Source of the DNA: Eledone cirrhosa
Lineage: Eukaryota
NCBI GenBank assembly: GCA_964016885.1
Contig: OZ024743.1
Coordinates: 227,974,001-228,038,000 of the forward strand
Reading direction: 5' to 3'
DNA: 64,000 nucleotides
Shown: positions 1 to 64,000 of the stretch, in pieces
Layout of the letters: the number at the start of each line of letters is the position of its first letter
Position numbering within the stretch: position 1 is the first letter of the stretch
Position numbers and translations under genes: made by a program
Notes under the pieces: generated by a model
The model's input: the letters and a program-made list of their open reading frames with translations, nothing else
What the model was told of the DNA's origin: nothing
The model's database searches: none

Positions 1-1
1 A

Positions 2-142
2 TCTAAACATAGGAATGACCCAGCAGATAGGCAAATCAGAGAGGCCAGTGAAATAGAAATTAGAAGGCCAAAGCTAAACAGAAAGAATGAGTGGAACAAC
101 AACAACACCCAAACAAACAACACTGACCTAAGAGAAGTATAA
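2..142 (+). CDS. C-terminal end of a Penelope-like retroelement ORF (GIY-YIG endonuclease tail), truncated by the window edge
   Basis: Manual translation of frame 2: SKHRNDPADRQIREASEIEIRRPKLNRKNEW...REV*. R-x-I-x-E-A-x2-I...P-x-L-N matches the C-terminal GIY-YIG motif of PLEs. It is followed by a pLTR-like region with a hammerhead motif. Confidence 0.75.
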   Translation, partial: SKHRNDPADRQIREASEIEIRRPKLNRKNEWNNNNTQTNNTDLREV

Positions 143-651
143 ATAAATAAGTAAATTAAATTAAATAAAATAAGATAAATAAATACATACACAAGCACAT
201 AAACACACACTAGTCACCCAGCAGACACAACACTATACACACTAGTCACACATCACACACGCAAACGCATGCGCAAAGAAGACAAAATAAAATAAGATAA
301 ACAAACAAGCAAACAAATAAATAAATATATAGACGGACTGAACAAAAAAAATGGCGTAGACATACAACACAACAGGAGGAACAATGAATATAACACCACT
401 GACGATGTTGCAGATGTGCAACGAAAGATTTATGTAAACTATATATATATGTGTTTGTCTATATTGTATCTGTATTATTTTATTTTTGACCGCCGGTCAG
501 TCAATGGCAACATTGAGGACCGAGTAAGTTAGATCGCAGATATATATATATAAAAGACAGCGAGAAGCGAAAACCAACCAAACAGTGAGTGTGTTCTGTT
601 ATTAATTCTGGCAATATTACGCAAATATGACCCTCCCCAAATATAACAATA
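143..651 (+). mobile_element. PLE 3' UTR / pseudo-LTR (pLTR)
   Basis: Follows the GIY-YIG stop. Contains the HHR-like core (399-434), a GCAA-capped hairpin (494-522) and ATG followed by GTAAGT. Recurs at 3700-3962(-), 3977-4295(+), 6681-6927(-) and 6928-7011(+). Confidence 0.7.
394..436 (+). ncRNA. Minimal type-I hammerhead ribozyme motif (PLE type), copy 1
   Basis: CUGACGA(399-405)-U-GUUGCA-gaug-UGCAAC-GAAA(423-426)-GAUU-UA. The core boxes and a perfect 6-bp stem II are present; stem I is weak (about 2 bp). Confidence 0.6.
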
Positions 652-718
652 CATATATATATATATATATATATATAAATATATACATATATATGTAAAT
701 ATATACATATATATATAA

Positions 719-795
<77 letters not shown>

Positions 796-854
796 AATAT
801 ATACATATATATATATGTATATATATATATAAATATATACATATATATATATAT
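652..854. repeat. Compound (TA)n microsatellite
   Basis: TA/TAAA/TACA repeats visible directly. Confidence 0.95.
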
Positions 855-2475
855 GTGTCGACTTGGAGAAAGCCTTCGACAGAGTCCCCCGTTCCATTAT
901 CTGGTGGGCCCTTAGAAAACTAGGCGTTGACGAATGGCTTGTGAGAGCTATACAAGCCATGTATAAAGAAACAGTCAGCAAGGTCAGAATTAACAACGAA
1001 TATAGTGAAGAGTTTAGCGTAAAAGTTGGCGTCCATCAGGGCTCTGTTCTCAGCCCCCTACTATTTATTATTGCCCTTCAGGCTATAACAGAGGAGTTCA
1101 AGACCGGCTGCCCATGGGAACTCCTATACGCAGACGACCTAACACTCATAGCTGAATCAATGGCCGAGCTAGAGAAGAAATTCCAAACATGGAAGCACGG
1201 CCTAGAATCAAAAGGCCTTAAAATTAATCTGGCTAAGACCAAAGTTCTAGTTTGTAGGAAAGAAAATAAGGCGGCGGTCCCTTCCGGGAAGTGGCCATGC
1301 TCAGTGTATAGGAAAGGTGTAGGTAGAAACTCCATTTTGTGTCAGAAATTCAAAGTATGGGTGCATAAAAGATGTAGTGGGATCACAGGTAAGCTAACTA
1401 AGAACATAGATTTCACATGTGGCCGGTGCTCTGGTGCAATAAGTAGCAGCAAGTGCACACAAAATACTAGCTCTTTCAACTGCGCAGAGGGATCTATAGA
1501 AATAGTGGACAGCTTCCGTTACCTGGGTGACAAAATCAGCAGTGGGGGAGGGTGCTCTGAAAGTACAGTAGCTAGAGTCAGAACTGGATGGAAAAAGTTC
1601 AGAGAGCTTATACCACTATTAGCTGCTAAAGGGTTCTCCCTAAAAACGAAAGGCAGGTTGTATGATGCCTGCATACGAACTGCAATGTTGCATGGCACTG
1701 AGACCTGGGCATTGTGTGCAGAGGATATGTGCAGACTAGAGAGGAACGAAGCTTGCATGCTTCGCTAGATGTGTAATAGTAATATAGGTGAACGGCAAAG
1801 CATAAACGAACTAAAGAAAAAATTAGAAATAAGAGGGCTCGGATGTTGTTTGCTCGAGAGAAGGCTACGTTGGTATGGACACGTGATGCGCATGAAAGTC
1901 GATAGCTGTATAACAAAGTGCAGGGCAATAAAGATAGACGGTAGCCACGGAATAGGCAGACCTAGAAAAACCTGGGACGAGCTGATAAACTCCGACCTCA
2001 CACACTTACACCTCTCCAAGACAATGTCACTGGACCGAGACCTTTGGCGGTACTCAGTAATAGAGAAGACCCGCCTTACCTAAATACATAGTAAAACCTA
2101 CTACAGTCAGTAGGCATCTCTAGCAAAATACACCCCGTCCCACCACCCCCACCCCATCCACACCGCCCCCCTTCTATGTAAAGTTATGTTGGTGCCACAC
2201 CATCCAGGCCGAAACAAATGAGATCGTGTAGGTGTCACGACAAAAAAACACACAGTCCACGCTGTAATGTGGCCGTGTAGGCAACACGGTAAAAACCTCC
2301 CAGACCCACACTGTAAATGTGGTTGGTGTTAGGAAGGGCATCCAACTGTAGAAAACCTGCCAGACAGTCCTATGCAAGCAAGACAATCACTCTTGCCTCG
2401 AGTGGGAAAACCCCCGTCCAAACCCATGCAAGCGTGGAACATGGACGTTAAACGTTGATGATGATGATGATGATA
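855..2475 (+). mobile_element. 5'-truncated RTE-clade LINE, family A (RT fragment + ~390-nt 3' UTR + (GAT)n tail)
   Basis: ORFs 863-1768 and 1769-2083 are in one frame: [47 protein letters not shown]. The 3' end is GGACGTTAAACGTTGATGATG. Confidence 0.92.
863..2083 (+). pseudogene. Disabled RTE reverse transcriptase ORF
   Basis: In-frame TAG at 1766-1768 replaces the W of MLRW seen in the paralogous copy at 4711-5874. No endonuclease domain or true start is present. Confidence 0.88.
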
Positions 2476-3152
2476 TGTATATATAAATAAATACATATAT
2501 AAATATATACATATATGTATATGTATATATATATATAAATATATACATATATAAATATATACATATATGTATATGTATATATATATATAAATATATACAT
2601 ATATAAATATATACATATATGTATATGTATATATATATATAAATATATACATATATAAATATATACATATATGTATATGTATATATATATATAAATATAT
2701 ACATATTTAAATATATACATATATGTATATGTATATATATATATAAATATATACATATATAAATATATACATATATGTATATGTATATATATATATAAAT
2801 ATATACATATATGTATATGTATATATATATATAAATATATACATATATAAATATATACATATATAAATATATACATATATAAATATATACATATATAAAT
2901 ATATACATATATAAATATATACATATATAAATATATACATATAAATATATACATATAAATATATACATATAAATATATACATATAAATATATACATATAT
3001 AAATATATACATATAAATATATACATATAAATATATACATATAAATATATACATATAAATATATACATATAAATATATACATATAAATATATACATATAA
3101 ATATATACATATAAATATATACATATACATATATATATATACATATATATAC

Positions 3153-3184
<32 letters not shown>

Positions 3185-3220
3185 ATATATACATATACAT
3201 ATATATATATATACATATAC

Positions 3221-3289
<69 letters not shown>

Positions 3290-3332
3290 CATATATATAT
3301 ACATATATATATACATATATATACATATATAC

Positions 3333-3363
<31 letters not shown>

Positions 3364-3528
3364 TATATATATACATATATATACATATATATACATATAC
3401 ATATATATATACATATATATATACATATATATACATATATATATACATATATATACATATATATATACATATATATATACATATATATATACATATATAT
3501 ATACATATATATATACATATATATATAC

Positions 3529-3559
<31 letters not shown>

Positions 3560-3592
3560 CATATATATATACATATATGTATACATATATGT

Positions 3593-3663
<71 letters not shown>

Positions 3664-3699
3664 TGAATATATACATATATATGTAAATATATACATATA
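2476..3699. repeat. ~1.2-kb compound AT microsatellite/minisatellite (units such as ATAAATATATAC)
   Basis: Direct inspection; source of the YI-repeat ORFs. Confidence 0.95.
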
Positions 3700-3886
3700 T
3701 AATTGTTATACTTGGGGAGGGTCATATTGTTGTAATAATATTGCCAGAAATAATAACAGAACACACTCACTGTTTGGTTGGTTTTTGATTCTGTATCTTT
3801 TATATCAGTTAATTCATTCAGGTCCTCAATGTTTACCATTGACTGACCAATGGTCAAAAATACAGATATAAACACATATATAGTGT

Positions 3887-3929
3887 AACAAAGTTCTTTC
3901 GTTGCACACCTACAACATCGTCCGTGGTG
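3887..3929 (-). ncRNA. Degenerate hammerhead motif, copy 3 (core U4->G)
   Basis: Reverse complement reads CGGACGA-U-GUUGUA-ggug-UGCAAC-GAAA-GAAC-UU. Stem II is kept via a U-G wobble; the core is mutated. Confidence 0.5.
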
Positions 3930-4010
3930 CTATTATGTTCCTCCTGTTGTATTGTATATTTACCCCAAAGATGGCATAAATATACAATACAACAGGAGGA
4001 ACATGATAGC

Positions 4011-4052
4011 ATCACTGACGATGTTGCAGATGTGCAACGAAAGAACTTTGTT
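4011..4052 (+). ncRNA. Minimal hammerhead ribozyme motif, copy 2
   Basis: CUGACGA(4015-4021)-U-GUUGCA-gaug-UGCAAC-GAAA(4039-4042)-GAAC-UU. Confidence 0.55.
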
Positions 4053-4295
4053 ACACTATATATATATATGTGTTTATATCTATATTATATCTGTATTTTT
4101 TGCCTTTGGTCAGTCAATGGTAAACATTGAGGACCGAATGAATTAACTTATATAAAAGATACAGAAGCGAAAACCAACCAAACAGTGAGTGTGTCCTGTT
4201 ATTAATTCTGGCAATATTATTACAACAATATGACACTCCCCAAGTATAAAAATAGCTGTTTCGACACACGATTTCATATCAAAAACCTCGCAAAA

Positions 4296-4661
4296 TATAA
4301 ATATATAAATATATACATATATATATAAATATATACACATATATATATAAATATATACACATATATATATAAATATATACACATATATATATAAATATAT
4401 ACACATATATATATAAATATAAACACATATATATATAAATATAAACATATATATATATAAATATAAACATATACATATAAACATATACATATATATATAA
4501 ACATATACTTATATATATAAATATATATATATACATATATATATAAATATAAATATATACATATATATATAAATATAAACATATATATATAAATATAAAT
4601 ATATACATATATATATAAATATATACATATATATATATATATACATATATATATACTGTAT

Positions 4662-4692
<31 letters not shown>

Positions 4693-4695
4693 TAC
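4296..4695. repeat. Compound AT microsatellite
   Basis: Direct inspection. Confidence 0.95.
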
Positions 4696-6080
4696 ATCAT
4701 CATCATCATTTTACGTCCGCTTTTCCCTGCTTGCAAGGGTGGGACGGGTCTTATTCAGCACAGCATCTCTCCACTCGTCACGGTCCCTCGTCATCTCCAC
4801 CATGAGTTTCAATGATCTGAGGTCTGTTCTCACCACCTCCGCCCATGTTTTTCGTGGTCTACCTCTACCACGTCTTCCTTCAACTGGCATTTCCTGGCAC
4901 TTCTTCACCCATCGGTCATCCTCCATGCGCATCACATGTCCATACCACCTCAGTCTCCTCTCCCGTACACTACATTCTATCCCTCTCAGACACAGTCTCT
5001 CTCTCAACACATTTATGCTGGGTCGTTCACGCACATTTACTCTGCACATCCAACGGAGCATGCTTGCCTCATTTCTCTCCAGCCGTCGCATATCCTCTGC
5101 AGTTGCTGCCCATGTCTCACTACCATGCAGCATCGCGCTCCTCACACAGGCATCATAGAACCGGCCTTTCGTACGCAGGGAGAAACCCTTCTTCGTCAAC
5201 AGAGGAAGCAGCTCCCTAAACTTCTTCCAACCCGTACTTATTCTAGATACTATGGCCTCGGAACACCCTCCTCCCATGCTAATCTGATCTCCTAGGTACC
5301 GGAAGCTATCCACCACTTCTATAGCGCCCTCTTGCATTTGAAAAATGTGTCTATCAGTGCGACTTCTACTGTCTAATTTCCCTGTACATCTACTGCATAC
5401 ATATTTCTCCCTACCTGTTAGTTTGCCTGCTATCCCGCTACATCTCTTGTGTACCCAGGATCTGCATTGTGTGCATTTTATAGAATTTATGCCAATTCCT
5501 TTTCTGCATATCGAACATGGCCATTTCCCTGACGGAATCAGGGTTTTGTCCTCTTTTCTACTCATCAACACTTTTGTCTTAGCTAGATTCACTCTCAGTC
5601 CTCTTGCTTCCAACTGCTGTTTCCATAGCCAGAATTTATTCTCTAGCTCCTCTACTGATTCTGCTATAAGAACCAGATCATCAGCATAGAGAAGTTCCCA
5701 TGGACAGCCAGTCTTAAACTCCTCTGTTATGGCTTGGAGGACTATAATGAACAAGAGCCGGCTGAGGACCGAACCCTGATGTACTCCTACTTGTATCTGG
5801 AATTCCTCACTAAACTCCATTCCTACTCTGACTTTACTGAGAGTACCTCTGTACAAAGTTTGCACTGTCCTCACAAGCCATTCCTCAACACCTAGCTTCC
5901 TTAGGGACCACCAGGTACCCTATCAAAGGCCTTCTCTAGGTCAACAAAGGCTAAGCATAGTGGCTTATTCTTCTCTAAGAACCTCTCTTGCATTTGTCTC
6001 ACCAAGAAGAGGGCATCTGTTGTACTCTTCCCAGGCACAAAACCAAACTGCATCTCATCTAGTTTGACCCTTTCTCTAAT
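4696..6080 (-). mobile_element. 5'-truncated RTE-clade LINE, family B (ORF runs to the 3' tail)
   Basis: ORF 4711-5874 (GVHQGS, YADD, FRYLG, RLRWYGHVMRM, GRGRPRKTW) plus an upstream piece (QFGFVPGKSTTDA...[12 protein letters not shown], ~5915-6075) joined by a frameshift near 5900. The (ATG)n tail lies just after the stop. Confidence 0.92.
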
Positions 6081-6232
6081 ACATATAAATATAAATATAT
6101 ACATATATATATAAATATATACATATATATATACATATACATATATATATACTGTATATATACATATATATATATATAAATACATATATACATATATATA
6201 TATATACACACAAATATATACACACACACACA

Positions 6233-6645
6233 CATCATCATCGTTTAACGTCCATTTTCCACGCTAGCATGGGTCTAGACGGGAATTGTCCCACTTGAGG
6301 CAAGATTGGTTGTCTTGCTCAGGACTGCCTGGCGGGTTTTCTACGGCTGGGTGCCCTTCCTAACACCAACCACGTTTACAGTGTGGACTGGGAGGTTTTT
6401 ACCGTGTTACCTACACGGCCACATTGCAGCGTGGACTGTGTGTTTTATTGTCGTGACACCTACACGTCTGGCGGGTTTTCTACGGCTGGGTGCCCTTCCC
6501 AACACCAACCACGTGTACAGTGTGTACTGAGAGGTTTTTATCGTGTTACCTACACGGCCACATTACAGTGTGGACTGTGTGTTTTTTTGACACCTACACA
6601 ACCTCATTTGTTACGGACTGGATGTTGTGGTACCAACATAACTAT
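6233..6645 (-). mobile_element. 3' UTR/tail fragment of RTE family A (or derived SINE) with an internal ~140-bp duplication
   Basis: Reverse complement matches 2178-2470. The unit CTGGCGGGTTTTCTACGGCTGGGTGCCCTTCC... occurs at ~6329 and ~6468. Confidence 0.8.
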
Positions 6646-6680
6646 AGATATATATATATATAGATATATATATATATATA

Positions 6681-7011
6681 GCGGCGATGAATTAGTTTTG
6701 CGAGGTTTTTTATATGAAATCGTGTGTCGAAACAGATATTGTTATATTTGGGGAGGGTCATATTTGCGTAATATTGCCAGAATTAATAACAGAACACACT
6801 CACTGTTTGGTTGGTTTTCGCTTCTCGCTGTCTTTTATATATATATATCTGCGATCTAACTTACTCGGTCCTCAATGTTGCCATTGACTGACCGGCGGTC
6901 AAAAATAATACAGATACAATATAGACACGAAAACCAACCAAACAGTGAGTGTGTTCTGTTATTAATTCTGGCAATATTACGCAAATATGACCCTCCCCAA
7001 ATATAACAATA
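6681..7011. mobile_element. PLE pLTR fragments: minus copy (6681-6927) abutting a plus copy (6928-7011)
   Basis: 6737-6907 is the exact reverse complement of 481-651. 6928-7011 repeats 568-651 in direct orientation. Confidence 0.8.
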
Positions 7012-7232
7012 TATATATATATATATATTAATATACACATATATATATATATATATATACGCTCATATATATATATACATATATTAATATACACATATAT
7101 ATATATATAAATATACATACACACACACATATATAAATATATATATAGTACATCTTATAAGATAACCTATGTTTTGCACTCTTCAGACCAAGGCAGTATT
7201 GATGATGATAACAACAACAATAACAATAATAA

Positions 7233-7421
7233 TGGTTTCTACTTTTTGGCACAAGGCCAGCAATTAGCCAGTGCATTACTGGTACTTTATTTTATCGACT
7301 CCGTAAGGATGAAAGGCAAAGTTAACCTCGGCGAGATTTGAACTCAGAATGGCAAGGGCCGTTACTCTGTGCGTCAAAGCATGGCGTCCGACCCTCTACC
7401 GATACTGCCAATCCACCCTCC
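7233..7421 (-). mobile_element. tRNA-derived SINE with a Deu/Nin-domain-like core (family S1)
   Basis: A-box-like TGGCAGTATCGG, B-box GAGTTCAAATC, core GCCTTTCATCCTT-n-CGGGGTCGATAAA...GTACCAGT, 3' end GTAGAAAC plus a short ATT tail. More than 10 copies in the window. Confidence 0.85.
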
Positions 7422-7443
7422 TTAATAACAACAATAATAATAA

Positions 7444-7628
7444 TAATTGTTTCTACTTTTGGCACAAGACCAGCGATTGCCCTAGTGCATCACTGGTCCT
7501 TTATTTTATCGACCCCGTAAGGATGAAAGGCAAAGTTAACCTCGGTGGGATTTGAACTCAGTTTGTAAAGGGATGCAACTCTTTGCTGGAAAGCATGGTG
7601 CCAGACGCTCTACCGATACTGTCAATCA
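7444..7628 (-). mobile_element. SINE family S1
   Basis: Tandem copy next to 7233-7421 with the same motifs. Confidence 0.85.
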
Positions 7629-8699
7629 ATAATGATAATAATATTAATGGTACTAAAAACAACAATGACAAAATCAAAATTAAAAGACGAAGTAGAAAGA
7701 GAAGGAAAGGGGGATGAATATTCTTGGTATATACTACTACCATCAACACTAGTAGTAGCAGCAGCAGCAGCAGCAATGGTAATACTAGAAATAGGGATTT
7801 GTTTTTTGGCACCAGGCCTTTTTATAATGAGGCAAGTTATAGATAATTGAATCGATGTCAGTATATTACTGGTATTTATCTTATAATAATCCAACGACAC
7901 CAGTCCTTGGCATAAGGCATCACTTAGCTACTATAAATTTATGTCATTCTACCATATTTCTAAGCCAATGATAGACTATGGCATACTTTGACATGCTAGA
8001 ATTAACAGTTCCCTCAAATTACATACTACCATCTTGACAAATGAAAGAACACATTGCCTAATATAATCCATGGTAGACTATGCTGAATAAAAGAAAAAGT
8101 GATGATCTGGTTGCAAAAAATGCAACAAAAATTTTGGCCCCAAGAAATAAATTATAAACATATGTGAGTTTAACAATTTTTTGTGGAATTTCTGAATGGC
8201 TAAAATAACTGTTCCATGATGTAACATATAATATTTGGGTGGGTTTTTTTAAATGTTTAAAATGACTCTTCAAGGATATAATTGTTATTATTTATCTAAA
8301 TCTGTAATGAGTTTATTTTATTGTGTAAATTTGTTCTGAAGCATAGGTTTAGTTTCTTGAAAGAAAAATAATTTCCTCATAATCTTACTATGCATGAACA
8401 TGAACCAGGGACATCAAGACGGGGTGAACTTTCACACAAAGTAAGTCATACTTTACATACCTGACCACCAATGCTTACATCTCAATTCAAATGTGAGTTA
8501 GCAAAAGGTACTTACCTAAAAAGAAAGAAAAAAGAAAATATATTAAATATTTTAAAATTTCAATTTAATCACACAGCAATAATAACAATATTTTACTTAG
8601 AGATGGGTCTATGTCATGATATGACATAAGACCCAGACTATGTCTTGGTATCCTTACTGATGTTTATACCTTTTGCCAATATACTGAAGAACACACTCA

Positions 8700-8875
8700 C
8701 ATATACATGGCAGACTTCTGTATGGTTTTCTATGTAACAAATTATACTAACAAGATATTGGTCAATCCCATACTATAGTAGAACAAACTACCCCAAAATA
8801 TCATGCTGTGATGCAGTAGAATTGAGTCCAGCTCCACATGGTTATCAAGTATACCTCTTAACCACACAACCATAT
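8700..8875 (-). mobile_element. Degenerate tRNA-derived SINE (family S2)
   Basis: Reverse complement resembles the head ATGGTTGTGTGGTTAAG...AACCATGTGG seen at 29291, 34209 and 63390. Confidence 0.5.
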
Positions 8876-9613
8876 TTCCAATACTGGTTAAAAGGTGATA
8901 AAAAAAAAAAAAAAAGACACAGTGTATAAAGAAATCAAAACTTTTCGGTTAATCTCCAGTTTTCAGGAGAATTTAACAGCAGAAACAAACTGCCATCATA
9001 AACATAGGAATGAAAAAAAAAAAATGAATTACTACGAAAGTGTGAGGGAGAGAGATAGTTGGGGGTGGGAAACCTGGAGAACAAAGCATTATAAAACCAT
9101 CCATCAATTGAATGATTTATAACATTTTTGCCCAACTGAAAGGTCGCCTTCATAATATAGTAGCTCATGAATAAGGAGAGATAGTTCTTTATTTATCTCA
9201 CCCGCCATCTCTATCTCTCACTCTTTTTGTGTCTCTTCCTTACTAGATACAGACTGATATGTATGTATCACCCTCCTGCCGCAAGTTTGTAATTGTCTTT
9301 TACATAAAAAGAAAAAAATATAACTTAACATAAACGTAATACTAATAATAGTAATAACAGCAATATAAAATAATAGAAACAAACAAGAGAGGGCTGCAAC
9401 CATCATGAATATTTTCACACAATGCCTCCTCTCCTCATCAGAAAATACTTGTATCTATCGTAATCGACGGGACATCTAGTGAATTCTGACAACGACAACA
9501 GACGCTAAGCCAGACAGAATTGTGAAGCAGTTAGTTTATAAATATGGTATGACAACAACAACACCACTCAAGAACAAACAAAAATAATGCACACACATCT
9601 CTCTCTCTCTCTC

Positions 9614-9671
<58 letters not shown>

Positions 9672-9684
9672 CACATCCACACAA

Positions 9685-9753
<69 letters not shown>

Positions 9754-11311
9754 TACACAGGCATAAAAATGGTAAGAGGGATGTTAGGTCAGGTTTATGA
9801 TGTATTTTTGTAATGGGGAAAAATATATATATATTCAATGAAAAATTTATCCAACCAAGTTTTTGCCAATGCACCTCACCATGCATACACAGACAAAAAG
9901 GCTCCGAATTTATACCAACTTAGAGGTAGTGGAGGTGGTGGTGATGATAGTGATGGGGGCCGTAGTTACAGTTATGATATTGATGGTGGTAGTGATGGTG
10001 GTGTTGTGTAGGGTATGGAAGTATGAGTAAATAAGAGGCATAACAAGACAAAGAAAATAAATGCAAATTTCTGAAGAAGAAAAAAAGAGTTAGAGAGGTA
10101 ACAGTCCCACAATAGCAACTATCCTCTGACCCTAACCCTAGCCATCAAAACCACCAACACCATCACAGTCATTGTTATACATAAAAAAATAAAAACAGAA
10201 AGCCAAGTAGTTCCCAATTGAAATGAATATTAATTATTGTATGAGATGATGGTGAAGCTATGGGAGAAGTGTAGAGAAGATTTAAAGAACAAAATAGGAT
10301 AGGATAGTATAATATAGTACAGCATAGAAGAGAGTAGGGTGGGATAGGATAGAATGATAAATTTTACTGCATCCTATAGTGACAGGTGGTATGGTAGGGT
10401 GTGCTATAAAAATTCAGCAGACAGAAGTGTCAATGAATCATAGTGATCGACTATAAATATTTAATAAATGTCTCACCATTACCCTAATATATCATTGCAA
10501 AGTGCCTTTGTCCACTATATAACTCTGAAAGAAAGTTCCCAGTAAGCAAGTGATTGTGTGGTTATCTTCTTCCGACCAGAGGATAGGAATCGGAATGCAA
10601 GTTCTTGACATCAAAACCATGTAAGAATAATGTGACTGAAATAACCATCTTTTTTTCTTTATTTGTTTTTTGCCCATTCTTAAATTATGGATGGGAGATT
10701 TGTTTTGCCTTATATTGTAAAGATTTTCTTTAATTCTATCAGAATTATATGGCTGTGACTAATTACCTCAGGGTTGCTGGTATCATGAAGGATGTAAGTA
10801 ATTACTGAAGAATAGTAAGCTAAAATAAATCTGATAACACAGACAATAGTTAGATGGAACTAAAAAGATGATGATAAGGTCAATAATGATGATTATAATA
10901 GTGATAAAAGAGGATTTCTCACACTGGCACAACACTACAAAATTGTAATGGATGTGATCAGGGTAAAGTTGATTGAATTATTGTGAGCAAATTGCTCATA
11001 ATTTTTCATCTGTATGTGTTAGTGGTGGTGGTGTTTTTACACATTCTGAGGCCACAGTGTTAAAATTCTAAACCACCACTGCTTTGTTTTGTTGTGGATG
11101 TCTGTATGTATTATTCTAATTTGGACAACAAATACACTTTGTTCTCCCCTGAAATTATTTCATCACACCTGGACTAATGAATAGCCAAATTAAAGATGGT
11201 CCTGATGGGATTTGAACTCAAAATAAATATAAAGGAATTACAAGGCATTTATTATTCAATCAAATACTCTATTTCTGTAACTCTTCTGTTTTGGGGTTTC
11301 AATTCAGAATC

Positions 11312-11545
11312 TTAACTCTTTCATTGCCATATTTCTGATGACTGCCTATGATTTTCAAATAATTGGGAAAATTATCGAAAATTTGGAAAGATCTAGTAAT
11401 ATTACTAACTTTCTCAATAATAAGCTAGTGTTTGAAACATAACAAAAGTTCTTACATAAAGGTACGATGGCAGTTGTTTGAATAAATATAACACTATGAA
11501 AGAAAAGTGCTTTTTATTCTAGAACTAAGGCTGGTTTCAAAAGTA
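11312..11545. mobile_element. Degenerate MITE-like repeat (TTAA-bounded, piggyBac-like ends)
   Basis: Starts TTAACTCTTT. The internal TTCTCA-TTATTAAGCTGGTGTTTGGA-CAT-like motif is shared with 43266-43465, 51531-51745 and 56580-56806. Confidence 0.45.
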
Positions 11546-11835
11546 TTAGCAAAATTCAGTTGTTATTTATAGCAAGTCAAATGAAACCCCATCCCATGTA
11601 GCACAGTAGGCAGAATAATTTGTGTTCTATCTGCTCACAATATCCTTAGGGGTAATAATAATTACTATTATTTATTATCATTCAAGTTTCACCTGGAAAG
11701 GAAGGTGAGGGTGGAGAGTGAAGTGCTGCCCCCCCAGTACATTTGCTTTTGTAAAGCCCCACTGTCCCTGTCTTTGTATTGTCCCCTACATGTCGGCCCT
11801 TGTGGCTAATAAATGAAATCATTATTATTATAAAT

Positions 11836-12037
11836 GGGCGGTGGATTGGCAGTATCGGTAGAGAGTTGGATGCCATGCTTTGACGCATAGAGTTACGGCC
11901 CTTGCCATTCTGAGTTCAAATCCCGCCGAGGTTAACTTTGCCTTTCATCCTTACAGGGTCGATAAAATAAAGTACCAGTGATGCACTGGGTAATTGCTGG
12001 CCTTGTGCCAAACGTAGAAACAATTATTATTATTATT
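11836..12037 (+). mobile_element. SINE family S1, full length
   Basis: GGGCGGTGGATTGGCAGTATCGG head, B box, core and (ATT)n tail. Confidence 0.88.
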
Positions 12038-13385
12038 ACCATCATCATTAATTATTCTCTATTTTGTTTGGGTTTTGTTTCACTGTGTAATTTGTTTTTG
12101 TGTTAGTTTTGTTTTTTGTAAGATGAACTCAATAATTAAATCAAAGATTGCTTATTGAACTAGTTAGCAGTAGGAACAGATAGGTTGGTAGTGGAAGGGA
12201 GTGTCAGGTGTTGAAGATCACCACTGAAACAAACAAAAAATCCTATTTAAAAAAAGGTCAACAAACTACTCAAGATAATTATGAGAAAATGAAATATTTA
12301 TGAATGAATGAACAATAATAAAAACAAAAAGTAAACCAAATTAAAATAATATAAACATACTATGATAGAAGCGATATCAATATTAAGAAGGGAGTGACAG
12401 AGTGCAAATTAAATGAGTGAAAGGTTAGTGGTTCAATATCAACTGATTGCAAACAAGGAACCAGTCAGTATGATTTAGTGAAGTAAAGTTTAGCAGACAA
12501 CACCAAGAGGCAGTGCAAACTTTCTGGATCTTCAAAAGAAACCCTTCTCCTTATCTACCCCACCCATTGACTCTTTCTAGCAAGCCCCATGATCAGGGCA
12601 GGTTGGTTGGATGCTTGAGAGGTCAAATATTCAGACTTTAACAACCCCAAATCTAATCAACTGTACCCATCAGGTCAACCACTGTCCCACTCACACTGCC
12701 CCGCCTCTGCACCATTTTCTTTACTGATGTGCTATCAGTAATCTTTAAAATAAGGTCAGTGTCAGGAGGAGAAAACAATCTGTCTGGCTGCCTGCAACCC
12801 CACCCTTTTACCCACCACTACCACCACCCTCTCTTTATATGTACTTAGATTTTTTTCTGGTAATTCTCTCCCTCCTTCTCCATGTTTTTCCCTCATCTCT
12901 ATCCATCTGTCTATCCCATCTCTATCTCTCCTCCTCACACTATCACTATCTGTGTCCTTACCCCCCCCCCCGGCAATCTCTCTCCCCCTGTCCCTCCCAC
13001 CACTATCTATCTATCTTTCTGCTGCTCCACCTCTCCATCTCACTCTGTCAGGAATAAACAAAGAAGAGGCGGAATCAGACAAGAACATCACTAAGAAATC
13101 ATGAAATCAAGGGTAAGGAGGGGTTGTCATGGTTGGAGTGGCAAGATACTGATAACAACAACAACAACAAGAAAAAGAAGAAAAAGAAGAAGAAAAAGAC
13201 AGGCAGAATGACAAAGAAAAAAGTCAAAACAAGAACAAGAACTCCAAGAAATAGCTCCAAGAACTGAGGAAAAACTATATGACATGAGATGGATAACTTT
13301 CAAAGTCAGCAGATAAGAATGGTATTGGCACTGAGCAAGTGTTATAGACAGATATTGCTCATGTAGAAAGTAGTATTAAAAAATA

Positions 13386-13573
13386 ATTGTTTCTACTTTT
13401 GGCACAAGGCCAGCAATTAGCCAGTGTATTACTGGTACTTTATTTTATCAACCCCGTAAGGATGAAAGGCAAAGTTAACCTCGGCGGGATTTGAACTCAG
13501 ATCATAAAGGGCGGTAACTCTATGCTTCAAAGCATGGTGTCTGACCCTTACCAATACTGCCAATCCACCACCC
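13386..13573 (-). mobile_element. SINE family S1 with a 17-bp target-site duplication
   Basis: TAGTATTAAAAAATAAT at 13371-13387 and 13576-13592. Confidence 0.88.
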
Positions 13574-15473
13574 TTTAGTATTAAAAAATAATAATTTGTT
13601 ATTTAGCACAAGGCCAACAATCCGTGGGTAGGGTAAGTCTATTATATCAGCCCCAGCAATGGACTAGTACTTTATTTCATTTACTTTAGAAAGGATTATA
13701 GGCAAAGTTGGCATCAGTAGGATTTTAATCTCAGAACAAAGGGCTGTAATAGCATTTTGCCTGATGCTCTAATGAACCTGCCAATCCACCACAAGAAGGA
13801 TTCTCTACACTGCGCTTTGCCATATTGGGTCTTGATTTATGTTGAGTGCCATGTGCAGGTTTAGATACATCAATGGCAATATAAATCTATCTGACTAACT
13901 GGTATAATGGGAGTTGGGTAAGGTTGGTGTTGATGTTCAAGTGTTTAGTGCTTCCTGCTTCCTCCATATATCACAGGACTTCTAGATTAACAAGAAAAAA
14001 CCCTTTTAAGGCTATTTTCCCTGCTAACGAAGAAATTAACTTTGCAGAGGCATGACAAGCTTCTCCAATTTGCTCTATTGTTTGTATCCAACTGGCTTTC
14101 ATTTACCCCTTAGTCATTTTAGCCTCAAAAAAAGGACCTCATGAAATTATTGTTACAGAATGAATAAGGAATGAATAAAAAAAACAATAATAAATACATA
14201 TCCATACAAAAGATAAGCAGCTAAGGATCAGTCAAATTGAACCAAGAAAATTGTTTCCATTGGTCTTTTCATTGCTGATATATCTATCTACTGGTCAAAA
14301 CTCCTGGTAGAATTTGAACTCAGAACACACAGAATGAGATCAAATACGACAAAGCAACCCATCTAACTCATTAACAAATCTGTCAATCCACTATTCATGT
14401 ACTTGATTTATCTTTCCTCCCCAGAAAGGATGAAAGGCAGAGTTGACCTTAGCTAGATTAGAACCTAGAAAGTAGTCAAGTGGAACATATAACAAGACAT
14501 TAAATCTGGTGTCCTAACAACTCAGCCAATTTGCTACCTGGAAGTCCATATATACACAAATATACATAGAACATATATGCAAACATGTATAGGCATCCAC
14601 AGATGCAATACGTGTCGTTGGAATGGTCAATTTATTTCAATCATCTTTTCAACCAGAACTTTCATGCAACACTTGTTGCTCATCTTCACTAAAAAAAATT
14701 TTTTAAATAATAAATAAACATAATGCCATATTCCACTGTAACTTCTGACAAACAGTTTTACACAAAAACGAAGTCATTCCAATATATGAACAAGTACCAT
14801 GATGGCAATGATGATAATAATGAGTATAATAATAATAGTAATGATGATAATAATAATAAATTAATTATTGGCTAAATGTTATATAAAATAATAGAAAAGA
14901 AAAGAAAACAAAAAGAAAAAAAAGAAAGATATTTTAAAAATTCTTTTGGAGAAAGATTATTTTGAAAAATTAAGCTAAATTTGAAATGGGTACAGGGGAT
15001 TGGAGAGTCGAAATAAGAATTACAGTTTGATTCAAGTTCTTTGATAAGAATTACAACAACAAGCTGATAAAGAAAGAAAGGAAGATGAGAAAGAGAGATG
15101 GAGAAAGAGAGAGAGAGGAATGAGGAAGTGAATGAAGGTGGTTGGGTGAGAAATGTGTAGTGGCTAAGTAGATATTTACTGCAAAGAACAGAGAGAATAC
15201 AAAAAAGCGTAATTAATCCAAAACTCAGGGAAGAAGAAGAAAAGAGGCTGTCCACCATCATCATTATCAACAACAATTCCATTATCATCATCAACCACCT
15301 TAAAGAAATAACCACAATAACAACAACAGCAGTAACAAGGAAATAAAGATTGGGAGGAGATGTGTTGTGTCAGAGGGGTGGTGGAAGATAGGGGGAGGGG
15401 GGATCATTTATCTTGGACTCAAATCTTGTCAGTGAAATAATCAAAGACAAAAATACAAAATAATAATAATAAT

Positions 15474-15512
<39 letters not shown>

Positions 15513-16856
15513 GAAAGAAAAGCTCAGGTGGAGGAGGTGGAGAATGACTTGACCAAAGAAGAAAATGGTGGGGGGGGGGTCATAAAATGAAAAGAAGACC
15601 ATAATATAATAAGAAGAAAAGAATAAAGAAAAGTAGGAGGCATTTTTATCTTAGAAGCTCTCTAAATTATTGAAGCAATAAATCTTTGGTATGACTAATT
15701 TAAATCAATTTTTAAAAACCCTAAATTTGATTTATTACAAAATTTCGAAACAACACCATACCCACCGACCTTCACACTCCTACTCTTTCCACTCACTTGC
15801 TTCTCTACCGAACATTTAAAATAATCTAACAAGAACTATAAGAAGATGAAGAAGAAGAAAATGTGCTGATGATGCTACTGCTGTATATGATTTACACATG
15901 CATTTTTAAGTTAGCAAAGATCACAGAATGTAATTTATTTAGCCCTTCTAAGTTTTGTAGTAGTTATTTATGCTGTTGTTGTTGTTATTATTAATGTTCT
16001 TGTTGGTGTTGTTGTCATAGTTGCTGTAATTGTAGATGTTATTGCTGCCGAAGCAAAAACATAAAATATAATTAAATAACAACAACAACAACAACAACAA
16101 CAATAATAATAATAATAATAATAATAATGATAATAATAATAATAATAATGATGATTTAAGGATGAAATTTTTTTTAGAAAATTACCTTTTTATCACTTTT
16201 CAAGGGATAGATTAAATGGAATTTTTAAAAACTGTTATTGTTATTAATATAAATTTTATTTTATTTTATTTATATATTTATTTATTTATATATTTATTTA
16301 TTTGTTTGTTTATTAACAGTGGGGCTATAAGCCGAGCTTGCAGTCTTGGAACAAAAATGCACAGTAAGTTTATTTTTTTCTTTACTTTTTAATCTTTTAT
16401 TTTGTTAAATTTAATCCACAAGATGGATTTTTCAGCTAGCTCTTTCTTTAGTCGAAATTCTTTGTCACTTTATTTATTGGGTTAATTGTAAGGAATATTA
16501 AATTAAAAGCAAAAATTCATAAAACTCTTTTAAGAATTACTTGCATGAGTATGTATATATATATGTGTGTAGATGTATGTATGAATGCCTGTGTGCATAG
16601 ATGGATGTCTCAAATTCTTTTGATTGTACATGCTTTATTATACATAAATACAATTTAACACTTCTTTTCACACCAAAATTAATTCTACTTGAAATAAAAG
16701 AAACACTTGTATGTATATAAAATATATATGTCTACATGCATCCATGCATGTAATATTAGTGTTTACATGTATGTATGTGTATATAACCAAGTATGTAATA
16801 CAACTGAATGTTGGTTCATACAATTATCAGAATAACAATTTAAAGTAATTATCCTT

Positions 16857-16886
16857 TATATATATATTATATACATATATATATAT

Positions 16887-16941
<55 letters not shown>

Positions 16942-17216
16942 CATATATATATATACATATATATATATACATATATATACATATATATATATATATACAT
17001 ATATATACATATATATATACATATACATATATATATACATATATATATACATATATATATATACATATATATATATACATATATATATATACATATATAT
17101 ATATACATATATATATATACATATATATACACATATATATACACATATATATACACATATATATATATACATATATATACACATATATACATATACATAT
17201 ATATACACATATATAC

Positions 17217-17248
<32 letters not shown>

Positions 17249-17319
17249 ACACATATATACATATACATATATACATATATACACATATATACATATATAT
17301 ATATATACATATATATACA
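16857..17319. repeat. Compound (TA)/(TACA) microsatellite
   Basis: Direct inspection. Confidence 0.95.
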
Positions 17320-17662
17320 CATCATCATCATCATCATCATTTTACGTCCACTTTTCCCTGCTTGCAAGGGTGGGACGGGAACTGATTCTGGCTTGATTTC
17401 TACAGCTGGATGCCCTTCCTAACACCAACCTCATTTACAGTGAGTGCTGGGTACTTTTTTGCCGTGGCACCTACACGTCCACTTTGCAGTGGAATGATAG
17501 GGACCCCAGTCCCTATCATCTCATTTCTACAGCTGAGGATACTGGAGCAATGTGAAATAAAGTGTCTTGCTCAAGGAAACAACACATCACCCGGTCTAAG
17601 AATTGAACTCACAACCTTTCGATTGCAAGGCCAATGCTCTAACCACTAAGCCATGTGCCTCC
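17320..17662 (-). mobile_element. tRNA-derived SINE (family S3) carrying the RTE family B 3' tail
   Basis: Head GGAGGCACATGGCTTAGTGG...GAGTTCAATTC; CCTTGAGCAAGACACTT; GGTTGGTGTTAGGAAGGGCATCCAGCTGTAGAAA. The 3' ~45 nt are near-identical to 4700-4748. Confidence 0.85.
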
Positions 17663-17764
17663 AACACATATATATATATACATATATATACACATATATA
17701 TATATACATATATATATATAAATTAATGTGAGCAAGAAGCGAACAGTATTTCATAATATATATT

Positions 17765-18378
17765 ATATATGGTGGCTGCCAACTCGTTTTCGAGTACGGC
17801 CACTACTTTATATCCATGTAGGAGAACTCCTACCGATGCGCTGAACGAATGTAACTTTAGTCCAGCCAGCGATTTGAAAACTCTGGTACAAACACTACAC
17901 CTGTGACAATTATTGACACATAGTGCTAGGCCCATGGTACCATGTGACGACAAGTGCAGAGAGATCTCCAGATACAAAGCAATGCCTGTGCCGTGAAGCT
18001 TTTATAGTGAGCAAAGGCACTGCACAAAGCCAGTCCCACTCTCTTAACCAAGATGATATTTACCAAAAAGAAGAACAAGTCAACATCATTGGATACCATC
18101 AGAGTTGCAGGTGTTATATCAGAGTTTTCCTTCTCCTAGAATTCTGCCTTGACAAAGGCTAAGGGGTCATCTCTCCCAGTGATTTTGGATGGCCATTGAA
18201 TCTTAAGAACTCCTTTGCCCTTTGACAGGTTTTGTTTTTAGTCCTGCAGGATGTCCAAAGTCACCCTCCTCACCAAGAAACCTTGGTGGGGTTGCCAATT
18301 TAGTCGCCAACGACCCAACCATGAGACAGGTTGTACTGGGATACATGTTACCAGTAGCACCAACTGGTGACCTGACAT
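17765..18378 (-). mobile_element. Internally deleted RTE-like element (5'-UTR-like part + C-terminal C2H2 finger + 3' end)
   Basis: Minus-strand ORF contains CSVCTRVFKSLAGLKLH (C-x2-C...GL-x2-H, typical of RTE C-termini). It ends GTGGCCGTACTCGAAAACGAG...(TA)n. No RT between the ends. Confidence 0.55.
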
Positions 18379-18462
18379 AATATTATATATATATATATAT
18401 ACATACATACATACATACACACACATATATAAATATTCATTCATATATAAACATATATATAT

Positions 18463-18500
<38 letters not shown>

Positions 18501-18723
18501 TAAAATAACAGATTAAAGTTTAAGCAAAGAATTTGGATTATAGTCTTCAAATTTATTATTATTACTATATATATATATATATAAATGGAAGTACAACATA
18601 TTCGAAGCTCGAGCCGCAGCTAAGCCAACGAATGTGCCTCCATATATATATATATAGAGAGAGAGAGAGAGGGTGAGAGAGAGGGAGAGAGAGTGAGAGA
18701 GAGTGAGAGAGAGGGAGAGAGAG

Positions 18724-19141
18724 GGGTGGCACATGTCTTAGTTGTTAGAGCATTGGCCTTGCAATCGGAAGGTTGTGAGTTCAATTCTCCTCAGACCGGG
18801 TGATGTGTTGTTTCCTTGAGCAAGACACTTTATTTCACATTGTTCCAGCTTACTCATTATTATTATTGTTGTTTTGGTTGTTGTTATTTAATTATATTTT
18901 ATGTTTTTGCTTCGGCTGCAATAACATCTACAATTACAGCAACTATGCAGTGGAATGATAGGGACTAGGGTCCCTATCATTCCACTGCAAAGTGGTCGTG
19001 GAGGTGCCATGGCAAAAAAAGCACCCAGCCCACACTGCAAAGTGGACATATAGGCGCCACAGAAAAAAAGCAGCCATCATCCACTGTAAATGAGGTTGGT
19101 GTAGAAATCAAGCCAGAATCAGTTCCCGTCCCACCCTTGCA
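18724..19141 (+). mobile_element. SINE family S3, rearranged copy
   Basis: Same head and tail as 17320-17662 in the opposite orientation, interrupted by a templated insertion at 18856-18947. Confidence 0.85.
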
Positions 19142-20004
19142 TACTAGTTTTTCATGCATTTTGATAAGAACAATTCTGTTTCTTACATTATTATATGTGG
19201 TGTGTGTCTGTGTAAAATATGAATAACTACAGGAACAACAATAATAGTGTTCTTTTACAGTGTTTTCTCAAATTATCATATACATTTCTACACACATATA
19301 TAAAACTAAGAGTTTTACAACTCACAAATCACATATATGCAGATTTAGCTGTCCTATGTGGTTGTATCTCATAGTAGATTTTTTTACCTGAAATAAATTG
19401 TCTTGCTCACCACTAGTTCAGAAATTGAACCCAAGACTTTATGAATGTGAATCTAACTCCCTACCCACTAAACCATGTGCCCTCACACTACTACAACTGC
19501 ACAACAACACAATCGTTGCACACATGAGCACAGTATCTAAATATACTATTACAGCTATATATACCAACACTCATTAGAAACAATTGCAGTTGCAAAACAA
19601 CTACAATAACACACCAGACTGAAATAAAGACTGAGGAGCAATAAACTAAACTAAAATCCTTGGAGACAGTGCCCCAGTATGACCATAGTCTAATGATTGA
19701 AACCAGTAAAAGAAGAATTGCTGAGTTAGAATTCTTCAGAAAACACAAACTTCATCCACAAGTTGTGTGTCAAAATCACAGCTATTACTGCCCACCACCC
19801 ACATCACATAGTATATGAGGCAAGGCGTGTGTGCATGTGTGTGTGTCTACACACACCCTGACGCAAACAGACAAAATATCTCTATTAACAGACAAGATAA
19901 ACATAAGCAAGTGTTCTTACATACATACTTAATATACAAGATAAACATTGAGAACTGTATATATATATATATATATATACATATACATATGTGTGTATGT
20001 ATAT

Positions 20005-20035
<31 letters not shown>

Positions 20036-20138
20036 AAGTTGTATATAGACACAAATTTGTTTTACAATAGGAAGTAATATAAATCAGGTGTGTAAGTGTG
20101 TGTGGTGTGTGCAAATGCCTCTTTCTCTACTGTCTCAG

Positions 20139-20187
20139 GTGTTGAAATGTGGTGGCAGTGTAGATAATGATGGAAGTTTTGGGGCAG
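20139..20187 (+). other. Possible isolated 49-nt exon
   Basis: Polypyrimidine tract plus CAG (CTCTTTCTCTACTGTCTCAG) and CAG|GTGAGC donor. Open frame VLKCGGSVDNDGSFGA, no homology recognised. Confidence 0.2.
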
Positions 20188-21687
20188 GTGAGCAGGTGGG
20201 TGGTATGCTGGTGCCTGCCAACAGTCAATCAGATCTCAACTATGCAGGTAATGCAGAACCTGTGTAGTTTAAATGGCAGCAATACAACAACAACAACAGT
20301 AAACATTACTGCCTAATGCTGTAACTCCTACCAGAGGATGGGGAACATATACACACAAACAATCACATACAGCTGTAAAGACAATCAGTAGGGGGTGTGT
20401 GTATGATGGTGTGGGTAAAGGTGAGAAGATAGAGTAGTAAGTAAGTGGTGCTAGGATACAGGGTGGGTGGATCCATCACTCATACTTTGTCCCTCTCTCT
20501 GTAAATTGAAAGTAAGAGAGGGTGAGAATCAGTTGGATATCTGTCTCATCAAAACAGTACAGGGTTTCTTAGCTATGGATGATATAGTATCAAAAACATT
20601 TAGAGTCACTCAGATAACAGTGGAGTAAAGAGAAAGAGGGATGGGGGAGATGAATTATTCTATACTGGTTAGAGAAAAAGAGACAGTAAAGAGAAATGAT
20701 CACACACACACCTATTTATGGGTGGATACCCATGGGTATCTGGAGGTAACCAATGTTAAAAAAGGTACTGAAGACTTGAGCAGAGTATAGGCTATTATAT
20801 AGAGATTATTTTTCTTAGACCAGAACTGTTTCATTTGTATGAAACCACAAGGAAAGTATATACACACACACATACACTCACACATACATATATATATATA
20901 TATACTCTAGGTGCAGGCATGGTTGTGTGGTTATAGAAGTTCCCTTCATGGATACCATGGTTTTAATATGTGGGGAAAGGAGTTGAATGGGTTTGAAGAT
21001 GAGATGGTAAAAAATACAGCATTGAAGAGAAGCTGGAAACTCGGGTCAAACAAGAGGATTATTAGAATGTAGAGGAAAGAAGAACTAGATGCGAGAGAGA
21101 TAGAGAGATTGCTGGTGAGAGAGAGAGAGTGATGGGGAAAATTAGATGTTTATAAAGACAAGGTGATGTAGAATTGGGTTGTACAAAGAAAATGTGGAAC
21201 AGTCAATTTGGCAGTCATGTACAACAGAAGGGTCTTCACTGAAGAAGGACTAACAAATAATAATAACAACCAATCAATAGTTTCCTACTGTTGTTGTTAT
21301 TGATCTTATTGTTCTTGTTAATGGTTTTTTTTATATATAACGATTGTATTTTATTTTTGCTTTTGTTGAGTATAGTTATTGCCATTACATATGTTATTGT
21401 TGCTTTTGTCACTGTTGTTGCTTTTGTTGATGTTGCTCCTGGTGTTGCAGTTGCTGTTGTTTTTTTTATTGTCATTGTTGTTCTCATTGTTTTTAATTGT
21501 TGTTGATGTAGTTGAAGTTATAATTGTTACTTTAGTTGTTGTTATTGCTGCTGATGCAGTTGAAATTGTCATGTTTTTCATACAAGAATTATGCTTATTG
21601 TTGCAGCTTCTGTTGTAGTAATAGTAGCAGCAGTTGTAGTAGTTGCCAGCAAGTTACAAGCAATCAAACAACCAGCCTCCCCACCAA

Positions 21688-21718
<31 letters not shown>

Positions 21719-22115
21719 ATCATCAAGTTGAAAGCCATCAATGGTGATTTGTAGTTGAAAAGAGGGACAGTGCAGAGTGACAAGAGAGCAAGAGGTAAAA
21801 CAAAATATCTCTGGAGCATGAGTATAGTTTGAAATGATGGGAAAACAAGGGAGAAGGAAAGAGATAGAAAGAAAAACAGAGATGAGAAATAAATAGGGAA
21901 TAGGGGGAGGGGAGCAATCAAAAGCACAAAGAAAAAAATAGTAAAATAAACAATATTGAAAGTAAGGGAGAAAAAAAAGACAGAGCAGAGGCTTGGGGTG
22001 GGGTGAGACAATGCCAAGTTGTCAATGTTGTTTTTGAACAAGGAATAACATTCATGATGTCGAGGACAGGTGACTGCATCTGGAGGATGGAGAAAGATGT
22101 AGAAGGATAAAAGGT

Positions 22116-22385
22116 AAAGGGAGACACTTCTCTCTCTCCCACATACATGCACTCTCTCTTTCTCTCTCACATACACACAAACACACTCTCTCTCTCTGTC
22201 TATCTATCTATTTGTTTACCTGCCAATATCAGGGTCAGCTGTGTAAAAGGGAGACACTTCTCTATCTCTCTCTCTAACACACACTCTCTCTCACAAACAC
22301 ACTCTCTTTCTCTCACACACACACACTCTCTCTCTCTGTCTATATATCTATGTTTTTACCTGCCAATATCAGGGTCAGCTGTGAA
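22116..22385. repeat. ~130-bp tandem duplication
   Basis: AAAGGGAGACACTTCTCT...TTTACCTGCCAATATCAGGGTCAGCTGTG occurs twice. Confidence 0.85.
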
Positions 22386-24244
22386 AAAGCAACCAAAGAA
22401 CAACATTCTTGGCAGATCTAGCTACAACAACAACAATAATACTGACCACCACTATTATTATGGCGATATAATAAACATAAACAACTACATCTATCATACA
22501 TGATAGCAATAACAAAACCAACAACCATCATCATGCTGGCAATGCCAACAACAACCTGCATCATATGGAGATGATGATGATACTACTACTACTACAACTA
22601 CTACTACTTCTACTCAGGAAGGATAATGACAGTATCAAGAATCCCAAAGATTATTTGTTCCTGATTGGTAAGATAGCTCTAAAGAAATTGCTGGCAATAC
22701 AAGAAATGAAAACAGGAAAGGTTGATTCATTCTTCCTGCCTTTTTTCTTCCTCTTCATCACCACTATGACTACCACATCTACCACAACTAACCATCCACC
22801 ACCATTTCCTCTCCCTCCTTATCAACATCTGACAACCAATTCAAGAGAGATCTGAGGTTTGTTTTTGAAGGTGAGTTATTCCACCCAATGTTTTCTCTAT
22901 CTGTCCACCCTTCCCACCCAAATCCCAACTCTATCAGTGCAATACATGTTCCAGTGAAATGTGGGGAATATTGACTGTGGAGTGAAGAAGTAAGTGTTAT
23001 GGCAGTTAATAATTGTTTCTAATATAGGGTACAAGGCCAGAAATTCTGCAGGAGACATTAGCCAATTAAATCAACCCCAGTACTTGACTGGTACTTTATT
23101 CCATAGACTCTGGTTCTTTTTTTTTTTAATCAATATGATTTATGTCAATGAGATTTTCCCAGATTGGCTGAGTATAATTAATTGTATGAAAAGTTTGATT
23201 TATTTTTGCATTACCAGTAGTTTTGTAGACATAAATGTGTCATACAGTTAATACAAATACATTACAAATACATTATGTCATACAGTTAATACAAATATTC
23301 TCGACTTCCACAATATATGTTTATTGCCCTTTTCATTCATTTTGCAATTATTATGCCTTGTAGACAGAGAAACTTTGGATTTCAAAGCTGGAAGATAGTC
23401 ACACACTTACTCAAATAAAAAGGATATTACCTGCCAGGCTATGGATGGCAGTGGTGGGGCTGGTAAGGGTAAAAGTAGAATAAATGAATAAATAAATGAC
23501 TCTAATCAAAGTACTAATTTTCCTTAGACATCAATCGGCTGTTATCGAAACCATACGCTAGTAGAGGTTTTGTTTTTAATTCATTAGTGACAAACTTCAT
23601 CCCTCTCTCCCAGCACCACTTTTCCACCCACATGCTGGGATAGGAATGAGGGCAGTAGAGAGGGACATTTTTTTCATCTCTACACCTCTCCACTCTCTCT
23701 TCTTTAACCTTCATGAGTTTTTTTGGTGACAATTTTAACTAAAATAACATGCCACAAAGGTGGAGCCTAAAAAATGCAATATGCAACCTACACACTCTAA
23801 TCTATTACATTATTATTATTATTTAGTAGTAGTAGTAGTAGTAGTAGTAGCAGTGGCGGTAGTAGAAGTGGTGGTAGTAGTAGTAGCAACAGTAGCAGTA
23901 TTATGTAAGTGCTAGCAAGTTCTTAAAGGGAAACAACTACAACAACAAATAAAATATCAATTGTTAATACAGCTGATTATACTTCAACAGTAAAGACAAA
24001 AGAGTGAGAGAGAGGGAGAGTGAGAGAGAGTAGGAAGTAAAAATAACACCAAGTCACCCCCACCCACTAAGTAATAAAAATAAAAAAAACTTTAAAAAAA
24101 ACTCCTTAGGATTTTTTAAACATTCAGGTTTTGCTTTTTTGCAATGAGAACTCTTATTGCCAGCGGGCTATTGTTAGTGGCATTGATATGGTACCACCAG
24201 CTGTGTTTGATATGTGTTAGCATATATGTACTTATGTATATATA

Positions 24245-24314
<70 letters not shown>

Positions 24315-25042
24315 CAGAAATAGCACAACAAAGAGAAAACTATGTAAGACATGGAAAGACAAGGAGAAAACCTGAACAAAAAAAATGCTCTCTTCAGCTT
24401 TGTGAGTGTGTAAGTCGATGCCTACATATACATTTATTATGTACACACTACGAGAAGTAGAAGTACTAATTCAGGTAGGAACTAAACTACTTCAAATAAA
24501 TGCCACAAGCTACAATGTTGGTTTTCACCTCTGTCACGATCAAACTCCTCTACTCCATTCTACACACACCCAGTCTCCTGTACACAAAACACCTGTGGTA
24601 TACATAGTGAGATTGGTGGATATATATATGTATATATATATATGTGTGTATAAATATATATCTGTGTGTTTATACATACAGAGGTGTGGGTACAAATGAA
24701 AGAAAAGGGCAATCAACATAATGTTTTGCTAATATGGTTTCACACAGTACAGGACATTAAGAGTTAAATTTAACATTAAGCATTAACATTACTCTATATC
24801 CCAATAGAAAATAACCTAGAAAAAGCTTTACATAGAATTAATAAATGTGTATGCTCTATGGTGTATAGTATACCTATTATTATGTTTAGAATAGGTACAC
24901 CAGCATCCGTGTGTGTCACATGAAGTGACTAAAATGGATAACTATAGGAAGGGTATCTTGATTACACAAACTTTCACAAATGTTCATGTAACATTCTTCG
25001 AATAATTTGATGTATAAACTCTCTTGAAACACATGTATTTGA

Positions 25043-25109
<67 letters not shown>

Positions 25110-26148
25110 AATCTTTATATCTTTCACAACAAAGTGCAATACAGTTTTAAAACAAAAAAAACCAACAAACATACAAAAACAACATCAAATAAAAAATAAT
25201 TTATCAAGTTGTCACACCTCAATATTTCATCTATTCTATAAAACTGTTTACAACAACAATAATGAAAGAAGTTTTCACCATCCCCATCATAGATGCCACT
25301 ATAACCCCCCCCCCCCCCACTCTTTTACACAATATTCTTTCTTTCTCTTTCTCAAACTTCCACACTCTTTCCTTTTCCATTTATCCCCTCTCTCACTCTT
25401 TCTTACACTCTCTCTATACTTTCCACACCCTTCAAAAACACTTCAAAGTATGATACAAATTTTAAAATCAACATTTTCCACAATAGAACCTACCAACATA
25501 TTTCCACTAGCACACTAAGAAGCAGCTATGTACCATGTATTTTTAGTAAGGGATTGGGATGGGCTTGAGATAAAGGGGAGGGGATAAATAAATAAGTTTT
25601 TTTTTTCATTCTAAACACTGCCACTATCTCTCCCCCATCTCCCACCATCATGTTTCTGTTTTTGTTTGTTGATTTCTCTTCTCATCTGGCTCCTTGCTTC
25701 TCTCTACCTATCCAACTATCCCCCCCCCCCCCACACACTCCACTTCTATTGATGTGTAAATTGTGATGGTTGTGGTAGTGGTGGTGGTGGTGATAATAGT
25801 AGTAGTAGTGGTGGTGGATAGGAATCAATAGGCACCATAACACAACCTCCCCACTCCCCCACACATACAATCACACTCTAGCCCCTCTCATTCCCTCTCT
25901 TATCCAGGATCAACAAAGCTGAGCTGACAGAAAGACATACATACATCACCAACAACAACAAAGCATTCTTTCACAGACATTCCTTCATTCTTTACTTTTG
26001 CTTTTCCAGACAGGGTGGAGCAGGAGATATTTATAATAAATACCTATACAAAGAAAAGGCTGGTGGAGGGGAAAGCGAAGGGGGTTCTGTGCAAAATCCC
26101 TATTGAGCAATAGCAGTGAAATACAGTACAGCAATATAGAAGGTTTTA

Positions 26149-26300
26149 GAGTTTGATAAAGGTGTGATAGAGAATTTTTATAGCAGTACCTATGGTATAG
26201 TTTGATAAAGGTGTGATAGAGAATGTTTATAGCAGTACCTATGGTATAGTTTGATAAATGTGGAGGACATAATGTTTATAGCAGTACCTATGGTATTTAT
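26149..26300. repeat. ~49-bp minisatellite, ~3 copies
   Basis: Repeats of AGTTTGATAAAGGTGTGATAGAGAAT.TTTATAGCAGTACCTATGGTAT. Confidence 0.85.
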
Positions 26301-27589
26301 GGCAGTAACAGCAGATTGACAGAATCTTCAGATCCTTGTTGGACAAATGATTTGAAGTATTTGTTGTGAACCTTTTTGCTCTGAGTTCAAATTTGCCTTT
26401 CATCCTTTTGGAGTCGATGAAATAATGTACCAGTAAAGTAGTTAGTACTGGTGTAGATTTAATTAACATCTCCCTATCCAATTGCTGACCTTGTGCTAAC
26501 ATTAGAAATGTATAGCAGTAACTATAATGTGGATGAGGTGGGGTATATGTTTATAGCAGCAGCTATAGTTTGATAAAGGGGGAACATAACTAAATACTGT
26601 AGAGCTTTATGTCTGTTGCTCTACTGGTTCTGTCAATCTCTTAACTCAAAGATATTATCCATAGGGTTTATATAGAGGTTCTTTTCTGGATCAGACAAAA
26701 ATTCATAAGACAATTACCTTCATAATATTGCTTTTTTAGGTTAAGAGTAAAGTTGATTAAATCAACCCCAGTAATAGGAAGGTGTAAAATTGATATTTGT
26801 AGGATTTGAAATCAGAATGTGAAGAGCCAGAAAAAATGCTGACGGCAGGTTTTATCAGATGATCTAACAATTCACAATATTCACCACACCTAGCAGCTTT
26901 AATAATTGTTTTTACTTTTGGCACAAGGCCAGCAATTACCCAGTACATTACTAATAATAATTCCCTAACACACTTCATTTACAACACAAAATCCCTTCAG
27001 AAAAAAAAGGCATGAACATTATTCAATCTCATTCTAGCAACTCCCGATAAAGGGTGGTCTCCTGTCTGTGTACGAAATTGATTATGTCGCATTGCAGCCA
27101 TTGGAGAACAGTGTAATATGTATATATATATGTAGGATTAAATATATATGTGTATATGTGTGTGTGTGTGTGTTTGAAAGTCAATGCAACAGAGTGTGTA
27201 TGAAAGTATCTGTGAGTGTATGTCTAAAAGTTGTTGTGTCTTAACTTTTTAATCCTCCAGGCTTAGGTGTGAATGATCTCACCCTTAATCTTTTCTAAAG
27301 CTCAATAGAAGAACCTTTAATCTTCAGCTTTCTAAAAGAAACCTTTAAATTGACAAGGCAAAAGAATATTCAGTACATTACACATACACACCAACACATT
27401 TGTATGTATATGTGTGTGCGTCTGTATGACCAATTTTAATATGAAGGTTTTGGAGATCCTAGCAAATACTGAAAGATTATTTAGCTATCATGACCAGAGA
27501 CAGACAAAAATGGAAAGAGCTCTAAAAGTTGGGTAGGGAGGTAAGTTTGGGTCTGATATTGGTTAAGATGTAAGAATCTGGAATGGAAT

Positions 27590-27930
27590 AGACTAACGTC
27601 AGTTTTGATGACAAGTGTTCCAGTTGTTCAAGCAATCGAAGAACTTGCTTGTAAAAGTAAACCCTTAATGTCTGAGCATTCTACAGACACATGGACCCAT
27701 AACAGAATTCTCAAGGAGATTTAGCACAAAACATGGCGATAAATCTGACACTTTAACTTACAGGTAACATCCATCCAAAGGGCTTCCAAACAGTGTCTGT
27801 CTACACAATTTCAATGCCAGGTCTTCCGTTGACCCAAGGCTGGAGCAAAGGATATTTATTTGCCCAAGATGATGTGCAGTTGGATCGAACCTGACAACTA
27901 ATCACTGTGAAGTAAAACCCTTAACCTTGC
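27590..27930 (-). mobile_element. Degenerate SINE composite (families S4 and S2)
   Basis: Reverse complement resembles 60797-60915 and 63540-63680 (CAGCCTTGTC...GTCTGTGGA-TGCTCAG...CAACTGGAA) plus an S2-like head. Confidence 0.5.
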
Positions 27931-28890
27931 TGTGTCCATGTGTGAGATATAAGAGAGAGAAGACAGAAGGTTCATAGAATAGGACAAAAGCCAAAAAAGG
28001 GGCTGGGATGGTGAGAGGGGTGAGTTTATGCAGAGGTGGATCCCCTTCAACTTATTACACACCTTCCTTCTCTGTCCTCTCCACTACTAACTCCTGCCTT
28101 AGGCTGCTTATATTGGGATAATGAAACACACTGAGGAGATTTGTCACTTCTTTGACTGCTAACGATTTCTATTGACAGCTGCTAAGGACAGCTTTCCACT
28201 CAAGATCTATAATTCACTATAACATGTCTATATATACACATATTACATATACATTTATATATGTCGATTATATATATATATATATATAAATTCACACACA
28301 CCCACGTCAGTGTTTATTACACACTCATACATGTGTGGATGTATGCATGCACATGAAATAAAAAGGACAGCTTTACTTAACATACAAACTTGTGAAATTA
28401 GTAGGATTGAAATCAAAATATTCATTGATTAAATAGACACAGCAGACATACACTCAACACTAGATAGGAAGACATACAGAGAAGCACACAAAGACACACA
28501 GGCATACAGATATACACTCTTACACACCCTAACAATGAAATCATTTCCCAGAGATGTTATACATTTTACATTTGTTAATCTTTCATGCTGGCAGGAATGA
28601 GGTGTGTTGTCATGGCCTGAGACTAGGTGGGTTAGAGAGATCCCATCTTGCTTATATGTTCCAAGTCTAGATATATATCCACCTTAAGATTTTTTGGCAA
28701 GGCCAGGTTATAATATTCATTTATGGCAGTATTGAACAAGTCCCTAAATTTATAGGGTTGCAGAGTGTAGTAGATTGAAGCAATGCCCAGCATATATTTG
28801 GCAGGTCCTTTTATTATAGAAAGCAGGGAGATGAAGGGTAAATCTAATCGGGTTTCTATTTTGAACACTACAGAAGTGCAGATGAAAATA

Positions 28891-29168
28891 ATTGTTTCGA
28901 CTTTAGGCACAAGGCCAGCAATTACCCCAGTGTATTACTGATACTTTATTTTATCGACCCCATAAGGATGAAAAGCAAAGTTAACCTCGGCGGGATTTGA
29001 ACTCAGACCATAAAGGAGCATAACTCTTTGCTGCAAAGCAGATGAAAATAATTGTTTCTACTTTTGGCACAAGGCCAGCAATTACCCAGTGCATTACTGG
29101 TACTTTATTTTATTGACCCCGTAAGGATGAAAGGCAAAGTTCAAAGTTAATCTCAGCGGGATTTGAAA
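28891..29168 (-). mobile_element. Two tandem 5'-truncated S1 SINEs with a triplicated TSD
   Basis: GCAGATGAAAATAAT at 28878-28892, 29038-29052 and 29169-29183. Confidence 0.85.
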
Positions 29169-29290
29169 GCAGATGAAAATAATGACAATAGAAACATATT
29201 TAATTTGACATCCTACTAATCTACCATGCTTTATACTTATAAATTATTTTGATGAGGAATTAATTAAATATATCAAACATAAGAACAAAC

Positions 29291-29426
29291 ATGGTTGCGT
29301 GGTTAAGGGGTTTGCTTTGCAACCATGTAGTTTCGGATTCATTTCCACTATGTGCCATCTTAGACTAGTGTCTTCTAATATAGACTCAGGTTAACCATTG
29401 TATTTATTGTGTGTGAAATTTGGTAG

Positions 29427-29430
<4 letters not shown>
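29291..29430 (+). mobile_element. SINE family S2
   Basis: ATGGTTGCGTGGTTAAG...GTGTCTTCTAATATAG...AATTTGGTAGA. Confidence 0.6.
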
Positions 29431-29473
<43 letters not shown>

Positions 29474-32299
29474 AGTTTTGTTGTGATGATAGGGTGGTAG
29501 TGTGGGTGGTCATGGTAGTATATTATTGTTGTTGTTAAGATAGATAGAGAGAGTCAGTGTGAATTCATGTCAGTCTTTGACCACTGCCTGAAGACAGAAA
29601 GAAATAGAAATGTCCAATTAATAAGATAATTAATGAGCGAGAGAGGAAGTGTGAGTGTGTGTACATGTCTGTTTGTGTGTATGTTGGAGGGGAGAGAGAG
29701 TTGAAAGAGAAAGGCAAAGGGAAATGTGAGATGAAAGCAAAGTGAAGAGAGGGACACAAGCATACACACATATTTGCATACATACATACATAATAAAGCC
29801 AGAGGAAGATATATATGCATGTGTATGTATGTGTGTGTGGAGTGAGTGTTTATGTGTGTGTGTGGAGTGAGTGTTTATGTGGGTGAGAGCAAGAGAGAGA
29901 GGAAGAGATAAGGGTAATAAGAGGAGCTGACAAGAGGGTTTAAGATAGTACCTTGGGGATGTGGGCAGAGGAGTGTTGGTGTTGACTTACAGGAGTATAG
30001 TAGAGGTAGCATTAGGAGTAATGGCAGAGGGGCAGCTGGTGGTGGTGGGTCTATAGTATTCTAAATTATCACTAATGAGCTAGAAGACCATTAAAATCCT
30101 TCTCAACATTGACAGGTCTGTTTGTGTTGTAACAGTTTTAAATATGAAATTAAATTAAGATGTATCCAGTGTTCGGCAGGTGTCAAAAATGGTAAGATGA
30201 AAGAAGGAGGTGAATGGGTGGATGGTGTAGGAGAGAAGAGTGTCAGTGTCAGTTTAGTGGTGGTAGTGACAGTGATAGACTAGTATGGGCTGGAAACAAT
30301 AAAGTGTGTATGAGGTAGGAGAAAGAAGAGTGGAGTTAAAGTTTCATGAGAGAGAGTATGAAGGTCACATTATGACAGCAAACAAACATGGTTAGATTCT
30401 GTTGTTGGATGTTGTCTAGTTTAATGACATCTTGTGTGTATATGTGTATTCCTTCCCTTCTATCAATCATTATACAGCAACCATATAAAGACACCATGTT
30501 GAAAGGATTTAGTCAGTCATTTCCAAAACAGTATTTACTTTTCAAGTCTAGTACTTATTTTATCAATCTCTTGTTATCAAACATCTAATTTACAGACATA
30601 GATCATTTGATGAAGGTTTTTTTTTAAATATCAAGGACAAATTAAATATTTTCAAGGTAACAATTGAAAACTTTTGTTCTTGTTATTATTTTTATGGTTT
30701 ATTGTTCTATTTACATTATTATAGCATTTTAGAATCGCATTAAAATAGAAAAAAAAAACCTTTATAACTCCAATTTCATATGAGATCTTCGCAAAACCAA
30801 AGATCATACCAGTTTCTTGCTTCTAGTCAATGATGTAATGTAATATTGTCATAAGACCTGAAAGGGACTTTGATTTTACTGTTTTTTTATCACTCTATAG
30901 TGATATTAAAGCTTGATAATTGTGATGGAGATGATGATGATGCTGACAATGAAGATGACTTGATGACAATAAAAGATAAAACAAATTAAATGACATTCTG
31001 AGCTTAAGAACAAGATGTTGATCTCTAGCATGTCTAGTCTAGCATCAGACCATGATGACCAATCCAACTGATGACAGTATGGATAATGGACATAAAATGA
31101 TGATATTTCAAGATAGTACTCCGGCTACAAGTACTTACATGATAAGTACTAACAGGCAAGGTTGATTAAAAGTAAAACGTAAAATAAATATAAATAAATT
31201 CATGAAGTCAATACTCCCCATCACCACCACACACACATGCACACACACTTTACAATACTTGCAAAAGCAACTTAAATATTATTGATTGTTAGTAGCTGTA
31301 GTGCAGAAAATCAATTGAAGTATCTGTTAGCTACAGCAATTATCTTGAGCACTTTGCTATATATCTAACCAAAGTGATATGTGAGCCAAGAAAACATGGT
31401 ATCTATATCTGCAGTCAATATTTTCTGTGTAAAAATTGAAAAAATTACCACCAGTCACCCTATAGCTCTCAGCACCACCCATTTTCCGGCAACTCTGTCT
31501 GGAGAGAATTTTTTTGTATTTTAAAGAAACATTTTTTTTTTCATATTTCTCACAAAAAATAAAATTTATAAAAAAAATCGATTATAAAGTAACTAAACGA
31601 ATGAAAGATATAAAGAACCACTAATGGCTAATAATGAGAAGATAACCTCGTCCACTAAACACTTCCATTTCCTACTGGTGGTGCTGTTGTTGATGTTGTT
31701 ATAACTATCAACAATTTTAATCAGGAGTAACAATGATGGCATCAGCATCATCATCTTCACCACACTACTAACTTCCTCAGAGCCACCATCAGCATCTTCA
31801 CTACCACCAATACATCATTAAAATCACCATCACCACCATCATCTTTACTACCAACACTATCACTTTTACCAGCATAAATCATTGCCATTGTCACCACCAT
31901 TAACACTCTCCCTCATTACTGAACCCTCTTCAACAGTCTTATGACACAACTGTCCACAAAAAACCTTATCTACTAAAAACATTGCCAAAACATTCTAAAC
32001 ACACAACTTTTCAAAATAAAGTTACCTAAGTTGGTTTTTTATACTAAATATCAGTTTGACTGTTCTACTACTAATGCCTTCATTACTAACTATTCACCTG
32101 ATGTGTATGTGTATGTAGACAAACACATGAATATACAGGGAGATTTCCATACACATAATCATCGACAGATGAATATATTTACACATACATGAATATAAGT
32201 GTGTGTTGCATGTCACAAAAGTGTGTGCATGTGAAAAAGCAGACAGAAAAATGATGATATATAGATAATATTATTATATAAATATATGGAAATGGGCGA

Positions 32300-32612
32300 A
32301 ACTGCCATGTTGTTTGAGTGCTCTACTTGTTTGAACAACAGAACAGCCTTCACATGAAATTGATGTTCAAATGGCTGAGTATTCCAGACTTATGTAACCT
32401 TAATATAGTTCTTGTGGAGATTCAGCATGACAAGGTTTGGCAAGGCACATTCCATCCAATGGGATTCTAAACAGTTTCCATCTATCCAATTTCACTTATA
32501 AGTCAAGGGTCAACTCAAAGCTATGAAAAATGACATTTGCTTAAGATCCCACACAGTAGGATCGAACTCAGATCCATATCTTTCAGAAGAGAATGTCTTA
32601 ACCATTTGGCAA
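32300..32612 (-). mobile_element. Degenerate SINE composite (S4 + S2)
   Basis: Same arrangement as 27590-27930. Confidence 0.5.
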
Positions 32613-34171
32613 TAGGAATCATTGAACCTACATGATATCAAAAGTAATTCTGGTGGTCAGTGGATTGAATACATGACATTTACTTATTACATTAGAAAAG
32701 AACTTATCATGTTTCAGACTTGGAGTATAGATGGAGGGACTGAGTAAATAGGTGAGGATGGAAATGCAGACGAGATAAAGACACAAGAAAGAAGAGAGAT
32801 AGATAAAAGTGTACCACATTGTTTAATCTTAGATAGGGTTGAGAGAGTGAGAGAGATTCTATGTGCACTACTTTCTTTACTTTTTAAAATATTCTTTTAT
32901 TTTTGTATCAGTACTAAACATTATTACCATTATTTCTAGTTTTCAACTGAGGAATTTGTGGAACAGGGTGTTGACAAAATGAAATCCCAGAAACGCCAAC
33001 CATTTTGGAAAAAGTTTTCTACAGATGGCTGCCCGAGATTATATATATATATATATACATGCTGAAGATTACATACATTCATACAGAGAAACATACATAA
33101 CTGCTAAATACATATACAGACATATATACATAATTTCATACATACATGCCCAAGAATACATACATATATACATACATACAGAAAAATAAAACAAAAATAA
33201 GAGTGGAAGGGAGAGAGAGCAAAACCTGTGTGAGCAAGTGTATGTATGTGTGTGTGTGTGGAAATAGTGTGTTCGGTGGAAATGGAGGAGCAACACTTGA
33301 GTAAGAGATATCATTCTACTGTCTTCTTTTGACATCAGATGATTTGCTTATTATAGCACTTGTCAGTTTGTACCCAGATTTTGTATGTATTAGAGGTTAG
33401 GCTGGTTGGCTAGTTAGATGGTTGGTTGGTGGCTCCTCTGGTGGTAGGTAGTACCTCTGACTTTTATGTGTGTGTGTGTGTGTGCATTTTTTTCTTTCCT
33501 TCTCAGGGAAAGGAAAATTAAACATAGTCTATGTATATACATTGACAATGAGTTGAACTTTTTTTAGAGCAAGGAATGAGGGTTTGTTTTGCACTTCTTT
33601 TCCCTTTGATTATTTCAAAGAGTTTTGATGTCTCATACTCGTTTATCCTCTCACCAACACACACACACCTCTAGTTGAAGTAATAGAGATAACAGAATTT
33701 ACAGATATAAACAAAATAACTTTTAAGATGCTCCCCCTACCCACCTGTGTACTCAATCCGTAGTAGTAGTAGTAGTAGTAGTAGTAGAAGCAGCAGTAGC
33801 AGCAGCAACAGTATTAGTAGTAGCAATTGTAATAGTAAACAAATGAGAAAAAAAACAAGGTATTCCTTCCAATGAATGTCTTAATCATTTCCACAAGAGA
33901 TTTTTTTCATTTAAATACCTTAAGTTTTTTCCTACCAACTACAAAGGTGTAGTAAGCAATGAACTGTGGGAATGAGAGTTGTATTTAAACATTACCCCAT
34001 AGAAAATGGCAGCATTGTTTTATGATTTTCCTGGGAGAGATTATAGAATGGTACATTTTGGCAATTTGTCTCCATTATGAAACAACAAAAGTACCAAGCA
34101 AATTGACTAAGGCTTGCTCAACTAGACTCCCTGTGTTCAAATCTTAGCTTTCCTTGCCATCACTTCAGGAT

Positions 34172-34208
<37 letters not shown>

Positions 34209-34210
<2 letters not shown>

Positions 34211-34560
34211 CACAGGCATGGGTGTGTAGTTACGGAATACTTCTTGAAACCACATGGTTGGGGGGGGGGGGGGGGGGGTCAGTTTCAAATTGTGGCTCAT
34301 TGGCTTCTACTATGCCATCATGTTGACCAATGTCTTTTAAGAAGAATAACTAGTAGACAGAAACCCATTATGTGTGTGTGTATATATGTGTTTGTGTATA
34401 TGTGTGTCTGTGTGCATTTATGTGCTGTAACTTAGTGGTCTTACAAAAAAGAGAGCACCACAATTGTAAAAATGAGTACTAGGGTCAATAAGATCAAATT
34501 TGGTGGTACCCCAGTATGGTGAAAAATTAATGAATGAAACTGGTAAAGGAATAAATAAAT
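34209..34560 (+). mobile_element. Degenerate SINE family S2
   Basis: GGCACAGGCATGG head, AACCACATGG, TAGACAGAAAC and CCCCAGTATGG motifs. Confidence 0.55.
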
Positions 34561-35964
34561 CAATAATACAGTCAATGTTCAAGAAATCAAACCCAGTCGC
34601 CTTTTTATCGTCTTATTGATAAGGTAACTTTCTGTATAGATTAGGGGTAGATAACTTTTATTGCTCTTTGCTGCACCATGGCACCTCAAGAATGTCGATG
34701 CATTTTCCTACTCTCAATATAAAATGGAATATAAAAAGGAAACATTTTGAACCCCCACCCTTTCAAAATGCCTCCTGAATATTCAAACAGTATCCCTGTG
34801 GGGTGTACACCCCATACCTCACTTGATTGAGAGCAACCTTTATTCCTATTTCTTGCAAAGATAAAGGAGAGTGATAAGACATAAATAAAATAAAATAGAG
34901 TAAAGTAAAATATAAAGAAACATGATAAAAGAGAGAAAAGAATATAAGAAAGAAATAAGGAAGAAAAGGAGAAGGAAGAGAGTAAAGAGAAAAAAACTAA
35001 GAGAGAGGTGGATGAAAATAGAATTGAATAGAGAGCGAGAGAAGGGGGAGAGAGAGAAGGAGAGAAAGTAGAAACACATTGCTTCACTGACAGTGTCATA
35101 ATGAGAAAATTTTAAAACAAAAAATAAAGAAAGAACTAAGAGGGTTTTAGCATGGAATTTTTAGGTTTACCAAAGAGAAGCAGACTGTCCTTTTGAAGTC
35201 TGAAAGATTTAAGAAAACTGTCTGCTACTGCCCATTGACTTGTTATTAGACACAAGATCCCTAACAAAACATTGGTTTGAAATTCCCAAACATGAATAAA
35301 CAAATACAAAAGGGATTGAAAGCTTAAAACAAAAAGCAGAGACAGAAGGAAAATAGGAAAAATGTTTCTTGTGATAAATGGCAGAAAGAAAACTGAATAT
35401 TCCAAGCTATTGAATTGAAACAAGAATTTTTCATAATTTTAAGATTTTACATGTATAAAAATGTGTGTATGTATGTATACATGTATAAAAATACATGTAC
35501 TGAATAACTCAATTTTTTTTTTTTTTTTTTTCAAATGCAGCATTATGATATTTATCAATGGGCAAACACTGAATCAAGCATCACTTTTATAGCGTTGCTG
35601 CTTACAGTATCTAAATCTACTATTCCATGTGTATAGTCAGTGACATAGCATCTAGGTAGTTTGAAGACCTGCTGGATGTAGCAGCTAAATCTCATTCAAA
35701 TTGAAATAAAACGAAATTTACAGTTAACTAATTAGTTTAGCCAGATGCCCACAAGGCTGTAACTTATAGGTTTCTTGGATATTTTCTTGATAGAGACCAA
35801 AGTACTATCAGGAAAATATGAAATGAAGAGTCTTTCAAGAAAATAATGTGCTGCCCAGTCCATGAATTGAATAGCAAATCTTATGACTGTGAGTTTCCCC
35901 AGATAACTGTACACATCTCTCAAATTAAACTACCATCTCTAATAAAACAAAAGGATATATATGA

Positions 35965-36143
35965 TAATTGTTTCTACTTTTGGAACAAGGCCAGCAATAC
36001 CCAGTAAATTACTGGTACTTTATTTTATCAACCCCATAAGGATGAAAGGCAAAGTTGACCTCGGCGGGATTTGAACTCAGAATGGAAAGAGCCGTAACTC
36101 TATGCGTCAAAGCATGGTGTCTGACCCTCTACCGATAATGCCA
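35965..36143 (-). mobile_element. SINE family S1
   Basis: Core and B box as in the other copies. Confidence 0.85.
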
Positions 36144-36801
36144 AGTCTGAAAGTAAGCACATGTAAATCCAAAAATATTGGAGAGACAGAGTTGAGTTGG
36201 AATATCATTTATTAGTGGTCAGTCAAACCAGGTTCGCCAGGGGCAAAACAATAACTATTTTACAGTAGTTTATATCAAATCATAAATTGTTTTAGGAAAC
36301 CCATTACAATGAAACTTTAAAATATGAGAGTGAAAACTAGAGTAAGAAAAGAAAAGAGTGACAAAAAACTAGTTTACAAAGTTACCTCATATCTTATGAT
36401 ATTTTGAGCATAGCCCTTTTTTAAAAAAGAAAGGAAATGGGAGTATGCTGCTGACAACAAGCAAACATAAATATTCAAGTATCTTGACCAAGAACTAAGC
36501 TCATCAATGACATTGAATACTTGGTTGTTAGTTTGGCTATCAAAAACACTACTATGCACACAAGCTTGTGTGTTTGTGTGTGTTTACATATAATATATAT
36601 ACCTCATGTAGACACATACATGTGAGTGCATTTTTTATCAATACTCAATACACACACACAAACACACATGTGTAGAGTGTGTTTGTGTTTTGAACTATTA
36701 AAAGATCAAATAATCAAAAGCTTTTGATACAGCAAACCATTAAACATATATTTCAAGATTGATCTCATAAACTTTTGTAACACACTGGAAATCAGGTCAA
36801 C

Positions 36802-37110
36802 TATATATATATATATATATATATACATATGCACATATATATATATACATATATATATATATGCACATATACATACATAGATATATGCATACATACATAT
36901 ATACAAATACATACATACATATATACATATACATACCTACATATATATACATATACATACCTACATATATATACATACACATACCTACATATATACATAT
37001 ACATACCTACATATATATACATACACATACCTACATATATATACATACACATACCTACATATATATACATACACATACCTACATATATACATATACATAC
37101 CTATATATAC

Positions 37111-37144
<34 letters not shown>

Positions 37145-37153
37145 ACATACATA

Positions 37154-37249
<96 letters not shown>

Positions 37250-37460
37250 CATATATATACATACATACATACACATACATACATACATACATATATATAT
37301 ATACATACATATATACATACATACATATATCTATATACATACACACATACACATATATATATATACATACCCACATACACACATATATATACGCATGCAC
37401 ACACATATATATATATATCCACATACATACACACACACATATATATATATATATATACAC

Positions 37461-37540
<80 letters not shown>

Positions 37541-37889
37541 ATATATATATATCCATATATATATATATATATCCATATATATATATCCATATATATATAT
37601 ATCCATATATATATATATATCCATATATATAAATATATATCCATATATATATATCCATATATATAAATATATATCCATATATATAAATATATATCCATAT
37701 ATATATATATATATATATATCCATATATATATATCTACATATATATATATCTACTTATACATACATAGATATATATATATATCTACTTATACATACACAC
37801 ACATATATATATATGGTGGGTCCGTCAACTCATTATATATATACTCCATATTATATATATATATAAATATATATATATATACATACATA

Positions 37890-37962
<73 letters not shown>

Positions 37963-38260
37963 AAATACATATATACATATATATATATATACATATATAC
38001 ATACGTAAAATGATGATGATAATGATGATACATATACATACACATACATATATATATATATATACATACATAATTATATATATACATTCATATATATACA
38101 TACATACATATACATATACATACATACATACATACACATATGTGTATATATAAATGTATATATGTATACACATTTATATATACACATGCACATACCTATA
38201 TGTGTGTGTAAAAAGTAAACAGAAGTATATATATATATATACACACACACACATATATAT
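36802..38260. repeat. ~1.4-kb compound (TA)/(TACA)/(TATCCA) microsatellite block
   Basis: Direct inspection. Confidence 0.95.
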
Positions 38261-38514
38261 GTTGTTGGTCCTTCATTGTCTAATATGATGAAGATACAGG
38301 ATTGGTTCTAACAGGTCTGACTAGGCAGATTCAGGACAGGAATCTCTTTTTTCTCTCTCACTCACTACCTCTTTCTTTCTCTCTTTCAAACACACATACA
38401 TAGATATGTGATCTATTGAGAGTGAAATGAGGAATTTTTCATAGAGTTAAAAGCTATAACAAACACACACACACACACGCATACACACACATATGAATAC
38501 ATACACATATATGT

Positions 38515-38550
<36 letters not shown>

Positions 38551-39336
38551 GCATACCTATACATATATTCATGTAAGCTTCAAAAAGCTGATGTAAAAAC
38601 AATGATGATGATGATGACATACCTAGACAGACACACACACATATATACACATATATATATTACATGTGTGTGTGTATATATATATATATATGAGTGTGTG
38701 TGTATGTGTGTATGTATATGAGTGTGCGTGTATGTGTGTATATATATATATGTGTGTGTGTGTATGTATGTGTGTGTATGTATGTGTGTGTGTATGTGTG
38801 TGTGTGTGTGTATGTGTGTGTGTTTGTGTATGCGTTGTTCATTAATGAATGCTTCCTATTTGAATTCAAAACTATGTATTTACAATATAAAGTTCTATGA
38901 TAACATTTAACTGTCACTAAAAAAGACATTTCTACCAGCTTATGTCTGAAAAAAATGTAGAATTTTAAGGAGATTGTTAATTTATTTATATTTTTTTTTA
39001 ATTCCATCTCTTTTTTGTATTTCCACAAGTAAAAAAAAAAAGAATAATATAAATATTTAACCACAAAGTTTATTTGATGGGGGAAAAAAATAAAATTAGA
39101 GAAAATGATAATAAAGAAAATTATTTGAAGACAAACACTAAAATACTTTGAAGAAAATTAAAGGTAAAAGCTAATAAATAATGCAATTATTTACAAAATG
39201 CTGTCCATTAAAGCAACCATCACTCAGCATATTTATAAGAATTCTACAGCTTACTGTCTTTCTCTGTGTATGTAAGTATATATATATATATACACTTACG
39301 TACACAGAGAATATATATATATATATAGTGTGTGTG

Positions 39337-39391
<55 letters not shown>

Positions 39392-39502
39392 TGTGTGTAT
39401 GTATATATATATAGTATGTGTATATACATATGCATATATATATATACTATGTGTATGTATATATATATATATATACACTCACACATACTTGATACATATA
39501 TG

Positions 39503-39536
<34 letters not shown>

Positions 39537-40039
39537 AGCATATATATGTGTGTGTGTATATATGTGTTGCCTGTATGTATACATATTTATATGTGTATAT
39601 ATTTATTTATTGATATAATACATGTATGTATAATGTTGTGTGCTGTGTTCATATGCATGTCTTATAGCAGGAAAACATAGTTGTTTACTACAGAATTCCA
39701 TTTCATTCATTACTATACAGCCTCGAAAACTGTGAAGATATGCAAGAAAGGAATGCACCAACAATGCAACTAGCAACACCAGCATTGCTTCTTCTTCTCC
39801 TCCGCCATGCTAACCTACCCTTTCTTACCGCCCTACCTTTACCACTTACCCTACCTTCCCCTACCACTGCAGACTCCTCCATGGCAGTGGCAGCAGTAAA
39901 GCAATGATTCACATTCCAGATCTGATGGGAGGACAGGTCTGTGAGAGGATTTCTATTCCCCCCCACCTCCACTGCCCCCCCCCCCCCCGATTACACAGTC
40001 AGCCTTTCTCAAAGAGATTGGGATCCCAACAAGATATGT

Positions 40040-40400
40040 CTTTGGAATGACGGAACCGCATTCCTCAGTTCCAGTCAGCCAATCGAAGAGCACTTGAAAT
40101 ATTGTCAGAAAATATCACTGGAAAAACTTGTCTAAACGCGAAAGTGTAGTCGACGAGATGCTATTTATTTGCATCAACTGCGGCGGCGCGCACATATAAA
40201 ACAGCCAGAAGCCGTAACAGAGATTTCAGCTTGGAACCAGAACCCGTCATTGTTGGAATACGGATGTTTGTTTTTGAAAAATTTTAGGTCTCAAAAGAAA
40301 TTCCATTAAGGCTGGCAGTTGCAAAGATGGAATAAATATTATTTTGGCGAGATCAAAGCAACATTCCACTAGCCCGGAACATTCTGTAAACCTTGGGAGA
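40040..40400 (+). promoter_or_regulatory. Putative RNA Pol II promoter (CCAAT, octamer, GC-rich BRE-like stretch, TATA, Inr-like), predicted TSS ~40225-40230
   Basis: AGCCAATCG 40077-40085; ATTTGCAT 40167-40174; CGGCGGCGCGC 40181-40191; TATAAAA 40195-40201; TTCAGCTT ~40225-40232. Local CpG enrichment in unique sequence. Confidence 0.65.
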
Positions 40401-41476
40401 AAGGAGGGTGGAAAATCTGTAGAAATAAAAATTGGTGATTGTTTCTTTGATAATAAATAACATTTGGAATTATTTTTAATTTTAGAATACAGTTCTCATA
40501 ACTTGCAATTTTTCGCACTTAATAAAAGTGAAAACTAAAAAAAAAAAAAATTAAATAACACAACAGCAGCAGCAGATAAATTAAATGGAAAAACTAAAAA
40601 AAAAAACTGAGGGGTGGGGGGGGGTTCAAATTTTAAGATAATTACATCCTCTATATTTTTTCAAACTGAATTCAACTTTATTTGTAAATTATGCAAAACA
40701 ATTTTTAATAACTTTTATTTGTTAATTAACTATGGTTATTAAAAGGTTAACAAGGCACTAGCAAAAAAAAAGAAAAAAAAAAAGAAAAAATGTTTTATAG
40801 AACAGCAACATTTAAATAACATTTCTTGTCTTCTTTTATTTTTACTTAATTAGATAAAAATCATTTCCCTCAACACACACACACACCCAAATATATACAA
40901 ACATACACACACACAAATATATACAAGCACATAGATACACAAACATAGAAATGCACAAATGTATGCAGATACACACACACAAATACAACAACAAATAAAT
41001 ACAAACACACACACATAAATATAAGCAATCACACGAAAATATATATATACACACTAACAGATACAAAGGTATAAATCTCGCAAGGATTTTTTTTTTTTAT
41101 TATTTTTGGGGAGGATGGAGTTGTTCAGTTTTAATAATTTGTGTAGATTTAATAGATTACACATTTTATCTGTATTTAAATTACAGTGGTGATGAATGGA
41201 GCTGAGAGTTAGTTAGAAATACATCAAACTGGAGACCTCAGATATCACCTCATCAATCTCCAGTATCACAAGTATAACAAGACAACCCAACTATTTGAAC
41301 TGCTGACACATGCCCTCACACAGCACCCCCATATGTTTAACTTTAAACTAAAGTTCATCTTATCTGAACACACTGAATCCCTAGGCTATATATATATAAA
41401 CTAAAAAATAAGGGAATGCTGGATCCCTTGAATCCTTACTCTGCCATTTCCATATTCTGTGAAGCAGAATTTATGC

Positions 41477-41517
<41 letters not shown>

Positions 41518-41520
41518 TAT

Positions 41521-42020
41521 ATGGCAAAGCATAAATAAACTGAGAGTGAAATTAAGCATAAGTGGAATCAGATACAATGTGCAGGAGTGGAGATTGTGTT
41601 GGTATGGACATGTGATGCACATGAAGGATGACAGCTGTACAAAAAGGTGCAGAGCGCTCAAATTGATGGAAGCTATGCTATGGGCAGACCTAGGAAGACT
41701 TGGGATAAGGTGATAAAAGCTAGCCTTACACAGTTGCACCTCTCAAAGGTAGTGACACAGGACTGTGTTCTCTGGCTCTATACAGTAATACACAAGATCC
41801 ACCTTCCCATATGCTGGGGCTGAGGCATATATCTGGTATGCACTACCTTCACTTACATCACCTGTCCCATACACCTCCCATGTTGTAATCACCCCACCCC
41901 TACATCTATCTCCCCAATTTCCCCATGCATCTCCCCACCCATCCCCCATCCACACTATAAAGTGGTCATTGATGCCATGCCAATGAGTGCTGAGTCCTCT
42001 CTGTAAAGTGTTCTTGTAGG
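41521..42020 (+). mobile_element. Old degenerate 3' fragment of RTE family A
   Basis: QSINKLRVKL...WRLCWYGHVMHMKDDSC aligns with 1769-2083. A C-rich 3' UTR follows, like 2130-2175. Confidence 0.8.
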
Positions 42021-42854
42021 TGTCCTTTCTGTATTGTCAGATGAGCTACATGTAACTATTCTCTATCTCTCAAAGTGTGTTTATATAGATTTTTACACAA
42101 GAATATATATGCATGAGGGGGACAATGACTATGTAAAGATATGTATGTGTGTGAGTATACACACACACACATACATACATACACAAACGGTTTGTAAAAC
42201 ATACACAAACTTAAAAAAAAGATTCTTTCATCTAGTAGATCTACCCATCCATCCATCCATAGATCGTAACACTAAACATCATAAGCCATGGTTATTATGG
42301 AGAGAGAGAGAGAAAGGTCAAAGTTGACATATCTAATACATGCTTGTCCTGCTCAGGATACTGCTTTCAACATGGCCAGGTGAGTCAATAATGACCCTGA
42401 AGATATCTCATTAGGATGAAAGAAGGGAGTAAAAATAAAAAAATATATAATAATAATACCATGGTACAGTAGATAAAAAGAAGTGGCTCTGGGTGGAGTA
42501 AGGGATATCAGAGTTTTAATGGTTGCAATGAATAGGTTGAATTAATCTAACTGGAACAGTGAATAATATATCCCTCTCAACAGGGGGGGACATCACATTA
42601 TTATAGACAGATTTTTCTATCTATTCACCCAGACCATGCTTGTACATGCACACAGAGACACACAATTACATTCAGACACACACACACACACACACACTCT
42701 TTCTCTCTCTCCCACTCAAAGTGTGGCTTATATATTACTGCCGTCAGATCACACACACAATGTCAGATCACACACACAATATGTTGAAAATGCTTACTAA
42801 CCTACTCCTTACTTCATATGTTTATGTATGTATTAAATATATCACCTTTTCTTT

Positions 42855-42913
<59 letters not shown>

Positions 42914-43265
42914 CTAAAACACATGTGGGGCATAATAGATATATGCATAATTACACCATATGAACTCAAGTTTTGTATTATTCATAAAAGGATCTATTTA
43001 TCAATAGTGAATCGAAATTGCTTTCCTTATGTTCATTTTGTAAGGGATTTCAATGAAATGTTAGAACCATCTGCTCTACACTTACTCTTAACAAAAACTA
43101 CTCCCAACCCAGTGTACTTAAAGTCACCATCATTGTCATCACCAATATACAAAAAGGGGACATTAAACAATGATGATAATAATGTTGATGATGGAAATTC
43201 TGTTAATAGGTTTTAAGTTATTGCTAAGCCTCACCAAGGTCAAACCAAATCCAGCAGATATATAA

Positions 43266-43465
43266 TTAACTCTTCGGTTACCATATTTTTAGATACTACA
43301 TGAAATCTTTAAATAATTTTGAAAATGAATAAGAATTTGGAGAGATTTAGCAATATAACTAAATTTCTCATTATTAAGCTGGTGTTTGGAGCATGACAAC
43401 TAGATTATAATGAAAGGTTTTAGATAGATATAAACACTTTAAAGTAAGCAACTTTGTATCATAAG
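43266..43465. mobile_element. MITE-like repeat (same family as 11312-11545)
   Basis: TTAACTCTTCGGTTACC start; TTCTCATTATTAAGCTGGTGTTTGGAGCAT. Confidence 0.5.
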
Positions 43466-43680
43466 ACGTTTCATGACCATAGAGACTTGTCTTTCTTAGA
43501 TAGTAGTGTGTGATGTGAAGGAAAACTAGCTACAAGTTCTAGCAAATCAAGATTTTTGGTGAGAATTGTGTGAGCCAGCAATACACTTTGGAAAATAACT
43601 CTACTTCATCAGGACTGAACTGAGGTTAAACAATAACAACTACAACAAGCATGCAAACAGATATAAGCTATTCACTCACT

Positions 43681-43856
43681 ATTGGCAGTATCGGTAGGGG
43701 GTCAGACGCCATGCTTTCCAGCATAGTTACTGCGGTCTGAGTTCAAATCCTGCCGAGGTTAACTTTGCCTTTCATCTTTACGGGGTCGATAAAATAAAGT
43801 ACCAGTAATGTACTGGGTAATTGATGGTCTTGTGCCAAAAGTAGAAACAATTATTA
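43681..43856 (+). mobile_element. SINE family S1
   Basis: ATTGGCAGTATCGG...GTAGAAACAATTATT. Confidence 0.85.
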
Positions 43857-45799
43857 ACCCTATCATGATTACTGTAGTGGTATGTGCATATATAAACACT
43901 CACAATCCTATAAAAATTGTTTGCATTCTCACACATGCATGTATGCACAACACCACTGGCAAGTGCTTTCTACTACAGCCTCGGATTCATCAATGCCTTG
44001 AGAGTGGAATTTGGTAGATAGAAACTGTAGAAAGCCAAGCATATTTATCATCACATAATCATCATCATTTTATGTTCACTTTTCTATACTAGCATATGTT
44101 GGTCATATACATGTAAGTGCTAGTGTTTATGACCCATAACTTAGTGGCTTGACAAAAAGAGATTGGTAAATTGAATACTGGAGACAATATGATCAACTTT
44201 AATGTAGTGTCCTTGCACATAGCTGCAGTCAAATGACTGAAACCAGTAGAAGAATAAAAGGATAAAAATACATGATTGCTACATACATACATGTTAGTGT
44301 GTATATATATATATACATGTTAGTGTGCATACATGTAAGTATTCATGCACACAGGTATGAATCTTCGTTATTTATTTTTAGGGTGGGGTTTGTTTGTTTA
44401 TCTTTTTACTCAGTTCTCATAATTATAAGGGCCAAGTGACCTGGAAAACCAGTCTAAAACTCTTTCAACCAGATTTAATCAACCATATAGTGAGGGTGAG
44501 GGAAGAAGGGATGTTACTTCAGAAGACATCTTTCTGCATTCCTTTATGTTTCCAGGTAATTCTCTCTCTCTCCCTCTCTCCTTTATACTCTTTGCTTTTG
44601 ACTTCTGCCTCTGATTATACTTTCCTCCCTCTCCCCCTCTTCTTCTCTAAAACAGCACAGCTGCGACCTCCACCCTCACATCAACAAGAACAATGTTTTA
44701 GATAGCTCCATACATAACCTTGTGTGAGTATATGTTGGAAATTAAATATGAATTCAAACTATGTGGAATACTCAGACACAGGTTTATAAGTATACAAACT
44801 CATATATATATAAGGAGGACAAGCAAATGAAGAACAGCATCTATTTTCCCCATCAGCTATTCCTTGTAAATATGATTTCATATATAAGATGGTATTGTAT
44901 TTTTACTTTCAAGGTGCACAATTGCTTGAAAGAACACACACATTATCCTCATCAAGTGTCTCTTTTTCCCTATAAGCAAAGTTTGCACAAATTGTCACAG
45001 ACCAGATCTGTACTTAGCCAGAGTCATTGACCTCTCAGATGGGCTGGGTGTCTTAGGTTAGAATTACTTGAATACGGTTTTTACATTTAAATGCCTATGT
45101 AATTCACAGATTTTCAATTTTAGCTTCCTACATGAAATTATGATGGAATGTGTTTAGATAATAGAACATGGAGCAGTTTCAGGTGGTTTGGTATTAAAAA
45201 GATTAATAACTTATTTATCTAAATTCATGCCATCAAATTACTTCAGCTATTTGATTTCATTCAGATTTTCTCATAATAGATATGCCTTACCTGTTAAGAC
45301 AACACACACACATATATATACCTGTGTGTGTAAACCCCCCCCCCCCGGAAACAGCCCAGAAGGAGGGTTGGCTGGGATAATCTAAAACATAAAATATATA
45401 AACAAAAAGAAAAGAAACCTAATAGTAATAGAGACTTCCTTTCATAAATTGTGTCTGTCCATTATCCTTAGCAGTATTGGTGTTTGGTTAACACCACCAC
45501 TACCTCACACCTATGACACCTCAATTACAATTAACTATAACAACAATTATCACAATCATTACTAACATTACCACCACCACAGTGGATGCCAATGTCATCA
45601 CCAACACAAAGGGTATATAGAACAAGATAATGTTACTAACACCAAAGTAATCAAATATAATCATTAGGATTTGTTTAGAGGTCAGGTCTGCCCTGATCAA
45701 GCAGGTTTGTTATCAAAGACATTCCAGTCGTGACCATACCATTTCATTTTTATGTATAATGTATGTAAGTCTACATTATTTAATGTAGATCAATTTGCT

Positions 45800-46035
45800 G
45801 TTGTTGAAACTCTGTAACAATAAGAGTTCCAGTTTCTGGAGCAATGGATCAACCTTACTCTTGAAATTGACACAAAAGTGGCCGAGTATTCCACAGACAG
45901 GTGTGCTCTTAACACAGTTCTTATGAAGATTCTGCATGACAAGATGTGGAACAAGGTTTGTTCTCTGTATTGCAAGCCCAACACATTTTTCCAACTGAGT
46001 GGACTGGAGCAATGTGAAATAAAGTATCTTGCTCA
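45800..46035 (-). mobile_element. Degenerate SINE family S4
   Basis: Reverse complement contains TTGAGCAAGATACTTTATTTCACATTGCTCCAG and GTCTGTGGAATACTCGGCCACTT. Confidence 0.6.
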
Positions 46036-47555
46036 ATGCTGCTAGTGAATCAAACATACATCTTTATTCCGCAAACACACACACACATCTACTTTTATCA
46101 TAATCTTCAGAGAAACTTTATGTGACACAGTATTGGTGTGACAAGGCTGGCATTTTCAACTTTAGCTGATGGGTTTCCACATAACTTCTGTTACACAATT
46201 TCATTAAAACTTGACAAGATACTAACATGCAGTGGTATCAAACCAATGACCTTATGTTTGTGAAGCATATATATATGTAACAAACTCAGGGGATATGCAT
46301 ACATATTTATGTATAAGCACAGATACATATATGAGTGAAATCCACCTTCAACAGATTGTTGCTCCATGATTGAATGAATTAAACAAATGATCCATTAATC
46401 AGAGCTATATAAAATTATAAGTGTGAAGAACAGACAGACAAAATTTACCTAACTTTTCTTCCAGGGAAATTAACTAGTGAGTCGTCGTCGTCGTCGTGCC
46501 CCCCCCCCCCCAATCCCCGGAAACTGGCCAGAAAAAGGTTTGGGTGGGATAATCTGAAACATAACCATTCAACCATGCCTATAAATATTTTTTCACTATA
46601 CCCAACTAATTCTAGTGGTTAATGTTTTACTAAGTATTTCACCTGCAGCCCATCTTTCTTTTCTTATAAAAGTGAGAAAAAAAGGAGGGCAGACAGACAG
46701 AAAGAGTTAAGAGGTGACTGGCAAAACAGGAATATCTAGGGGTGAGAGAGAGCTATCTCCTCAGTGTGGCCCATAAATAAGACATAAATACTGAATGGGT
46801 TTATAACAAAACTAAATAAATACAGACATGAGCGAGTCAGGAAAACTTTGTATTTGGTGTTGTTCAAAGGCTGGGTTCCTGTCATCTGACCACAAACATA
46901 AACAACCTTACCCCCACCATAGGATGGGGGTTCCACTAATAAGGTGGGGTTGGGGAAGAGCTGCTGTTATAAACAGCAGTAGCACTGCTCCTGAACTTAT
47001 GAAGATCAGTGAACAATTGAAGGGGTTGTTGGTGGGGGGTTCTGGAGATAATGAATAGATAAAATGAAAACACAGGTAACAAAAAATACTGAACACAAAC
47101 CTGTACAAGAAATAAATAAACAAATAGATAAGGTTTATGGTTGAAAACTCAAAAGAAATAAAGATAAGATATCAGAAGAGGAAAGGTAAAAGATAGAGAT
47201 GGTAATGGTGGGGTGGGGTGTAGAAGACTAGGGAGTGGGCAGTTAAAAAAAAGGACCCAGGCTGGGAGAAAGTACAGGTGAGTGAGTAGCTGCTTTTGCT
47301 TGTTGGTGTAAAAAGAAGAAATAAAAATAAGTTAAAACAAAAAATGAATAAATCTCTTTAAAAAATGAAGTGTGAAAAAGGGAAGAGAGTTTTAAGAGGT
47401 GGTGGTGTTGGTGGAGTTACTTCCTTCCCCATCACTCCCACTGCTTCTTCAGCCACTCCAAACAAAACAGTTATTTACTAACTGACAAGACACACCTATC
47501 CCCACTACAATCATCTACCAACTACCTGTCCAAACAACACACATTATATATTGAA

Positions 47556-47738
47556 TTAGGCACAAGGCCAGCAAATACCCAGTGCATTACTGGTACTTTA
47601 TTTTATCGACCTCGTAAGGATGAAAGGTAAAGTCAATCCCGCCGAGGTTGACTTTACCTTTCATCCTTACGAGGTCGATAAAATAAAGTACCAGTAATGC
47701 ACTGGGTATTTGCTGGCCTTGTGCCTAAATTAGAAACA
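47556..47738. mobile_element. Fold-back S1 SINE insertion (perfect 81-bp inverted repeat) flanked by a 15-bp TSD
   Basis: Arms 47556-47636 and 47648-47728. ATTATATATTGAATT at 47543-47557 and 47739-47753. Confidence 0.88.
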
Positions 47739-47750
47739 ATTATATATTGA

Positions 47751-47953
47751 ATTGGCAGTATCGGTAGAGGGTTGGACGCCGTATCGGTAGAGGGTTGGAC
47801 GCCATGCTTTCTAGCATAGCTACGTCCCTTTACGGTCTGAGTTCAAATCCTGCCGAGGTTAACTTTGCCTTTCATCCTTACGGGGTCGATAAAATAAAGT
47901 ACCAGTAATGTACTGGGTAATTGCTGGCCTTGTGCCAAAAGTAGAAACAATTA
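47751..47953 (+). mobile_element. SINE family S1 with a 23-bp head duplication
   Basis: GTATCGGTAGAGGGTTGGACGCC twice (47758-47803), then a normal body. Confidence 0.85.
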
Positions 47954-49836
47954 TATATATATATATATGTGTGTCCATCGATCTATATGTATTTATTTAT
48001 CTACCTATCTATCTCTCTAATTATCTACATATCAACCTGTCTATCTTTCTCTCTTTCCTCAATTAACAGCTGGATCAACAACCACAGAAAATAAACTTTA
48101 ACAAATAAACAAAAAAGCTCACAAAAAAGGTTCAGGAAGAATAAAGAATAAAAGGAGCAAACTATGAAGAAGAGGGGGGGGTTGACAGAGAGTGTGTAGA
48201 GGGCATACATAAATTGCTTGTGTGTTATTGTATGTGTAGCTGCATGCAGTTGTGTGTGAGCTCACTGATTTTATTGTTTCATGGTTGAAGTCTTTAGTTG
48301 TCCCCTCCCCCATTAGATTAGAATTTTTTTCCCTTTTAATCAATATCCTGAATAAGGGTCATTTGTTCACAGACCTTAGCTATAGATCCTATCAACACAT
48401 TGTGTTCAAAGAGAATGCATCCACACATAAGTTCCCCTCATACACATACACACTCATATACTAAGAAGGACCCTTCACACACCAAAATAAAACATTTAAA
48501 TCCCATAAAACATTAAAAACCCATACATATCCGTATTACCATTCAATGAAGTCCAAACTTCATTAAGCTTGAGTGCATTACTTCACTTTACTTACAGAAA
48601 CTTTGCTACTTATACACTTATTTCAAAAAGTTTGATAAAACTATGCGCAATACATATCAACCACATAGCCATGCTAAACATACTGAAATTGTGTAGTCCT
48701 TTGATATCTATCTCTAGCTAAATTTTAGTTTTCCCAGTTTCTTTATTTCTCTTTATATATCTGCCAGAGAAATGAAGCATGGCAAGGCCAATGGCTTTCT
48801 GGTATTTTAAGCCCCCCTCTATTACTTCAATCTTTCACTCAACTACTAAAAAAACAACAACACTACATGCCCTTAGGCTCCAGTTTAGTCAGCTCTATAA
48901 GCTTCTGGTTATATCTGTCTCTAGATCATCTTCAGTCTTCCACAAAATAAATAAATAAATAAGTAAAATTAAAATAAATAAATGAAATGCAAACGAAACT
49001 TATGGCTCAAACCTATGGGTGCAGTTCATAAGTTTCTCAGATTTGTTTTGATAGAAGCTTCAGTTTTTTCATGAAAATCATGAAATAGAGTGTCATAAGA
49101 ACATCATGCTCTGCCACATCCAGGAATTGAACCCACACCCTTCTGATCATGATCCCAACACCCTAACTACAAAGACACAGGGGTTTATATATTCACTGGT
49201 TGTTTATCAATCTATCAAGTCTTGCTTACTTCTCTTTCTGACCACTATCCTCCCCAGAGAGAGGAGACAGGCAAGAGAGAGTCACATTCGGTAGTAAAAT
49301 CAGCCCTGATAAAATCTGTTAATTACACTACTGCACTGATAATATGAAATAAGACAAATACATTGAGTCATTTTTCTCTTTGAAGTAAGTCTCCAACAAA
49401 AGCTCAAGAGAAGAAGTCGCACAATTTTCCCAATGATATATTATAGATCAGTTGATCTCAGGATCAGATAGATCTAGGATTAATCCAGATATAAGAGGAA
49501 TATTTTTAGCTTAAATATCCGATTTTGAACACGAACGAGAGAAGAATATGTAAGTGAATACAACAGTAGAAGCAGAGGCTATATTTCCAAAAAATTGTGA
49601 TTATCTATTTAAAATCTTGATATAAGTAATAACTAAGTGGAAAGAGTGAATATGTATTAAACATAAACAACAACATAAACAAAACACACATACACATCAA
49701 AGGAAAGTTATAAAAGCAAGTCATTATTTTGACATATCTTGTGTTAATGATGGAGTAGGTTTGGTGTTTGTTTAATCTTTTTAGTTGGTTGTGTATGTAT
49801 ATTTATATACGTAATGCACATAAATGTACACACACA

Positions 49837-49867
49837 TTATATATATATATATATACATATGTATACG

Positions 49868-49899
<32 letters not shown>

Positions 49900-50090
49900 T
49901 ATACATATATACATATATATATATATATACATATATACATACATATATACATATATACATATACATATATACATATACATATATATATATATACATATAT
50001 ATATACATATATACATATATACATATACATATATACATATACATATACATATATACATATACATATATATATATATACATATATATATAC

Positions 50091-50135
<45 letters not shown>

Positions 50136-50414
50136 TATATACATACATATATATATACATATATACATATAAGTTGAAATAAAATGAAAACGAAATTTCA
50201 TTTCTCACTCTTAGTACTGCACTTACTTAAATGTAAGTATGTGTGTGTACCTACATACATATATGTATACAGACGTACAGTAGCATGCATATATATATAT
50301 GCATGCTACTGTACGTCTGTATACATATATGTATGTACGTATATACATATATGTATGTACGTATACACACATACTTACATATATATATACATATATATAT
50401 ATATACGTATATAC

Positions 50415-50462
<48 letters not shown>

Positions 50463-50562
50463 ATACGTATATATATATATATATGTATACGTATATATAT
50501 ATATATATGTATACGTATATATATATATATATGTATACGTATATATATATATATATGTATAC

Positions 50563-50604
<42 letters not shown>

Positions 50605-50606
50605 AC

Positions 50607-50637
<31 letters not shown>

Positions 50638-50638
50638 C

Positions 50639-50674
<36 letters not shown>

Positions 50675-50700
50675 ACGTATATATATATATATACATACAC

Positions 50701-50749
<49 letters not shown>

Positions 50750-50820
50750 CACATAGATATATAGACACATATATATATGTACGTACACAGATATATTATA
50801 TAGATAAGTATACACACACA
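49837..50820. repeat. Compound AT microsatellites, including an 86-bp perfect palindrome (50252-50337)
   Basis: Direct inspection. Confidence 0.92.
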
Positions 50821-52471
50821 TTTATATTAGGAAGATAAGTATGCAATGAGAATTAAAAGGACCCTATATTAAGTAGAGGTACATAATAACACATCTACCA
50901 CTCTACACACACACAAACACACATATTCGTACACTACTTCACATACACAATGGATCACCTACAATGTAAGTATGAACAGATTTCTAAAACTGCTTACTTT
51001 GAAAGAAAGGTGTTAGTGGTAGTGATGTTGGTGTAAGTGAATACCTTACATTAACTCATACATCAAAGACAAGACATGACTTATTCTTGGTATAAAGAAG
51101 AGCCAGATAGACATAAATCCACTAGTCTCTCAATCCAACCCACATACTCCATTATCACAGACATTGTATGTTACCACCAAAACATTAGCAAGACAATCAT
51201 TTTCCACAGGAAGAAAAATATAAGCAGGTGAACATCAGCATCTGTGGTTGACAACAATACTAAGAACTTTTAATGCTTAATGTCCTGTACCACATGAAAC
51301 CACCTTTGCTAGACATTCTTGAAAAGTACAAAACAGCACTATGCTTGCAAAACATTAAATATTAAAGTCTTCCCTCTAATACTGTACCTTTTCCCCCAAC
51401 AATCTGTCCATTAGTAAAGACACTATAAACAATTGTATTAACACACCTGTTTTTAACAGTCATTATAGGATGTTAAGAGTTAAAGACATTTAAATTCTCA
51501 ATTTTGAGAGAAGTACAATAAACAATTATTTAACCTTTTCCTGACTAGATTACTAATACACTTTATTTGAAATATTTAATGAAACATTTTGAGGGTTTAT
51601 TAAAATTCTTAATTATTTCATTACTAAGATAGTAACTTCATTCATGGTTCTCATATAAAATTATGTTGAAGGATTTTAATTTAAATAAACTTAAAATGGG
51701 TTGTTTTGTTTCATAGAACCAGAGCTCGTTTTGGGTTAGGTTTGTACCACTGCATCCACCCATACAGATACCAGCTTCTGAGTGTATAACCTGAAGTAAT
51801 TATTGCACCGTGTTCTCAAAACTAGCAAATATTATTACCCACAGTTTATTGCCTAATTATTACTAATTAACAAACTATTATTATTACTAATATCAATGCC
51901 ATTATTCCTCATTACAGTTTTCAAAATAAAGAATAAGAAGAGAGTGAATGTAAAACAAAACATTGCAGTTGTTATAATGAGAAAAGTTAAACAAAATAAT
52001 AATAAAAAAGAGACAAAGAGAAAGCTGTGATTAAAAGCTCCTGAGCATTATTTAATTTTAACATCCTAAAACATGACCAATTATATTTCCAAATTTCAAT
52101 GAACAAAGTAATTTTTGACTATCAGCTATTTTAGTGCCATTAAAATGTTCATTGTGATGACTAGCACATTATTATAATTCAGTCTTAGCTCACGGAGCTA
52201 GAACACAACAATAATGGCAGACAGCTAGAAATTAAACATTATCTAAGAGAATATCTTCTAAAGCACACATTTTACATACATACATGTGTGTATGTGTATA
52301 TATATATATATATATATGAGTGTATGCTTTTGTGGAGATAGCAGATTTTTAAAAATCATTTGGTTAATTTTTGGAAATGTCTACAACAGTGACTCCCAAT
52401 CTGTTCACTACCAAGGACTCACATTTATGCAAATAAAACCCCACAACCCATCCCACATTGTTCTACAGTAA

Positions 52472-52647
52472 TAATGGTTTCTGATTTAGGCACAAAGCCA
52501 GCAATTTGGGGAGAGGGGAAAGTCGATTAAATCGACTCGAGTGTTTTACTGATACTTTATTTTATCGATCACATAAGGATGAAAGGCAAAGTTAACCTCG
52601 GCAAGATTTGAACTCAGATCGTAAAGGGACATAACTCTATGCTGCAA
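52472..52647 (-). mobile_element. S1-related SINE (longer 3' variant)
   Basis: GGATGAAAGGCAAAGTTAACCTCGG...GATTTGAACTCAG. Confidence 0.75.
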
Positions 52648-53145
52648 CGTTACCTAGCAATAATAACAATCAAAACAGAGAAATATAAATACCTAATATG
52701 TTTATATTATGTTTATAAGAAAAGCATGTTTAAAAATTTGAAGTTAGCTCATGGATTCCCTAATACTACCCTTGCAGAAGATCCTAGGTTGGAAACCCCT
52801 TAAGAGGATCTACTTAAGAATATTGATATATTTTGTCTAGCGAAAAAAGAAGTTATCTTTTTAGGGCACAGAAATGAGATTTTGTCATTTGCATGCATTT
52901 TTTTTTTTTCCAATGTTTTAGTGGAATAAATTAAGTGAAATAATAATTATAAAAATTGGTGTTAGGTTGTTGGGAAATATTCAGGGAGTGGATGAAAGAG
53001 AAAGGGTAGAGTATGGGAGAGAGAGAGAGAGAGAAATAACGATGTAGACAGTGAATGACTTTAAAAAGGAATCGGAAAAATATAAGAAAGTATTGGCTTA
53101 AGATGGTGGGTAAGGGGTAAGTGGTGGTAGAAGAAAGAGCTTTCA

Positions 53146-53625
53146 ATGGTAGTAGATATAGTAATAGTACTGCTGGTGTCTATGGTGGTGATGGTGGCAG
53201 TATTTATGGCGGTTGTAGTGGTAGAAGCTGTAGTGTTTAAGGTAGTAGTAGTAGTGCCAGTAACATTTATGAGGGCAGTAGTACTGGTGGAAGTATTTAT
53301 GGGAGGAGTGGTAGTAGAAGCAGCAATATTTAAGATAGTAGTAGTGGTGGTGGCAGTTTTTATTAGGGTAGTAGTAGTGACGGTAGTAGTATTTAAGGTA
53401 GTAGTAGTACTAGTGGTAGTATTTCTGGTAGTAGTAGTACTAGTGGTAGTATTTCTGGTAGTAATAGTGTTAGAAGCAGCAGTATTTAAAGTAGTAGTAG
53501 TAGTAGTAGTTTGAGTATTTAAGGCAGTAGAATTGTTTGTAGTATTTATGGTAGTAGTAGAAGTGGTAGCAGTGGTAGTATTTAAGGTAGCAGTTGTAGT
53601 GGTTGTGATGAAGTTTGGTAGCAGC
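53146..53625. repeat. Degenerate GTA/GTG-rich ~30-bp minisatellite
   Basis: Repeated AGTATTT.AGGTAGTAGTAGT units; source of the poly-Val ORF. Confidence 0.85.
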
Positions 53626-53714
53626 AGGCAACTAGGGAGTAACAGAGGGGGACAAGTGGAGGGAAAAGCTTATTCCTTTATTTGTCTGTTCAGAGCTTAG
53701 GAACTGTCTGTCTT

Positions 53715-53890
53715 TCATTCATTCATTCTTCCATTCCTCTTCCATTCAAGGAATGTTCCCAGATATGTTCCTGTGTTCATTATCAGAAACATTCTCCTGC
53801 AGAAGCTAATAAGTTCATTCATTGTGCTCATGGTGGAATGCATGCAAAAGTATAATGAGGCAAAAACAACCTGTACTTAAAAAGAATGCC
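53715..53890. promoter_or_regulatory. Cluster of TEAD/Scalloped-type motifs (candidate enhancer)
   Basis: CATTCT 53724, CATTCC 53732, GGAATG 53750, ACATTCT 53789, GGAATG 53835, AGAATG ~53883. Confidence 0.3.
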
Positions 53891-54073
53891 ACAAGATATG
53901 TCACAGACCAGTGATTAGGGGTGACAGAAGAGAGTGGGGAGGGAAAGAGGTAGTTGGAGGGAGAGTGGGGGTGCTAGATGAAATAGTTTTAGTAGGAGGA
54001 AAAACAGATTGACTGATATAGTCAGAGAAAGGCAGATGTGTATATATGTGTATGGGTGTGTGTGTGTATATAT

Positions 54074-54240
54074 ATAGGAAAAATTATGACCCTGACGGCA
54101 GAGCTCAAGCTGTTTCAACAGCTATTTTAGTCTTGGAAACGGCTTGAGCTCTGCTGTCGTGGTCATAATTTTTCCTATTACCCACTCTACTACCCTTAGT
54201 ATTGAGTACTCTGGTGCATTATGGTCCATCTGGTTCCTTA
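54074..54240. repeat. Hairpin-bearing interspersed repeat (43-bp stem), related to 58820-58975
   Basis: 54074-54116 pairs with 54136-54178. The downstream TATTACCCACTCTACTACCC..AGTATTGAGTACTCT is shared in inverted form with 58861-58897. Confidence 0.7.
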
Positions 54241-55003
54241 CCACATCTCCTTCGTTATATATATATATATATAATATGGGTGTATATGAATTCTTTATTA
54301 GCCACACAGGGGTGTATATGATAACAGAGTATGTTTATGTATAATATACACATGAGAGCTACTGGCAATATATATTGTTATTACTGTACAAAATAATTTT
54401 TTGTATGCCATATAGATATATATGCATATAATATAAACAGGATTTCAGGAAAAACTAGGCAACATTTGTTGAAGTTTGAAGAAACATTTATTATACAAAT
54501 ATTATATCGAACTTCAATAAATGCATAATAACATTAGAAAATCAGGTAAAATACCTTTATCTTTCCCGATTTTGTAAAGCTATTATTGAAAGCAATCAAC
54601 TGTGGTTACAGGTATTTTCTGTATTAGGGATTTCTACATTTTATAAGAATATATATATCGATAATTACACACACATCCTCTTCGAAATGTGCATAGCTGG
54701 TTGATACAGAATAAAATACTAAATACATGTAAATGAAACTTCATAATTTTTCTTAATATATATACTCGGCCTGTGCATAGAATGCTCATTTTGATTATAC
54801 CACCAATAATTCACTGAATCACATACAATATATATATATATACATATATATATGCCATTGGATAAACAGATGTTGAGAACAGGAGTGGAAAGCCAACACA
54901 CACTTATCTATAGTTTACTTTGGCAGATCTCTGGAGTTTCCCTGACATATATTGTTGATTCATCAGACAGGAAAAGAGTGAATTCAGTTTTTTTACTGTC
55001 TGC

Positions 55004-55046
<43 letters not shown>

Positions 55047-55069
55047 TAGATAGAGAGAGAGAGATGCAT

Positions 55070-55110
<41 letters not shown>

Positions 55111-55282
55111 AGACAGAAAATTATACAGAAACCATTGGGGAATACTCAAAATGAGAAAGCTTATCTTCATAATCATCATTATCACTATATGCATTGATAC
55201 ACTTGGCAGTAGAATTGTTTTCAACCCATCAACCCCACCTCCATCCCTCTCATTATTATCATTATTATTATTATTAAGGATA

Positions 55283-55478
55283 AGGGGGTGGATTGGCAGT
55301 ATCAGTGGAGGGTCGGACACCATGCTTTGACGCATAGAGTTACGGCCCTTGCCATTCTGAGTTCAAATCCCGCCGAGGTTAACTTTTCCTTTCATCCTTA
55401 TGGGGTTGATAAAATAAAGTACCAGTAATGTACTGGGTAATTGCCGGCCTTGTGCCAAAAGTTGAAACAATTATTATT
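55283..55478 (+). mobile_element. SINE family S1, full length
   Basis: Same motifs as 11836-12037. Confidence 0.88.
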
Positions 55479-56206
55479 ATAATTGTTATTGCCATAGCAG
55501 CTGTCTGATGTGAATCAATGTTAATAATGAATGACCTTGACATTGATTCTCAGTTGGAACTGCTTTCTTGAGTAGAAAGTTATAAGAATGTCACCAACTC
55601 ACCATCTACTGTGTCTATCTAAATATCTGATTATCTTCATGCTTATATGGAAACTAACCCTCTCTCAAAAGCCCTTATCAACATTACCCATCATTATCAT
55701 TATCTAACAGCAGCAGCAGCAGCAGTAGTAGTAGTAGCAGCAGCAACAGCAGCAGCATTGCCTATGCCTCATTGTGGTGGTGGTGGTGGTGCCTTTTAAT
55801 TTCTACCAATACCAGCATTCATATTCTGATTTGGTTCAGCAGCAAGACTGCATGCCTTAAAAATCACACCTGCCTTTTTTTTTGTCTATCATTATTATTA
55901 TTATTATTGTTATCATTTTTTTAGTTTGCAGCCAGTATTACAGTTGTTTTTGTTACTATTGTCATTGCTGCCATTGTTGTTGTTGAGTGTAGTTGTCATC
56001 TTTGGAAGGACCATCACAACATGGATGTAGGAACCAAGACAAGGAGATATAACAAGAGGAAGAAAGAAAAAAAGACATTTAAAGAGCCCCCTCCACCAAA
56101 ATAACAACAACAATAACACAAACACACTACCAACACCACTGGGGACTGCATAAAACGTTTCCCATTTCCATAACCATATTATTATTAAAACACTACAATA
56201 ACAGAC

Positions 56207-56416
56207 TGTGTGTGTGTGTATGTTTAAAGGAGAGCTAGTAGGCTTAGATGCCAGTTACTTTCTATGCACAAGTTTATATATAATGATATGTATAGATAGA
56301 TACACATGGGAAAGCAAACTTTAAATGATGATCCATTTATACATATCACATATAAACTTGTGCATAGAAAGTTAGCGGCCACCTAATCCCCCCTAGCTCT
56401 CTTTTACACACACACA
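56207..56416. repeat. Long imperfect inverted repeat (MITE-like or hairpin RNA)
   Basis: Perfect 23-bp stem 56257-56279/56350-56372 plus outer GAGAGCTAG/CTAGCTCTC and inner TGATATGTATA/TATACATATCA pairings. Confidence 0.75.
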
Positions 56417-56579
56417 TGCATGTGTGTACATAAACTGCATACAAACCATAGTGATTTTTAACATGGGTTAGTCACCAAAGCTAGGTTAAGCTTCACTGTT
56501 GCCCAGATATGGGATTCATCCTAATCCTAATGTACTGACCTTTACAAATGTTAAGTGTGATAGCCCCATCACCTTGTAT

Positions 56580-56806
56580 TGACTTTTTGATACCATTTTT
56601 TTTTTTCATGAAAGACACTTGTAATTTGCAAATCATTTTGAAAATAATCAAGAGTTTATAGGAATTTATAGCTAACATTCTCATTATTAAGTTGGTGTCT
56701 GGAGCATATAAAACTAGGATATAAGGCAAGCACAAATGCTTTGAAATAAAATATTTATCATTTAACCAGTGGCAATTTCCGATGGTTTGGTTATCAAAAG
56801 GGTTAA
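56580..56806. mobile_element. MITE-like repeat ending ...TATCAAAAGGG-TTAA (piggyBac-like end)
   Basis: CTTTTTGATA at the left end, TATCAAAAGGGTTAA at the right end; shared internal motif with 43266 and 11312. Confidence 0.5.
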
Positions 56807-58644
56807 GGTTATTAATCAGAAGAGTTTCAGAATGACAAAAGCCACCTTTTCATCTTAAAACCCAAATGCCTATAGTTTGATTAGGTATATATATATATAT
56901 ATCTCAATGCTAACAAACCTATATTCTAGCAAGGCTGATTGATTGCATTGTGACACACACACACGTGTGCATGTTCGAGTACATGTGTGATGATCTGCAG
57001 ATTTGAATGCTAATCTGGAAGGTGTGTGGTTTGGTATGCACTGAACATGCTTGCTACCCCCTCGTCATACTTTCTTATATGTTGAAAATACACATATTTA
57101 TGTGTGTGGGGGGGGGGGGGGGGTGTTTATGGATCTCTATGCATAGTATAGTATGTGTAGGTGTGTGTAATTGTTTGTGAGTGTATGTGTTCGTGTAGTG
57201 GTGCATGCTCCTGCAAACAGGTTTTGCTGTCAGGAGAAGACCATCTTCTACTCACCTTCCAGAAGAAAACAGACATACACATACACAAACATACAATACA
57301 TATACTCTTGGACAAACAAATACAAGTGGTAAACATACCATTGTGGAACACACATAGACTAACACAAATGCAAACATACACACTCATTGACACACAATTA
57401 CAAAACTAAACATAACCACACACACGTGCACACACACATTGCAAAAATAGTTTGGTATCAGCATCCTTGATTGATGGATTACACAATGTCACTCTCAGAA
57501 AAATGAAAAATAAATAAATACACAAGAACAGAGAGGATGGTGACTGTGATGGTGACTGTGGTTGTGGAGTGTTGAAGGTGTGGTGGTGGTGTTTGGAGGC
57601 TATTAGAAATTAGGTATTGGTTGGGCATGGAGGGTGGTCATGGTGGGTGGGTGTTTTGGAATGGGTTAGGTGGGGGAAGATTATTGAAACTGAGGTACTG
57701 GCTGGGAAGGAATGGTGGTGATGGTGGACAGGAGTGGAACAATGTGATGTCCTCATAATTATGATGTGCTCAAGCTCTGCTCTGCTCCACTACACTCCAC
57801 TCCGCTCCCACCCACCACCAATCCACCCACACTTCACTAAAATGAGGAAATTTAATGAGGCAGTCATTAAAACACTGTTAGAAAGAAAGACCCGAGTGCA
57901 AGTCTCTCTCTCTCTCTCTCATTCTCCATACTTCCACCTGTTTCTCTCTCTTCATACTTCTACCATCTCTGTTTTAGATTCTTTCCCCTATATGTCCCTT
58001 ATCATTCTATCTCATATGTTTCTCCCCCCCCCCTCTCTCTCTTTGCATACTTTCCCCATCTCTATTTTAGTTTTTCTTCATCCATACGTCCCTCACCTCT
58101 CTCTTTCCATATTTTCTCTCCCTCCCCATCTCTCTCTCTCCTTCTCTCCCTCCCCTTCTATCTCTTTGCCATATTTCTCCCGCTCGACATCTCTATCTTT
58201 CTATACTTTCCCTCCACCACTTCTCTCTCTATGTTCTCTTGTGTTGGTTTGGGAGAAGAGCTGGAGGAGGCATGGGTCAAATACAGAGAGACACAATGGG
58301 GGGAAAGATTGGGAGATATTTGTTGACACAGACTTAATATTGCTACACTGAAATTACTCTCCAATGTAAAAAGAGAAAGAGAGGGCAGAAGATGATGAAG
58401 GATCAGCTATATCATTTCTAATTACTGGGCTAACCACTACCACAATCATCACAACTATTACCACCACTACTGTTACTACTGTCCACTGCTGCCATACTTA
58501 GATTTTTGTAAGTAAAGAGAGACAAGATTGAAAAGATTTAGAATGACCATTGTAATAAGGATCCAACCCATTTTACATAGAAAAGTATACATACATACAC
58601 ACATACCTTTCCATGGTAAAAGTACTGGATATATATATATATTG

Positions 58645-58797
58645 TTGGTGTTAGGAAGGGCATCCAGCCGTAGAAAACCTGCTAGACAGTCCTATACAAG
58701 CGAGACATGGTCACCCGACCAATCTTGCCTCAATTAGGACAATTCCCGTCTAAACCCATGCTAGCGTGGAAGATAGACGTTAAACGATGATGATGAT
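58645..58797 (+). mobile_element. 3' tail fragment of RTE family A / derived SINE
   Basis: GTTGGTGTTAGGAAGGGCATCC...CCCATGCTAGCGTGGAAGATAGACGTTAAACGATGATG matches 2322-2470. Confidence 0.82.
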
Positions 58798-58819
58798 ATA
58801 TATATATATATATATATAT

Positions 58820-58973
58820 AAGAATGGAAGCAGCAAAAACCACTTAAACCATTACTCACAAGAGTACTCAATACTTGGGGTAGTAGAGTGGGTAATATGA
58901 AAGATTCAGGACCCTGGCGGGTATCTAGCTGTTGAAACGGCAGGAACTCAGCCGTCAGGGTCCCAAATTTGTC

Positions 58974-58975
<2 letters not shown>
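58820..58975. repeat. Inverted relative of the 54074-54240 hairpin repeat
   Basis: Shared AGAGTACTCAATACT..GGGTAGTAGAGTGGGTAATA and AGCTGTTGAAAC. 12-bp stem at 58909-58963. Confidence 0.65.
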
Positions 58976-59012
<37 letters not shown>

Positions 59013-59317
59013 GAGAGAGGGGGGGAATGAGAGAGCAAATGCAATAACAAAGAGAGCCTCTGTTGTTGAACTTTTATTAACACTGAATTAATGCAATTTG
59101 CTTGTAACTCTTTTAGCTGATGAGCCCGTTGGGATATTACATAGTTCAGCTGATGATGTAATGTTACTTAGTAGAGCTTGTCAACAGTGCTAATTATTTT
59201 GGTAGAGAAATGAAGACATGAGGGATATTTATAAATGTTTTCTCCTGATAGCTAACCACACTCTTGGTTTCAAGCTTCTTCTCACACCAATAAGTAGAGT
59301 AACAACATAAAATATAT

Positions 59318-59498
59318 AATTGTTTCTACTTTTGGCACAAGGCCAGGAATTATCCCAGTGTATTACTGGTACTTTATTTTATCAACTCCGTAAGGATGAA
59401 AGGCAAAGTTAACCTCGGCGGGATTTGAACTCAGACCATAAAGAGCCGTAACTCTTTGCTGCAAAGCAAGGTGTCAGACCCTCTACCGATACTGCCAA
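59318..59498 (-). mobile_element. SINE family S1
   Basis: Core and head motifs. Confidence 0.85.
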
Positions 59499-59549
59499 TG
59501 TTGCTCAAACAGAGCCAATACTAACACTTCTATAGAAAAGCAAGTTTTA

Positions 59550-59602
<53 letters not shown>

Positions 59603-60669
59603 CACACACATGAGTTTCTCATTATAATACCTACAATCTACTTACTTAGGTATCAAGTAGTAAGCTGAACAATGGTCTTACTAGCCTAAACTCCAATCTG
59701 TATATATACATATGTGTGTGTGTGGTGGTGTTATATGTGTTTATATATATATATATATTGAGGGTGAAGGTGATAGGTAAGCACAGTGATCAAAGGGCAT
59801 TCAAATTATGACCAATTTTTCAGGCGGTAAAATGGGATTTAAGAAAGATTTTACTGCTATTTCTAGCATTCATGTTGAGGCTTCTAAGTCAAAAGAAAAG
59901 GAGTTACCCAACAGGAATCTTAAGTAGATGTTAGATAACAATGTAAATGCAGACAAATGCAAAACAAAGGTATAGGGAGTGTGCTTTAAGGAGCCTGCTT
60001 ACACACAGTTGTGTTTAGTTTAGTGAGTATGAAGATCTAAAATTGCTACTACAGCTTTTACTCAACTAAAACAGTCAATAATATATTTTATGGCTCATTT
60101 TCTACAAATAACAAACAACACGTTTCAGTGGATCTCTTGAGTAGTTACCAACAACCATGAAGTGAAAAATAATTTTAAGATACCAAGCTTTCTGTTATCA
60201 TCATTTTAAGATATCAGTTGGCAGCAACAGTAAAGTGAAGGATTAAATTCCTTACCACACATATTTAGTTATATGTATACTATTACTACTACAACCATCA
60301 ACTGCAATTGAGTATGTTTTGGTGGTATGTAGCATGCTTTCACTAAACTAAGAGTTTTAAGTGCCCATGCAGTGGTGACCCCCTCTTGACCTATTCTTCT
60401 TTGCTCAAGTAGAACATCCAGAATGTGATAGCTGGTGTACTGGTTGATATTTTATCGACCCAAACGGATAAGAGACAAAGTGAATCTTAGGTGGAATGTT
60501 TTTAGAAAATGCAGAAACCCAGCCCAAATACCTAATGTTTTAATGAGTCTACCAAATCAACTGCCTAGTTATAAGTGCATGTGTGTCTATGCATGTAACT
60601 AAATATGTATGGCCATTCAAACTGCAAGAAATCACAACCAGATCTTCAAAACACACACAACTATTTTTC

Positions 60670-60915
60670 ATGTTGAACATTTGATTGTAAGATCCTGCGT
60701 TCAATTCCTAGTAATGCATTGTGTCCTTGAACCAGACACTTATCACATGTTGCACTAGTTTCTTCTTGAAAAATAAGTTGTACCTGTCAGTAAAAAGGGC
60801 CAGCCTTGTCTCACTGAGAACTACATTAAGGAGCAGCTGTCTGTGGGATACAGAGCCACTTGCAGGTTAATTGCATGATGAGGTTGACATGTTGTCAGAA
60901 CTGATGGAAGTCCAA
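60670..60915 (+). mobile_element. Degenerate SINE family S4
   Basis: GTTCAATTCC B box, GTGTCCTTGA...GACACTT, GGGCCAGCCTTGTC. Confidence 0.6.
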
Positions 60916-62794
60916 CATATGTCCCACATAAATGCAGATCATTTCAACTGGAATTCTTTTTATCATAGAACTCTTCAATCAGAATTGACTTGGTATTAAT
61001 CGACAAGAAAATCATCATCATATACTATAGAAAGGACAATACTACAGTTATAGCATACTGTCACAACCATCACTAACACCACCAATTGATAAAATTGATT
61101 ATGTTTGTTGATGTTTCCATCTGTTAAGGGGTAGAAATAGGTTCTGTGATCTAGATGGTAACTTATATAACATAAAATTTTACATGTTTATGTGATAAAT
61201 ATATAAGAGTAGAGTGGTAGTGAGTGGTGTGGTATGAGAAGGTGTGGTATGAGAAGGTATGGTTTAGTGTGTTGTCTTGTAGTGTGGCACAATGTGGTGT
61301 AGTGTGGCACAATGTGGTGTGGTGTGCTACAGTGTGGAGCATAGTGTGGTAGGGTAGTGATACATTTCATACAAATTATGTGACTAAGATAAGACAAAAG
61401 GAAAAGTGAGAAAAAGCTGTAAAACTACTCATTTGAGTAGGATACATTTACCACATACATTATCTATGCCATCCATGGTCTCTTAACTCCTATTAGAACC
61501 TTATGGATATCATCATGACATATGGTATGCCTTAGGCATTTACGCCTTGTGGATCCCATCCTTCTCCAGTTCAGAAGGTTCAAGAGAGAAGTGAGAAGGG
61601 GATTTAGAGGAAGAGTTGACTACAATATTAAACTGGTACTTTATTTATCGATCTCAAAAGAATAAAATTCTTAATGATTTTAAAAAATTCATAGGGTTAA
61701 TTGATGAAAGTCTTATCTAGACAGACACTTATCATTGTAACAACATAGCCATCTTCCTCAGCCACCTCTTGACATCAGCATAGATAAATAAAAGATCTTA
61801 ATTCAATTACGTTCTTGATACAGGGCCATAGCAAGGGGAAAGAACAACACAACTAAGGAAGTACAACATCATGTTATAAAGAAGTTAGTTGAAAGACAAG
61901 AATGAGCCTATGTAATAATATAGGCTGGTATTGCCGAATAGGTCAGTCAGAGATAAATTCTAAGTTGTTATTGAAGAATGCAACTACATTTACCTACCTA
62001 CTTACCTACCTACCCTCATACACATGTGGATGCATGCACACGTGCAGTCATTCACTTGCTACCAAATACATATCAACCGCCCCATCTCCAGTACCCCAAT
62101 CCACTCATATAACTATTGCCAACTAGCACCTCTGCTGTCAGTTAGAAAACAATAAATCTCTCCCTACACACATCTTTCTACCCCAACACCACTTCATGCA
62201 CTGCCCCCCTATCTTGAACTTCCATCCCCTCTCCTCTCATATCCCTGCATGCCTGTAATAAATCTCATAAGAAAATCTCTCTCTATATGTATGTCTGAGA
62301 GAAAATACTTTCCCCTTGTGTAAGTGAGTTTATGTATGTACTTACATGTTTTTGCTGCTGTTTTTTGTTGTTGTTATTATTATTGAATTGATTATTTATT
62401 TTTATTTATCTATCTTTTTTTTTTTTTTTTTTTTTTTTACTGCCGAATCTTCTTAAGTGATTCCAGAAAGATTTCCAGAGCTTTTAAATAAAAGCAGTAG
62501 AAAGCGGTAAACCTTAAACGATAAGAGACAAAAGGATTAATTCCTCCAATTTACTGAACTACTAGTTTGATCTATCACTTTAGTACGAGATAAAACGGAA
62601 AGAGAACATACACTTTCACCTCAGAAATAACCTTCTTACAGAGGAATTTTGCCACAAAACATGACGGCATCTGCAGATTGAGCAAAACTGAAATCTATTT
62701 GTAAACTGCGAAAGGAAAAGTTTGTGCTTGGAAGTAAAGTGGCTGGCATAAATGATCTTTAAAAAGTTGATATTAAGGATAGAGATAGAAGAGA

Positions 62795-62872
62795 GAACAT
62801 GTTAGAGGGCACATGTTAGACAGAACATGTTAGAATGAACATGTTAGAATGAACATGTTAGAGAGATGTTAG
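62795..62872. repeat. Short tandem repeat (GAACATGTTAGA-like)
   Basis: About 5 copies of ACATGTTAGA. Confidence 0.85.
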
Positions 62873-63389
62873 CAATAAAAATAACTATAGACATATGTAA
62901 AACGCCTCTGTTGATGCTGAAATGAAAGGAGAGAGATTTCAGTAGTAATGTCAGATTATGTAACGAGTGGAAATAACAATCAATTAATAAGAAATTGAAG
63001 ATATCTAATGAACTCACTGGAAGGATTAAAGAGATGTAGAAACAAAATATTTTAAGTTCCATTTCGAGAGAAAAGGGAAAGAAAAGGTTATAAAACAGCT
63101 GTGTGTTTGTGTGTATATATATGATATATAACTGTTATATGCCCTTCCATAAACGTGAACAAAGTGATTCCAATCTAACCGTATCTGTGAATGAAACAAA
63201 CACCATCAAAACACTTCATCTGGATCCAACCTACAATATATATATCACACAAAACAAAGTAAAAAAAACTAACCATGCCCTTTAGAACTATATCAGAAAC
63301 ACTGGTACACAGGTGAAGGACATCATGAGGCTACAGCCATTTTATTATGAGGTTTCAGTACGTATATGAATATGTGTGAGTGTATGCAA

Positions 63390-63685
63390 CATGGCTGAAT
63401 GGTTAAGTAGTTTGTTTCACAAATATTATGTCCTAGGTTCAATACCACTGTGTGGCAACTTGGGCAAAATAACATGCAACATAACCTTGTGAATAAAATT
63501 GGAAAGATGGAAACTGTTTGGATCCCTGCCATGTTAACTGTACCAGTAATTCAAAGGATCAGCCTTGTCTGCAATGAATCTTCTTCAGCATTATGTTAAA
63601 GTTACGCATGTCTGTGGATTGCTCAGCCACTTACATATTAATTTCATGAGCTGGCTGTTCCATTGATTGAACAACTGGAATAAAC
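63390..63685 (+). mobile_element. Degenerate SINE composite (S2 head + S4 body)
   Basis: ATGGCTGAATGGTTAAG...TTGGGCAA; CAGCCTTGTC...GCTCAGCCACTT...CAACTGGAA. Confidence 0.6.
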
Positions 63686-63813
63686 ACTACTTTGAGTACA
63701 ATTTTGTATCATGAAAGAATGAGCACTCGCTATGTAAACAGAGGCAATTTGTATAAGGTGCCAGGGGGTGCTATTAAGTTAGACATGGCCTGGGCTGAAA
63801 GCACCCATTAAGG

Positions 63814-63857
<44 letters not shown>

Positions 63858-64000
63858 TTATATATAATTATTTAATACAATAACAGAGATAGCTTAACGC
63901 TAAACTCCGACTGGTAACCATCTCACTCAACAAACATTAGGTTATATGTTAGTATAACCCAATTTAAGTGTTTGGGGTGCTAACTATATGTATTTGTGGA

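What the first reader, a model, noticed from the sequence alone, without database searches (positions are those of the whole stretch)
394..4052. Three minimal hammerhead-ribozyme motifs in Penelope-like pLTRs, with an inferred palindromic stem III (dimer type)
Seen: CUGACGA-U-[GUUGCA-loop-UGCAAC]-GAAA at 399-426(+) and 4015-4042(+), and a core-mutated copy at ~3897-3924(-) whose stem II survives through a U-G wobble. After GAA the copies read AGAUUU and AGAACU, each one change from the palindrome AGAUCU. Established: PLE pLTRs carry minimal HHRs with short palindromic stem III that work best as dimers, often with an extra U after A9. Inference: an octopod PLE family with self-cleaving RNA, whose intact members cleave ~290 nt downstream of the GIY-YIG stop.
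Basis: partly seen in the sequence, partly recalled or inferred. Interest (0 to 1): 0.72.

Follow-up and report, generated by a model that had tools for sequence, protein, structure and literature searches.

The report
Ordinary Penelope hammerheads, palindrome guess wrong
These are hammerhead-ribozyme motifs of a known kind (one of the three has a broken core) in the end repeats of Penelope-type jumping genes, with about 33,000 related motifs in this genome; they are predicted to cut their own RNA only weakly, and most new copies likely come from uncut RNA.

Summary
The three motifs are real and sit in pseudo-LTRs of endonuclease-bearing Penelope-like elements. Copy 1 belongs to a very young family with intact 4,117-bp tandem units and a 1,217-codon RT/GIY-YIG frame; copies 2 and 3 are one inverted insertion of an older family. 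A degenerate pattern finds 32,880 such motifs (control 1), and stem II covaries between families. The inferred AGAUCU palindrome is wrong: family A carries AGAUUU, family B AGAACU, and only 163 motifs carry AGAUCU. Stem I is only 2 bp in register in the window's families (4-5 bp in sister family C). This kind of ribozyme is in print (PMC4209133, PMC11167929). Copy 5' ends pile up about 80 nt upstream of the cut, at a conserved motif, so uncut RNA is the likely main template. A 2.2-2.6-fold excess of ends at the predicted scissile bond over one matched control (p 0.01-0.02) may record occasional cutting in vivo, but other controls weaken it. The scan's notes report both patterns in other genomes.

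The parts
2..142 (+). 3' end of the RT/GIY-YIG frame of a 5'-truncated family A copy (stop at 140-142); the copy starts about 1.0 kb before the window and its frame is interrupted there
   Evidence: 99.0% to intact unit L063 with 3 gaps; intact frame P0001
143..340 (+). A/C-rich 3' untranslated region
335..356 (+). zone where copy 5' ends pile up, ending in the conserved AA(A/G)ATGGCG motif (348-356); likely RNA start (inferred); the label YY1-like is recalled
388..444 (+). hammerhead motif 1 (family A): core 399-426, stem III AGAUUU 426-431, H17 = A432, predicted cut 432/433, stem I 2 bp in register
341..652 (+). pLTR copy 1, family A; holds the ORF's ATG at 627-629; ends at the commonest 3' end (652) next to (TA)n
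3695..3962 (-). pLTR copy 3, family B, inverted arm; hammerhead core 3897-3924 with U4G, predicted cut 3891/3890
3967..4293 (+). pLTR copy 2, family B, with tail; hammerhead core 4015-4042, stem III AGAACU, H17 = U4048, predicted cut 4048/4049; 5' end at the conserved upstream motif
6720..7020 (.). further inverted pair of family A pLTR pieces, both truncated 3' of the hammerhead (minus arm starts at the equivalent of 456, plus arm at 568)

Best explanation
The motifs are minimal type I hammerhead motifs in the pseudo-LTRs of endonuclease-bearing Penelope-like retrotransposons; they are predicted to cleave weakly and likely only with help (pairing of two copies through stem III, or the element's protein), while the element likely spreads mainly from uncut RNA that likely starts about 80 nt upstream of the cut. 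Shown: core, stem II covariation, position in the pLTR, intact tandem elements, three 3' end classes, 5' end pile-up. Inferred: transcription starts in the upstream pLTR and reads into the next one; reverse transcription starts at the equivalents of 652, 695 or 710 and inserts into (TA)n; when it runs to the RNA's 5' end it leaves copies or fold-backs starting at 335-352; a small share of RNAs is cut at 432/433.
For: Architecture matches the published min-HHR: long helix II, unpaired base after A9, G10.1-C11.1, complementary 15.2-16.2 (PMC4209133). Stem II pairs in 100% of cells over 16 hand-picked variants, with double changes at two pairs between families A/B and C, whose endonuclease ends are only 51-66% identical in protein. 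32,880 motifs. Intact 1,217-codon frames in units of 4,117 bp, two neighbours 100% identical. 3' ends at 652 in 37 of 84 copies, 695-697 in 13, 709-711 in 19, like the internal RT starts and tail of PAc (PMC11167929). 5' ends: 6 of 41 within 7 nt at the upstream motif in a sample chosen by a 3' motif (p 0.0009); 55 fold-backs there; 4 of 41 near the cut (p 0.13). Weak stems: self-duplex 0.0 kcal/mol for AGAUUU and +1.4 for AGAACU against -5.0 for AGAUCU. PAc's hammerhead needs protein and is dispensable for insertion in vitro.
Against: No cleavage or expression data. Stem I is 2 bp in the youngest family, and the predicted minimum-energy folds of copies 1 and 2 are not the hammerhead fold, so these families' motifs could be inactive. 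The covariation rests on two or three family-level events, not 16 independent ones, and the pair-type measures did not beat the shuffles (130/500 and 499/500). The 5' pile-up overlaps an A-run, which could itself stop or misalign reverse transcription; the 7-nt window was chosen after seeing the data.
Confidence: 0.7

Rival explanations
1. The hammerhead cuts efficiently in vivo and makes unit-length 4.1-kb RNAs that circularise; rolling reverse transcription of the circle builds the tandem arrays (the model of PMC4209133).
For: Head-to-tail arrays of identical 4,117-bp units. Junctions starting exactly at the cut exist: seven family B fold-backs whose longer arm ends at +0, six of them joined without microhomology and one through a short spacer (read by eye), and 12 of 30 (TA)n-joined family B copies at +0.
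Against: Copies starting at the cut are about 0.6% of family B copies (16 against 2,519 continuous). Ends at the upstream motif, which a circle cut to cut would not offer, are the clearer pile-up. Identical units also follow from read-through of an existing array. Seamless passage through a ligated circle leaves no mark, so this rival is not excluded.
Confidence: 0.15
2. In the window's families the motif is a decayed or non-catalytic relic, kept as sequence inside the promoter or as a protein-binding hairpin; junctions at the cut only reflect a general liking of 5' junctions for TG starts and microhomology.
For: Stem I 2 bp, stem III marginal. Control TG sites also collect ends: about 6, 11 and 4 of 38 loci (hand count); a control site far from the cut has as many fold-backs as the cut (59 and 59). 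Family C, with the best stem I, shows no clean peak (6 of 24 at the cut, 5 at -5).
Against: All core positions and both core-flanking pairs of stems I and III are kept across families whose flanks differ freely (partly built into the search pattern). The cut keeps a 2.2-2.6-fold excess over a matched T|TG site. Equivalent motifs cleave in vitro in other species.
Confidence: 0.15

Closest known systems
Minimal type I hammerheads (min-HHR) of metazoan PLE pLTRs, Cervera and De la Pena 2014 (PMC4209133; parts 1-2 of 4 read)
   Same: pLTR location, helix II of 6 bp, unpaired base between 9 and 10.1, G10.1-C11.1, complementary 15.2-16.2, many families per genome, mostly single truncated copies
   Different: Loop 3 is mostly AA, not palindromic; helix I is 2 bp in families A and B (published 4-5 bp; family C fits). 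At least 32,880 motifs against the 4,000 and 9,000 called remarkable there. The passages read name no cephalopod; its supplements were not seen.
Drosophila virilis Penelope hammerhead variant (PMC4209133)
   Same: 2-bp helix I, 6-bp helix II with bulged 5' base, small helix III with a 2-nt insert, high identity in a young family
   Different: No bulge in helix II here; no intron end was identified at helix I (inspection only); insert not palindromic in family B
PAc, Poseidon of Anolis carolinensis (PMC11167929; parts 1-2 of 4 read)
   Same: Several 3' end classes making a tail, AT-rich targets, hammerhead in the pLTR, uncut RNA as main template
   Different: Here the cut lies 194 nt upstream of the ATG, not inside the ORF, and the protein has the CX2-5CxxC linker described for Neptune and Nematis
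Neptune / Nematis EN+ PLEs (PMC8557442; passages read)
   Same: One ORF, RT then linker CX4CxxC then C-terminal GIY-YIG; (TA)n targets; tandem and inverted insertions
   Different: DKS in place of DKG; long Asn-rich insertion in the N-terminal part; clade not fixed by a tree

Membership tests
type I hammerhead (PLE min-HHR) | core CUGANGA, GAAA, UH | tested here: met
   copies 1 and 2; copy 3 fails at U4
type I hammerhead (PLE min-HHR) | helix II with G10.1-C11.1 and unpaired base after A9 | tested here: met
   100% of cells paired, two pairs with double changes; extra base U or G
type I hammerhead (PLE min-HHR) | helix I of 4-5 bp | tested here: not met
   2 bp in family A, 2+1 in B; met in family C. 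A 2-bp helix I is published for the D. virilis variant, so the window's motifs are filed with that variant
type I hammerhead (PLE min-HHR) | self-complementary positions 15.2-16.2 and loop 3 (dimer stem III) | tested here: inconclusive
   15.1-16.1 and 15.2-16.2 always pair; AGAUUU is self-complementary only with two G-U pairs, AGAACU leaves two A-A mismatches; duplex energies 0.0 and +1.4
type I hammerhead (PLE min-HHR) | site-specific self-cleavage, better as dimer | not testable with these tools
   indirect junction excess only
Rfam hammerhead families | match to a covariance model | tested here: not met
   no hammerhead family among 92 matches at E<=10 in window 1-8000
EN+ Penelope-like element | single ORF with RT and C-terminal GIY-YIG | tested here: met
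   P0001: YVDD 833, YIGET 1123, R...EA.EI 1181 (motif names recalled); Pfam gave no hit on P0001 itself, homologues carry PF00078 or PF01541
EN+ Penelope-like element | pLTRs from partial tandems, inverted 5'-truncated arm, optional tail, (TA)n targets | tested here: met
Neptune / Nematis clades | CX2-5CxxC linker before the endonuclease | tested here: met
   residues 1084-1092 of P0001 (feature)
Neptune / Nematis clades | placement in an RT tree with named references | not tested
   no named reference sequences were fetched
non-LTR retrozyme | tandem units of 150-450 bp each with a hammerhead | tested here: not met
   hammerhead-bearing tandem units are 4.1 kb and coding; the one short tandem seen (L236) lacks the hammerhead

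The most novel reading that the evidence does not exclude
The genome keeps a fossil record of Penelope hammerheads cutting in the germ line: copies and fold-backs that begin exactly at the scissile bond are reverse transcripts of 5'-OH cleavage products, so tens of thousands of junctions give a per-family readout of in vivo cleavage, even for motifs with a 2-bp stem I and a non-palindromic stem III that should need the element's protein.
Probability: 0.35. Interest if true: 0.6.

Novelty: new member of a known kind. Interest (0 to 1): 0.3.

Why it matters
The motif itself is expected in Penelope pLTRs. What is useful is the material: a young family with many identical intact units, sister families that differ in stem I and stem III, and tens of thousands of junctions. 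Whether these hammerheads cut in vivo, and whether that matters for transposition, is open in the papers read (PMC4209133 notes no in vivo evidence; PMC11167929 found no reads ending at the cut; PMC8557442 calls the function unclear). A full junction census in this genome and a cleavage assay on three natural variants would address it directly.

Tried and rejected
AGAUCU consensus: rejected. Rfam: no hammerhead hit. Naiad/selenoprotein or Hydra clade: rejected by domain order and linker. Retrozyme arrays: not seen with a hammerhead. Expression: no RNA holder listed; four contig runs of unknown kind were laid and say nothing on RNA ends. A strong claim of in vivo cutting from 12 of 30 ends at +0 (p 2e-7 against a uniform null) was withdrawn after controls showed a general preference for TG starts; fold-back counts by site were 59 at the cut (reversed-pattern control 20; 42 of 50 listed were real pLTR junctions), 55 at the upstream motif, and 8, 16, 5 and 59 at four control sites, so the count alone does not single out the cut. 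Family C did not replicate cleanly. Family A junctions are ambiguous because the cut sits in a short quasi-palindrome. A DNA search with 545-650 returned nothing. A tblastn step failed through a wrong option and was redone. Lunse et al. 2017 is not held; only the review's account was seen.

Full report
Observation. The two plus-strand cores (399-426, 4015-4042) and the U4G minus copy (3897-3924) are as described. Rfam found no hammerhead in 1-8000. Copies 2 and 3 are the arms of one inverted insertion flanked by (TA)n. The window lies on contig 4 of a 3.0-Gb genome.

The element. Window 345-650 is identical to 43 of 45 listed genomic matches (only 40 of 268 candidates were scored), and the 41-base hammerhead of copy 1 occurs 1,415 times exactly. 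Fetched arrays hold 4,117-bp head-to-tail units with a 1,217-codon stop-to-stop frame; two neighbouring units are 100% identical and units on different contigs 99.9%. [quoted passage not shown] By the features in PMC8557442 (passages) it is Neptune- or Nematis-like; no tree was built. The window's own copy is 5'-truncated and its frame is interrupted upstream of the window. The stop is 290 nt before the predicted cut and the ATG of the next unit is at 627.

The ribozyme. A degenerate pattern finds 32,880 motifs against 1 for the reversed control. Three main groups appear: A (stem III AGAUUU), B (AGAACU) and C (different stem II, extra base G; AGAACU, AGGACU or AGAGCU). Family C also lies 270-390 nt behind GIY-YIG matches in 8 of the 30 loci. 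Of those 30 loci 22 have AGAACU, 4 AGGACU, 2 AGAUUU, 2 AGAGCU, none AGAUCU; AGAUCU totals 163 genome-wide. On 16 hand-picked variants stem II pairs in all cells with double changes at two pairs, the two stem III pairs always form, and stem I keeps two invariant pairs but only 68.8% over five; these are a few family-level events, and two of the five whole-structure measures did not beat the shuffles. Stem I is 2 bp in register in A, 2+1 in B, 4-5 in C; the stem III self-duplex is 0.0 (AGAUUU), +1.4 (AGAACU), -1.7 (AGGACU) and -5.0 kcal/mol (AGAUCU).

Copy ends. In 84 family A copies (chosen mostly for an intact pLTR, so biased) 3' ends fall at 652 (37), 695-697 (13) and 709-711 (19), matching the tail and internal RT starts of PAc. 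Of 58 mapped 5' ends, 12 lie at 335-352; these are 7 of about 18 independent insertions ending in 1-352 (hand count; p 2e-5). In 100 copies chosen by a motif 3' of the hammerhead (first 100 of 16,018), 55 ran on upstream; of 41 ends in range (4 tandem duplicates dropped) 6 lie within 7 nt at a conserved AA(A/G)ATGGCG motif (p 0.0009) and 4 near the cut (p 0.13). The motif is shared by families A, B and C; calling it YY1-like is recall. D. virilis Penelope has an internal promoter in this part of the element (PMC2377424, passages). I infer an RNA start here and uncut RNA as main template; the adjoining A-run is an alternative cause.

Is cutting recorded? For: seven family B fold-backs have their longer arm ending at the first base after the cut (by eye); 12 of 30 (TA)n-joined family B copies start there (6 fold-back loci of the 36 were left out), all with pLTR downstream and no 5' half upstream apart from weak hits in two inverted-arm loci. 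Against: control TG starts also collect ends, one control site has 59 fold-backs like the cut, family C shows 6 of 24 at the cut and 5 at -5, and family A is ambiguous. The matched comparison gave 16 junctions per 2,519 continuous copies at the cut against 13-15 per 5,222 at a T|TG site 23 nt upstream (junctions called by eye, 3 of 33 control matches not fetched, some positions blurred by microhomology): ratio 2.2-2.6, one-sided p 0.01-0.02, one control, chosen afterwards; either half alone gives p 0.03 and 0.11-0.20. This is suggestive only.

Literature. PMC4209133 (parts 1-2 of 4) describes this class, its dimer model and low activity. PMC11167929 (parts 1-2 of 4) shows a protein-assisted PLE hammerhead that insertion does not need in vitro. 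PMC6765202, PMC7229834, PMC6962438, PMC2377424 and PMC8557442: passages only; the giant squid paper lists 235 hammerhead matches. bioRxiv 10.64898/2026.07.22.740005: part 1 of 5 and passages, no octopus or cleavage-site mention. Searches listed no paper on octopus PLE hammerheads or on junctions at the cut, judged from listings; supplements and Lunse et al. 2017 were not seen. Earlier AI notes of this scan report the upstream pile-up and a partial excess at the cut in other genomes; they are unchecked and not counted as support; no look-alike sequence was indexed.

Verdict. Real, ordinary members of a known class; the specific palindrome inference fails; the open point of value is whether the small excess of ends at the scissile bond is a record of cutting in vivo.

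Noticed in passing
window 856-2083 (+), 4711-5919 (-), continuing to about 6060: Two truncated LINE-like RT frames with a PHD-type finger (Pfam RVT_1, PHD) inserted in the (TA)n tracts between the pLTRs; unrelated to the Penelope element.
   Followed up: partly
L067:1492-1548, L183, L184, L237: A subfamily close to family A carries a 9-base tandem duplication spanning the predicted cut (10 loci; also seen in run X5). Cause unexplained.
   Followed up: partly
L369 around 1500: A copy lacks the whole hammerhead core, deleted between short direct repeats at the two stem I arms.
   Followed up: no
L152:1340-1500 and L281:300-350: Single insertions with two successive fold-backs, both returning to the predicted cut.
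   Followed up: partly
L236 (G000:C1:34852800-34856500): Five tandem units of about 313 bp made of a hammerhead-less pLTR piece, an inverted tail piece and (TA)n.
   Followed up: partly
L231, L234, L238; C15:3013805: Several 5' junctions carry the same short piece from just beyond the tail (GCGGCGATG) between the (TA)n flank and the copy, suggesting a fourth, inverted RT start further into the ORF.
   Followed up: no
L063:552-4202, residues about 255-415: Long Asn/His-rich low-complexity insertion in the N-terminal part of the intact protein.
   Followed up: no
pLTR, several sites: 5' junctions prefer TG starts at several sites unrelated to the cut, a property of this element's insertion that any junction test must control for.
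   Followed up: partly
window 484-502 and 520-530: A small hairpin conserved in families A and B, and a splice-donor-like stretch in family A; an intron in the pLTR was not tested.
   Followed up: no
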